Shown here: positions 1-64,000 of the stretch, in pieces
How positions within the stretch are numbered: position 1 is the stretch's first letter
Layout: each line of letters opens with the position of its first letter
NCBI RefSeq assembly: GCF_009914755.1
Contig: NC_060932.1
Strand: one strand, 5' to 3'
DNA length: 64,000 nucleotides
DNA from: the human T2T-CHM13v2.0 reference genome, Homo sapiens
Notes under the pieces: generated by a model
The model's database searches: none
The model's input: only the letters and a program-made list of their open reading frames with translations
What the model was told of the DNA's origin: nothing
Translations under genes and position numbers: made by a program

Positions 1-480
1 GCCTGTCTCCCTCCCGTGTCCCGCCCGCCCCCAGACCCTCCTCCTCCGCCCCCCCGCAGCTCGGGCCCTGGTCGTGGCGCGGCTGCCGCACGGTGCCCCT
101 CGACGCCCTCCGGACGCGCTGCCTCTGTGACCGGCTCTCCACCTTCGCCATCTTAGCCCAGCTCAGCGCCGACGCGGTGAGACCCCGGCCGGGCCGGCGG
201 GAGGGGCGCCGGGCAGGGGCGCGGGCGGGGGCTGCCGGCGGGCCTGCGGGTGGGGAGGGCCCGCACCCGTCCTGTCCCGGAGGGGTCGCTGTGGCCCGCA
301 GCCGCCGTGGCCTGGCCCGGCCGGCGGGGTCCATGCGCCTCTGGAGAGGGTGGGTGGGCGCCGAGCGGGTGGCAGTGTGGAGTTGGAGACGGGCCTGGGA
401 GGAGTCGGGACCCCCGGAAAGTGGCTGATGGGTGGGTCCCATCTCCCCTGGCCTTGGAGGCCCGGGATCTCCGAGGGAGC
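1..480. promoter_or_regulatory. Intragenic CpG-island-like region over the GPS exon and intron start
   Basis: Very high GC with dense CpG (cgcgg, ggcgc, ccggc runs) visible by eye; not computed. Confidence 0.6.
35..176 (+). CDS. ADGRB1: ADGRB1 window exon 1: end of GAIN domain, GPS motif and start of the stalk ([17 protein letters not shown]...CDRL|[13 protein letters not shown])
   Basis: Acceptor cccccag ends at 34 and donor GTGAGA starts at 177. The translation matches the BAI1 GPS region and joins the next exon in phase 0. Confidence 0.95.
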
Positions 481-3400
481 CTGGGCCTGGGGAGAGGCTG
501 GGTCCTGAGCCGGGGGCTGGGAGGCGTCGCCTGTGGAGGGGCTACCCTTTCCCTTGGTCCTCTCCGCCTGCCAGGGAGAGGGAGGAGGAGGAGCTGCCGC
601 CTTGGCAGAGCCCTTCGACCCACCCCAAGTAGAGCCTGGTCCGTGGAGGAGGAGGTGGCGGTGGCCCCAGGCAGGGGCCCTGGCCCAGATCCACCGCCCC
701 CCAGGCCTCAGCACCTCGGGGCTTCCTTTTTGTTCCTGTGATTCCTGTGGGGGCTGCCGGTTTCTATGGAGACGGCATCTGGGGTCAGCCGCTGGCAGGG
801 GCCCTGGGTGCTGGGCGCAGCTCCCTGGGGCGGGTGGGCTCTCTTGCTTTGGGCCGGCCAAGCTGCACCCCCTGGCCTGAGGTGGGCCACAGCCCTCTAC
901 TGGGGCCCAGGCCGAGGCCCAGGACAGCCCACAGAGCAGGAAAGGGCCTTGGGCGTGTGCTCACCAAGTAACCTCCGCCCAGACCTCGTGTGGAAGCCTG
1001 GGAGGCAGCAGGGGTGGAGGATGCACTTGGAGGGGACCTGTCCTTCCTGGGTGTTGGAGGTGGCATTGCTGGCCCTTGGGGAACCCCGGGTTCGATGTAG
1101 AAGGTAGCGCCTAGCCTCTCGGACACTCCAGCCTCCTGGCTGTGTTCTCTGGAAAAGTGGGGGGCAGGTGATGTTGGCAGCTGGGGTCTCCCACAGTGCC
1201 AGAGCCGGATGGGACCCTCCAGGCCATTGCCAGTAAAATCCTCTGTTGACAGGCAGGGAGACTGAGGCCCAGAGAGAGGGCCTTGCTCAAGGTCTTGGGT
1301 GAGTCTGGGCTGGACAGGGGTCTGTGTCCCTGACCATAGTGCACCCCTGCTTGGGCTGTCCCCTCAGGTGAGACTGTTGATGCTGCTGGTTCTGCAGACA
1401 GAGCCTGGCAGGCAGCAGTCTGAAGGGCCATCTCGGAGGCTCCCTGGAAGAGGTGGCCTTCTGTGTAGGAGGACATAGACATTATGGCTTTCACTGGGCA
1501 GCCTTTCTGGGCCCCTTCGAAGCTGGACCAGGCAAGGCAGGGCCCAGCCTCCAGTCTCCGGGTGCTGCTCTTCCTGTGGGTGTTCGAGGAGGACCTGGGC
1601 AGGAGAGAACCTGCTATGGTGTGTGCCCCATCTGCCCCTTCTCCCAGCCCGGTGTCAGGCCTGCAGCAGGTCAGTGTTGGAGTCTGAAAACACAGGCTTG
1701 TCTCTGACGAACTGTGACCCTGGACTGGCTCTGCCTTAAGTCCCTCTGAGCCTCAGTTTCCTCACCTGTAAAAGGGAGGGGACCTGGACTACCCAGGACT
1801 GGCTGTGAGGAGGGAAACAGATGACTCGGAGAGAGTCCCAGGAACGGGGCAGTCCCCAGGCGGTGGCATACCAGCCAGTCACCAGGCTGACCTCCAGAGT
1901 GGGCCTGGCTTAGGGAACTTGTTCAGAGAGGGGCAGGTACATGGGCTGAAGGGGGTGCCCCTGAAATTCCAGCAGCAGGGGCCTTGATGCTGAGGGGCCT
2001 TTCCAGGAGGAGACCCACTATGTGCCCCAGTGCACGAGGGGGAGGAAGCGGCTGCTCTGTGGGACAGCAGCGGGGGGCGGGGGTGGAGGCAGCCAGATAC
2101 ACAGTCCTGGGCCTTCTTTGGCAGGCGGTTCGTGGCTGCTGTCGGGGGGCGCTTCTAGTGTTAGCCCAGCCCACGCACACTGGTGTTCACAGGGCAGGAT
2201 GCCAGCAGGCATGTTGGGTGCCCTGTCCCCCATCCCAGACAGGACATTTGAGGCCGGGGCACAGGGGCTGGCAGTGTCTGCAGAGCCACGGGACCGAGGG
2301 CGGGCTGCCTGGACCCTGGGAGCCTCAGTGTCCTCATCTGTGAGATGGGAGGGCGGTTGGCTCTGCCGCAAGGGCAGACCATGTGTGGCTCAGTTTGGGC
2401 TCTGGGCACCAGCAGGGGTGTGAGCTGACAGTCAGAGTGCCAGGAAGAAGCCAGGGTGGTTACAGCCTCTGGCAGGTGCTCCCTGGCACCAGAGCCCCTT
2501 GGGGCCTTCCTGTCCTTTCCACACCACCTCTTCCTCCTCAGCAAGGGCTGGCCCCCTTGATGCTGGGCAGGGAGAGGCCAAGAGTGAAAGGGAGACTGCT
2601 CTCTGGGTGCAGCCTGCCCCTGGCAGGTTCCTTTGTCCACCGTGCCGATCCCTCTGAGGGCTGTGGGCTGGGGTGCCAGGGCTGATGCGGGAGGCAGATG
2701 TGTGCACACAGAGGTCTGCAGCCGCCCAGGTGGAAAGGAGGAAGGCTGCGGGTGGGCTCTGGGTGCATGGCCACAGCCTTCTCCCCTCCTGAGTGTGGTG
2801 TGGGGAGAAGTGCACGGGGCTGAGGCTTGAAGTGGGGTCCTGAGGGGTGTGCAGGAGTTTACCAGCCGAGCATTGTGGGGTGAGTAGCAGCCATTGCAGA
2901 GTGAGGAAGGCATGAAGCTGCGGGGAAGTGGGCACAGGCGTGGGCTCAGCAGGCAGGAGAGGCAGAGAGACTGGTGGCCCGCAAGGCCTGGGGGGCTGCG
3001 GGGAGCCCGAGCTTACTCCAGGGGCGTGAGGAGCCGGCTACAGAATGGACTGGTGGGAGGCTGGGAGGTAAGAGGAGAGCAGTCAGGCCTGGGTACCCAG
3101 GGGTCCCAGCAGGAGTGAGGAGCGTGAGCCCAGCTGGCAGTTGGGGAGGCGGCCAGAAGTGAGCCTGGCTGGGCAGGGAGAGAGAGGGGTGCTGCCTAGC
3201 TTAGCCTGGCTGGGGTTGGATGGACACGTTGGGTGTGGGGACTCTGGTCTGAGTGGGCAGAGGCTGTGGCTTCGGGGGTTCAGAGTGGCCTACAGGGGCT
3301 GCTGACCAGGACAGGGGCCTGAGATGGTGGTAGAGGCGGGTACGTGGGCACCCCGGGAGCCAGGGTGGGATGAGATCCGGGCAGGGTGGTAGAGCGAGGG

Positions 3401-3529
3401 GAGGTGAGACCCACGAGTCCTCCTCTAGAGCTGGCCTGGAGCCAGGGTGTCGGCGCAGATGCGGGCTGCGCAGATGCCGGCTCTGCGGCTGCAGCAGGCC
3501 TACGACGGCCGGAAGGTTGAGTAACCGCT

Positions 3530-3640
3530 CTGAGTCACACCTGTGAGGCGGATGATGCCACCTGTCTCAGAGTGGTGGGGACTGAACTAGGTGATATATT
3601 TATGGCACTTGACATAGTCTGGCGTGTAGTAAACAGTCTG
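3530..3640. mobile_element. MIR SINE fragment
   Basis: Degenerate MIR-like text (acctgtctcagagtggtggggactgaact...tatggcacttgacatagtctggcgtgtagtaaaca). Confidence 0.45.
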
Positions 3641-3689
3641 AAAAGGACAGTTGTTGTTGGCATGACTTCTGTGATGTGCCTCAGACTGT

Positions 3690-3995
3690 ATTGGAAGGTT
3701 GTGACCAGGGTCACAGTTCATTTGCAACCAGGTTCGGGGCTCAGTGTATGACCAGGGTTAGGTTCAGGGGTGTGATCATGGTCAGGGTTCAGCACGTGAC
3801 CAGAATCAGGGCCCAGTGTGTGCCCAAGATCAAGACTCACAGCCTGACTGGGATCAAGGCTCAGAATATACTTGGGTCAGGGTTTAGTGTGTGGCTGGAT
3901 TCAGGGGACAGGGTGTGATGGGAATTGGGGCTCGGGGTATAATCTGGGTCAGGGGTCAGAGTATGATGGGGGTTCAGGGCTTAGTCTATGACTAG
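3690..3995. repeat. Degenerate ~24-bp tandem repeat (tgtgaccagggtcagggctcag-like)
   Basis: Recurring gtgaccagg / tcaggg motifs at roughly regular spacing. Confidence 0.6.
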
Positions 3996-5238
3996 AGACA
4001 GAAATTAGTTTTGTGGGCATTTGGGAGCCATAGACGGTGTTGGGGCAGTGGCAGGACGAAGGTGGTACTGTGGGTAGAAATGAGTCCTTAGGGGGCAAAG
4101 GGTGGATATAGGGTTCAGGAGAAGATTGGGAGTGGGAGTTCATGTGGTGGAAACTGGCAGAGACTCGGTCACCAGCCAGGAGAAGCCATTGGTGGGAGGG
4201 GGCCGGCTGGTTCAGACCTAGTATGCAGGGAGGGCCTCCGAGAATTGGTGACTTCTGTGCTGGGAGGAGAGCCCGGCGCCTGAAGGTCAGGGAAGGCGTG
4301 CAGGGCAGGGGGCCTGGCATGTGCAAGGGCCTGGGCCGCGCTGTGCCTGGCTTGAGCCAGTCTCCGGCAGGGGCCCGGCCTGGCTCTGCCTCCCCTCGGC
4401 GTGAGTTGAGGCCGGTCTTGGTCTACCCCTCCTAGTGAGGCCTGCCCAGGCCACCGCCCATCCCTTCTTCATCGCCTGGAACCTGCTGAGCAACGGCCGT
4501 CGGGAGTGACTGATGAGCCAGGCGGGGAGGAGAGGGATCAGGTGGACCAGTGGGAGAGCTGGCGGGTTTGCGGCTGCCAGGCCTAACGAGGGCAGGCGGA
4601 AGCAGATGGCCACAGAGGCCTGGGCCTGAGCCAGCCTCAGAGCAGGCGCGAGACGCTTACTCGGCCGCCTGTGACCTTTGTGGCCAGCCGGCCTCAGGCC
4701 AGCCCAGTGTCTTGGAAACATTTACTGGGGTCACCCTGTCTCCCACCTGTCCCTGTCCAGCTGGTTTCCTAGCCCTGGACCTCAGCTCTGCGCTGGTAAA
4801 GTTACCGGTGACTGATGAGCCAGGCTGGGAGGGATCGGGGGGCCGGTGGGAGAGCTGGCAGGTGAGTTTTGATGGGAGAAGTACCGGATGATGGGACTTC
4901 AATTCCAGAGGACCACCAGTTTGAGGCCTGAGCTCCAGGCTGTGGCATGCAGGAGTGGTGCTGAGCAGAGTTTCCTGCCGGGCACGGCATCACTGTTCCC
5001 ATCTTGCCCTCCCAGAGCGTAGTTTGGACAACAGAGGTGAGCAGCGCTACCTGGGGTAGTTCGAGGGGCCTGTGTGGAGGCAGTGGCTTTTGAAAGCCTG
5101 GTGGGTTGGCAGTGCTTCTGCACACGAAGAGAAGGCGACTCTTGTTCCAGGGAGGCACAGCTGGAGCCGTGGCACCTGGTACACTTGGGCAGCACAGCTT
5201 GGCCCTGGAGGCGAGTGCCAGGTGTGGGGGGCGTCAGT

Positions 5239-5868
5239 CGTGTGTGCGGGCCCCAGGTGTGCGTGTGTGGGAGCCCCAGGTGCGTGCGTGTGTGGGGGCC
5301 CCAGGTGCATGCATGTGTGCGGGCCCCAGGTGTGTGTGTGCGTGTGCGGGCCCCAGGTGCGTGCGTCTGTGCGGGCCCCAGTTGCGTGTGTGCGGGCCCC
5401 AGGTGCATGCGTGTGTGCGGGCCCCAGGTGCATGCGTGTGTGCGGGCCCCAGGTGCGTGCGTGTGTGCGGGCCCCAGGTGCGTGCATCTGTGTGGGCCCC
5501 AGTTGCGTGTGTGTGGGCCCCAGGTGTGCGTGTGTGCGGGCCCCAGGTGCGTGTGTCTGTGCGGGCCCCAGATGTGTGTGTGTGCGCGCGCGTGTGTGCG
5601 GGCCCCAGGTGCGTGCGTGTGCGGGTCCCAGGTGCGTGCATCTGTGTGGGCCCCAGGTGCATGTGTGTGTGTGTGGGCCCCAGGGGCATGCGTGTGTGTG
5701 CAGGCCACAGGTGTGTGTGTGTGTGTGCATGTGTGCGGGTCCCAGGTGTGTGTGTGTGTGTGTGTGGGTCCCAGGTGCGTGCCTGTGTGCGGGCCCCAGG
5801 TGCGTGCATGTGTGCGGGCCCCAGGTGTGTGTCTGTGTGTGGGTCCCAGGTGCGTGTGTCTGTGCATG
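5239..5868. repeat. UG-rich minisatellite with ~22-32 bp units (gtgcgtgcgtgtgtgcgggccccag), about two dozen copies
   Basis: Directly visible tandem units ending in gggccccag. Confidence 0.95.
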
Positions 5869-7240
5869 TCAGGCGTGTGGCCTGCACCACCCCGAGGACA
5901 AGTCAGGCATGGCGGTTCAGCCTGGCTTATGACTCAGGTGATGGGTTGGGAAGTTGCTCGGGGTGAACTCATCCATGTAGAAGCGATGTCAGCCTGAGTC
6001 CCCTCCCCAGCTTTGCACGCCCTTCAGCCACCTGACTTCCCTGTCTGTCTTCAGGCCTGGCATGCTGGGGCTGTGCAGGGCCATGGGGTCGGGAATGGCA
6101 GGGTCTGTGGCCGGCCCAGGCCCTTTTGAGGAGAGGATGAGCTGAGTGCAGTGGCCAGAGGCACAGTCATGCGAAGAGGGGAAGGGTCTTCTGGGGGCAC
6201 CGCTGGGGAAGAGCCCTGAGGGGAACCAGGGGGCCTGGGGGGCTCGGGACATTCTTGTCAGGAAAGGGAGGCTGGCCAGGGGCAGGGCCAGGGCCAGCCC
6301 AGTGGCCTTTGCAGAGCCGGGTGGGACATTTGGACAACGCCCAGGGCAGGAGAGTCAGGGAGGAGTGGTGGCCCTCCCTAGGAAGGGGCAGTCACCTAAA
6401 CTAAGTACCCCGCAGGTGGTGAGGAGGAATGGCCCACTTTATTCGGGTCACCCCGGCACCCGGATGACACCCCAGCTCCCACACTCTCCTGCCTCTGAGC
6501 AGGGCAGAGGTGCCCTCCAGTGCGCTGATCACCTCCCCCATGCCGCTGTGGCGGGAGAGGAGCTCACAGGGGGCAGGGCTAGAGGTGGGGATGCCTGGGG
6601 CCAGGGCTGGCGGCTAGGCCTAGAAGCTGCAGGGGACTGAGGGGCTGTGGAGGTGACACAGAGTCACCTGCCGAACAGAGAGCGAGGGGTGGGAGGGGGA
6701 GGGCTTTGGTGCAAGGAAGCTGGTCGGGATGTGTCCGGGCTGTGGAGGGACAGGTGGGTGTGGGGTGTCAGGGCCTGGCTGGATGGCATCTTGGATGGGG
6801 GTGGGCCGGAGTCAAAGCGGCTGCTGCCCCCGGATTTCTCGAAGCCTGGGCCCAAGAGGACTGTGCGTGTGGGTGGGCCTGGACCTGGCACCTCCCTGGC
6901 CCCGTCTGCAGTGTGGGGCTGGCGCCTGCCTGGAATTGACGGGGTTCCGAGACATGATGGCAGCAAAGACTTATCTGGCATCGGGCTTGGCATATGACTG
7001 TGGGGCACAGGCAAAGGGCCCAACCTCACAGAGCACAGCCCCGAAAGGGAGTTCTGGAGGGCCTGGGCTGGTAGAGGAAACCCCTCGTCTGCAGGGGGCG
7101 GGTGGGGAGGTGGAGGAGGGGCTGGGCCAAACGCTGGGGGTGTGACCCGGGGCTGCGGGCTCTCGGGTCTCAGTCTTCGGGTCTGCCGAGTGGGCGAGTG
7201 GGGTGCCTCACTCCCTGCGGTCTCTTCCCGGTCCCCACAG

Positions 7241-7344
7241 AACATGGAGAAGGCGACTCTGCCGTCGGTGACGCTCATCGTGGGCTGTGGCGTGTCCTCT
7301 CTCACCCTGCTCATGCTGGTCATCATCTACGTGTCCGTGTGGAG
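7241..7344 (+). CDS. ADGRB1: ADGRB1 window exon 2 ([36 protein letters not shown]1)
   Basis: ccccacag acceptor, AG|GTGGGT donor, 104 nt, phases consistent with neighbours. Confidence 0.96.
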
Positions 7345-8567
7345 GTGGGTGCCGCCCAGGTGCTGGGCATGCGTGGCTGTGGCTCCTGCATCCCACGCCT
7401 CTTCCCCTGAAGGTCACGGGCGGGGTCGTGGGTGCCCCTCCCTCCCTTTGTCCTCACCTTCCCAGTCACCTCCGCCTTTGCCACGGACCCAGCCCTGCTG
7501 TGGCCCCTCCGAGGCCTCCACAGGTTCCTGAGGCCACCCCACACACTCATACTGTGTCCATGCCGCACAAACACAGGGGGTGGGGCCTGGTTCCTCCCCT
7601 GAACGTGCCCCCTCTGCCTGCACTTCCTGACTTCCCTGTCTACCCTTAGGCCTGCAGGCCAGGCCACAGCCTTCCCCGGACCCCCAGTCAGGCCTTAAGG
7701 CCCAAAGCCCCTGCTCACTCTCCACCCCAAACCCCCTTTCCCCAAGGCCACAGGGCTCTCAGCCTGCTGTCCATTCTGATTGTGGCCAGTGGGTTTTTGG
7801 GGCCACCCAGGCAGGTGTGGAGAGATGTGGAGGAGAGCTCGTGTTTGAGCAGTAACATGCCTGTTGAGTGTGTGGACGCGCCTCCAGGCACTCCCCGCTA
7901 TCTGCTCCTGTCCCATTGAGTAGAAGTGTGGAGCAGGGAGCAAGGGCTCAAGGTCACTCACTGCCCATGGGGCCGAGTGGGGACTCCCAACGTGTCCAGA
8001 GGACACGTGGCTCCGGCTCTGCAGGCAGCGCGATGTCAGCCGATAATCGGAACTGACTGCCTGGCTGCTGCCCAAGGTCGGGCATCGGGAGGTCAATGTG
8101 GCTGGTGGGGGAGGGTGGCCGAGCTTTCCCGGAGACAGTGACTGGGTTGTGGGTAGTGGCAGGGGCTCTCCACTGTCCTGCCTGAGGGGACAGCATCCAC
8201 TGGGCTCTAGGGGGACCATGGTGTTTCCTCTTCCCGGGACCTGCCTTCCCCTAGGGCCTGGATTCCACAAAACATCTGGGGAATGGGGTTCAGGGGCTCT
8301 GAACTCAGCTCTGATGTCCTGAGTTCTGAGGAAGTTTTCTGCCGACAGTTTTCAAAGCATCTCCCTTGGTGAGCTCTCCTGGCCATCCCTGTGCCCTATG
8401 AGCTGCCGGCAGGGACTGTTCTGTGGTCCCCATGAGGAAGTGGGGACCCAGAGAGAGAACGTGACCTGCCCAAGGTCATGCAGCACATCAGGGTCATGTC
8501 AGAGCCCCTGAGGCTCAGCCCTGTGCCCTCTGCTCTCCAGCTGGGTGGACCTCAGTCCTCAAGGGCT

Positions 8568-10008
8568 GCTGGTGATGGTGGTGATGGTGGTCCTGGTGGT
8601 GGTGTTTGTGGTGATGATGGTGGTAATGGTGATGGTGGGGGTGGTGCTGCTGCTGGTGATTGTGGTGATAGTGATGGTGGTGGTGGTGGTGATTGTGGTG
8701 GTGATGGTAGTGATGGTGGTGGTGATGGTGGTGGTGGTGCTGGTGCTGGTGATTATGGTGATGATGATGGTAGTGGTGGTGATGGTGGTAGTGGTGGTTG
8801 TGATGGTGTTGGTGCTGGTGCTGGTGATTGTGGTGATGGTGGTAGTGATGGTCGTAATGGTCGTGGTGATGGTAGTGATGGTGATGGTGGTAGTGGTGGT
8901 TGTGATGGTGTTGGTGCTGGTGCTGGTGATTGTGATGGTGGTAGTGATGGTAATGGTCGTGGTGATGGTGGTGCTGGTGATTGTGGTGGTGGTTGTGTTG
9001 GTGTTGGTGGTGCTGGTGATTGTGGTGGTGGTGGTGATGGTGATGGCGTGATGGTGGTGGTGGTGGTAGTGGTTGTGATGGTATTGGTGCTGGTGCTAGT
9101 GATTATGGTGATGGTGGTGATGGTGGTGGTGGTGATGGTGGTAGTGATTGTGATGGTGGTGATAGTGGTGCTGATGGTGGTGATGGCTGTGTTGGTGATG
9201 GTGATAGTGGTAATGATTGTATGATGATGATGGTGGTGATGGTGATGGTGTGATGGTGGTGGTAGTGGTAGTGGTTGTGATGGTGTTGGTGCTGGTGCTA
9301 GTGATTATGGTGATGGTGGTGGTGGTGATGGAGTGATGATGGTGATGGTGGTGGTGATGATGGTGATGGTGATGGTGGTAGTGATTGTGATGATGATAGT
9401 GGTGCTGATGGTGGTGATGGCTGTGTTGGTAATGGTGATAGTGGTAATGATTGTATGATGATGGTGGTGATGGTGGTGGTGGTGATGGTAGTGATTGTGA
9501 TGGTGGTGATGGTGGTGATGGTTGTGTTGGTGATGGTGGTACTGATTGTGTGATAATGGTGATGGTGATGATGGTGATGTGGTAGATAGTGATGGTGGTG
9601 ATGGCGTGGTGGTGTTAGTGATTGTGATGGTGATGGTGGTGGTGGTGGTGGTGATGGAGTGATGATGGTGATGGTGGTAGTGATTGTGATGGTGGTGATA
9701 GTGGTGCTGATGGTGGTGATGGCTGTGTTGGTAATGGTGATAGTGGTAATGATTGTATGATGATGGTGGTGATGGTGATGGTGGTGGTGGTGGTGGTGAT
9801 GATGGTGATGTAGTGGTGGTGGTGATGGTGGTAGTGATTGTGTGATGATGGTGATGATGGTGATGGTGTGGTGGTGGTGATGGTGGTACTGATTGTGATG
9901 GTGGTGATGGTTGTGTTGGTGATGGTGGTGATGATTGTGTGATGATGATGATGGTGTAATGGTGGTGATGGTGGCGGTGATGATGGTCATGGTGGTGGTG
10001 CTGTTGGT
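8568..10008. repeat. ~1.4 kb (TGG/TGA)n trinucleotide low-complexity array
   Basis: Continuous ggt/gat/ggt triplets. Confidence 0.97.
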
Positions 10009-10122
10009 GACAATGCCTGCAGGAAGTGGGGTGGGGCTCTGGTCTTGGTGCCACAGGACCACAGCCCCTGTGCAGATGGGGTTCTGTTGGGTGCTGACCT
10101 TGGGCCCCTGCACTCTCCACAG

Positions 10123-10225
10123 GTACATTCGCTCAGAGCGTTCTGTCATCCTCATCAACTTCTGCCTGTCCATCATCTCCTCCAATGCCCTCATCCTCAT
10201 CGGGCAGACCCAGACCCGCAACAAG
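10123..10225 (+). CDS. ADGRB1: ADGRB1 window exon 3 ([36 protein letters not shown]2)
   Basis: ctccacag acceptor, AAG|GTAGGC donor, 103 nt. Confidence 0.96.
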
Positions 10226-11264
10226 GTAGGCAGCCTTGCGTCCTGCCATGCACTTCCCAACATCCTCGGGTGGTGAGGATGGACCCCAGGAGGGGCCTGG
10301 ACCGTGGGATCCCTGGGAAACTCAGGCAGGCGGGTGTGGGGGCAGGAGGAGGCTGCCCCAGCTACAGGGAGTTCCCTGCCCTCTGCTGTGGCTGCAGGAG
10401 CCTGTCAGGGGCTGGTCAGCCGGCCAAGAAGGGCAGCTTGTGTTCCAGTGTCTCTGCTGGACTTGCCCTTCAGGATGAGCCTGCTGCAGCCCTGCCCATC
10501 CCGCTGTGGGCAGTGGACTCGGCCTCAGCTCAAGCTGCCTCAGGGCTGGGGAGTGGCACTCAAGACGAGTGGCACTGTGGTGACAGAGGCTCCCACGGTC
10601 CACCCTCTCACCCCTACCCTCGCCAGCCTTGAAGCTGGCAGCTCATGGAGGGCCCCTGCCTGCCCTCCCCAGACCCCCTATCCCTGGTTCCTACCCTGTG
10701 GTCTCCAGCCCCATCCCACTAAATGTGGCAGGCGCAGCCTTTGGCTGGGGGCCTCTGCTTCCTCAAGGGGCCACGCTGACAATGTAGGAGAGAAAATAAA
10801 GCAAGAGGGCCCGCAGTGAGACAGAGAAGGCCTGGCCCCAGGGCCTGCCATGTGCTGTGGCAGAAGCTCAGGGCCGCTGTGTGGGTGAGGTTGCCTGCGA
10901 CTTGCTGTGTGTCCTTGGGGCGTGACGTGCCCTCCCTGGGCCTTGGGCTTACTACCTCCTGAACGCATGGGCGGGTACCTGGACTTTTGAGAAGGCCCCT
11001 GGCTTAGCATTTGGTGTGGCTATGAATGGTGCTGAGAAAGATGGGGAGGGAGGATCTGTTTGTCCCAACGGGGCTTAGATGGTCAACAATTCATCTCAGG
11101 GCAAGGACCAGGTGATCTCTGGATTGCCTTCTGCCTGGGGACCTGGTTGGGTCCCAGTGAGGGTGCTGGGTGCTGGGCTGCCAGCTGCAGACAGGCACTC
11201 AGTGGGGGCAGGTGTGGGGCCGGGGAGCACCTGCCCAGCCTGCCCCGCCCTGGGCCTCACACAG

Positions 11265-11415
11265 GTGGTGTGCACGCTGGTGGCCGCCTTCCTGCACTTC
11301 TTCTTCCTGTCCTCCTTCTGCTGGGTGCTCACCGAGGCCTGGCAGTCCTACATGGCCGTGACGGGCCACCTCCGGAACCGCCTCATCCGCAAGCGCTTCC
11401 TCTGCCTGGGCTGGG
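11265..11415 (+). CDS. ADGRB1: ADGRB1 window exon 4 ([27 protein letters not shown]...RFLCLGW, TM3-ICL2)
   Basis: acacag acceptor, G|GTGAGC donor, 151 nt; contains the adhesion-GPCR [11 protein letters not shown] motif. Confidence 0.96.
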
Positions 11416-11571
11416 GTGAGCCGCGGCCTTCCCGACCCTCCTGGACAGATACCCTTCCTCCCCCACTGCTTGTTCTGTCCTGGCAGCCCCTCCTCTCCCC
11501 ATCCCCTGTGGACCCCTGGGGCCTCAGTTGCTGCTTGGGTGGGCTTCCCCCTCTGGGCCCTCGTTCTTCCA

Positions 11572-11757
11572 TGGAGTCACCAGATAAAGCACAGGACACC
11601 CAGTTCCCTTTCATGTCTAGATAACGAAAACGTTTCTAGCACAAGTATGTCCGGTGCAGTATTTGGGAGGTACATTTACAAAAAGATGATTCCTGATTTC
11701 TCTGCGAGTCAGATGTGCCGGGCACCCTATGTGTTCTCTGCTCATTGGACCACCCTG
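11572..11757. mobile_element. Diverged palindromic hAT-type MITE, MER53-like
   Basis: AT-richer island beginning cagataaagcacaggacacccagtt, with central aagtatgtcc...gggaggtacatttac and ending caccctg; resembles the recalled MER53 consensus. Confidence 0.6.
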
Positions 11758-11940
11758 CGCCCAGCTCCGCAGGCCCTTGCCTTGTTCACCTCCTGCCCCA
11801 TCTCTTGCTCAGCCCCATCCTCTGTTGGGGGCTTCAGAAGCGCCTGCCTGGCCCCCGCCCTTCACGGCAGGGCTAGGAGGAGGTGGAGGCTGGCTGGGGA
11901 CTTGGGTGGGGCCAACACCCTCTCTCTGCTCCTTCTCCAG

Positions 11941-12010
11941 GGCTCCCTGCACTGGTTGTGGCCATTTCTGTGGGATTCACCAAGGCCAAAGGGTACAGCA
12001 CCATGAACTA
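11941..12010 (+). CDS. ADGRB1: ADGRB1 window exon 5 ([24 protein letters not shown]4-ECL2)
   Basis: ccttctccag acceptor, GTGAGT donor, 70 nt. Confidence 0.96.
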
Positions 12011-13309
12011 GTGAGTCGGGGCATTGGGGGTGTGGTGGATGGCCACATGGCCCCCCAGAGACTTCCACCGCCCTGGAGGGTGAGGGCTGGCCATGCCCTC
12101 CCCCCGTGTGACCCTGATCATCTCACAGAGGCTCAGGGAGGGTGGGGCCCCAGGGGCTGGAGGCTGAGCCCCTTGGGCATCCCCTCCCTGTTGGCCAGCC
12201 AGCTTCTCCCTGGCAGCGAGCAGTGGGCAGCAGTATTGAAAGAAACCGGGCCATCAGGGCCTCCCCCTCTGTCAGTTGGTCCATTAGTCACTCTGAGCCT
12301 CAGTTTCCCCATCTGTTCGGTGGGGAGCCCCCCTCTGTACGGTGCTGGTGAGAGGGAGGGCTGTTTGAGACATGAGCTCTGGGCACAGTGGGCACACCCC
12401 CCACAGCAGGCCTGTGGCAGGCAGGGCAGGGGTCGGAGGCTTATTTCACAGATGATGTCACTGAGACCCTGAAGGGTCAGCTGGACCAGGTCCTTGGGGC
12501 CTTAAATGGCAAGCCAGGAAGCTTGGGGTCATCCTAGAGGCAGTATGGTTCACCGGGTAGGGAGAAAGGGTCTGGGGCTCAGGATGGGCAGAAGAACTGG
12601 GGTGGGGAAGGGGAACCGAGGCTTGGAGGGAGGGCCTGGCTGCAGGGAGGGGAGCAGTGGGGAGCGCGAGGCAGGAGGAAGTGACTGATGCTGGCTGAGT
12701 GGGAGGGGCGGAGCAGGCCTGGCTCACTGTGGAGCCCCTGGGGACAGGATGTGGCACCCCCTTGGAGCACTGCCCTGTCTAGGTGGCAGTAGGGGGTAGA
12801 CATAGCTGAGGGCCCAGGGGGTGAGTGCTGAGAGGGAAATCCAAACACTGTCCCCAGAGATGAGAGAAGCAAATACCTGGCCTGCCGAAGTCAGGGGTGG
12901 ATCAGGAGGGGATGGGGACATTGAAGTGGGGTTCTGAAGGATGAAGAGGAGTTTGTTTGACAGATGACATGAGGTAGGCTGCTCAGGGTAGAGGGAACGG
13001 TCCTTATTGGGTTTCAGGTTTCCATGGGCACCACAGGTGGTGTCCAGAGATCTGGAGAATGTGGGGCTGCTTACTGGGAGGGGGGTGGGGAGGGGGCAGG
13101 ACAGATGTGTGAGCATAGGACCAGGTGCTGAGGCCACGGGGCCTGAGCCCCAGCATTCAAGCATCGCGTCAGGAAGGAGGGTCGGCCAGAGACCCCAAGA
13201 GAAGAGCCAGGAAGGGCCCAGGCCTGGGGAAGGAGGGACAGTCAGGTGGCCTTGGCCCTGCCAGCCTGGTGCCCCTGCTGTGTGGCTCTAAGCAGGTGGG
13301 TCCCCCCCT

Positions 13310-13440
13310 CTGGTACTGTCCCCATCTGTAAAATGGGGGTGACAGTGGCTGCCTGGGGTCTCCTGAGGATTCTAAGGCTAAAGAGTGGGTGTGACCTGCC
13401 CTGCATGCCGAAGGCGCTTAATAAGTGCCAGTTTTCTTCT
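13310..13440. mobile_element. MIR SINE fragment
   Basis: cccatctgtaaaatggggg core and gcttaataagtg tail. Confidence 0.55.
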
Positions 13441-13538
13441 GCCACTTCCCAGCTCACCCCTACTCCTGAGAGGCCGGCAGCACCTCTCTGCACGCCCCTC
13501 TGCACACGGGCGGTGCTGATGGCCTGTCTCCTCCCCAG

Positions 13539-13605
13539 CTGCTGGCTCTCCCTGGAGGGGGGACTGCTCTATGCCTTCGTGGGACCTGCCGCTGCCGTTG
13601 TGCTG
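13539..13605 (+). CDS. ADGRB1: ADGRB1 window exon 6 (CWLSLEGGLLYAFVGPAAAVVL, ECL2-TM5)
   Basis: ctccccag acceptor, CTG|GTACTG donor, 67 nt; conserved CWL motif. Confidence 0.95.
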
Positions 13606-15842
13606 GTACTGACCCGCCCAGGCCCCACTCCCCACGACCCCACCTGGGCCCCCCACCTGCCTCCTGGGCCTCGGTGCTGTCTCATGCCCCAGGCTGTGCA
13701 CCTGCTGTCCCTTCAGGATGGCCCTCATGGCCCTCATCACCAGGGGGTGGGGGTGCCCACAGCCCCACTCTGACCTGCCCTTGGCATGCAGTGCAGGGGC
13801 TGGGCCAGGGTAGTGACCCTTCACACCTGTGAGTCTCGGCTTGCCTGATTATTGGGTGCCAGCTGTGTACCTGCCAGGAGATCCCCGCGGGTGTGGTGAG
13901 TGAGTGGCATGGGAGGAAGCTGGGGATGGACGGATGATGCGAGCAGCGGGGAGCTGCAGGCTGGACCTGGGTTGTGGGTGTCTGGCCCCAGAGCGCCAGA
14001 TGTGAGGCTGGTGACCGCGGCTGCTTGCCCCTTCGGGGGCCCCGGTGAGGACCTTCCCTGTGTGGGTCCTTGGGCTTTCCTTCCCGCTCTCCTCCCACCT
14101 TAGTGTGGAGGAAGGCAAGACTGTGGCAGGTGGCACGCAGGGTCACCGTCCTGGGGTCACAGATGAGCTGCGGCAGCCTGGGGGACCCGCCTGGGGTCAC
14201 TGGCCTCTACTGGGTCCAGCTCTGAGCCCACTCAGCCAGCCCCCACCTCTCTACTCTGGCAGAGCACCAGGGTTCACACCCACCCTCACATCCCCTCCCC
14301 TCTCGCCCCAGGAGAGGCCATCCACTTCCAGTAATTCCTGCTGCCATGAGCGGTGTCTCTGCAGGGCCACACCCCATCCTAGTGGGGACTCAGGCACAGG
14401 CTGGGCCTAGCAGAGAAACGTGCATGAGGGGTGATGGGGAGCTAGCCCTGTAGGGGCAGTTGGGGAGCCTACTGGGGGTTGGAGGGGCAGTGGGGCGCCA
14501 TCCTTGGGCAGCCCCAGACCCCTCCCCACAGCCCTGGCTGTGGGATCCTACCTTCTTTATTCCTTCCTCCAGGCGGGAGGCAGGAGAGGCGTGGGGTACC
14601 TGGCGGTACCCCAGGCACCTGGGGATGGAGGTTGTGGGAAAGGGGACAGAGACAGGAGTCCCACCCTGTACACCCCTCCCCAGGATGTGTCAGGAAGGCA
14701 GGCTGACCCTGGCGGCTGTGGGACCCGAGCCCCAGCAGCCCCTCCTGTCCTTGGGGCCACGTGGGGCAGGCTGGGCAGAGCCTGCTGCAGGCAGTGGTCC
14801 GTCACTGGTGTCCATCCTCTCTTCTCTGCTCCGGCCACATCAGAAAAGTAGGCTGCCCAGGAAAGAGGCCACCACCCATCAGGCTGGCCAAGGCTGTGAT
14901 GTGGGTGTCTGGGAACTCTGCATCCATTGTGGAAAGCAGGCCGGCTGTGTGGTCATGAGCCCTGAGCTGGAGGGCTACACGGTCTACCACCCTGGTCTTC
15001 TGGACGTGAAATGCCTGGTCAGGGGTCCATGGAGTCCTGGGGTCTCCCAGCCTCCAGCTTCTGGAACCTGGGCCTGAGGAAGTCAGGCCTTGCCCCTCGG
15101 GGTCCTAGCAGCATCTTTCTGCAGAGTGGGGATGCAGGAGGAGGGCCTCAGGGAGCCTCTGGCAGTTGGGGAGCAGAGAGTATGGCCTGAGACTCCTCCT
15201 TCCCCCCAGCAGAGGAGGCCAGGAGACAGGGGGAGACCCCAGGATGCTCAGGGCCAGTGGCTTCCCGGGGGTGCTCCAGGAACAGCTCTTGTATTGACTG
15301 GTAGCCTGGACAGTGGCAGGCATGGGAGACTTATGTTAGAGCCCAAGAAGAGCCTCCCTGGGTGCAGGTGCCCAGCCAGGGCCCTTATGGGGTGGGCAGT
15401 TAATCTGATGGGAATAGGGGAGGGAGATCAGGAAGGAAGTCTAGAGAGAGGAGGTGGCCTGCCCAGAGCAGAGAGCCAGGAGGAGTGTGACCCCAGGGAG
15501 AGCCAGGATTGGTGTCCCTTAGACAGGTTTCAGCTGCAGGCTGGCAGGGGCCTCCGGGCCCTGTGGGTGGGGAGCTCGCTGGTGGAAGGGATGCAAGGAG
15601 TTGCAGCAGAGGTGCCGACGGTGCGGGTGACACACAGAGAGGGCCCTGCACAGTTGGCAGCTGGGCTGGAGGTCACCTGACATCCCATCAGGCACTGGGG
15701 TTCCTGTGATGGAGGCACGGGAGGTGACCCTGGGTGGGGTAGGGGGTCGTGGTTGGCGTAGCCAGCATCGGTCCGGCCAGTGTCAGCCCCTGAGCCTACG
15801 GCGGCCCCCACCCCCACACCCCCACCACTCTCTGCCCGGCAG

Positions 15843-15928
15843 GTGAACATGGTCATTGGGATCCTGGTGTTCAACAAGCTCGTGTCCAAAGACGGCATCA
15901 CGGACAAGAAGCTGAAGGAGCGGGCAGG
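15843..15928 (+). CDS. ADGRB1: ADGRB1 window exon 7 ([30 protein letters not shown]5-ICL3)
   Basis: cggcag acceptor, GG|GTAGGA donor, 86 nt, ends in phase 2. Confidence 0.96.
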
Positions 15929-17845
15929 GTAGGACCGGGGCTACGCGGCTCCTTGCCCACCCGGAGTGCAAGACCCAGAGCCCACCCAGCCCCGGGGGAT
16001 GGAGAACGCTCCATGCCCAATCTGAGACTGCAGGTCCAGGGACCCCGGAGCGGGTGGGAAACGGAGGCACTGAGTACAGAGGCCCCTTAGGCTCAGCCAG
16101 CCCCTGCCTCTCACCGTGCCTCAGTTTCTCCATCTGACCTGGACAGGGTGGGTCCCATAAAGTCCTCAGAAGCTGTGAGACTGATTGTGCAGGGACACCC
16201 CGCCTCTGCCTGGCTTGCAGGATGGCAGCAGGGTGCCCCCAAGGCTGGGTGCTGGGGGTCCCTGGCCCCCCACTCCCCTACCACAAGGCTTGCTCCATGG
16301 CCAGGGGGAGGATGTCGCCTGTCCATGCAGGGACTCCCTGTCTTTGTGGGACCTTCATCATGGGGAGGATGGTGGAGAGGACAGGTGGAGCTGATGTTCC
16401 TCCCTCCGGGGAACCCAAGCCCAGGGAGTGCTCTCAGCACAGCAGCTGGACAGGGTGCTGGAGCAAGACAGAGGCGCTTGGGATGTGTGGCTGCACCCAC
16501 CTTTGAGGGACAGGGCCCTGGGCACAGAGGGGAAGCTGCGGGGCGTGGGGAGCTGACTAGGGCGGACAAGCCCCTCTTGGTCCTCCCGCCCCTCACCTCT
16601 GCCTGCTGTTCTGTGTCATCCAGCCCTGGCTGGTGTCTGCGTGGGCCCCTCCCCTCCGTGCCAGTCTTGCTTGGATGCTTGGTGTCTCTCTGTCTCTCTC
16701 TCTGTTCCTGTCTCTCTCTTCCTGGCTCCTCCTGCTGTCCCCAGTGAACAGACGCTTTCAGGAAGCCTTCCCCTTGGGTGCCTGTGGGTTCTGGTCCTGG
16801 TTAGGAACCAGCCGAGCTGGTGTCTGATGCTGAGTGCGTGCCATGGCCCTGGGGTCTGTCACTCTGGGTGGGAGTCGCGGTGCTTTGTCTCCTGGCCTGG
16901 GAGATGGAGGCTGGAACAGGCCTCTCTAAGGCCTTGCCCTACCTGTCCCCGGAACACCCTGTCCCACACTGCTCCCAAGACAGTGGTCACACTCAGAAGA
17001 GGTCCCCAGGGCTACACATCCAGGGTCTGAGCATGGCAGACTGCCTACCTGGTCGTAAAAGCAGCAGTGATCTCAGGGGCTCACCCAGGGTGGATGTTTT
17101 GTTTGCTTCTTAGAATAACCATTGTGGCAGATTCTATGGTTATAGTCCCATCTTAAAGCTGAGAAATGGAGGTTTAGGGAGGTTGAGTGGCTGATGGAGC
17201 TGAGCTTCCAGGCCAGGTGGGCACACACTAGAACTAAGCCCAGGCGGCCTGCACTCTGCCCACCTCACCCTGTGTGTGCCACGGGGGCCAGCTGCGTTAG
17301 GTGCACACAGCCCAGGAGCGCACCCAGACTCGCCTGTGTGGCCGTGTAGGTCTCGCCGCCCACGTAGACGGGATGGAGGTTGGGGTGGAGGGGCACCCAG
17401 TACACCGGTCTATGTGTGCACGCACACCCACACGCATGGGCACACACACGTGGGCATACACATGCCACGAGGACCTGCACGAGGTCCCTGCCCAGGTCAG
17501 CTCCCTCGCAGACACACGGAAAGGGGACTGGAAGGCGCAGCGGCCTCCCTCTGGGAATTTTGCCGCTTTGTGCAGACGGAGGCAGGGTCCACCCTCAGCT
17601 GAGCGCAGGGACCCCTCACTACCTTCCCCCCATGCCTGCCACTTGCAGCCCTCAGCCCTGCCCACCACAGCGCCCACGCCCCAGGCCTGAGTTCGTGAGG
17701 TGGCTGAGAGCCCCCAGGACCGTCCCTGTTGGGGCCCAGGCTGGACTCCTGAGGGGCTGGTTTTGCACTTTGGCCCCGCCCCTCCTGCCTGGTTTCCGAG
17801 AGCAGGGCGCTTGCTTTCGTTTCAGCCTTTTAATTTCACTTGCAG

Positions 17846-17944
17846 TCAGCCGCCCCCGCACCCCCTCGGGCGCGCCCTCAAGTGTGCCGAGTGTGGAGTC
17901 CTCTCTGCCGCCGATGCCACCTCCGACGCCACCAGTAACGCCAT
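17846..17944 (+). CDS. ADGRB1: Alternative in-frame ICL3 cassette exon (QPPPHPLGRALKCAECGVLSAADATSDATSNAM, +33 aa)
   Basis: ttttaatttcacttgcag acceptor, AT|GTTAGT donor, 99 nt, phase 2/2. The peptide resembles the ADGRB3 ICL3 segment (LKCAKCG...ASNAM). Confidence 0.85.
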
Positions 17945-18459
17945 GTTAGTGCCTCCGCTGCCACCTCCCTCCTAGGCCCACCCTTGGGGCTCCGCGCTCT
18001 GAGTCACCTTCTGTTTGTTTTATGTTTATCTTTCATTTCTTCCTTTTCTACCGTCCACTCTGGGTTTCTAGGCCACTCCCGTCCCCCCGATCCACTGCCC
18101 TCAGCTCCTCCTTCCATCCTCCCCACAGGCCTGCTCTAGGCCTGGCAGCACAAGGCACCGCGGGTGCAGGGCGTGGGGCCGGGCCTGGGCACAGGTGGAG
18201 TGCAGCTGTGGGCTGCGCTGCGGTAGGGAAGGAGCGGTGGTCAGTCCTGTCCCTCTGGGGCCCGAGTGTGTGCCAGGCTGCAAGCTGTGGTTTCTTGCTT
18301 CTGGAGTTGAACCTCCACCCCCACCCCTGGTGCTGCTGGCACGGAGCCCAGGATGGCTGATGCCTGGGCAGGGGTCTGCACCCATGACACCCCCGCAGTT
18401 CTGTGGTGGGGCGAGGAGACTGGCCCTGGCCTGCCTGATGGGAAGCCTCCCTCCCTGTG

Positions 18460-19560
18460 AGTGCACATGAGCACACATGTGAGAGCATGGCTAGGTGTGT
18501 GCATGTGTGTGAGTGTGCATGCATGCCACTGGGGGTGTGTGGGTATGCATGTCACCAGGTATGTGTGTATGAGTGTGCATATGTGAGTGTACATGAGTGT
18601 GCATTCGTGTGAGAGCATGACCAGGTGTGTGCAGATGTGTTTGTGTGTGTGTGTGTGCCCATGTGAGAGTACTTGCTTTTGTTTCAGGCTTTTAATTTCG
18701 CTTGTAGCCAACCGCCCCCATACCCCCTTGGGTGTGCTCTCAAGTGTACTGAGTGTGGAGTTCTCTGCCGCCAGTGCCACCTCTGATGCCACAAGTGTGC
18801 AAGTGTATGTGTACATGTGTAAGAGTGTGCCTTGATGTGTGCAAGCATGCATCTATGTGTGTGAGTGCAACCCACTGTGCATGTGTGAGCGTGCATGTAT
18901 GTGTGTGAGTGCAACCCAGTGTGCATACGTGTGAGCATGCATCTGTATATGCGTGTGTGAGTGTGCATCTGTGTGTACCTGTGAGCGTGCATCGGTGTAC
19001 CTGTGAGCGTGCATCTATGTGTGTGAGTGCAACCCAGTGTGCATATGTGTGAGTGTGCATCTATGTGTGTGGACGTGTGAGGATGCATCTGTGTACCTGT
19101 GAGTGTGCATCTGTGTGAGTGCAACCCGGTGTGTGTATGTGTGAGTGTGCATCTGTGTGGGTGCAACCTGGTGTGTATACATGTGAACGTGCATCTGTGT
19201 GGATGTGTGAGCATGCATCTGTGTGTGTACCTGTGAGCGTGCATCTGTGTGAGTGCAACCCAGTGTGCATACGTGCAAACGTGCATCTGTGTGTGTGAGC
19301 GCAACCTGCTGTGCGTATGTGTGAGCGTGCATCTCTGTGTGTGAGTGCAACCTGGTGTATATACATGTGAGTGTGCATCTGTGTGTGAGTGCAACTTGAT
19401 ATTTTGCGTTAGTGTGTGTGTATAAGTGTGAGTGTGTATATAATTGGGCATGTGCCTGTGTGTGCGTGTGTGTGTATGAGCGTGTGAGCATTGTGTATGT
19501 GGGAATGTGTTTATAGGTGAGTGTGTGAATGCGTGTGTGTGTGTGTACGCATGTGTGCCT
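18460..19560. repeat. TG-rich low-complexity/minisatellite array (gtgtgagtgcaacc / gtgcatctgtgt units)
   Basis: Directly visible. Confidence 0.93.
18672..18796 (+). pseudogene. Decayed local duplicate of the ICL3 cassette exon and its acceptor
   Basis: Aligns by eye with 17810-17937. Shows a 2-nt deletion, TGA at 18784-18786 in the frame entered from the homologous acceptor, CpG-to-TpG/CpA changes and loss of the ancestral donor. Confidence 0.9.
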
Positions 19561-22500
19561 GAGAGCAGGAGGCAGCCAGGGCCAAGGGAACAGGGAAGGA
19601 AGGGTTCAGGGTCAGGGGCTGATCTGCTGACCTTGGGCAGCCTTAGCAGCTGTGCATAGGGCAGGGCGGTATGGGCTCAGGTGGGTGGGGCCAGTTGGGC
19701 TTTCCAGCCTGAGGGGTCATTTCGTCCGTGCCCTGCCTCCCTCAACCCAAGGTGAGGGTGGTGCGCCCAGGTGCATACCCCTGTACCCTCCTGCTTTGCT
19801 CCCTGAGCCAGGCACTAGGGGTCCAGGGTTTTAGGAGCCGTGGGAGAAGAGCTCTGGGCCCTGGCACTGTGCAGATGCGAGTCGGGGCGAGGCTAGCCTG
19901 GGTGGGAGGAGCAAGCCCGGAGCTGGGGCAGCGTCCACACTGGCCTGCCAGGCCCCGGGAAGTTCAGGTTCTTTGGGGCTAGTGTTGCCCTTTCTTTGTC
20001 TCAACACCAGGGATGTGGCAGGGGCTGTGGGATCCACCCCATCTCATTCCATCAGAGAGAAGTGGGGGCCAGAAGGATGTTCCCTTTGCAGTCACTCAGA
20101 GCCTCTCCCCGCACCCCGGGCACCTGCCTCTCCAGACAGGAGCAGGCGCGGTGCAGCTGGGCACTCCTGGCCTCCCCTTCAGCAGCTCCCGGGCCTTTCT
20201 GCTTCCTTCCCACCGCTCTCTGCAGAAATGTTTCCCAGCCGCAGAGGCTGAGCTGCTGTGTGGGAGTAATTTACAGGTCCCCAGGCCCCAGGCCACCTGC
20301 CAGCCGCAGCAGATCGGGCTGTAAATGTCAGGCCTGGAGACCCAGCTGCACCACTGTATCCCCTGACGGGCAGCAGCAGGGGTGACTGACAGCAGGCAAA
20401 GAAGTCTCCATGGGGAGGGAAGCCTTGCACCTCCTCCCTTAGGACTTGGGTGAGGAGAGGAGTCCAGGGTCCCGGCTCAAAGAATACCAGCTTTGGAAGG
20501 GAGAAGAGAGATTCTCCAGCTTATCGCCATGGGAAAACCGAGGCCCCAGCCGAGGGGTCCTGCTCTGTGTCAGTGAGTGTTTCCTTGGCTCTGTGAATAT
20601 TGATGGAGGGCCTCCTCATCACAGGCCCTGTGCCAAGTGCAGGGACACAGCAGTGAGTGACAGCCAGGGCCCTGTCCGCTGCTGCAGCCTGGAGGGAGCA
20701 GCACGGTCATGGGCAAGGGAGGCCTCTCCGGACGCCTGAGTTCCCAGGCGTGGGGTGCACAGGGAGCAGGGGCAGGCTCTCCAGGGCCAGGGGAAGGGCC
20801 AAGGAGGTTGGTGGCCTCTAGTACACTCCAAAGTTGTACAGGGAAGAAGGAGTCCCATGAGGCTATTAGAGCCCATCCTATGTCCAAGAGCAGGAGGGGC
20901 GGGTGCGTGGCCAGGGCCACGGTACCCTGAGACCCGGGAGGCACTGGCCATGCAGGACCAGGCCCTCTGTCCTGGTGTTGCTCTGGGCTCTGGGCCTGCA
21001 CGTGTCCTAGCCATGGGTATGTGGTCATGCCTGAGGCTGGGGCCAGACAGATCCCTGCCGGACAGCATCACTGAAGAAAAGCAGACCAAGGCCTGGGGTA
21101 GAGGGCCGGATGGAGGAGAGGAGGAAGAGAGTCCAGGAGGCAGGCATGGCTGGCTGTGCCTGCTGAGAGGTCCTGAGAGATGACGACACAGATATCCCTT
21201 GGGGGCTGGGCCCTGCACAGGTGTTCTGCACTAGGGGTGGGAGCAGCATTGGTGGCCAAGCCACACTAGAGAGGGCTGAGGAGCAGAGCGTGTGGTTTTG
21301 GAGGCCCTTGTCCTGGCAGACTCCAGGTCATTCCAGCATCTCTCCTGCCAGCCCTGGTGTGCCAGCTCCTGCCTGGCATTCTGACCGCACACCTGGGCCC
21401 CCTACTCCCTATTCAGTCCTCCTGCCCCAGCTCCCCCTGTGTAGGAGGAGGGGAGGAGGGAAGCTGGCGCCAGCACCCATTCCGGGTGGTGATGACAGTC
21501 CTGCGGGCTGTGGGGCCTCCTGCGGGCAGGCACAGGGCCACCTCCCGAGCACTCACCGCAGCCGGGGTCCTGCTGGCCTCTGTCTGTGTTCCACAGCCCC
21601 GGGAAGCAGGTTGGTGTCCCCACTGTGAGCAGGAGAGCACAGGCTCAGAGGCCACGCGCGGAACCCAGTGGGTGGATGTGGGGAGGGGCCCAGGCCTTCA
21701 CTGCTCCCAGCGAGGCTGGGCTGCAGGGGCGAGGGCTGCTGTGAGGCTCCTGGAGGACCTCCTGGGAGGGGGTGGCACTGAGCGGCAGAGGCAGCAGGAA
21801 GGGTCTACAGGCAGGTGGCCGCTGGGGCTCAGGAGGCATGGGCGGAGCTGGCCCACGAAGAGGAGGAGGCGCCTGTCAGTCTGTCTGTTGCCGTCTGTCT
21901 CTGTCTCTCCTCTGCTCCTCCCCTGCTGGCCTTGGCCGTCTGTCTGTCCTCATCTCATTCCCTCTAAGCTTCTCTCTCTCCAGGTCTCTGAGTTCTGGGC
22001 TCCACCCTCCCCTCCCCACCATGGCCATCTTGCTCTGCCCTTCAGGGCCTGGACCCCTCGCCTGGGGCCTGTGGGCTCTCTGAGGGTCCTGGACCAGGGG
22101 ATCCTCCTTGGCGCACCCCACACCAGACAGCCCATCCCTCTCCAGCCTGTCTCCCTTCCCCTGTCACCTCCTAGACTGTCAGGAACCTGGATCTTCCCAA
22201 AGAGCCCTTCCCCCTTGCCCAGCTTCTCAGGACCTCCCTCCTGAGTCCTTGGGTCCACTCAGAGACCTTGGGCTTGGGGAGGGGGTGCTGGGACCTCAGT
22301 GTTGACGGTGGGCTCCTCCCCAGCCTGGGGCAAGGGCTTGAGAGGGGAGGGGCAGAGTGTGGGACAGGATTGGGGGAGTCCTGGGGAGGAGAGAGGGTGC
22401 AGACGCAGCCTGGGCAGTGGTGGACCCCTAGGGAGACTCACCCCAGAGAGGAAGGGCTGCTTGGCCCAGGCCCCCAGAGACAGAGACGGGGACTTAGGGC

Positions 22501-22595
22501 TGGGTCCCCACCGAGGCCTGGAGATGCAGGGTTCAGGGCAGGGTGTCCCTGGGGGCAGGGGCGGGGGCGGCAGCGCTGACACCCTCCATCCCCAG

Positions 22596-22767
22596 GGCCT
22601 CCCTGTGGAGCTCCTGCGTGGTGCTGCCGCTGCTGGCGCTGACCTGGATGTCGGCTGTGCTCGCCGTCACCGACCGCCGCTCCGCCCTCTTCCAGATCCT
22701 CTTCGCTGTCTTCGACTCGCTGGAGGGCTTCGTCATCGTCATGGTGCACTGTATCCTCCGTAGAGAG
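22596..22767 (+). CDS. ADGRB1: ADGRB1 window exon 8 ([17 protein letters not shown]...[15 protein letters not shown]6-TM7)
   Basis: atccccag acceptor, GAG|GTGGGT donor, 172 nt. Confidence 0.96.
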
Positions 22768-24319
22768 GTGGGTGAGGCAGCCTCTGTCGGGCCGGGCTCC
22801 TGCGGGGTCCTGGGGCTGCCGAGTGGCCTCCTCCTTCCCCGAGGACCTCGGCAGGGAGATTGTGGGTAGGCGCAGCATCCATGACCCTGACACATCTGCA
22901 GGCCTCGGTGGTCCACAGAGCGGGGCCTGCAGGTGAGCGTGTCCACCCCACTCTCCCTGGGAGCGGCCCAGGCAGTGCAGCACCTTCCCAAGGATGCCCT
23001 GCGCCCGCACTGGCTTGGGGGCGTGGGGGACGAAAGCACATGGGGCCCCCATCCTCAAGGGGCCTACAGGAGTGAGGAAGCTGGCAGCAGAAGTAGCTTC
23101 CAGGGCAATAGAGACTCCTGCTTCCGGCGTTTTCTGGATCTTTCCAGAAGGTGTCACTAGAAGGTTTTCACCAAACTACATCCCAACTACCGCCTGGCTG
23201 GTGGCCACGATTGGGATGCTCTTGCGGAGGCTGGAATGTGGGAAAGCATGCATGTCGACCTGGGTGGCGTAGGACACCTGCTTCCAGATCAGCGCCAGGA
23301 GGGCGGAAGGCCCAGGAGCGGGGCGGCCACCTCCCCCTTCCTGGGTCCCCCTGGAGAGACGGCAGAGGGGCTGTTGAAAAGCACACAGGTTCCCGAGGAT
23401 GAAGAATACAGGAGAAGCCGACAGCAGGGGAGCCGGTAGGCAGGGAAGCAGGATGAGAGGTGCAGTCCCAGCTAACTGGAGACAGCCCAGGCTTCGGCCA
23501 GCTGCAAGGAGCCAGACGGTGTCAGGAGTGGGGCCCGCCCCCTCCCCAGGATCTCTGGCTGCCACAGGAAGGTCAGGCGTGGGAGGCCTGGTTTTCCGGC
23601 CTTAGGTGGCGATTTCCATCCCAGCCTGGAAGGGCAGGGCTGCCCTCTTGGCCTCCGCGGCCTGGGCCTCACTCTCTGGGCAGAGTGAACAGAGGGGCTC
23701 TGGCCTGGGGCAGCTGGCACAGCTGAAGATGGGGATGCCGCCTGGAAACAAGTCAGGGAAGTGGATGTGCTGAGCCTGGGTCACGTGTCAGCGCAGGCCT
23801 CCCAGACCCAGACCTCTGCGGGGAGGTGTGAACGCCCCTCTCAAGGCAATCTGACTTCGAGGAAAGACAAGAGGAGGAAGAGCCAGAGTTCTGATGTCCA
23901 GCAGCGAAACGGCTCCTGTACCAGTCAACCACCAGCCGGGCAGTGCTCCACACTTACATCCCAGCAGCTCCTGATGAGGACAGCAGAGCTCCTGTTGGAG
24001 TTGCAACCCAACCAGACAAGCAGGAAAACAGCGTGGGGACAGAGGCAGCCCAGGAAGGAGAAACCTCAGTGGCCCCTTCTTATCCTCACCTGGGAGAAGC
24101 CGCTCACCCTGGTGCACGCCACATGGGCCAGGCCCTGGTCCCAGCAATGAACTCGTGTTAGTGAATCTCATGACAGCTTCTAAAGCAGGTGCCACCTGCT
24201 CCGTTCCAGACAGGACAGCTCCAGGGAGCTCGTCACAGGAGCTCATCACCATGGCTGGGATTTGAGGCCAGGCGGTTCTTCTTTGAGGCCACACTCCTGG
24301 CCCCCAGTGCCTGGCTTCT

Positions 24320-24520
24320 GTGAAACAAGAACAGTAGCCTATGAAAAAGGAACAAAAAGAGCCTTGTGGAAATTAAAAACAGAGAGCAGCTCAAAGCTCA
24401 GTAGAAGGAAAATGGAGGCAAAATATCTCACAAAATAGAAAAGACGGAAATTGGAGAGATTTCTCAAACAATTAGGCAAATCCCCAAGGACCAACTGACC
24501 GGTGACGGGAGCTGCAAAGG
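24320..24520 (+). mobile_element. Ancient HAL1/L1 ORF1-like fragment (may extend upstream)
   Basis: A-rich aaagagccttgtggaaattaaaaac...tcagtagaagg...atctcacaaaatagaa segment within GC-rich surroundings. Confidence 0.45.
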
Positions 24521-26287
24521 AGACAGCGGAGAGGAGGGGCTCCAGGGAGGCAGAGCCCAGGGCCAGCTGGAGCAGAGGGCTGGCACTGGGGGTCTCAGAT
24601 GTGCAAGAAGCCTCATGGTTGGCAAATGGGGTCAGGGAAGGAGGGGACCCAGCATGCTCCTATGGTGGGCGGGGACAGAGGACACCAGGGCCAGACTTCC
24701 CCGAAGCCCCCAGTGAGCTCCCAGCCCCTGTGTGTGGGCTCCGTGCTGCAGGGCCTTCAAGGTCCTGCCCAGAGATGGCTTCCACCTGGGCCTGGTAGCA
24801 AGGGGCCTTGCCTACCCAGGTCCTCAGCCTCGGGGGTGGTGGCCAGGGCTGCAGAGCATGCTGAGGAGGCTGGGCCAGGTGGAGGCCATGCCGGGCAGCC
24901 CAGCCGGCCCTGTGGCCTGGGACACTCCTGCAGGTGGGCAAGTCAGTCCCTCGTCTGCCCATGAGGCTGGGGCCTCCTGGGCTGAGGCTGGCTCGGGTGT
25001 TCCTGGAGAGGGTACCAGAGGGACTTGGGGAGCCCCAGCTCCTCTGCTCGCCCACAGAGAGCACTTCCCTACCTGCCTGTGGGACCGGGCACACGGTAGG
25101 TGCCCAGTAGGCATTTGCGGGGCAGGTCCATGAGGGAGAGGATGGCAGGAAGGCACACCTGCTGTGGCGGCCTGGAGTCCTTAGCTGGTGTCCGGGGGTC
25201 AGAGGCCACTGAGACCCTGGTTTCCAGGCCTGGCCCTGCCTCTGACCAGCTGTGTGGCCACGGACAATTCTCTCGCCCGCTTTGGGCCTCGGTCCCCATC
25301 TGCCTGATGAGAGGGGTGGGCTGGGTGTGCTCAGCCCCCCAGCAGCATGAAGCAGAGCACTAGGTGAGGGAACAGGGCCACAGGTCTGTGGTTGAGTGGG
25401 TGGGTAGGTAGGTGGGTGCCTGGAAGCCAGGAGCCCCAGCTTGCCCTCTTTCTGCCTCTGCCAACTTCTGTTTGGATGCCTCCTCCAGGAAGCCCTCTGT
25501 GCTTTCATGCCCCCCACCACCCCCAAGGATTCCCTTTATATACTGTTACCACCGCAGTGTCAGTGTGCTGCCCAGAGCAGCCCACAGGAGGTGGCTGCTG
25601 GCCCCACGGGAGGGACAGTTGGCATTCGTAGATGATGTCTCCTGGATATCCAGTCTTTACCTCCTTGGGAGTTCCCTGTCCATAAGCTCTGCTGGCCGCT
25701 GGTCTTCCCCTGTAGCCCCTCCTACAGAGTCTGCTGCCGTCCTCACCACTGTCCCCCCTGAAGAGTGGGTGGCCATGAAGGGTGAAATCCCCCTTGACAG
25801 AGTGCTGTTCCCAGTGGGGTGGCTCTGGGGAGGGGCCAGGCTCAGGGACCCTGGCACAGCACCCCACACTCCCAGGGCAGTGAGGGCCAGGCTTTCCACT
25901 GGCTCAGAGGAGGCAACGACATTGAGGCTGCTGGAGATGCAGGCCAGGTCCAGGGACATCTTCGGCCCGCTGCAGGTCAGGGCAGGTTCTCGCAGGCGGA
26001 CTCTGGCCCGAGGGCCTGCAGCAGCTCTCGGTGGCTGGGAGCTTGGTAGAGAGAATCTCAGACAGGAGAGGGGTAGGCTGTTCCCCTCCTGGGGTCTCTT
26101 TTCCCCTTCTCCACCCAGTGGGTCATGACTCAGCAGACCAGAGGTGGCCCTGTGGGGAGGCCTCCTGCTGACCAGCCCTGCCCTTCCCCGAGACGCCCGC
26201 CCCCCCACAGGTGCTGCTCATCTGATCTGGCGCTGGCGCAGGGTGGGGGCGTGGCTGCCACTGAGGTGCTCGGCTCTCCCTCCCCAG

Positions 26288-26383
26288 GTCCAGGACGCTG
26301 TGAAATGCCGTGTGGTTGACCGGCAGGAGGAGGGCAACGGGGACTCAGGGGGCTCCTTCCAGAACGGCCACGCCCAGCTCATG
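26288..26383 (+). CDS. ADGRB1: ADGRB1 window exon 9 ([32 protein letters not shown])
   Basis: ctccccag acceptor, ATG|GTAGGA donor, 96 nt. Confidence 0.96.
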
Positions 26384-28254
26384 GTAGGACTCAGGGCCCG
26401 GGGACTCAGGCTGCCCTACCTGCCTCGTACCCCCGCCAAGTGCCTCCAGGCCCTCACCGTGCCCCAAGCTCCCCTAGGCCCCAGCAACCCTGCTGAGAGG
26501 AGCTCTGAACCCAGTGTGCAGTTGGGGAAACTGAGGCTCGCCAAGTGGAACCCCTGGTCCGGGGTTTCCAGCTGGGAAGGCCTGAGCTGATGAGTTTGGA
26601 GGTCTCAGCGGAGGCTGGCATCCACCCCACACTCACCCCCGCTGGCAGCAGTGCCCGTCTGGCTGGACACCACCCTCTGAGCATCCCAGCCCTCAACTCA
26701 AGGTCCCCATCCTTACACCTCCCAGGCCCACCCTCAGTGCCCTCCATCCCCACCCAGGAAAGTCCTGCTCAGCTGCCACCTAGGGGTCCAGCCTAGCCTG
26801 CCCATCCCCTCCCCCTACCCCGCATATTCCCACCTGCTGCCTCCCTGGCGCTCCCTGGGTGCTGCCCAGTCCTCAGCCCCTGCAGGGTGACTCTCCCTTG
26901 TGGCCCCTGGCCATCCTGCCTTCACCCTCTCTGGGCTCTCTGCCCTCCCCCTGCCCATCCTGGTGTCCTCAGCGGTGTGTTCTGCACCCCCCGCCCCTGC
27001 CTGTGCCTGCGCCTGTCCTCTTTACAGCACAGCGTTCCCACGACACGCACAGGTCCTGGGAGGGCGGCCCAAGTGGCGGTTCCTACGTAAGGGCCCCCAA
27101 CAGCCCCCTGTGGAGCCTCAACTCTTCCACACCTCGACCTCAGCATCTTCCTCCTGCAGCCTTGTGCCCCTGGGGCTCAGCCAGGACCGTAGTGGGCTCC
27201 TAGTCACCAAGTCTGCTCCCACCCACACCCGTCACTAGACCTCCTGCTTCTGCACCCAGAGGCTAGCACACAGGGTGGAGCCAGGCCCCCTTCTCCACCC
27301 TCTAGGCCTCAGGACAGCATCCACGCCCTGGCCTGGTCCTGTGCAGAACCCGCAGCTGTGCTGGTCTTGCTCCTGCCCCTGTGTCCTTCACACAAGCTTC
27401 CACCCCAGGTGTTGGCCACCCTGCGCACTCCCGTGGGTCCCCTCCTCCAGGGAGCCCTCCTTGACTCTTGCCCCATGGTGCCACCTTTCTGGGCTCAGGC
27501 CACGCCCCTGGTGAACTCTGCACGGCTGGTGCGCGGGAGGTGCTCCCTGGGTCCCGGGGTGCCCAGCCACCTCACAGTGGTTGTGAAGCTCACAGGCAGG
27601 GCCTCAGCAGATGGCATGTCCAGCCCCGGGTGAGGGTGAGGTCCTTCAGTGAGAGACGGCCACTTCGGCTCTTGGGTGACGTCCAGGCAGGCCCCTCATG
27701 GCTCCATGCCTCAGTGTCTCCATCAGCCAGGGAGCAGGTATCCACCAGTGGCTAGCTTGTCATTTTGGGACACAGCTTCCCCCTCCCCCAGCGTTTCTCC
27801 TGGCCTGACCTCTGATCCCAGGGGGAAGATTTTGTTGTCTCCATCCAACCCAACCCCTGCATTTGCAGGGAAGAAACCTCCAGGTTTTCAGTGAAGGGTG
27901 GGCCTGTCCCCTGGAGCCCCAGGGCCCCTGGAGAAGGACAGCCCCAGGCTTGGGCAGGTCCTGAGCTCCCTGAGGGCGGGTCTGGGCCGCCCACTCCTGC
28001 CTCCCCAGCTGACTGTCAGCTTGGTGTGGCTGCCTGAGGGTGGTGGGTGCCGGCCTTGGCCCTGAATTGCATGTTCAACATCCCCCCCCACCACCTCTCC
28101 CTCCCCAGACCCTGGATGGGGCCCCCTTGGAGGGATGTGGGGGACCAAGGGGGAGAGTTCTGGTGCCGCAGGCCCAGAGCCATTCCTGAGGCCTGGGGGG
28201 AGAGATGAGACCAGAGGAAGCAGGAGGTCATCAGCTCCCAGACGCCTTGGAGAG

Positions 28255-28505
28255 AGCACACATGTGTGCCTCACAAACAGTCTCACACACACCTCAGAAA
28301 CACACACACAGCCACATACAGAAATACACACGCATGTACGTGTACAAAACACTCAGATGCATTCTCTCACATTTACAAACACCTGAATCCACACGCAAAC
28401 ACAGGGACACAAATTCACCCACTTATACACAGACATATCCACAAACACGCACGCATACACTCACACACGCATCCACCCAGAGACACAAACGCCCACCACA
28501 CAGGC
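28255..28505. repeat. CA-rich low-complexity tract
   Basis: Directly visible cacacac runs. Confidence 0.8.
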
Positions 28506-28674
28506 AGGTACATGGGGAGGCATGGTCGCCCACGTGGGGCACTGGGCTGTGGACATGGACAGGGGTTCCTCGGGGCAGCAGGAGCACCGTGGCCCTCCCG
28601 AGCGGTCTGTGCACGCGTGCACACACCCCCGCTCCCAGAGGCGCTCACCCTGCCCTGTTGTCTCTGTCCTACAG

Positions 28675-28714
28675 ACCGACTTCGAGAAGGACGTGGATCT
28701 GGCCTGTAGATCAG
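28675..28714 (+). CDS. ADGRB1: ADGRB1 window exon 10 (TDFEKDVDLACRS)
   Basis: tcctacag acceptor, CAG|GTGAGC donor, 40 nt, ends in phase 1. Confidence 0.95.
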
Positions 28715-31241
28715 GTGAGCGCCCGACAGGTGAGAGGACAGTGCCAGCCCGGCCCCCTGCATGGCCCCACTCCACGCCTCCGCCTGTGCCTCCCCCACAT
28801 CACCCATCCCTGTCCACTCCTGCTGCCCCCACCCACACCCAGCCACACCGTCAGGCCCACCTGGACCCAGGGGACCTGCCCTGGGGGCCCAGCCTTCCAC
28901 CCCCGTCCACTTCCTGAGGCCGAAGGAGGGTCCATGGGGCATGATCAGAAGCTTCCAGAACACTGCCCTGGCACTCCTGCTGAGCAGGTGCCTGTGGAGC
29001 GCCTGGCTGCGTCCCCTGCCCACCTGACATCTCTTCCTCTGTCGTGGCCCCAGCGAGGAGCACAGCCTCACCCTAGTGCCGCTCCCCCCCCCTGCCTCCT
29101 GCCCACCGCCCTCTAGCACCTGTGTTCTGTGCCACCTTCATTTCCTCATTGCCAGTCCCAGCAGGGGCAGAAGTGAGTGGGGCTTTCAGGCTAGGGGGAC
29201 AACGGGGAGCAAGAGGAAGGCGGGGAGAAGGACCCACCATGGAGCCCCCGGCCGGTGCTGAGCTTCCTGGAACCAAGTGCAAAAAACGAACGACTGCCCA
29301 ATAAAGGAAGCTCCGCCGCCCATCCCCAAGCATCAGACTGCGAGGGTCTGTTTCTGTCCCCACCACTGTTCTGTGAACCAGGTCCTGAGGCAGTGACAGG
29401 CAGTGGCTTTCTGAGCTGTGGAGAGGCCAATGGACCATGCTCCCTCTGGTCATTTAGATATTTGAAGAGCACCTTCTCTAGAGACAGCCCTGGCAGAGGA
29501 GCTGGGACAGCCCCAGGTGGGGAGTGTGTGCTGGTGCCAGTTGGGCCCCAGGAGGGCTTCCTGGAGGAAGTGACTTCGGGGCTGGGCTGAATGGGAGCTG
29601 GACAAAAAGCACCTTCTGCCCCCTTGGGGTCTCCTGTGAACCAGTCCCACAGCCTCTCAGAGGGGTGACCCTAGGACTTGGGGCCTCAGGTGGCTTGGGT
29701 GTATGTGGGCCTCTCTGAGCCCCTGATTCCCTCTCATTCATGCGCTGGCTACAGCGCCTGGTGGATCCACATGCAGCTGGTGGATGCGCCATGAGCAGCT
29801 GGTGCTGAGCGCCTGGGAGCTTCCTCAGAGCGGGAGGGTGGGCGGGGTGCCAGCGAGGGGCCTGGGCCTGGGGGGAGCTTGGCTTTTATTGTGCCCCAAG
29901 GTGGGTACATGCGAGGGAGGCACATAGACCCCTCACGTGCCAGGCGCTCGTTCTGCCTTGTGGGGAGCAAAGTGTGAGGTGTGTGGGAGGTCGGGAGCCC
30001 CAGGGTCTGTGCGGGGTGGGGCGGCCTTGGGGACGTGCGTCCCGAGAGTGCTGTGGCTGTCTGGGTGGGGCATGTGGGTCTGACGGGGAGGATGACGGGT
30101 CACTCTTGGGTAGGGACGAGGGAAGGGGCGGGGCTGAAAATGGGCACAGGGTGTTGCTGTCCAGAGGGTGGAGGAGAGGACCAGGCCGGGAGCATGGCCT
30201 GCTGAGCTCTGAGGGGGACGGGGAAGCCTGTGTTCGGGAGAGAGAGTGACCCCTGGCTAGGCAGCTTGGGGGGCATTGGTGACCCTGGGGCCCGTGTGCC
30301 TGGCAAGGTGGCTGAAGGGAGCAGCTGGTGAACACAGGCACCCAGGGCTGGCTTGGCGTGGTGGGTAACCATCTGCCAGCCTGCATGGGGCAGGACACAG
30401 GGGGCAGGCCAGGCTTCCCAGGAAGGGCCCTGGGGTCTGGATCTTTGGAGACTGGGGCTTGGAGAAAGGAGGGGTGTGGAGGGTGGGCACCCCTCTGTCA
30501 GGGGCAGGCGGCTGGGTCAGAGTCAGCTTGGGGTTCTCCGCCAGCCAGTAGGGGCTAGATTCATTGGCAGGAAGTCGGGGGCAAACTGGAGCCCCACTCA
30601 GAGGTCAAGGCGGCTGGGCCCCTTGCAACTGACCAGAGACAGAATCAGAGGTGTCTGGGTATGGAGACCTCTCTCCAGGGACCAGGCGGCCCTCAGGGCA
30701 GAGCAGGGAGGCTTGCAGGCCCCAGGGGCAGCGATGCAGGAAGGGCCGTGACAGAGGGCCAGGGCCTCGTGGCTGCACTCAGCACCACTGGGCTCCCGCA
30801 CACTGCCCCCCACCCACACAAGGCCCAGGGCCGTGGGCGTCGGGAGCGTTGGAGGGCCGGCTGGGCTCTGCCACCAGCACAGACCGTTCTGCCTGTGTCC
30901 CTGTGCTTCCGGGAGTCAAGGCCGCCCTCGCCTGCTCTTCTCAGCGCTGGGGAGGGCAGTGTGTGGGTGACAGCCATTTGTCTTCTTGGGGCCAGTGGAG
31001 AGGGCCACCCTGTGTGGCAGCCTCATCTGAGGACACAGGAACCCTAGGGGCCGTAGCGCCAGGCTTGGGTAGGGTGGTACCTGCAGTTGGCCCTCCGATC
31101 GGTACCCAGCAGGACCTGGCCAGGGTCTCCCAGGAGGTGGCGGCCTCGCAGGGCAGACTGGGCCCCTCTCCTGCTGGGGACTGTCCTACGCCATCCTCAC
31201 CCCCACACCTGTCCCCGCTGTCTCCCCCGCGGCCCCTGCAG

Positions 31242-31948
31242 TGCTGAACAAGGACATCGCGGCCTGCCGCACTGCCACCATCACGGGCACACTGAAGCGG
31301 CCGTCTCTGCCCGAGGAGGAGAAGCTGAAGCTGGCCCATGCCAAGGGGCCGCCCACCAATTTCAACAGCCTGCCGGCCAACGTGTCCAAGCTGCACCTGC
31401 ACGGCTCACCCCGCTATCCCGGCGGGCCCCTGCCCGACTTCCCCAACCACTCACTGACCCTCAAGAGGGACAAGGCGCCCAAGTCCTCCTTCGTCGGTGA
31501 CGGGGACATCTTCAAGAAGCTGGACTCGGAGCTGAGCCGGGCCCAGGAGAAGGCTCTGGACACGAGCTACGTGATCCTGCCCACGGCCACGGCCACGCTG
31601 CGGCCCAAGCCCAAGGAGGAGCCCAAGTACAGCATCCACATTGACCAGATGCCGCAGACCCGCCTCATCCACCTCAGCACGGCCCCCGAGGCCAGCCTCC
31701 CCGCCCGCAGCCCGCCCTCCCGCCAGCCCCCCAGCGGCGGGCCCCCCGAGGCACCCCCTGCCCAGCCCCCACCGCCTCCGCCCCCACCGCCACCACCTCC
31801 CCAGCAGCCCCTGCCCCCACCGCCCAATCTGGAGCCGGCACCCCCCAGCCTGGGGGATCCCGGGGAGCCTGCCGCCCATCCGGGACCCAGCACGGGGCCC
31901 AGCACCAAGAACGAGAATGTCGCCACCTTGTCTGTGAGCTCCCTGGAG
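31242..31948 (+). CDS. ADGRB1: ADGRB1 window exon 11: large cytoplasmic exon with poly-proline region
   Basis: cctgcag acceptor, GAG|GTGAGG donor, 707 nt; matches ORF 31241..32068 up to LSVSSLE. Confidence 0.96.
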
Positions 31949-32703
31949 GTGAGGGGGGCAGGGGTGGGCCACACCCCAGCCAGCGAGGGCAGGGCTGCAG
32001 CAGCTGGGTCACCCCTGCTGGGTGGGACCCCCACGCCGTCAGCGGGGCGGGCTGGCTCTGCCTCCTAGCTACACCCCCCACCCCTGGCCCTGCTGGGTGT
32101 GCTGTGTATGTCTGACGTGTGGTCCCCACCCTAGGCTTGGCAGGGTGGTCTCACCCCGTTTCAAAGGGGCTCAGGGACCCACAGTCTGGACCCACGGAGC
32201 AGGACCTGCACCTCGCACAGTCGCTAGTCCAGCCCTTGGGGCAGCCTGGCAGCACATACCTGCCTAGGTCAGCCTGGAGCCTGCAGCTGACCCAGCCTCA
32301 GTCAGCCTGTAGGATGTTGTTTTTGGGGGAGCCCGTCCCCACAGGATATGCTCCCACCATATCCTGGCTCCTGGCCTCTGGTGATGCTGCCCTGTGTCCC
32401 TGAGTTCTCTGTCGGGGGACCCAGCCATGTGGCCCCAAGTTCAGGTCTCCTTGATCCTGGGGAGTGTGTCCCGGGTAGGCGAGCCGGACACCCCAGCCCA
32501 GCCTTGGTGCTGCTCGCTGGCACCCAGCGCATAGCTGGAGGAGCTGCCTCAGTGCGCCCCCAGGCATGTCCCCTGGGTCTGGCCTGGTCCCTGAAGGCAG
32601 GCATGGGGCGAGTGAGTCCCTGATGCCCTCAGTCTGAGGCAGGGAGAGGCGTGGACTTGTCAGGGACCCTTGGCGAATGTTCGCAAACCCCTTCTCCCTG
32701 CAG

Positions 32704-32739
32704 CGGCGGAAGTCGCGGTATGCAGAACTGGACTTTGAG
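32704..32739 (+). CDS. ADGRB1: ADGRB1 window exon 12 ([12 protein letters not shown])
   Basis: ttctccctgcag acceptor, GAG|GTGAGT donor, 36 nt. Confidence 0.95.
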
Positions 32740-32901
32740 GTGAGTTCTGGTGTCCCCCCCCACCAGACACTTAGGGCCAGATGTGCTCTGGGCTCCCACA
32801 CGGCCAGGCAGCTCCCCGGCAGCCAGGGGACGGGCGGGGCAGGCAGGATGGGCCATGCCCTCCTCCTGGCCCAGGACTCACTGCCCAGACCCCGCCTGCA
32901 G

Positions 32902-33009
32902 AAGATCATGCACACCCGGAAGCGGCACCAAGACATGTTCCAGGACCTGAACCGGAAGCTGCAGCACGCAGCGGAGAAGGACAAGGAGGTGCTGGGGCCG
33001 GACAGCAAG
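32902..33009 (+). CDS. ADGRB1: ADGRB1 window exon 13 ([20 protein letters not shown]...GPDSK; RKR ELMO-binding helix)
   Basis: cctgcag acceptor, AAG|GTCTGG donor, 108 nt. Confidence 0.95.
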
Positions 33010-33089
33010 GTCTGGAGGGCAGGGAGGGGCGGGGTGGGGAGAGCCCTTAGGTCAGGCCACCGTCTCCCTTCTTCCCTGGATTTGTGCAC

Positions 33090-33140
33090 TTCATCCATCC
33101 ATCCATCCATCCATCCATTCGTTCATTCATTCATTCATTC
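33090..33140. repeat. (TCCA)n(TTCA)n compound tetranucleotide STR
   Basis: Directly visible. Confidence 0.9.
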
Positions 33141-33520
33141 GCCCATCCCTGAGGGCTGGCCTGACCCTGCCATGCCAGACTCTGGAGGCCATGGCCATAC
33201 TGGGAGCTGAGCGGTCACGAGCCTGCTCCTGGGGCCAGGGGTCTGGATTGGGGTGGAGCCAATCCAGGGCAGGGTCCCCACAGCCTGACCCGACCGTGGG
33301 GTTCGCAACCTCTGCCAAGGCTGGGGAGAGGATCTGTGCCTGCCGCTGCCCAGCTCTGTTCTGGGCTCTTGTCCTGAAAGCCTCATCCTGTCCCCTGTCC
33401 CCTGTCCCCCACCTCCCGTCCCTTCCTCACTGATTCGTGTCTGCCTCCTCCCCCCTACTCCTCGGGCTCATGGCTCTCCCTCCGGGCCCCACCCCTCCTG
33501 CACCACGGGCCACCCAGCAG

Positions 33521-33718
33521 CCGGAAAAGCAGCAGACGCCCAACAAGAGGCCCTGGGAGAGCCTCCGGAAAGCCCACGGGACGCCCACGTGGGTGAAGAA
33601 GGAGCTGGAGCCGCTGCAGCCGTCGCCGCTGGAGCTTCGCAGCGTGGAGTGGGAGAGGTCGGGCGCCACGATCCCGCTGGTGGGCCAGGACATCATCGAC
33701 CTCCAGACCGAGGTCTGA
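33521..33718 (+). CDS. ADGRB1: ADGRB1 last coding exon ([12 protein letters not shown]...DIIDLQTEV*), PDZ-binding QTEV
   Basis: CAGCAG acceptor and TGA at 33716-33718. The 692 spliced residues place the GPS L|S at residue 926/927 of the known 1584-aa protein. Confidence 0.96.
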
Positions 33719-34286
33719 GCGGGTGGGCGGCGGCCACGCACTGGGCCACGGAGGAGGGATGCTGCTCCGCCCGCTCCTGCCGCAGACGGGCACAGACACG
33801 CTCGCGGGCAGCGGGCCAGGCCCGCACCCCGGCCTCAGGGCGCTCAGACGGCGGCCAGGCACAGGGCCCGCAGTGCTGGGACCAGAGCCAGATGCAGGAC
33901 AGGAGGCGGCCCGGCCAGCGGGCACAGGGCACCAGAGGCCGAAGGTGCCTCAGACTCCGCCCTCCTCGGGCCGAGGCCCAGCGGGCAGATGGGCGGACGG
34001 CTGTGGACCGTGGACAGGCCCAGCGCGGCCAGCGTCCCAGGGTACCCGCCTGAGCTCCTGCTGCGGAGGAGCTGCCTGCTTGGCCCGGCCGGCCTGGCAC
34101 CGTTTTTTAAACACCCCCATCCCTCGGGAAGCAGCCAGCTCCCCACACCTTCCAGGGCCCTAGGCCCCTCCTAGACCCAGGTGGAGGGCACAGCCCTCCG
34201 ACCCTCATGGCCCCCAGGGGCAGGACTGAGTCCCCTCCAGGAAGAAGCAGGGGGGAATCTATTTTTTCTCTCCTTTTCTTTTCTTC

Positions 34287-34302
34287 AATAAAAAGAATTA
34301 AA
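34287..34302 (+). terminator. ADGRB1: ADGRB1 polyadenylation signals (AATAAA 34287, ATTAAA 34297)
   Basis: U-rich upstream tract, two hexamers, GU-rich tctgtgtgg downstream; about 570 nt after the stop. Confidence 0.88.
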
Positions 34303-36079
34303 AACCCATCTCCTCTCTGTGTGGCCTCCCTCTGTGCGGCCCGGGGCCCTGACCCAGCCCTGGCTGCTGGGGTGAAGTCCTCTGCCTGGCCTTGGTGTCC
34401 CCGCATCCCTGGGCCAGGAGGACTGTGGAGGCCAGGTGGGCCCTGCAGCTCCTGCTTTGCCCTGGGCCTGGACGTCTGGGCCTTGGACTCCCAGGCCAGT
34501 GGTCACGTGGCTCCCAAGGCGTCCCCTCTCCCTGGGGCTCTGGGAACATTCAGGGAACCCCAAGTGCTGGTGCCCTTGGCTACCCCCGACCCTTAGTACG
34601 TGAGCTTCACACAGCTCTTAGGCCCCTTGGTGGGGACACATTTCACTCCCCTTGTTCCTTGAGTCATTTTCAGGAGGGACAGCATGAACACACCAATTCT
34701 TTAAAACAGTCTGACACAGTGGAAATGCGTGTGGGGGCAGGGACTCCAAGGCAGGGAGGAAGCCTCCCTCTCAGCGCTCCCACCTCCTTCCCGCCCACCT
34801 GGGGCTCTGCCCTCCTCTGCTCCTGCCTCTGCCCTGGGGCAGGCACAGTTCTGGGTCCCCTCTTCATTGCTGGGGCACTTCCTGTCTCCAGGCCTCGGCC
34901 CCGTTTGTCCGGGGAGGCATGGGGAGCCTATGTGAACACCCCTAGGCCATCCCCCACCAGCCCAGAAGGAGGACCCTCCTTCCACACCCTCCTCCCACCC
35001 CAGGAGCTTTGAGATGCACGTCCTGCTTCCCTCTGTGTCTCCAGCAGGGGGCAGCCTGAGCCCCCGAAGGGAGCCTAGTTGGGGGAAGCCACAAGGCTGG
35101 CAGGGACAATAGCGGGGAAGGAGGGGCCCCCCTCCGACTGTGTGCTGCACCCTGCAGGGCCCCAGGACCGGGAGAAAATGCTGCACAGAGCCTGGGCCTG
35201 GAGAGCAATGCGCGCCAAGCTGCAGAGGCGGCTACAGCCTAGCACCCCCTCACCCCTACAACCTCAACTGTGCCCTGTCACTCCTGACCCCAGAGTCCTC
35301 ACCAGCAGACAGGGCGGGACGGGGAAGGTGCTTGGAGGGTGCAGTGACCACAGTGACCATGGGTGATCACAGATGGTCACGTGTGGCCATGACTGACTGC
35401 ATTGAGTGGGTGGACGTTGAGCAGATGACCGGGAACGGGGTGGTGTGTCTGCAGTAGCCCAGAGGAGATGGTGCAAAGTCACCGGGTTCCAGCAGTTGAG
35501 AAGCACAGTCCCTGAGCTGTGGATCTGAGCACCCCAGAAAACCAGAATGTTTTGACGAGATTGGACAACAAAACCTGATGGAAACCGAGTCACACTACAT
35601 ATCTAAAGCTCCTTTGAACCGCTGCACGCACACACACATATGTTCTGCAGCAGGGATGCTGATGCACTTTATTAGGCCCCTCCCAGGATACTAAGTGAAA
35701 TATCACACACATCACACCTTCTTTCTTAACCCGGACAGATCCCACTTGGCACCAGGGTTTCAGATGAGAGGCTGTGGACTGTGGTCCCTTCCTCATCCTA
35801 AGTTACGGAAAGAACCTGGGAGGCCCCTGGGAAGCAGGTGGAGAAAGCGCTGAGCACCCAGCTCCTCCCCTGCAGAAGGCAGCACAGAGCCTGGGGCAGG
35901 TTCTGGAGGTGGGGCTTCCACTCAGGTCACCCCGTCCTTGTGGAGTGGCCAGAACAAGTTTTTGGCCAGCTCCCTGACCTCCTGGCCCCATGTTCACACC
36001 CAATAACAGGAGAAGCTGCAACAAAACAAAACAACAAATAACAAGAAAGGACCCAAGCCACACAACCCTGCCTGCGAAG

Positions 36080-36350
36080 GAAGCAACTCAGGTCAGCGTG
36101 AGCCGCTGGGGTCAGACGCACAGAGTGACCAGGGGCAGGAGCAACTCAGGACAGTGTGAGCCGCTGGGGTCAGACACACAGAGTGACCAGGGGCAGGGCT
36201 CAGTGTGTGGCCAGGGTCAGGGCTTACAGTGTGACCAGGTCAGAGATTAGCCTGTGACCAGAATAAGGGTTCAGCCTGTGGCCGGAATCAGGGCTCAGAG
36301 TGGCCAAGGTCAGGGCTCAACGTGTGATCAGGGGCAGGGCTCAGTGTCCC
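36080..36350. repeat. Degenerate gtgaccagggkcagggctcag repeat including a ~56-bp tandem duplication
   Basis: gtgagccgctggggtcagac.cacagagtgaccaggggcagg occurs twice. Confidence 0.75.
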
Positions 36351-37257
36351 CATGGTGAAGACTAAGTCTCAGCCAGAGTCCCGTTTCTCCTTCACTGTGG
36401 TCCACCCCTCCCAGAAGGCCATGTCTGTGCCAGGAGAGGCTATATCCCATGTCCTGCCCGACCCCAATGTTCACAGCTGTTCAATACTCTGTGACCTCTC
36501 ACAATGATGCATCACAGAAATTGCTCTCTTCCCTCTGTCTCTCGGAGCAGGAAGCTGGCCAGGGATCATCCCAGGAGATTCATCAACCCTGGAGCCCTGC
36601 TTGCGTCTGCCCCAGGCACCTTCTTGTCGTGAGCCCTGTGCTGGGCAGTGCTTTGGGCCAGAGGCCACGGAGATGCTCCAAGCTGGAACAGGCGCCTCTT
36701 CCCAAACTTCTGCTGCTTTCCCTCTGCTTCATCCAGCTGCTCGGAGTGATGGGCCCTTGACACTGAGCAAGGCAGGGACCACGATTCTGTCTGTAGGTGA
36801 GGACACGCAGACTCCGGGTGGCTGGTGTCCCACAGGCATTGAGAGCGAGGCTGTACCCACAACCCAGCTCCCCCACCTTGAATTCCCTGACCCTCCCCAC
36901 AATGGGTTGCTTTCCTGTGGACACCAGTGTCATGTCCATCTGCCACTGCCTCCACCCGAAGCTACTTCTTTCCTGTGGAGTCCAGGGCTGAACAGTTTGC
37001 CAGAAAGATCTTCAGGGGCCTTGTGTTTACTCTATTGTCTTGGCTTCCTTGTATAAGTGCCACTCTCCTCAGCAACTTGTCACTGGTGAAGCTGAGACCA
37101 CCTCCTCTGACACCCTCCATCTGTCACCATCAGCGGCACCTGCCCTAGGGAGAACTGCAGGGCTGAGAATGGTGGAGGCACTGTGATTGGCAGGAGCACT
37201 GTGGGGGCCAAAGGTGGTGGTGACAGTTTCGTGGACAGATCTGGGGCTGCAGATATT

Positions 37258-37410
37258 GGTGGTTGTGATGATGGTGATGATAATGATGGTGACAGTAGTG
37301 CTGATGGTGATAATGGTGGTGATGGTTGCGACGGTGATAGTGGTAATGATGGTGATGATGGTGATGATGGTGGTGATAATGATGATGATGGTGGTGATGG
37401 TGATGGTGCT
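37258..37410. repeat. (GAT/GGT)n low-complexity tract
   Basis: Directly visible. Confidence 0.9.
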
Positions 37411-37548
37411 GGAGAGTGATTTTGGGTGCTGGTGATGCCCAAGACAGCAGCCACCACAATATCTGTTGTAATGATGGTGCTTATAGGCTTGGAGATTATT
37501 ATCTTGCCAGCTTACTCTGTTCCTCACTCATAAACTGGGAGCGTCTGG

Positions 37549-37868
37549 AGGATGGATGGGTGGATAGATGGAAGGATGGATGGGTGGAAGGATGGATGGG
37601 TGGATAGATGGAAGGATGGATGGGTGGAAGGGTGGATGGGTGGATAGATGGATAGATGGATGGATGAATGGATGGATGAATGGGGGATGGATGGATAGTG
37701 ATGAATGGATGGATAGATGGACATGTGGATGGATGAATGGGTAGATGAATGGATGGGTGGATGAGTGGGTGGATGGATGGGGGATGGATGGATGGTGGAT
37801 GGATGAATGGTGGATGGATGGATGGTGGATGGATGGGGGATGGATGGGGGATGGATGGGTAGATGGAA
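37549..37868. repeat. (GGAT)n tetranucleotide array
   Basis: Directly visible. Confidence 0.93.
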
Positions 37869-38634
37869 GAAAGGATACATAAGGACAATGACTACAGTCT
37901 CTGAGTCACCTGGAGGTGGAGCAGACAGGAGTGGCAGCCACCCAGGCGCTGTGCGTCTCGTCAGCACCCACACTCCTGAGATGTGGAGGAAGCTCCTTCG
38001 CACCTAACTCCTATCTGCTCATTCCCCTTCCTGTCGCCGACACAAACAATGCCAGAAGGGGAAGGAAGCCTAAGAAGGTTCCCCCACCCCCTGCACCAAG
38101 TGGCTTTGTCTCTAGGCAGGCCAGAGGCTCTTTCTGGCAAGGCCCTTCACAACCACCTCTCTCACCCCACTTCCCTGGCCCCAATCCAGCAGTAATAGAG
38201 CTTGCTGTCAGGAAGTCCTTCCGTGAGTCGAACCTGCATGCCTTAGGCTGCAACGTGAGGGCCCCTGTTCCCCTCAGCAGACTCTGCTCTTCGGTTCTCC
38301 CTCTTCCCCTTCTCCATCCTGACTGACCACCCCCACCACCGACCACCACCACTGTCTGGGCTGCATCATGACCATTTAGTGGGGCCATCCTCTAACCTCT
38401 CTTGGTCTCATTCGGCATGAAGGCCTGACCCTCCCGCTGGGCCCACCCACCTCCCCAGGCCCTGCTTCCCAGAGGGCTCAACTCCAGAGGAGCAATTGCA
38501 TAGTGTGCGTCCTACTCCAGAATTTATTCCAAAACCTTCCATTAGCCAGGAGTTCCCTTTTCAGCCCTGCTGCCCTGACCCCCAGCTCCCTGTGATCTGT
38601 CCTGAGACTGGAAGCAGGGGAGGCATCTGCGTGG

Positions 38635-38765
38635 GGGTGCAGGGCCTGGAGAGGCCTCGGCCTGGAGCGGGAGTGCAGGGCCTGGAGGGGGAGGGCAGGG
38701 CCTGGAGGGGGAGTGCAGGGCCTGGAGAGGCCTGGGCCTGTGTCTGGAGTGCAGGGCCTGGAGGG
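38635..38765. repeat. Short minisatellite (gtgcagggcctggag, about 5 copies)
   Basis: Directly visible. Confidence 0.75.
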
Positions 38766-39390
38766 CCCCTGGCAGGGGGTTCTGAAGTGCCCTGAGGTGA
38801 CAGAGCAGCTGGTATCTCACCCAGGCACTGCCCGCACCCCTCCAGCTGCTCACCGCCTGGGAGGTGAGCAGGATCAGGAGGGACCAGGCAGCCTCTTCTG
38901 ACCGGCGCCGTCTCCCCAGCCCTGCTAGAGCCCCACAAGCTTCTTGGCTCTGAGGCATTGTCCTGGGGAGGGCCGAGCACCTCCCTGGAGGCCCAGACCT
39001 GGGAGTGCATAAGTGGGAGGGGCCAGTGGGCTTCCACCACAGCCCTGCTCTGCAGCCTGCTCCCTGTGGCCCCGGGGGGCTCTCAGACCCCTGCAGTGAT
39101 AGTACAGTCCCCTCTGAAGACCCCAAGCAGCACACCTCTGCCCACCCGGTATCCTGTGTCTCTGGCCGGCTCAGCTCAGAGCAGCCCCTGAAGGGACCGG
39201 CAGACAGGTGAGACTCCTCCCAGGGTGCCCGGCCACCCAGGCCCACTCCTGGCCCTGCCTCAGACCCTCCCCGTCTGGGCCTCAGTTTCCCCACAGGTGC
39301 CAGCTGAGAGCCCTTCCAGGGCCAGCAGTCTGTGACTTGGCGCTTCTCAAGGTGTCGGAAGCAGCGGGCTCTGGAGTATCTTGTCAGGTC

Positions 39391-39525
39391 CTAAAAATAA
39401 TCGGGAGGGAGGAACATCTCCGAATAGCTGGTGAACGTGCGAGCCGCCCACCCCACGCACAGCGGAAACTCCTCCAAATAAGGCCTTGGCAGAACCGGAA
39501 GCCTGAACCATCACCACGCACGTCA
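39391..39525. promoter_or_regulatory. Candidate enhancer: MEF2 + EGR-like + ETS + CArG + ETS + half-CRE cluster
   Basis: CTAAAAATAA 39391, CCCCACGCA 39451, CGGAA 39463, CCAAATAAGG 39474, ACCGGAAG 39494, CACGTCA 39519. Confidence 0.55.
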
Positions 39526-41639
39526 GCTGTGTTCCAGAACCTTCCCTCCCAGGGCCACAGGGTCTCCCCCAGAGGGCCGGCGGCCGGATCAGAGGCCTGG
39601 GCAGCCTGGCTCATTCTAGACACCCGGAGCCCACTGAGAGATGGCAGCCCTTCCCATTAGAGTCCTGAAATTTATAATTACGGAATCAAAGCATTTCCTA
39701 GCCTAGAAACTTGTATTTAAACGTACGGAATCTTAGAATAATCAAATTCAGACCCTTCCCCCAAGTCGCAGAGGACATTGGCTCCAAAGGGCAGTGCCCC
39801 TGCCTGGCTCCCGGGAGAAGCAGGACCCCACCTGGGGCTGGGGGGCAGCATGGTAGCCTCCAGACCAGCCTCTGGAGAAATGGGGGATGGCTCCCAGCTG
39901 TCCTAGGAAGGCAGAGGAGGTGTCGCTGGGCTCAGTATGGCTCTCTGGGAACACCATATGGACCCTGCCCAGGAAGGGGAGGTGGGGGGAGGAAGGAGGC
40001 AACACCCCCATCAGCAACCTCCTCGGCCTCTCCCAGGGGTTCCGGGTTGGGCGTGGCCCCTCCTGCCTTGCAGTGTGCACAGGGGTGGGGTGCTCCTTCT
40101 CTTCCCACCCCCCACCTCTCCTCCGTGTCCTTCCTGATCTTTCCCTGACCCTGCTAAGCTGAGGGACCCCCTGCCCCTAGAGGGGAAGCTTCTCATGGAC
40201 TTTGCCCAGTTCCTCCACCGGGCCACGCTTAACCTCCCAGAAGGACAAGGGTGTGCCTTGGGAACCAGGGCAGGGAAGAGGAGGGAGGGGACAGGTCTGG
40301 AGGGGCTGCTTTATTGGAGGAGAGGGATGGGCACAGTCTGGTGACAGGACCTTGAGGGTAGGCAGGGAGGGTGCAGGGCAAGGACTGGACCTCCCACTCT
40401 TGATGGCTTCCCGGAAGAGGGGACCTGGCTGAGCCTGGAGGTGGTGGAGGCGGGTGGTAGTCGGCACCCATGTAGGGCCAGCCTTGAAGGATGCTGATGT
40501 CACCAGTGGCCGCTGAGCCAAGGCTGGTGGCTTGGGCGGCATGGGCCAGGGCTTGTACCCCTTGGAGGTTTAGGAAGTTCAGGCTCTCAGCCAGAGCCCG
40601 CCCCCTGCTGGCTTGGAGAGAAGGGCTCAGCGCTCAGGCCCCACCCCGGGGCTGCTGTGGGGGATTTCTTTCTGGGCCAACCCCAGGTCACTAACAGGTC
40701 ACTAAGATGTGATGTGGCCAGGGTCACACAGCTGGGGCCTGGACCACTGCTTGGCCAACCCTAGAAGAGTCCCAGTCCGCGCCCCCACCCAACTGTTGCC
40801 ATCCTCCAGGCAGTCTGTGCCTGTAGCTGCCAGAAGCACTCCTGGCCCCAAACCTCAGTGGTGCCTCCCTCTTCACTGTCCTGGCCTCGCCTCACCCCTG
40901 CCTCTGAGTCTCTCCAAAGCCACGTGCCTTATAGCAGGCTTTGGCGGGGGGCAGGCAGTTTCCTGCAGTACAGGGGTTCCCCCGAACCTGGTATGCACAC
41001 CAGGTATGCTCAGAGGAGGCTCTTATCAGCATCTGACAGCTGAGAAGTCTGAGAGGGGCCCTGGGGAAAGAGGCCACAGAGTGTTCTGGGAAGGGGCCAC
41101 CTGCCCCTGCCTCCAGGTGCGTACCTGCAATGCACCAGGAACAGGCAGCCATTGGAGGAGAGGTGGGCAGATTAAGCCGAGCAGGCCTGGCAAGGAGAGG
41201 TGAGGTGGAGGCCAGGCCATGGGTCCAGGCTGAGGAACAGCAGTCATGTGCAGAGGGCAGTGGCTGTTCACATCTCACGGGTCCTGTTGGTCTCCGTGGC
41301 CCACGGGTCTCTATGCAACACCTCCCAGGTGTGTGCCAGGCTTGCAGAGATGATGCTGGTGGCTCAAGGACTCCTAGTAGAAGCTCCCAGAGAAGGGACC
41401 TCAGTGTAGACCTCAGTGCAGACCAGAGAAAGCACAGAATGACGTGTGCCCTTACCCATGGCACTGATGACGGGGATGAGGGACAGTGATGCAGGCCTTT
41501 GTAACCACCACCCAGCACAGAAGAGGAAACTGAGGCACAGAGAGAGTAGGTGACTTGCCCAGTCACAGAGCTAAACCAGTGGTGGGATTCGAGCCCAGGC
41601 ATCCAGGCTGTCGTGGTGGTGTACTTAGGCGTCATCATC

Positions 41640-42482
41640 ATTCGAGATTTACTTCACCAGGTTTAAGGATTATGACCCATGACACAGCCTCAGGAGGGCC
41701 TGAGGACCTGCGCCCAAAGTCGTTGGGGTACAGCTTGATTTTATACATTTTAGGGAGACTTAAGACATCAATCAATACACATGACGTATATATTTGTTCT
41801 AGAAAGGTGGGACATCCTGAAACAGAAGCTTCCAGGTCATAGGTGGATTTAAAGATTTTCTGATTCACAATTGGTTGGAAGAGTTATTATCTAAAGACCT
41901 GGAATCAATAGAAAGGGTGTTTAAGTTAAGATAAGAGTTTGTGGAGACCAAAGTTAGCATGTAGTTGAAGTCTCATAGGTGGCCACCCTTAGAGGCAGTA
42001 GATGGCAAATGTTTGCTATTCAACCTTTAAAAGATGTTAGGCTAGACTCTCAGCTAATCTCTTCAAGGTCAGAAAAAGACCTGGAAAGGGAGGAGGATTC
42101 TCTACAGAATGTAAATTTCCGCCACAAGAGACAGCCTTGCAGGGGCATTTCAAAATATGTCAAAGAAATATACTTTGGGGTAAAATCCTTTGATTTCTTT
42201 CAGAGCCTACTGTTATGCTATGCTATGCTGGAGTCAGGTTCGAATTTGCTGTTATTTCTACAAAGAGTCTGTTCGGTCTGTCTTAAGATTTCTGTTTAAT
42301 GTTAATGCTGATCAGTTTTGTGCCTGAATTCCCAAGAGAGGAGAGTGTAATGAGGCATGTCTGATCCCTCCTTCTCATCACAACCTGAACTTGTTATTTT
42401 TAGGTTTCTTTGGAATCCCCTTGGCCAAGAAGGGGGTCCATTTGGTCAGTTGGAGGACTTAGAATTTTATTTTTGGTCTACA
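41640..42482 (-). mobile_element. ERV1 solo LTR, MER4 family
   Basis: Reverse strand starts TGTAGACCAAAAATAAAATTCTAAG; contains tacagcttgattttatacattttagggagac typical of MER4. Confidence 0.8.
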
Positions 42483-42919
42483 CTGGGCACCTGTGCATGA
42501 CGTATTTGTAATGATGGAGTATTATCACGGAAAAAATAGAGCAATTTCCATTTCCAAAAACAAAACAAGAAGGAAGACCCCATGTTGATGTATTAATTAT
42601 CTGGGCCTGGACTATTCTAAGTGCTGGTCAAATAAATTTTAAGGGTAGGCCAGGCCCTGACACAGATCTCAGGTGGGAGGCACCTACAGCATCTTCAAAG
42701 CTGCACTGGCTCTATATGCCCCACCTCTCTCATTCTCCCAGAGCTCACAGTGGAGAAGTTGTGCTCTCTGCTTCTGCTGGGTCCGGCACCTCCAGCCCCA
42801 GCCTGCCTCCCTCCCAATCAGCTCCTCATAAGGTCTTTTACACCAGGCCTTTCCCTCCCTCCACACTCTCCAGCCTTTCTCCTTAAGAGTCCTTCTTGTC
42901 AGCAACTAACTACGGAGCT

Positions 42920-43680
42920 ATTCAGGCTTTTTATTTCTTCTTGACTCACTTCTAGTGCATTGTGCTTTTCTGAAATCCAACTATTTCAACTAAGTTTTCA
43001 AATGTATTGGAATCACATTGCTCCTAACATTCTTTTATTTCTGATGTGTCTGCAGTCAGGTCCCCTTTGTCACCCCTAACACTGAATTGTGGCTTCTCTC
43101 TTTATGTTATTCAACTTGCTTATTTAATCATTCACTTCAAAGAACAAACTTTTGCCTTTGTGGTTCCCCTGTGTTATGCCCCCCGCTTCACTCATTCCTG
43201 CTCCTATCTTTATAACCTCCTTCCTTCTTCTTTGTGTTTATGAGGAATGAAAAAACTTTTTATGCTGAAAGCTGAACACATTCATTTTTAGCCTTCGTTA
43301 TTGTCTAATATAAGCATTTTAGGCTACAAATTTCCCTCAAAGGGTTACTTTAGCTCCACCCTGAAAGTTTCTGTGTGTATTATTTTCATTACCATTCAGT
43401 TGTATTGGTTTTTAAATTTCCATTATGATTGTTTTATGGATATATGTTGTTTTATATGTGTTTTTAAAGTTCCAAACCATGAGATTTAAGAAATCTTTTT
43501 GTGATTTCTAATTATGTTGTCATAAAATGTAATCTATATGTGAATTGCTTTGTTGCATAGTATGTGACTAATTTTTATAAATATTTCACACCTCTTTTAC
43601 AATTGCTGAGTGCGTAGTTATTTATATGTTAGTTAAACCAAGCTGGTCAATTCTATTGCTCAAATCCTCTGTACCCTTGC
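42920..43680 (-). mobile_element. Old L1 fragment
   Basis: T-rich antisense L1-like text (ttcaaagaacaaacttttg, gcattttaggctacaaatttccctc). Confidence 0.65.
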
Positions 43681-44150
43681 TGATGCAGGGCAGGTGAGCC
43701 CCTAAAAGTGGGGCTTAGCCTGGAGGGTTCTTGGCTTTGTTCAACAAAAAATTTGAAGGCGAGCCAGTGGTGTTCGAAGCACCTTTGATTGAAGTGGTGT
43801 GGGCAGCCGCAGCAGAGGGACTGCTCCTTGCAGAGCAGGGCTACCCCATAGGCAGTGAGCCCAGGGAAGCAGCTCAGAGGCACTTCCGCAGTCATAGTTA
43901 TACCCACTTTTAATCGTATGCAAATTAAGGGGCAGATTATGCAGCAATTTCAAGAAAAAGAGTGGTAAATTCCACTGCCATGGAAAGGGGTACTAACTTC
44001 TGGTGTTGCCATGGCAATGGTAAACCAACAGGCACACTGGTGGGCATGTATTCTGGAAAGGTCTTTCTACCCTGCCCCATTTTAGCTAGTCCTCAATTCA
44101 GTCCTGTGTCTGAGCCCCACCTCCAGAGTTGAGTCCTGCTTCCTACCTCA
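43681..44150 (-). mobile_element. ERV1 solo LTR (MER66-like)
   Basis: TG...CA termini, 470 bp, near-TSD ttgc/ttgt; reverse strand starts TGAGGTAGGAAGCAGGACTCAACTC. Confidence 0.65.
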
Positions 44151-44151
44151 T

Positions 44152-44940
44152 TGTGATATTGTGAAATATATATTTAATCTTCACCCCTATTTCCTGACAT
44201 ACAGCTCCTGAAACTCTTGGAATCTTCAGAGTGACAAGTGCTTCTTTTGTATGTTAATGAGATGACTGATGTCCCTGAAACAGCTTCAAGATGGGGCTGG
44301 TCACTGGAAAGACCAAGGCAGCATCAGAGGGTTGGGACTTTCAGCCCCACCTCCCACCTCTGGGCAGGGGAGAGAGGCTGAAGGTTGATCACCAATGGCT
44401 AATGATGTAATCAATCATGCATTCCTAATAAAGCTTCCATAAAACCCCAAAAGGACACAGTTTGGGGAGCCCCCAGATAGCTGAACACACGCAGGTGCCT
44501 GGAGGTGGTGCTGGGAGGGCCTGGGAGCTCCGCGCCCCTCCCCGTGCCTGCCCACACGTCTCCCCCACCTGCTGTGCATCCGCACCTTCGTCACAGCCTG
44601 TGTCATAAATGGGTAGACGCGGCTCAGTGTGTCCCTGAGTTCTGTGAGCCGCTCCAGCAAGTCATCAGACCCAAGGAGAGGGTCGTGGGAACCCTGATTC
44701 CCACGGTGCTAGTCAGAAGCACTAGCATTGGAAGTGGGGTCGTTGTGTGGGACTGAGCCCTCGACTTGCGGGATCTGACGCGACCTCGAGATGGATGGCG
44801 TCGGGATTGAATTGAGGATACCCAGCAGTGTCCACTGCAGTCGCTCAGTGTGTGGGGAAGCGACCCCGTGGCTGGTCACACAAGTATCTTGTGCTGTATT
44901 TGAGTATGTGAGAGGGAGGAAGAGAAGCACTTCAGTTCGG
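44152..44940 (+). mobile_element. MER21-family LTR
   Basis: Begins TGTGATATTGTGAAATATATATTT; contains gggttgggactttcagccccacc and aatcaatcatgc motifs. Confidence 0.75.
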
Positions 44941-45447
44941 ATTTCTTGTCTCCTTTAACTTTCAATTATTTTGAATCTGCTGGACCTGTCAAGAATTGGA
45001 AAGAAGTATTGAAATTTCCCACTATGATAGTAGATTGTTTCTTTTTTCTTTGTAATTCTACCAAATTTTGCTTAGTATGTTTTGAGGAATATGAGTTCAG
45101 AATTATTATATGTTCCTGGAGATTTGAATTTTTGTCATTTTGAAGTAACCATCTCTCTATATAATAATGTTTTTTTCTTTTGGCTTAAAGTCTATCTCAT
45201 TTGATATTAATATAAATACCCTCATCGTCCTTTGTTAAATAACATTTTTGTGGGTTTATTCTCAAATTTTAGGTATGTCTCATGTAAGGGCATAGAACTG
45301 GACTTTTAAAATCCAATCAGAGAATCTGGCTTTTAATTTTTTATTCCTATTTTTGGGTGATGGTTGCTGTATTTGGATCTGGTACTCTGTCTTAGTGCCG
45401 CATTAATGTCTTGTTTTTACTCTAATTTAAAAAAAATCTCAATTCTC

Positions 45448-45600
45448 AGCTGGGCATGGTGGCTCAGACCTGTAATCTCAGCACTTTGGGAGCCTGAGGT
45501 GGGAGGGTTGCTTGAGGCCAGGAGTGTGAGACCAGATGGGGCAACATAGTGAGATCCTGTCTCTCAAAAAAAAAAAAAAAAAACAACAACAACAAAAAAA
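45448..45600 (+). mobile_element. Alu monomer (FLAM-like) with A tail
   Basis: gctgggcatggtggctca...tgtaatctcagcactttgggag then poly-A. Confidence 0.85.
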
Positions 45601-45654
45601 AGAACCACAAAACTCCTTTTCTGATTTTTCGAAGGGACTGCATTTTTAAAGTAT

Positions 45655-45960
<306 letters not shown>

Positions 45961-47166
45961 TAAAGTATTGATTTTTAATGCAGTTTTACCTCTTATTCAT
46001 ATGGAAATCTTACAGATTCTTTCTATTCCTTTTCAGCTTACCTTTGAAATTATAACCATTATTTAACTGGTTCTAAAATGCATCAGTCTATGAACTCTCT
46101 TTCAAACGGTACAAGGACCTCAGAAGACTTTACTCATTCTCGTTGGGCTTCCATGGTAGCTTTGTCTATCATTTGAGCTCTGTATGTACAACGCTATGAA
46201 TGAGACAGGATTATCCTCATCAGTAGACAGCCCTGGTTATATGGACTTATATGTTTAGCCATTCCTTTGTCACCATTCCTTCTAAGATGTCATGCTCTCC
46301 TTCTTCCCGGAGCACAGGCTTTCCAAGTCCTGCTGGCAAACACCTGTTGACTGTAACTCTGTTGTCCGTGTGGAGAAGGCCAAATTAATCCCACTCATTG
46401 CCTGGCATCATGCTGGCCCATGGGAAGCCCCGTTCTTGCTTATTTATGCTCTTGAATCTCCATAATCCGCCCCCCAACCGATAAGCAGCTACTCTAATTT
46501 AGTTAATATGTCTTTTTTTTTTTCAAGTGTTCTTTTTATTTGATAATAATTTTAGGCAACAGAAAGTTGCAAAGATTGTATAGAAAGCACTGCTCTACCA
46601 CCTACAAGTTTCCCCCGTCATTAACATCTTATATAACCATGGCACAATTATCAAAGTGTCTATTTATTTAAACTATATTGTTATAGATCTCAATCTGTTT
46701 TTAACTTTTTTCCATAAGCACTTTTTTTAAAAAGATCCATCTGGGTTGCTATGTGTGCATCTTGTCTGTTCTTTTTCATTTTTTTCTTGACGTGGTTTAT
46801 TTTAATATAAAATACAGCCAAACATATACCACAGATGAGACGGAGCCATATGTAATGACATTCTCTGTGCATGGCGAGTAATATCGGTGTGCGCACTTGA
46901 ATTTTGCATTTTTGGTTTAACTTGGAGGTACAACTTAAATATACTAAGATTCGTCCATTTTAAGTGTTGGATGGGTTAGGCCGTATGTAAACACTCAGCC
47001 ACTGCCACGAACAGACGGTGCACAACTCTGTCAGACCCATGCAACTGTCACCATGAGTGGGACAGTGCCACCAGCCCCCAGCATCCCCTCAGGAGGTCCC
47101 TTTCTAGTAAAATCCTTTCCCCATCCTCCCCCCGGGGCAGCCACTGCTCTATGCTTCGTCCCTGTA

Positions 47167-50831
<3,665 letters not shown>

Positions 50832-50834
50832 CAT

Positions 50835-52000
50835 CTCTTTCCAATTCTTGAGTAGAATTCCATTGTATGGGTGTACTATAGTTTATCTATTCACTCACAG
50901 AAGGACATTTGAGTTATATCCAGTTTTTGACAACTATGAAAAAAGCTGATATAAACATTCATGCTTGAGTTTGTGTAGAAACATCTTCATGTCTCTAGGG
51001 CAAATGCCTAGGAGTGGAACTGCTAGGGCATAAGGTGAGTGTATCTTTAACTTTGTAAGAAAATGACAAACAATTTTCCAGAGCAGCTGCTCTGTTTTGC
51101 ATTCTCACCAACAATGGTTCGAGAATTCCTTGCTGGCTATTGTCATGGCTGTTCTTCTAATTCTTTCAAGAATATCTTTTGCAGAACAAAGTTGTCTTCC
51201 CATTGATTGAGCTTTTGGTGTCATATGTAAGACCTCTTGCCAGGTCACAGGGATTTTTCTCTGATATTAAAAGTGTGATAGGTTTGCATTTTATGTTTAG
51301 ATAAAGTCTGAGCTAGCTTTTATATAAGGTGTAAGAATTACATCCAAGTCCTCCTTCATCTGAGGATGCCTTTATTCCAGCTAAATTCCCAAAGAATGTT
51401 TTCACTAGATATAGAATTCATATTGACCATTCCTTTTTCTTCAGCATTTAAAAAATTTTGCTCCATTGCTCCCCGACTTCCATGGTTTCTGGTGAGAAAT
51501 CCATTGTCTTTCAAATCCTTGCTCTTCCATATGTCTACAGCATTTTTGTTCTGGCTGGCCTCAGATGTTCTTGTCTTTCAGCAGCTTGATTAGGATGTTT
51601 CTTCATCAACATGGATTTCTCTTTGTTTATCCTGTTTTGTGTTCATATCTGAATCTGTAAGTTTCTGTCTTTGCCAAGATTCAAGCAATTTGAGCTGTTA
51701 TTTATTGAATCTTCCTATACCATCCACTGTCTCCTCTTCTTCTGGAAGTCTGATAATCTGACTGTTGGTGTCGTGGGCCCTAAGGTTCCCTTCATTTTTG
51801 GTCCATCACTTTTCTCTCTGTTGTTCAGATTGGATAATTTCTATTGATCTTCAAGGTCACTCTTCTCCTCTTATCTCCATTGTACGCTATTGAGACGATC
51901 CAGGGAATTTTTCTTATTTCAGTTATTGTACTTTTCAATTCTAAAATTTCCATGTGGTCCTTCTTGCATTTTTACTTTTCATTTTTTAAATTTTATTTTT
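50835..52000 (-). mobile_element. Old L1 fragments
   Basis: gagtagaattccattgtatgg, cctaggagtggaactgctagg and gtttctggtgagaaatcc L1M-like text. Confidence 0.75.
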
Positions 52001-52589
52001 ATCATGTTTCATACACACACCTTCACCCTGCCCCCAGAGTCTCCTCTATTATTAACATCTTGCATTAGTCCCCAGTGTCACCCAAGGACCCCTGCACTAG
52101 GACCTGGGCTACTGCCCCCAAGCTCTTCAATGAAGAGGCAGACACTGACTACCCCAAGGGAATGTGTGTGTGGCAGGGGTAGGTGCAGCATGAACAGAAC
52201 TTAGGAAGCTGGCCTCAAGCTGCCTTCTCATTGCCATCTCTAGCAGTCTGCCCACCTCCCAGGCTTTTGGCCCAGGAGACAGGATCAGCCACAGTTGTGA
52301 AACCTCGTTCCACCCTCTTCTGGCTTCCATGGTTGCTATTCTTGATTCCACTGCTGGTTTGTTATTGCTAGGGGGTTTGTGTCTGTCTCAGCCTGCAGAA
52401 AAAGATGTTTTCTTCAGGGGTGATAACCATGGTCAAGCCCCACAGGAGGGTTTAGGGTTTCAGTTTCCACCGCCAGCATTTAGTGGGGACCCCAGAGCTG
52501 GGGAGTTAATGCAGAAATTCATTCCGTATCAGCAGCAAACACAAAGACCCTGGCACACATAGCCTTGAGCCCAATGCCAGGGCTTCACG

Positions 52590-53864
52590 AAGAAGCCCAC
52601 GATATGCAAGAGAAGCCCATGATATGCAGGAGAAGCCCACGACACGCAGGAGAAGCCGATGACACACAGGAGAAGCCCACGATATGCAGGAGAAGCCCAC
52701 GACATGCAGAAGCCCACCACACACAGGAGAAGCCCACAATACGCAGGAGAAGCCCACCACACACAGGAGAAGCCCACGACATGCAGGAGAAGCCGACAAC
52801 ATGCAGGAGAAGCCCATGATATGCAGGAGAAGCCCACGATATGCAGAAGCCCACCACACACACAGGAGAAGCCCACGATACGCAGGAGAAGCCGACGACA
52901 TGCAGGAGAGGCCCATGATATGCAGGAGAGGCCCACGATATGCAGGAGAAGCCGACGACACACAGGAGAAGCCAACGACACGCAGGAGAAACCAACGACA
53001 CGCAGGAGAAGCCCATGATATGCAGGAGAAGCCCACGATATGCAGAAGCCCACCACACACACAGGAGAAGCCCATGATACGCAGGAGAAGCCGACGACAT
53101 GCAGGAGAGGCCCATGATATGCAGGAGAAGCCCACGATACGCAGGAGAAGCCCATGATGCGCAGGAGAAGCCCACAACACGCAGGAGAAGCTGATGACAT
53201 GCAGGAGAGGCCCACGATATGCAGGAGAAGCCCATGATATGCAGGAGAGGCCCAAGATATGCAGGAGAAGCCGACGACATGCAGGAGAAGCCCAAGATAC
53301 GCAGGAGAAGCCCACGACACGCAGGAGAAGCCCATGATACACAGGAGAAGCCGACGACACGCAGGAGAAGCCGACGACACGCAGGAGAAACCCACGACAC
53401 GCAGGAGAAGCCAACGACACGCAGGAGAAGCCCATGATATGCAGGAGAAGCCGACGACACGCAGGAGAAGCCCACGACATGCAGGAGAGGCCCATGATAT
53501 GCAGGAGAAGCCCACGACATGCAGGAGAAGCTGACGACATGCAGGAGAAGCCCACGACAGGCAGGAGAGGCCCACGATATGCAGGAGAAGCCGATGACAT
53601 GCAGGAGAAGCCCACGATATGCAGGAGAAGCCCATGATACGCAGGAGAAGCCCACAATACACAGGAGAAGCCAATGACATGCAGGAGAAGCCGACGACAC
53701 GCAGGAGAAACCGACGACATGCAGGAGAAGCCCACGATATGCAGGAGAAGCCGACGACACGCAGGAGAGGCCCATGACACGCAGGAGAAGCCCACGACAT
53801 GCAGGAGAAGCCCACGATACGCAGGAGAAGCCCATGATACACAGGAGAAGCCCACGATACGCAG
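52590..53864. repeat. 20-bp VNTR (gcaggagaagcccacgatat and variants), about 60 copies
   Basis: Directly visible; from 53101 the period is exactly 20 nt. Confidence 0.97.
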
Positions 53865-55251
53865 CAGCAACGTGAGCAGGTGAGAAGCCACCATGAGCAA
53901 GAGACAGAAAGCACAGCCAACGGCAAGGCCAGACCCTGAGAATGTCCCAGAGGTGAGCCATGCAGAGGAGATGACAAGGTGTTTTTTAAATGGTTACATT
54001 TGTGGGAAACAGGAACTCCTAAGAAGAAGGCAAGACACTGCAGAGAAGGAACAGGCGCACCTGGAACAGAGTGCAGGAGACAAAGCGAAGACCATCGCTG
54101 TTGTGACAAAGTCGGCGGATGTTTTAACAGCCAATGAGGGATAGAGAAAGAATGAACTGGGAGATAAATCAATGCACCATCGAGACATAAAAGAGACAGA
54201 AAATGTGAAACCGGGGTTAAGACACATGGACCGGAATGGGGTGAGAAGGTCACTCACAGCAAACATGTGAGATCTTTGTGCCCCTCATGTGCTTTTTGTT
54301 TTTTGGCTTTTTTTACCTCTCCAAGTTCAGCTGTTTTTCCTGGTGTGTGAAAATGGATGTGAGCCCCCTGAATACCTTCCTCTGCTGGTGGGTCCTGGGG
54401 TGTGGTCAGAAGACAGCAGTGAGACGCACCGAAGGAGGGAGCCCCTCTGCTCCGTGGGCTGTAGGATCTCCAGGGCCAGGCTCCTGCAGGGAGGCCACTG
54501 CCCCAGCGCTCAGCTCCTGTGGAGCATGGGGCCAGCCACGGGAAGGGGCAGCTGTGCCCGAACCCCCGGGGCGGTTTGGTAAGGGAGTATCACCCGTGCG
54601 ACACCTCCCTGTGAGCAACTTCTCCTGCATCTCAGAGGGCTCGTGTCCAGCAGTCTCTGCACCCACTGGCTTCTCTGCTGCAGGAGCGAGCTGCCCAGGA
54701 GGGGAGGTCTGCTGTGAGCACTTGCCTCAGCCCAGGGAGGGGCTCTTCCGCCTTACATGGCAGGACACCCGCTAGTGTTCTATAGACGTGTCATTCCTGC
54801 CGCTGCTGCATTCTTCAGAGCTCTCTGTACTTCTTACTAGCCAGCCCCTTCTAACTCCCATTCCCCGTGGCACTGAATCATTCTTCATATTACACTTCCC
54901 TGCTCAAACTGCTGTGTGGTGCCCATCTCAGGAACAGGCTCCGAGGGATACAGAATACTCAAGTCCTGATTGTGCTCTAGCGGTCAAGTGCAGCAGCTCT
55001 TGGGCTCCCAAGGTCAATGTTTCCGCTGTCACTGTCACCAGCCAGGGGTGACAGCCTGAGGACAGACGGCACCATGGCATGCAGTGGGCAACCAGCATCC
55101 CATTCCCATGTCAGGGAGCTCGGCGCCACACTCACATCATAAGGCACAGCCCCTCCCAGCCCCGAGCCTGTCACTGCTGATCTATCTCCTGGACACCTCC
55201 CAGTACCAATACAATTCCACAGAGCAAGGAGGAAGTTCTCAACAAGATCCC

Positions 55252-55558
55252 ACCCGGGTGCAGTGGCTCACGCTTCTAATCCCAGCACTTTGGGAGGCCA
55301 AGGCAGGAGGGTCACCTGAGCTCAGGAGTTCGAGACCAGCCTGGCCAACATTGCAAAACTCTGTCTCCACAAAAAGTACAAAAATTATCTGGGTGTTGTG
55401 GCAGGCCCCTGGGGTCCCAGCTACTCGGGAGGCTGAGGCAAGAGGATTGCTTGAGCCCAGGAGTTCCAGGGTGCAGTGAGCTAGGATTGTGCCTGTGGAT
55501 GGCCACTGCACTCCAGCCTGGGCAGAGAGAGAGAGACACTGTCTCAAAAAGAAAAAAA
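55252..55558 (+). mobile_element. Alu (AluJ-like)
   Basis: Dimeric sense Alu with A tail. Confidence 0.9.
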
Positions 55559-57192
55559 GGCCCCAAAGCACGAAGCACAGAAAAGGAATACATTTGGCTC
55601 CATTAAAACCAAAAACTTCCGTCCAACCAGAAACACCATAAACAAGGTCAAAGGACAGGTCACTGTGCAAAAATATTTGCAATGCCAATAGTTGGCTAAG
55701 GATGCAGGAACGGCATAGAAAGAATTCTCACACTTTTCCAAGTGAAACACAGACAACCTCATATAGGACGCGGGGAGGATCTGCGCAGGTGGCTTGCAGC
55801 CGAGGGGCCCTGCCCGGCCAGCTCTGGCTCTCTGGCTTTCAGGGTTCCCTGTAGAAGCCAGATGTATCTCTTCCTGGGAACCTTTGCTCCATCAGATTCC
55901 CGCCCTCCCCTACCTTTGAGAATTACATCCCCACCCTCTCAGGAAATGTTTGTTCCTTTCCCCACATCCAGCCCCAGCCTCTGCTTCTTCCAGGAAGTTT
56001 TCCCTGATTGCTCCTGTCCAGAGAAACATGGCCTCCTTTGACCTCTAACTGCTCACCTCTGCCACTGCAGTTGGGGGGCAGCCTCAGGACCTTCCCCCTG
56101 GGATTTCCTCTCCCTCTGCATTCAAGCTGGTAGTGGCTCTTCCCTTCAAACCCTGGCAGGAAGGAGGCGGCAGGGTCAAGGATGCAGACAACAGGAAACC
56201 TTTCAGCTTTCGGGCTCCTCCCCAGCCCTTTGGGAGCCTGGTGGGGTTTTCAGGCAGAGGAATTCTGCCAGCAGCTGGAGTGAGGCAGGGCCCGCAGCCA
56301 GCGCTGGGCACCCAGTGCCCAAATGCAGGGACCCCGTGTGGGCTGAGATCAGTACGGGTGGAGATCAGGCCTGCTGGGCCCACTGGCGACCTTGGCCCTG
56401 CTGAAGAGCCTGGCGCTGCTGCCCTGGCAGCCTGGCCAAGGCCGGGGGTCTGTTTTCCCCACTTGTAGGACAGAATGAGAGATGCAGTCAGAGATGAAAT
56501 TGGCAGCTGGAAAACAGGGGAGTGGTGTTTCTCGCTCGCCCCCGCCCCCTTCATCTGCCTCTTGCAGGGGTGTGCTCCTGGCCAGAGAGCTGGGCCAGCA
56601 GGATCTGTGGGGTGGGCTTCTAGGGGCTGAGGGCCCTCCTCAGGTCGGCCCTGGGACTTGAGGCCCGCAAGGCTCCCCTCACCGTGTCCACTGCCGCCCG
56701 GACCCTCCAGCAGCTGCTCCATCCTCACATGGACACCCCTCAGGGTGCTGGGCAACCGCACACAGCCCTCCCCTCCTCCCTGGCCCCGCTTGTCCTCCTC
56801 CGAGAGGGCGCCCACATCTTACCATGAAGATAAAAATGTGGTTCTCGGCGCCCAGCCTGTGGCCCCATGCCAACTTGCTAAACAGCTCCTTCCGGAACTT
56901 CCGCTTCAGCAAGATGGCTCAGCGTAGGAAGGTGAGCGTGGTCTTCTGTGGGTGCACAGCAGAAAGATAGGTCACCCCAGGAGGTCCGGGCTCCCCTCCC
57001 CATCACCATGCCCCTCCCTCGAAGAGCCCAGGGGCCTCCGCAGCCCTGCTGTCCCTGGCCGCACAGTCTGCTGGTGCCCCGGAGGGGCTGGCCTGCCAGA
57101 GGGAGAGGAGGTCTGACAGCACTGTGTCCACCTCAGTCCCCATGGGTGTCCTGCGGTAACTCTCACCAAGCTCCCAGGGAGGCCAGTGGTCA

Positions 57193-58027
<835 letters not shown>

Positions 58028-59893
58028 GTCCCCATCCCAGGCCTGGCTTCCCTGCCCCTTGCTGAGCTGGGAGGACTTGGTCCATCTGGTTTTCATTCTC
58101 CAAAGCCCTTAGCCTCCTGAGTCCATCTGCCAGGGCCCCTGCCTGGTACTCTGGGGCTCACACATCTGTCCCCATAGTACTGTGCTCCTCATGGGGAGGG
58201 GCCGCCTCCTTTCCACACCCACAATGAGGGCCCCACTCACAGCAGGTGCTTGACAAATCCATGGATATCAACAGAACAAGGGGGACTTTCTGCTCCCCCG
58301 CTAGGCCTCAGCCTCACCTTCCTGCCCTTGCCCATCTGCTCAGAGAATGCAGTGGACCTCGGCCTCCAGGTAACTTTTTAACTGCAGCTTCTGAGGTCTG
58401 GATAGGGGTCAGCCTCCCCCAACAAGTATCCTGGTGACCTCAGCCTTCTCTTCCTTCTGAACATATGGCTGCATCCCTCACTTTCCCATTTGGTTACATC
58501 CTCCTCAGTCTGTATCCGACAGCCCCCAGACACCTCTGCGAAAGGCAGCAGCTCCCTGCCCCACACGGGATCCAGCTCCGGAAGGCAGCAACTATCTCCC
58601 ACCTGGGACCCTACCTGGGGCCACTCCCGGCTCTCAGACCCCACCTGGGGCCGCTCCCGGCCCTCCAACTCCCCAGGGTCCAGTCAGTCCCTGGCGGCTG
58701 TGGGCTCACGACACCCTCATGCAGCTGCCCTGCCCTGGGTCAGCCCTCCACCCTGCACTCCTCACCTCCCCTAAGTGATTCAAAGTCCCCATCCATTCTC
58801 ACCTGGTCGACCCAGGGGTCTTTCTAAACCCCAGCCCACTCGCCCTCCCAGCTGGAGGACCTATCCCTTGGCCCCCAGCGTTCCTCTACAGTGGGAGTGC
58901 ATGAGCCCCGCGGGCAGAAACCCCCTTCCCTCCCATGGTCCTCGCCCGGCAGCTCCACCAGCCCGTGGGCAGCTCTGGCTTCTTCCAGGGGTGGGCTTGG
59001 GTGAGGCCATTTAAGCACCCTGCTGGCAGGGGTCCCCCTCAGCCGGGACAGCCAGGGGTCAGAGGGCCTGAGGTCCCCTGGGGCCCACCCACCACCCCTG
59101 CCCATGGCAGGCCTGCTCACGTCCTCGACCAAGGGCAGCAGGTGCTGGGCCATCATGACGCTGATGGCACCGAGGCCCTGGGTGCCCAGGCGGTGAAGAA
59201 TGTCACCCAGGATCTCCATCAGGCCTGTGAGGTCCTCGGGCTCAGTCTTCAGGAAGCTGTCCAGCAGCCCCATCAGCTGGACCTGGAGCAAGACCACCTG
59301 CGGGGAGACCTGGCCCTACACGTGGGACCCCTGCCCAGCTGCTCTGTGCAGGAAACTTCCCCAAGCTTCCCCTAATGGGGCGGCTCCCTGGCTGCCGGCC
59401 ACAGGGCTCTTCTGATTCCCAGGGGGCTCTGAGCTTCCTGAGTGGGGAATGTATCTGCTCTGCCCCAAGCCCAGCGCATAGCGACTGCCTCTGAAGTGGC
59501 TGAGTGGGCAGAGGGCGGACGATTGAGCCCCTGGCAGAGGTTGGCTGCAGGCCACTCCCTGCCTCCTTTCACACCACTTAACAGAGGGAAGAAAAGCCTG
59601 GGGACCTCAGCCCCAGCTGAACCACAGCCCCAGTGGGAGGCTGCTGATGCGGGGTTCCTTCCCACCCGCAAAGGAGGCCGGAGGCGCTGACCTCAGCTCA
59701 GAGATTCTGGGCTCCCCAGCCCTGTGCAGTGCCACAGGGGCTCCCAAACACTGCTGCCCTCCCCACCCATTCCTTCCAATGCGATGCCTGCAGCAGAGAC
59801 TTCCTGGCACCAGCTCCTCCCCGTTTCCTAGGATGGAAGTGGGTGCCCTCCTGGAGCACTCCCGTCTCCTCTCACCTTCTTGGGGTGCATTAA

Positions 59894-60547
<654 letters not shown>

Positions 60548-62160
60548 GGGTGCCTTTATGTTGGAGGACGGGAATGGATGGCTGGTTCTCTGACATGCTT
60601 CTGAAGGGGCAGAGGGCAGTGAGAAGCAGAGGTGAACTGGGCTGGGGAGGTGGACCTCTGTGATGATGAGGATGGCCACGACGCTGTCCCGCTCCTCGGT
60701 GCTCTGAAGAGCAATGGCTGCCTGCCCCAAGACCGCCTTGACCTCACAGTTGTAGGGGACCATGGCCCTGTCAGATGGAAGGGAAGGTGCAGGGCTCCTG
60801 CAGGCCCCATTCTCGGGCCATGCCTGGGGCAGAGGGATGGACTCCTGACACCCCACACTCCTGGCTGACTTCGGTACTTAGGGAGCGGGCCCAGGAGACT
60901 GAGTCTGGGTGCAGGGTCCCAGTGTGAGGTGGGGTGCAGGCAGGAGCCCATCAGGGTGCTGTCTGGGCCCCAGGCATGGGGCTAACCTGGCCAAGAGGGC
61001 CACCCACCCTGCATAGGTTTCCAGCACTGGAAGAGCTCCCAGCCCTTCCGCAGCTTGAGGTAGGCGAACACCTCCCAGCAGCCCTTGGTCCAGAAGACGA
61101 CCTTCAGGGCTTCCAGGCACGTCCTGGGAGACGAGGTCAGGGAGGGGGTCACTCTCCACCTGGGGCCAGGGGTGCTGTCAACCCTGGGCTCCCCTCGCTT
61201 GGGGTCCTCTCCTGGCCAAGATTGAGACTCAGTCCCCCGCTCCCCCACAGGCCCACAGGTGGGACCGGAGTGCATTCTTTCCTGGGTTCCCAGCCCTTAT
61301 CCCAGGGTCTCCCGAATGTGTGGGAGGAGCCAGGAGCAGGGGCAAGGCGTGGGGCTGGGCACAGGTCCCACCTGCGGGGTGTCCAGGGCTCCATGTCCAG
61401 GATGTCTTCCTGGTACTCCGCCACGCCCTCCACCATGCCCAGCTCAAACAGGTAATGCAGCTGTGTCAGCAGCCCCAGCAGGACCCCTGCAAAGGCCCAG
61501 TGGACTGTGGGCTTGTCCTCCTGGGTGTAGAGCAGCTCATAAATGGTGTCCAGGGCCTACAGCGGGCGACAGAGCAAAGCCTAGATGAGGACCCGCGAGA
61601 GTAAGAGCTGGGAGCAGAGCCGCACGGCCTCTCTGCCCCCGGCCCCTGCAGCCCACGGTTGGCCCCATCCTGGGGTCAGCATCAAGAGCCCTTGGTGATT
61701 TCTGGCTGGACCTGGGCTGGCTCCTGCTTCCCCTTCCTGCAGTAGCCCTGTGGCAGGGCCAGGAGAGGCAGGCACGGCGAGAGGCAGGACCGGGAGTGCC
61801 CGTGCAGGGTCCTCATCTCATGGCTTTGCCTCAAGCTCCAAGCCCCTCCTGGCCCCACACACCACCTGCCTCCCTCTCCCTGGCTCAGCTCCACCAGCTG
61901 GTGACCTTTGGCCTGGCCCTCACCCCAGCTCTCCAGGTGTCCTTCCCAGCGTCTGGGGTGTTCTGCCCAGACCACCTGCTCTTGCTGGAGACCACCCCAG
62001 GCTTGCTGGCCTGTCCTGGACCCTGGTTTCTGGTGTCCACCACCAGCTCACAAGGCTGACCCCCAACACCCTTTCTGCAGGGTTGGGCTGAGAACAGCTG
62101 CTGAGCCCTGCCCCTGGCACTTCCTCTGAATGATTCTCTCACCAGTTCTGTGGCCAATGA

Positions 62161-62553
<393 letters not shown>

Positions 62554-64000
62554 TAAAGGGCAGAGCTAAGGGAGTCCCTCTTAAGTGGAGCCTTCTGTGG
62601 CCTCTTGCATGGGGCTCAGGTGCTGGCCATGGCCCCGGCTCTGTGCAGTCAGGCCCAGCTTGCCCCTTGTGCCAGCCTGGCCACAGATGCCCTTGCCCTG
62701 TGTCCACCCTCACTGCCGCTCCCCAGGCCTCCCTTTGGCCTCCCACCAGGCCCAGCCCTGGGGCCTTATTGTTCTGATGACCACGGGGCCACACAGTGCG
62801 TGATTGCCAGTGAATGAGTCCCTGAGGGCAGCCTGGGCCGCTGCTGTCCCCAGTGTGCTCTGGAGGCTGCTTGTTATGACAGTGGGGGCTTGACCTTCCC
62901 TCTGGCGGGATGCAGAGAGACAGCTGCTGACGGTGGCCAAGGTTGACCCCTCAGTGAACACACCAGGCACCTGGCACATCCCTGGTGTGTGCAGGGGCAG
63001 GAGTCACGGTGAGCAGTGACATGGTGCCCACCTCCACAGGTGACAACAGCCCCCCACAGGTGACAACAGGCCCCTGCAGGTGCAGCCCCAGGCCATGAGG
63101 AGGGCCCAGGGCTATGGGCACTTGGTGGCACTGGTAAGGGTCACCCTGGCATCTCGTAGGCCCCTGAATGACAATGCCATTGCAGAGGGGGACTGGGGTA
63201 GGGACGCAGGGTGAGTGTGTCTCGGGGACACGGGTGCCACTCACCAGCAGGGAGATGAGCTGGGCCTGGGGGTTGGGGCTGATGAGCTCCTGGGGGGGCC
63301 GCAGTTTCAGCTTCATGTAGAGCAGGGTGATCACCTTGCGGGCCAGCTGGAGGTTGGCAGCCAGGGCCTTCCACAGGGGAAGGGTCCATCTGGGGAGACA
63401 GGGGTGGGTGGCCCCAATGCCTCACGGGTCATGAGAGGGACCTGCGGGGGCAAGGCCTTCAGTGCACTCTGAGTGGTGGCTCCCAAACAGGCCTCGGGGT
63501 GGCCGTGTGTGAGAGCAGAGACGGCTGGGTCTCTGCACGCAACATAGGACACACATGCACAACAAACATCCCCCTCCCACACAGGAGCCTTACCACCCAC
63601 GCCTCACGCTGTGCACCCCGCACCCCTCCCCAGGCGCCCAGGCAGCTGCAGCGGCCGTGCTCTTGGTGTTTCCCATGCAGTGTTTGGATGTGGGAGCGCT
63701 TGACTTGTTGCCTTTTAAAGCAAAGGGCACGCCCACCTCCCTAGGCCCAGGGCTGTGCGGAGAGGGGGCCCCACCACCCTCTGCCTTCTGCCCTGGCCTT
63801 GTTAGGCCTCACCCCAGCCCCAACAGCCAGGGCGGCCGGACCCAGAGCGGCAGGTGATGCTGGGGTGACCTGGGGCTCGGGGAGCAGCACGTGGGGTGGG
63901 CTCCGCCTGGTCTCATCCCCCACCTGAGCCCTGCATCCCCTTGTAAGCGCTGCCTCGGGAGTCAGTGCTGGATTGGGTGAGGTGACTGCAAGGGGCCTGT

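What the first reader, a model, noticed from the sequence alone, without database searches (positions are those of the whole stretch)
18672..18810. Decayed duplicate of the cassette exon inside a UG array could form an in-frame cryptic exon
Seen: a copy of 17810-17937 with CpG decay and a 2-nt deletion. Its homologous acceptor (exon start 18708) leads to TGA at 18784, a poison outcome. An upstream acceptor ttgcttttgtttcag (exon start 18688) with donor AGT|GTATGT after 18804 gives a 117-nt phase 2/2 stop-free exon, LLISLVANRPHTPLGVLSSVLSVEFSAASATSDATSVQ, in which the deletion restores the ancestral frame. UG repeats flank both sides. Inference: typical architecture of a TDP-43-repressed cryptic exon, born by exon duplication. 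I recall ADGRB1 being listed among TDP-43 cryptic targets but cannot confirm it is this interval.
Basis: partly seen in the sequence, partly recalled or inferred. Interest (0 to 1): 0.8.

Follow-up and report, generated by a model that had tools for sequence, protein, structure and literature searches.

The report
Silent decayed exon copy in ADGRB1
An old, broken copy of a small optional exon sits inside a UG-rich repeat in an intron of the brain receptor gene ADGRB1; the published knock-down table I could read shows that this intron is mis-spliced when TDP-43 is lost, but lists no use of the copy's splice sites.

Summary
Window 18672-18797 is a unique copy (84% identity, blastn E 2e-30) of 17810-17937, which holds the 3' splice region and most of the ADGRB1 intron-24 alternative exon (17846-17944). 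The copy has lost CpGs and carries a 2-nt deletion. It lies inside a 1.1-kb TG-rich minisatellite.

In the MAJIQ table of Brown et al. 2022 (PMC8891020, control versus TDP-43 knock-down i3Neurons) ADGRB1 is flagged as a cryptic-splicing gene in exactly this intron, but at other sites:
- The canonical junction 15928>22596 falls from PSI 0.85 to 0.64.
- Retention of 15929-17845 rises from 0.04 to 0.26.
- A new donor at window 20572 (TCA|GTGAGT) rises from 0.002 to 0.12.
- No junction to 18688 or 18708, or from 18804, is listed.

The in-frame exon is one of several equally plausible site pairings. Its donor is ordinary for this intron, and the homologue of its acceptor is not used at the native exon.

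Most likely the copy is a silent pseudo-exon inside a probable TDP-43 binding platform. Interest is low to moderate.

The parts
17810..17937 (+). Source segment of the duplication: 36 nt of 3' splice region plus most of the annotated alternative exon 17846-17944 (99 nt, phase 2/2, inserts 33 residues into the loop between KERAG and ASLWSS)
   Evidence: Alignment. Translation. Junctions 15928>17846 (PSI 0.076/0.080) and 17944>22596 (0.045/0.036) in PMC8891020 suppl. file 1.
18672..18797 (+). Decayed copy (pseudo-exon): 84% identity, 2-nt deletion, CpG loss
   Evidence: CpG o/e.
18440..19560 (+). TG-rich minisatellite (units of about 24, 44, 92 and 118 nt) flanking the copy on both sides; probable TDP-43 binding platform (inferred, no CLIP seen)
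   Evidence: TRF. Repeat families D1-D4 have members on both sides of the copy. TG coverage.
18636..18657 (+). (TG)11 tract (90% matches; pure (TG)8 at 18642-18657), 30 nt upstream of the 18688 acceptor, where a branch point would be expected
18673..18687 (+). Upstream candidate acceptor ttgcttttgtttcag (exon start 18688). Its homologue at the native exon (AG at 17824-17825) is not an annotated or reported acceptor
   Evidence: One search lists only 17846 as acceptor of the native exon.
18706..18707 (+). Homologous acceptor AG (exon start 18708), matching the used native acceptor at 17844-17845
18784..18786 (+). TGA in the frame entered from acceptor 18708; its T comes from a CpG>TpG change (17924 C > 18784 T)
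18805..18810 (+). Candidate donor GTATGT (last exon base 18804), in register with native donor 17945; not reported as used
   Evidence: Absent from the target LSV.
15929..17845 (+). Intron segment whose retention rises on TDP-43 knock-down (PSI 0.044 > 0.255, P 0.999, cryptic_junction TRUE). Read-through meets TAG at 15930-15932
   Evidence: stop codon.
20573..20578 (+). GTGAGT donor (last exon base 20572 = hg38 chr8:142531271) that appears on TDP-43 knock-down: to 22596 PSI 0.002 > 0.123, to 22696 0.01 > 0.059. No acceptor junction is reported for its exon
   Evidence: Sequence checked. U1 duplex -7.6 kcal/mol, top 5% of 508 intronic GT.
17415..17463 (+). CA-rich stretch complementary (70-80% over 20-35 nt) to parts of the UG array; it could pair across the native cassette exon (speculative)

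Best explanation
Window 18672-18797 (possibly extending to the GT at 18805) is an old duplicate of the ADGRB1 intron-24 alternative exon and its 3' splice region, lodged in a 1.1-kb UG-rich minisatellite. It has drifted to background composition. In its homologous reading it is broken by a 2-nt deletion and a TGA. It now behaves as a silent pseudo-exon.

Intron 24 does depend on TDP-43 for orderly splicing. The UG array is the obvious binding platform, although binding is inferred and not shown. When TDP-43 is depleted, the defect is not inclusion of the copy. About a fifth of transcripts fail to use the 15928 donor (retention of 15929-17845), and a strong GTGAGT donor at 20572, 1 kb downstream of the array, is joined to exon 25. 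Read-through ends the frame at once (TAG at 15930). The predicted product is therefore a receptor cut off after the fifth membrane helix, or an RNA that is not translated.

Shown here: the duplication, its decay, the frames, and the published junction values. Inferred: TDP-43 binding to the array, the continuity of the retained stretch up to 20572, and the silence of the copy in cells other than i3Neurons.
For: - The duplication and its decay are shown.
- The homologous exon 18708-18804 is 97 nt long and stops at 18784.
- PMC8891020 suppl. file 1 (header, rows) gives: 15928>22596 PSI 0.851>0.639 (P 0.997); retention 0.044>0.255 (P 0.999, flagged cryptic); 20572>22596 0.002>0.123; 20572>22696 0.01>0.059; native cassette junctions unchanged. 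No junction touches 18688, 18708 or 18804.
- Six hg38 coordinates map to window splice sites with one offset (142510699), and GT follows 20572.
- ADGRB1 clusters spanning the same intron are listed as differentially spliced and 'unannotated' in PMC12267460 suppl. file 1 (p 7.8e-6 and 2.4e-4).
- Only 2 of 33 acceptor-donor pairs are in frame and open, and three equal-scoring donors lie within 11 nt.
- The intron has no AATAAA or ATTAAA, and ADGRB1 is absent from the 6 supplementary files of the cryptic-polyadenylation study PMC12586162. Premature polyadenylation is therefore an unlikely cause of the retention signal.
Against: - Only one junction-level table could be read: i3Neurons, 4 controls versus 3 knock-downs, no NMD inhibition. 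MAJIQ drops junctions with very few reads, so low-level use is not excluded.
- The 20572 junction has dPSI 0.095 with probability 0.47, so it is weaker evidence than the retention.
- The copy's donor (-4.5) is no weaker than the native cassette donor (-2.7), which is used at PSI 0.04-0.08. A (UG)11 tract next to a good pyrimidine tract is what a repressed site would look like.
- I saw no CLIP data, so TDP-43 binding to the array is unproven.
- A second TG-rich array in intron 18 (5239-5865) has no reported event (one search shows all 9 ADGRB1 rows lie in intron 24), so UG richness alone does not predict sensitivity.
- ADGRB1 mRNA level is unchanged on knock-down (log2FC 0.0175). That fits nuclear retention but not strong NMD.
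Confidence: 0.65

Rival explanations
1. One reading: TDP-43 bound to the flanking UG repeats represses a 117-nt in-frame cryptic exon (18688-18804). On TDP-43 loss it would insert 39 residues into the third intracellular loop of BAI1.
For: - The exon is open and in frame.
- It has a good pyrimidine tract, 13 of 20.
- A (UG)11 tract lies 30 nt upstream and UG-rich sequence lies downstream.
- The donor is in register with the native donor and pairs with U1 no worse than it does.
- The intron is TDP-43 sensitive.
Against: - Neither junction is listed in control or knock-down neurons, although the gene is well expressed, and an in-frame exon would not be hidden by NMD.
- The homologue of this acceptor (AG 17824-17825) is not used at the native exon (hub annotation).
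- The region 18-45 nt upstream is UG repeat without a yUnAy motif (read).
- Donors at 18794 and 18802 score the same and break the frame.
Confidence: 0.05
2. A poison cryptic exon: the homologous acceptor 18708 is used with some donor in the array on TDP-43 loss. The exon carries TGA at 18784, and the transcripts are removed by NMD, so they escape detection.
For: - The acceptor and the TTAAT branch-point-like motif are conserved from the used native site.
- The stop is confirmed.
- The dataset I read had no NMD inhibition (methods passages).
Against: - Many stop-carrying cryptic exons, UNC13A included, are detected in the same dataset without NMD inhibition.
- No such junction is listed.
- ADGRB1 mRNA level is unchanged.
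Confidence: 0.07
3. A decoy exon: when TDP-43 leaves the array, the copy's splice sites (or those of the native cassette) are recognised and engage the 15928 donor unproductively. The intron is then retained rather than an exon being included.
For: - The observed defect is retention without new acceptor junctions, in a 6.7-kb intron that contains two weak exon-like units.
- The decoy model is described for introns longer than 1 kb (PMC6097662 and PMC7373989; search listing and start of abstracts only).
Against: - There is no direct evidence.
- Retention was measured only for 15929-17845, upstream of both units.
- The 20572 donor is not explained by this model.
- Intron retention is a common, non-specific outcome of TDP-43 knock-down (UNC13A and UNC13B).
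Confidence: 0.1
4. The retention signal and the orphan donor at 20572 come from a cryptic intronic transcription start or other non-splicing change. The array and the copy would then be irrelevant bystanders.
For: - MAJIQ gives no start for the exon ending at 20572.
- Short human transcripts that start near exon 25 are reported (PMC11711277 passage).
Against: - The canonical junction falls in both LSVs by about the amount the new paths gain.
- There is no CpG-rich patch upstream of 20572 (o/e 0.22-0.29).
Confidence: 0.1

Closest known systems
TDP-43-repressed cryptic exons (STMN2, UNC13A and others)
   Same: It is an unannotated exon-like unit deep in an intron of a neuronal gene, with UG-rich sequence next to its splice sites. 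The host intron is mis-spliced on TDP-43 knock-down.
   Different: The defining behaviour, inclusion on TDP-43 loss, is not seen for this unit. The novel site used is 1.77 kb downstream, and the main change is intron retention.
TDP-43-dependent intron retention in UNC13A (exons 31-32) and UNC13B (exons 21-22), Brown et al. 2022
   Same: Retention rises on knock-down in a synaptic gene, in the same dataset and called by the same method.
   Different: For UNC13A and UNC13B the authors show TDP-43 binding peaks near the retained introns. For ADGRB1 I saw no binding data, and the event is not discussed in the main text.
Alternative exons and pseudo-exons born by tandem exon duplication (known class; recalled, no paper read here)
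   Same: It is a same-strand copy of an exon with its acceptor region, within the same intron and 862 nt downstream.
   Different: The copy is frameshifted in its homologous reading. Clear homology stops 8 nt before the donor. It is embedded in a minisatellite rather than in a clean tandem block.
CFTR exon 9 (UG)m(U)n tract, where TDP-43 bound just upstream of an acceptor silences the exon (recalled, no paper read here)
   Same: A UG run lies immediately before a pyrimidine tract and AG (18636-18687).
   Different: In CFTR a constitutive exon is skipped. Here the unit is not detectably used even when TDP-43 is depleted.
Decoy exons that promote intron retention (PMC6097662, PMC7373989; listing and abstract starts only)
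   Same: Weak exon-like units lie inside a long intron that shows regulated retention.
   Different: No test of decoy activity exists. Whether retention extends over the copy is unknown.

Membership tests
TDP-43-repressed cryptic exon | Unannotated intronic unit bounded by AG and GT splice signals | tested here: met
   AG at 18686-87 and 18706-07, and GT at 18805-06. It is not among the RefSeq exons listed by the hub. The donor is ordinary (U1 duplex -4.5, 31st percentile of 508 intronic GT).
TDP-43-repressed cryptic exon | UG-rich TDP-43 motif within or next to the exon | tested here: met
   (TG)11 at 18636-18657. TG coverage is 0.34-0.52 across 18401-19600 against a window mean of 0.18.
TDP-43-repressed cryptic exon | Direct TDP-43 binding (CLIP) | not testable with these tools
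   No CLIP data for ADGRB1 were seen. Main-text searches for ADGRB1 or BAI1 with TDP-43 gave nothing relevant.
TDP-43-repressed cryptic exon | Junctions near absent in controls and gained on TDP-43 depletion | tested here: not met
   PMC8891020 suppl. file 1: both LSVs around the intron list no junction at 18688, 18708 or 18804, in control or knock-down. This is one dataset, without NMD inhibition.
TDP-43-repressed cryptic exon | Detected in patient tissue with TDP-43 pathology | not tested
   ADGRB1 is absent from the supplements I could search for PMC8891019 (12 of 14 files), PMC12143990 (1 file) and PMC12297563 (1 file).
Exon duplication product | Significant same-strand similarity to a neighbouring exon of the same gene | tested here: met
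   83.5% over 127 columns, E 2e-30, 862 nt downstream in the same intron.
Exon duplication product | Both splice sites copied | tested here: inconclusive
   The acceptor region is copied. The GT at 18805 is in register with the native GT at 17945, but 7 straight mismatches lie between, and TGTnnGTG is commonplace in the array.
Exon duplication product | Copy keeps the reading frame of the parent exon | tested here: not met
   The homologous exon is 97 nt long and stops at TGA 18784. The frame is kept only through a non-homologous upstream acceptor.
TDP-43-dependent intron retention | Retention rises on TDP-43 depletion | tested here: met
   15929-17845: PSI 0.044 > 0.255, probability 0.999. 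This is a published table, not my own read counts.
Decoy exon | Decoy splice sites are required for retention of the host intron | not testable with these tools
   This needs a minigene or antisense experiment.

The most novel reading that the evidence does not exclude
The UG minisatellite and the pseudo-exon inside it form a TDP-43-gated decoy. With TDP-43 bound, the copy's splice signals are hidden and intron 24 is removed cleanly. Without TDP-43, the copy is recognised but cannot complete splicing. It then traps the exon-24 donor, so about a fifth of ADGRB1 transcripts keep the 5' part of the intron, and some of them use the 20572 donor. This would be a mechanism by which TDP-43 loss causes intron retention rather than exon inclusion, and it would cut a synaptic adhesion receptor off after its fifth membrane helix.
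Probability: 0.1. Interest if true: 0.55.

Novelty: new member of a known kind. Interest (0 to 1): 0.3.

Why it matters
The proposed in-frame neo-peptide would have been a candidate disease marker, but the data I could read give it no support, so it should not be pursued on sequence grounds alone.

What remains useful is this. ADGRB1 (BAI1), a synapse-organising receptor, loses about a fifth of its correctly spliced intron-24 junctions when TDP-43 is depleted in human neurons. The event sits in published supplementary tables (PMC8891020, PMC12267460). No main text that my searches reached discusses it.

The retained RNA stops immediately after exon 24. If translated, it would give a receptor lacking helices 6-7 and the whole signalling tail.

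The case also shows that UG-flanked, exon-like architecture is not sufficient to predict a TDP-43 cryptic exon.

Tried and rejected
Searches for further copies
- A DNA search of the window's own genome with 17810-17944 found only itself. It missed even the 84% copy, so it says little.
- A protein search with the cassette peptide found itself, the copy (E 0.14) and one chance-level hit on another chromosome (E 2.5). Nothing appeared at the paralogues.

Other features of the intron
- Rfam over 15800-22800 gave 0 matches.
- Cryptic polyadenylation as the cause of the retention signal: there is no AATAAA or ATTAAA in the intron, and ADGRB1 is absent from 6 supplementary files of PMC12586162.

Literature
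- Main text: ADGRB1 + cryptic exon + TDP-43 gave 0 papers. ADGRB1 + TDP-43 gave 5 papers, judged irrelevant from titles and abstract starts. BAI1 + TDP-43 + cryptic gave 3 papers; in the one I opened the only mention is Baiap3, and the other two were judged from the listing alone. ADGRB1 + STMN2 + UNC13A gave none in a TDP-43 setting.
- Supplements without ADGRB1: PMC12297563 (1 file), PMC8891019 (12 of 14 files searched), PMC12143990 (1 file).
It, and those of preprints PMC12262666 (NMD inhibition) and PMC12667841, may bear on the claim.
- ADGRB1 isoform papers (PMC11711277, PMC11039983, PMC6316137; passages only) do not describe the human intron-24 cassette or its copy. PMC11711277 mentions a new exon in intron 24 in mouse transcripts.

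- Earlier findings of this scan were not open.
- No vertebrate genomes other than the window's own are on hand, so the duplication could not be dated by comparison.
- No MaxEnt-type splice model is installed. I used consensus matches and U1 duplex energy instead.

Full report
**1. The observation**

- A pairwise alignment, the repeat finder (family D5) and a sensitive blastn all show that 18672-18796 copies 17810-17936. Identity is 83.5% over 127 columns and E is 2e-30.
- It is the only significant match between the two halves of the intron, and the only other copy in the 64-kb window.
- Over 126 ungapped columns there are 20 substitutions. Ten are CpG transitions, and in nine of them the original keeps the CpG. 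Eight are other transitions and two are transversions. There is also one 2-nt deletion.
- The original has 11 CpGs and the copy 3. CpG observed/expected is 1.0 in the original, 0.33 in the copy and 0.28 in the intron as a whole.

So 'CpG decay and a 2-nt deletion' is correct.

**2. Frames**

Joining the annotated coding exons shows that the intron between 15928 and 22596 is phase 2. By my count of the 14 exons in the window, out of 31, this is intron 24.
- The annotated alternative exon 17846-17944 (99 nt) adds 33 residues between KERAG and ASLWSS. From the hydrophobic stretches on either side I read this as the third intracellular loop (inference).
- Exon 18708-18804 (97 nt) reads QPPPYPLGCALKCTECGVLCRQCHL and then stops at TGA 18784.
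The last part is back in the ancestral frame, because 20 extra bases minus the 2 deleted make 18.

**3. Surroundings**

The copy lies in a TG-rich minisatellite running from about 18440 to 19560.
- Members of the same repeat families lie on both sides of the copy.
- TG-dinucleotide coverage is 0.34-0.52 there, against a window mean of 0.18.
- A (TG)11 tract (90% matches) at 18636-18657 ends 30 nt before the upstream acceptor.

Seven straight mismatches separate it from the clear homology, and such strings are common in the array. Whether the donor was copied is therefore open.

**4. How special is the in-frame exon?**

- I took acceptors with at least 12 pyrimidines in 20, and donors matching at least 6 of 9 consensus positions. 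Of the 33 pairs, 2 are in frame and open.
- Three donors with the same score lie at 18794, 18802 and 18804, and only the last keeps the frame.
- By duplex energy with the 5' end of U1 (motif recalled), the 18804 donor scores -4.5 kcal/mol. That is the 31st percentile of 508 GT sites in the intron, and 69 of 215 GT sites in the array are as good or better.
- In fairness, the native cassette donor is weaker still (-2.7) and is nevertheless used.
- The upstream acceptor's homologue at the native exon (AG 17824-17825) is not an annotated exon start, and it is not among the junctions reported in neurons.
- By homology the copy would use 18708, which gives the stop-containing version.

**5. Published data on TDP-43 loss**

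No paper in the library holds ADGRB1 together with 'cryptic exon' and TDP-43 in its main text. Supplementary file 1 of Brown et al. 2022 (PMC8891020) does hold nine ADGRB1 rows, all in this intron (header; methods passages). The file is MAJIQ output on hg38, comparing control (n=4) with CRISPRi TDP-43 knock-down (n=3) i3Neurons.

Six hg38 coordinates map to window splice sites with a single offset of 142510699: 15928, 17846, 17944, 20572, 22596 and 22696. The sequence after 20572 is GTGAGT.

From exon 24 (source LSV):

| Path | PSI control | PSI knock-down | Note |
|---|---|---|---|
| to 17846 | 0.076 | 0.080 | unchanged |
| to 22596 | 0.851 | 0.639 | probability 0.997 |
| to 22696 | 0.028 | 0.027 | unchanged |
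| retention of 15929-17845 | 0.044 | 0.255 | probability 0.999, cryptic_junction TRUE |

Into exon 25 (target LSV):

| Path | PSI control | PSI knock-down | Note |
|---|---|---|---|
| 15928 to 22596 | 0.913 | 0.747 | |
| 17944 to 22596 | 0.045 | 0.036 | |
| 20572 to 22596 | 0.002 | 0.123 | novel donor, probability 0.47 |
| 20572 to 22696 | 0.01 | 0.059 | novel donor |

- The exon ending at 20572 has no reported start.
- No junction to 18688 or 18708, or from 18804, is listed.
- ADGRB1 is well expressed and unchanged in level (baseMean 7998, log2FC 0.0175).
- A second paper (PMC12267460, suppl. file 1) lists LeafCutter clusters spanning the same intron as differentially spliced and 'unannotated', with p 7.8e-6 and 2.4e-4. 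I could not tell which dataset each list belongs to. One dataset that paper re-analyses is Brown's own, so the support is not independent for certain.

**6. Reading**

The mechanism is not the one proposed.
- The copy behaves as a silent pseudo-exon.
- The defect on TDP-43 loss is failure to use the exon-24 donor in about a fifth of transcripts, together with a strong cryptic donor 1 kb beyond the array.
- Read-through of the exon-24 donor meets TAG at 15930 at once. The product would end at KERAG, after the fifth membrane helix, if it were translated.
- Premature polyadenylation is unlikely: the intron has no canonical hexamer, and ADGRB1 is absent from the supplements of the cryptic-polyadenylation study.
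- That TDP-43 acts through the UG array is an inference from its known preference for UG repeats (established knowledge, recalled). I saw no CLIP data.
- A second TG-rich array in intron 18 (5239-5865) has no reported event, which cautions against reading UG richness as sufficient.

**7. Rivals**

- The in-frame exon is the weakest, because NMD could not hide it.
- A poison exon from 18708 could be hidden by NMD. However, many stop-carrying cryptic exons are seen in the same data, and the mRNA level does not fall.
- The decoy-exon reading has the copy's sites, once uncovered, trapping the upstream donor and causing retention. It fits the pattern of retention without new acceptor junctions and is the most novel reading left open. 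Nothing tests it here (listing and abstract starts only).
- A cryptic transcription start upstream of 20572 would explain the orphan donor, but not the matching fall of the canonical junction.

**8. Age and origin**

- Non-CpG divergence is about 10% (10 changes in about 104 positions). With recalled mammalian substitution rates this points to tens of millions of years.
[quoted passage not shown] Homology of that mouse exon was not checked.
- The left junction shares GAGAG(C/T)A with both the array unit and the sequence 13 nt upstream of the original (read). This hints at a microhomology-mediated event in an unstable array (speculation).

**9. Verdict**

The specific neo-exon is not supported by the only junction-level data I could read. 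The event in this intron is already in public tables but is undiscussed. Interest is low to moderate.

Noticed in passing
window 15927-15932: The donor of exon 24 (AGG|GTAGGA) places TAG in frame two bases into the intron. Any read-through therefore ends the protein at ...KERAG, after the fifth membrane helix.
   Followed up: partly
window 20573-20578: A GTGAGT donor (last exon base 20572, hg38 chr8:142531271) is gained on TDP-43 knock-down in PMC8891020 suppl. file 1. No acceptor junction is reported for it, so the structure of these transcripts is unknown.
   Followed up: partly
window 17415-17463: A CA-rich stretch just after the RefSeq enhancer 16913-17414 is 70-80% complementary over 20-35 nt to several places in the UG array (for example 18635-18663). 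In the pre-mRNA this could pair across the native cassette exon.
   Followed up: no
window 17200-18000: A local CpG-rich patch (o/e 0.44-0.62, and 1.0 over 17810-17944) surrounds the native cassette exon in an otherwise CpG-poor intron (0.28). The exon's CpGs may be kept by lack of methylation rather than by selection on the peptide.
   Followed up: partly
window 5239-5865: A second TG-rich minisatellite (25-nt unit CGTGTGTGCGGGCCCCAGGTGCGTG, with TG runs of up to 10) lies in intron 18. Brown et al.'s table has no ADGRB1 event there.
   Followed up: partly
window 8570-10009: A 1.4-kb array of TGG/TGA triplets (units TGGTGA and TGGTGGTGGTGGTGA) lies in intron 19.
   Followed up: no
None is reported as used.
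   Followed up: no
window 22696: An alternative acceptor 100 nt inside exon 25 is used at about 3% in i3Neurons. It also receives the 20572 donor on knock-down (0.01 > 0.059).
   Followed up: no

What the first reader, a model, noticed from the sequence alone, without database searches (positions are those of the whole stretch)
39391..39525. SARE-like activity-responsive enhancer candidate 5 kb past ADGRB1
Seen within 135 bp of CpG-retaining unique sequence: consensus MEF2 CTAAAAATAA, EGR-like CCCCACGCA, consensus CArG CCAAATAAGG flanked by ETS cores (CGGAA 39463, ACCGGAAG 39494) and a half-CRE (CACGTCA). Known: the Arc synaptic-activity-responsive element combines CREB, MEF2 and SRF/TCF sites, and ARC lies beyond this pseudogene at 8q24.3. 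Inference: an additional immediate-early enhancer for ARC and/or ADGRB1.
Basis: partly seen in the sequence, partly recalled or inferred. Interest (0 to 1): 0.7.

Follow-up and report, generated by a model that had tools for sequence, protein, structure and literature searches.

The report
Predicted SARE-like enhancer, already in print
A 135-base stretch just past the ADGRB1 gene really does carry textbook binding sites for the factors that switch on activity-induced brain genes, but a 2013 genome screen already listed this same spot as a predicted enhancer, and nobody has yet tested whether it works.

Summary
The stretch is single copy in the genome. Its CpG o/e is 0.95 against a window median of 0.26. 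It is the only place in the 64 kb where CArG and MEF2 consensus sites lie within 135 bp. In 1000 composition-matched simulations, SRF+MEF2+half-CRE clustered in 1 and the cluster with CCGGAAG added in 0. The element is not new. Table S1 of Rodriguez-Tornos et al. 2013 (PMC3561385) lists cluster 774, 146 bp, 14 TFBS, "BAI1(5.1kb)<->ARC(60.8kb)", as a human-mouse conserved CREB/MEF2/SRF cluster. The paper did not reporter-test it. It shares no sequence with the real ARC SARE beyond the motifs. It lies about 64.5 kb from the ARC start site, on the opposite side from the SARE. Binding, inducibility and target gene could not be tested here. Interest is modest.

The parts
39391..39400 (+). MEF2 consensus site CTAAAAATAA (fits YTAW4TAR)
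   Evidence: It is 1 of only 4 YTAW4TAR matches in the 64 kb.
39444..39459 (-). GC box CCGCCC with two overlapping EGR-like sites (CGCCCACCC, 8 of 9; CCCACGC core)
   Evidence: There is no full GCGKGGGCG match here.
39462..39469 (+). Upstream ETS core GCGGAAAC, 6 bp 5' of the CArG; a weaker ETS site whose sequence also fits a kappaB-like consensus (recalled, not tested)
39474..39483 (+). Consensus CArG box CCAAATAAGG (SRF site)
   Evidence: It is 1 of 3 CCW6GG matches in the window.
39494..39501 (+). Strong ETS/TCF site ACCGGAAG, 11 bp 3' of the CArG (SRE-type ternary-complex layout)
   Evidence: The genome holds only 51 places with CCGGAAG 5-20 nt from a CArG in this orientation.
39519..39525 (+). 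Half-CRE CACGTCA (CGTCA core)
   Evidence: This is a common motif, with 40 matches in the window, so it carries little weight alone.
39524..39529 (.). E-box CAGCTG abutting the half-CRE
   Evidence: A second CAGCTG lies at 39301-39306.
39267..39620 (.). CpG-retaining patch that encloses the motif cluster
   Evidence: It is one of 4 such patches in the intergenic 34.3-56.8 kb. One of the others, 44529-44968, lies inside a RefSeq-annotated enhancer.
39670..39739 (+). Adjacent AT-rich block with a 25-nt direct repeat (each copy holds ACGGAATC), a TAATTA site and a TATTTAA site; whether it belongs to the module is inferred only
   Evidence: (family D7).

Best explanation
This is a single-copy, conserved composite cis-regulatory module of the SARE / serum-response-element type. 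An SRF dimer would sit on the consensus CArG box. ETS-family ternary complex factors (ELK1/ELK4 type) would sit on the flanking ETS sites, chiefly ACCGGAAG 11 bp downstream. MEF2 would bind a consensus site 73 bp upstream, and a CREB-family factor would bind a half-CRE 37 bp downstream. EGR/SP-type and E-box sites lie in between and at the edge. By analogy with the ARC SARE, Ca2+/MAPK signalling would activate these pre-bound factors, recruit CBP/p300 and raise transcription of a nearby promoter. What is shown: the motifs, their rarity for the local composition, the single-copy status, the CpG retention, and a prior published listing as a human-mouse conserved CREB/MEF2/SRF cluster. What is inferred: factor occupancy, inducibility, tissue and target. 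The target could be ADGRB1, whose 3' end is 5.1 kb away, or ARC, whose TSS is about 64.5 kb away.
For: All motifs are present. It is the only SRF+MEF2 co-occurrence within 135 bp in the window. Simulations gave the 3-class cluster in 1 of 1000 runs and the 4-class cluster in 0 of 1000. The ETS-CArG-MEF2 composite at this spacing has 1 genome match, itself, and 0 in the control; because the pattern was derived from the site, this shows only that it has no twin. The CArG + CCGGAAG layout occurs 51 times in 3.1 Gb, and a second instance is the ARC proximal SRE 65.6 kb away. CpG o/e is 0.95 against a median of 0.26 and flanks near 0.2. The site is one of 4 intergenic CpG-retaining patches, and another of them coincides with a RefSeq enhancer. 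PMC3561385 Table S1 cluster 774, 'BAI1(5.1kb)<->ARC(60.8kb)', 146 bp, 14 TFBS, came from a SynoR human-mouse screen. In the 90 rows read (part 8 of 9), only 4 have 14 or more TFBS. No coding or RNA-gene explanation was found.
Against: No binding, chromatin or reporter data exist for this element in anything I could search, and the 2013 paper reporter-tested only the Cux1 and Cux2 clusters. Conservation rests on that paper's pipeline alone, because no non-human vertebrate sequence was available here. The CArG+MEF2 pair is not enriched genome-wide: 3846 matches at 60-90 nt against 4068 for the reversed control. The CArG+CCGGAAG layout is only modestly above a CpG-matched control, 28 against 18 on chromosomes 1-8. 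The sites span 135 bp, against about 49 bp in the true SARE. There is no sequence homology to the SARE. The authors of the 2013 list expect false positives among its 887 clusters.
Confidence: 0.45

Rival explanations
1. The cluster is a non-functional coincidence: consensus words that happen to fall together in GC-rich subtelomeric DNA, with CpG retention and alignability that do not reflect regulatory use.
For: At about 1 per 1000 windows of 64 kb, tens of such 3-class clusters are expected by chance in 3.1 Gb. The CArG+MEF2 pair shows no genome-wide enrichment. The half-CRE is frequent, with 40 in the window. The finding was selected post hoc by a reader hunting for motif combinations. The 2013 authors acknowledge false positives in their list.
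Against: An independent conservation-filtered screen picked the same spot. CpG o/e of 0.95 is a sharp local peak in flanks near 0.2. The 4-class cluster appeared in 0 of 1000 simulations. The location is beside a prime SRF/MEF2/CREB target gene.
Confidence: 0.27
2. It is a real SRF/MEF2 enhancer, but of the muscle or other non-neuronal type (CArG + MEF2 + CAGCTG E-box), or a general growth-factor SRE, acting on ADGRB1 rather than serving as a synaptic-activity element for ARC.
For: CAGCTG E-boxes lie at 39301 and 39524 beside MEF2 and CArG consensus sites; that this trio typifies myogenic enhancers is recalled, not tested. ADGRB1 is the nearest gene, at 5.1 kb. The listing returned skeletal-muscle and myoblast-fusion papers (PMC8500716, PMC11234433) that contain the term BAI1; I saw only the search listing.
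Against: Flanking high-affinity ETS sites and a half-CRE are features of TCF-type immediate-early SREs rather than MRTF-type muscle CArG elements (established knowledge, not tested here). No data on tissue activity were available.
Confidence: 0.13
3. It is the promoter or 5' regulatory region of an unannotated, possibly inducible, non-coding transcript. The ETS, SRF and CRE sites would act as proximal promoter elements, with TATA-like words 150-200 bp downstream.
For: ACCGGAAG is a typical promoter-proximal ETS word (recalled). The site sits in a CpG-retaining patch. ATTTATA lies at 39670 and TATTTAA at 39714, downstream of the cluster.
Against: The supplied RefSeq table has no gene or transcript here. 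The CpG patch is small (354 bp, maximum o/e 0.82) and not a full CpG island. No Rfam family matches at the site. The TATA-like words are far from the CRE.
Confidence: 0.08

Closest known systems
SynoR 'SARE cluster' 774 of Rodriguez-Tornos et al. 2013 (PLoS One 8:e53848, PMC3561385, Table S1): hg18 chr8:143628446-143628591
   Same: It is the same element. The row reads 146 bp, intergenic, BAI1(5.1kb)<->ARC(60.8kb). The window distances are 5.08 kb and 61.07 kb, and the window has only one place with SRF+MEF2 within 135 bp. The logic is also the same: CREB+MEF2+SRF matrices with at most 125 bp between neighbours, filtered for human-mouse conservation.
   Different: The paper gives one row in a supplementary table with no site-by-site anatomy and no test. 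It counts Arc among its 'SARE-containing genes' and measured only Arc mRNA induction. The hg18 sequence itself was not available, so identity rests on distances, length and uniqueness.
ARC synaptic activity-responsive element (SARE; Kawashima et al. 2009, cited through PMC3561385 and PMC13142304; the original paper is not held)
   Same: Both combine a consensus CArG, an adjacent CCGGAAG ETS/TCF site, a MEF2-type site and only a half-CRE. Both lie in the same 8q24.3 neighbourhood.
   Different: The human SARE sits 7.6 kb upstream of the ARC TSS (L002 7654-7702, which is window position about 111,654-111,702), 72 kb from the candidate and on the other side of the gene. Its sites span about 49 bp against 135 bp, and their order and orientation differ. 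Its MEF2 site has 2 mismatches to consensus, whereas the candidate's is perfect. There is no sequence homology. The SARE is experimentally proven; this element is not.
ARC proximal SRE (about 1.06 kb upstream of the ARC TSS; L002 1081-1106)
   Same: The layout and chromosomal orientation are the same: CArG, then 9 nt (11 nt in the candidate), then CCGGAAG. Both are among only 51 such places in the genome.
   Different: No MEF2 consensus lies nearby. It is promoter-proximal. Its function is known to me only from recall (Waltereit et al. 2001, named's text).
[quoted passage not shown] 2020, as described in PMC9106336)
   Same: It shows that ARC does use enhancers on its 3' side.
   Different: It is about 15 kb away, not about 64.5 kb. 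The described Fos and Arc loops are under 40 kb.

Membership tests
SARE-type element (CREB + MEF2 + SRF/TCF composite enhancer) | Binding-site motifs for CREB, MEF2 and SRF clustered within about 100 bp (the SynoR criterion is at most 125 bp between neighbours) | tested here: met
   The MEF2-to-CArG gap is 73 bp and the CArG-to-CRE-half gap is 37 bp, for a total span of 135 bp. The CRE is only a half-site, as in the real SARE.
SARE-type element (CREB + MEF2 + SRF/TCF composite enhancer) | TCF/ETS site next to the CArG box | tested here: met
   CGGAA lies 6 bp 5' of the CArG and ACCGGAAG lies 11 bp 3' of it. The layout is rare, with 51 places in the genome.
SARE-type element (CREB + MEF2 + SRF/TCF composite enhancer) | Conservation across mammals | not testable with these tools
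   No non-human vertebrate sequence is held. The published SynoR human-mouse screen lists the locus. CpG retention is indirect support.
SARE-type element (CREB + MEF2 + SRF/TCF composite enhancer) | Occupancy by CREB, MEF2 and SRF in neurons | not testable with these tools
   No ChIP data are available, and no paper was found.
SARE-type element (CREB + MEF2 + SRF/TCF composite enhancer) | Sufficient for rapid activity-dependent transcription in a reporter, and dependent on the three sites | not testable with these tools
   The 2013 paper reporter-tested only the Cux1 and Cux2 clusters.
The ARC SARE itself (orthology or paralogy) | Sequence homology to the SARE, and a position about 7 kb upstream of ARC | tested here: not met
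   The local alignment score is no better than shuffles: 213 of 300 and 131 of 300 shuffles reach it. The position is 72 kb away, on the 3' side.
Serum response element (SRF-TCF ternary complex element) | Consensus CC(A/T)6GG with a GGAA-core ETS site within a short distance | tested here: met
Serum response element (SRF-TCF ternary complex element) | MAPK- or serum-inducible SRF/ELK binding and activity | not testable with these tools
   No experimental data were available.
CpG-island promoter | At least 200-500 bp with GC above 0.5-0.55 and CpG o/e above 0.6, plus a transcription start | tested here: inconclusive
   The patch 39267-39620 passes o/e of at least 0.6 in 200-bp tiles (maximum 0.82, at most 13 CpG per tile) but is short. 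The supplied table has no annotated TSS, and no transcript data were available.

The most novel reading that the evidence does not exclude
The element is a genuine second SARE in the ADGRB1-ARC interval. In that case a shared, activity-triggered SRF/TCF-MEF2-CREB enhancer would couple the synaptic adhesion receptor gene ADGRB1 (not known as an immediate-early gene) to neuronal activity, and possibly ARC as well over about 64.5 kb, so that two neighbouring synaptic genes would be co-regulated.
Probability: 0.15. Interest if true: 0.55.

Novelty: already known. Interest (0 to 1): 0.3.

Why it matters
ARC is the model gene for activity-dependent transcription, and current accounts describe a single distal enhancer at -7 kb (PMC13142304). 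At motif level this element is closer to consensus than the real SARE. A working SARE-like module here would mean either that ARC control is more distributed than thought, or that ADGRB1/BAI1, a synapse-organising receptor, is wired to the same signalling pathway. As it stands, the element is an untested prediction that has sat in a supplementary table since 2013. What this check adds is the site-by-site anatomy, the chance estimates and a clear list of tests.

Tried and rejected
1. RNA gene or repeat explanations. Rfam (E up to 1, 36-43 kb) gave only a weak mir-1224-like hit at 39974-40123 and a MIAT-like hit at 40592-41065, neither at the site. There were no tRNAs and no tandem repeat at the site. 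The stretch is single copy in the genome.

2. Coding exon. Stop-to-stop frames cross the site, as expected in GC-rich DNA, but 0 of the 3 frames tested hit Pfam.

3. Paralogy with the ARC SARE or the proximal SRE. None was found. A shared 12-mer, TCGGGAGGGAGG, is low-complexity, with E of 0.24-0.61.

4. Genome-wide enrichment of the CArG+MEF2 pair. None was found: 3846 matches against 4068 in the control. I therefore dropped the pair alone as evidence.

5. CpG-matched control for CArG+CCGGAAG. It was swamped by chr9 satellite copies, with 161 hits. Only chromosomes 1-8 could be compared (28 against 18), a modest and non-decisive excess.

6. Literature on binding or function at this element. 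Searches found none. A search for coordinate numbers built from recalled assembly offsets returned only DOIs and unrelated numbers.

7. Papers not held: Kawashima 2009 and Kim 2010. The SARE definition is therefore taken second-hand from PMC3561385 and PMC13142304.

9. Independent cross-species conservation could not be tested, because the tools hold no non-human vertebrate genome.

10. The first simulation script timed out. I rewrote it in vectorised form and ran it.

Full report
Observation. Regex scans place these sites:
- a MEF2 consensus CTAAAAATAA at 39391-39400;
- a GC box CCGCCC at 39444-39449;
- two overlapping EGR-like words: CGCCCACCC at 39445-39453, which matches 8 of 9 positions of the reverse-complemented EGR consensus, and CCCCACGCA at 39451-39459;
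- an ETS core CGGAA at 39463-39467;
- a consensus CArG box CCAAATAAGG at 39474-39483;
- ACCGGAAG at 39494-39501;
- CACGTCA (half-CRE) at 39519-39525;

The 135 bp have GC 0.56 and 10 CpG, giving o/e 0.95. A 401-bp query around the site matches only itself in the 3.1-Gb assembly. Nothing at the site matches Rfam, a tRNA or a tandem repeat. Open frames across it have no Pfam match, 0 of 3 tested. The stated distances are right: 5,083 bp beyond the ADGRB1 end, 61,068 bp before the ARC 3' end, and about 64.5 kb from the ARC TSS at window position 104023.

Is it more than chance? Within the 64 kb there are only 3 CArG, 4 YTAW4TAR, 9 CCGGAAG and 40 CGTCA matches. This is the only place where a CArG and a MEF2 consensus lie within 135 bp. 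I ran 1000 simulations that keep the local dinucleotide make-up (1-kb blocks with 3-kb context). An SRF+MEF2 pair within 135 bp arose in 15, the pair plus a half-CRE in 1, and the cluster with CCGGAAG added in 0. An SRF+CCGGAAG pair within 40 bp arose in 8.

Genome-wide, the oriented layout 'CCGGAAG 5-20 nt from a CArG' occurs 51 times, 23 forward and 28 reverse. The same layout with a MEF2 consensus 60-90 nt away occurs once, at this site, with 0 in the control. That pattern was built from the site, so the result shows only that it has no twin.

Three results cut the other way:
- The CArG+MEF2 pair alone is common and not enriched: 3846 matches against 4068 for the reversed control.
- Against a CpG-matched control (the same ETS word with GGW6CC), the SRE layout is only modestly over-represented, 28 against 18 on chromosomes 1-8. 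The rest of that control was swamped by chr9 satellite.
- A rate of about 1 per 1000 windows still allows tens of chance 3-class clusters per genome.

Motif statistics therefore make the site unusual for its surroundings but cannot prove function.

Sequence-intrinsic support. CpG o/e of 0.95 is reached by only 1.1% of all 135-bp tiles in the window, against a median of 0.26, and the peak is sharp, with flanks at 0.1-0.27. Using 200-bp tiles (o/e at least 0.6 and at least 10 CpG), the intergenic stretch 34.3-56.8 kb has just four such patches: 39267-39620 (this one), 44529-44968, 47086-47332 and 52758-53951. The second lies inside a RefSeq-annotated enhancer (44123-45124 in the supplied table). 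In this interval, then, CpG retention does coincide with at least one annotated regulatory element. Retained CpGs fit either purifying selection or germline hypomethylation of a factor-bound site. This is an inference.

Prior publication. Rodriguez-Tornos et al. 2013 (PMC3561385) used SynoR to look for CREB+MEF2+SRF matrix clusters in hg18 that are conserved in mouse mm9, with at most 125 bp between neighbouring sites and any order allowed (Methods section read; Results read). Their Table S1 lists cluster 774: chr8:143628446-143628591, 146 bp, 14 TFBS, intergenic, 'BAI1(5.1kb)<->ARC(60.8kb)'. The distance from BAI1/ADGRB1, the length and the factor set match the candidate, and the window has only one SRF+MEF2 cluster. 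I therefore take it as the same element. The 0.3-kb difference in the ARC distance is within what assembly differences would give.

In the 90 rows I read (part 8 of 9; 90 of the 887 clusters), 4 have 14 or more TFBS, so this cluster is among the denser ones. The paper states that the original ARC SARE was not recovered, because it has only a half-CRE and a MEF2 site with 2 mismatches. 'ARC' occurs once in the table, in this row. Arc's inclusion among the paper's 'SARE-containing genes' therefore appears to rest on this cluster. Only the Cux1 and Cux2 clusters were tested in reporters, and the authors expect false positives.

Comparison with the real ARC elements. I fetched 10 kb upstream of ARC (L002). 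The human SARE lies at L002 7654-7702, 7.6 kb upstream of the TSS. It reads CTTCCGG, 2 nt, CCATAAAAGG, then a MEF2-like CTGAGAATAG with 2 mismatches, then TGACG. Mouse SARE guide sequences printed in PMC13142304 match the SRF/TCF and CRE parts, which confirms the assignment.

The candidate has the same parts list, and a better MEF2 site, but the parts are spread over 135 bp instead of about 49 bp and are in a different order. It shows no sequence similarity beyond the motif words. It is an analogue of the SARE, not a copy. A second SRE, 1.06 kb upstream of ARC (L002 1081-1106: CArG, 9 nt, CCGGAAG), has the same layout and chromosomal orientation as the candidate (CArG, 11 nt, CCGGAAG). These two are 65.6 kb apart among only 51 such places in the genome. 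This was noticed after the fact, but it is worth recording.

Mechanism and target. The most likely reading is a signal-responsive enhancer. SRF would sit on the CArG with an ELK-type TCF on the flanking ETS site(s), together with MEF2 and a CREB-family factor. These would be activated by Ca2+/MAPK pathways and would recruit CBP/p300, as established for the SARE. That description comes from PMC3561385 and PMC13142304; the original paper was not held.

The target is open. ADGRB1 is nearest: its 3' end is 5.1 kb away and its main promoter about 100 kb away. ARC's TSS is about 64.5 kb away. Three points argue against a major role for ARC:
- The described Arc and Fos enhancer loops are under 40 kb, and the known downstream Arc enhancer is about 15 kb from the TSS (PMC9106336, passages read).
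- CRISPRi at the -7 kb SARE alone blocked BDNF induction of Arc in cultured neurons (PMC13142304, passages read).
- That preprint describes the activity-regulated factors as binding Arc 'at a single' enhancer.

For ADGRB1, I found only that it appears in a list of genes altered by patterned firing in DRG neurons, with the direction not stated (PMC5335607, one table passage).

Rivals:
- a chance cluster without function (0.27);
- a real SRF/MEF2/E-box enhancer of muscle or general growth-factor type acting on ADGRB1 (0.13);
- the promoter of an unannotated transcript (0.08), given TATA-like words at 39670 and 39714 and the promoter-type ETS word.

None of these can be excluded without chromatin, binding or transcript data.

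Verdict. It is plausible and was reached independently by a published, conservation-filtered screen, but function, inducibility and target are unshown, and the ARC link in particular is weak. Novelty: already known as a prediction. Interest: 0.3.

Noticed in passing
L002 1081-1106 (window position about 105,081-105,106; 1.06 kb upstream of the ARC TSS): An SRE with the same layout and chromosomal orientation as the candidate (CArG CCATATAAGG, 9 nt, CCGGAAG). It and the candidate are 2 of only 51 such places in the genome and lie 65.6 kb apart.
   Followed up: partly
window 52758-53951: A 1.2-kb CpG-rich patch (200-bp CpG o/e up to 1.02, up to 18 CpG per tile) in intergenic DNA about 3 kb before MROH4P. 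The supplied table has no feature there, so it may be a CpG island or promoter.
   Followed up: no
window 44529-44968 and 47086-47332: Two further intergenic CpG-retaining patches. The first lies inside the RefSeq enhancer tiles 44123-45124; the second has no annotation in the supplied table.
   Followed up: no
window 39974-40123: A weak mir-1224-like hairpin match (28 bits against a gathering score of 105, E 0.08). It coincides with a purine-rich/pyrimidine-rich inverted repeat, 39970-39998 and 40099-40127, 79% complementary. It is probably chance.
   Followed up: no
window 37265-37867 and 38633-38767: A GTGATGATG/ATG array, an 82-copy TGGA microsatellite with extreme GC skew (up to 0.70), and a 36/20-bp GC-rich minisatellite lie just upstream of the candidate. 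Length variation in these could explain small distance differences between assemblies.
   Followed up: no
window 39670-39739: A 25-nt direct repeat (76% identical), each copy holding ACGGAATC with a retained CpG, sits in an AT-rich block with a TAATTA site directly after the motif cluster. It may be part of the same module.
   Followed up: partly
G000 contig C9, about 49-67 Mb: The control pattern CTTCCGG N5-20 GGW6CC is carried by scores of near-identical GGAAT-satellite copies on chr9, which spoils it as a genome-wide control.
   Followed up: no
window 39462-39471: The upstream 'ETS' word CGGAAACTCC also fits a Rel/NF-kappaB-type consensus as I recall it. This was not tested against any matrix.
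   Followed up: no
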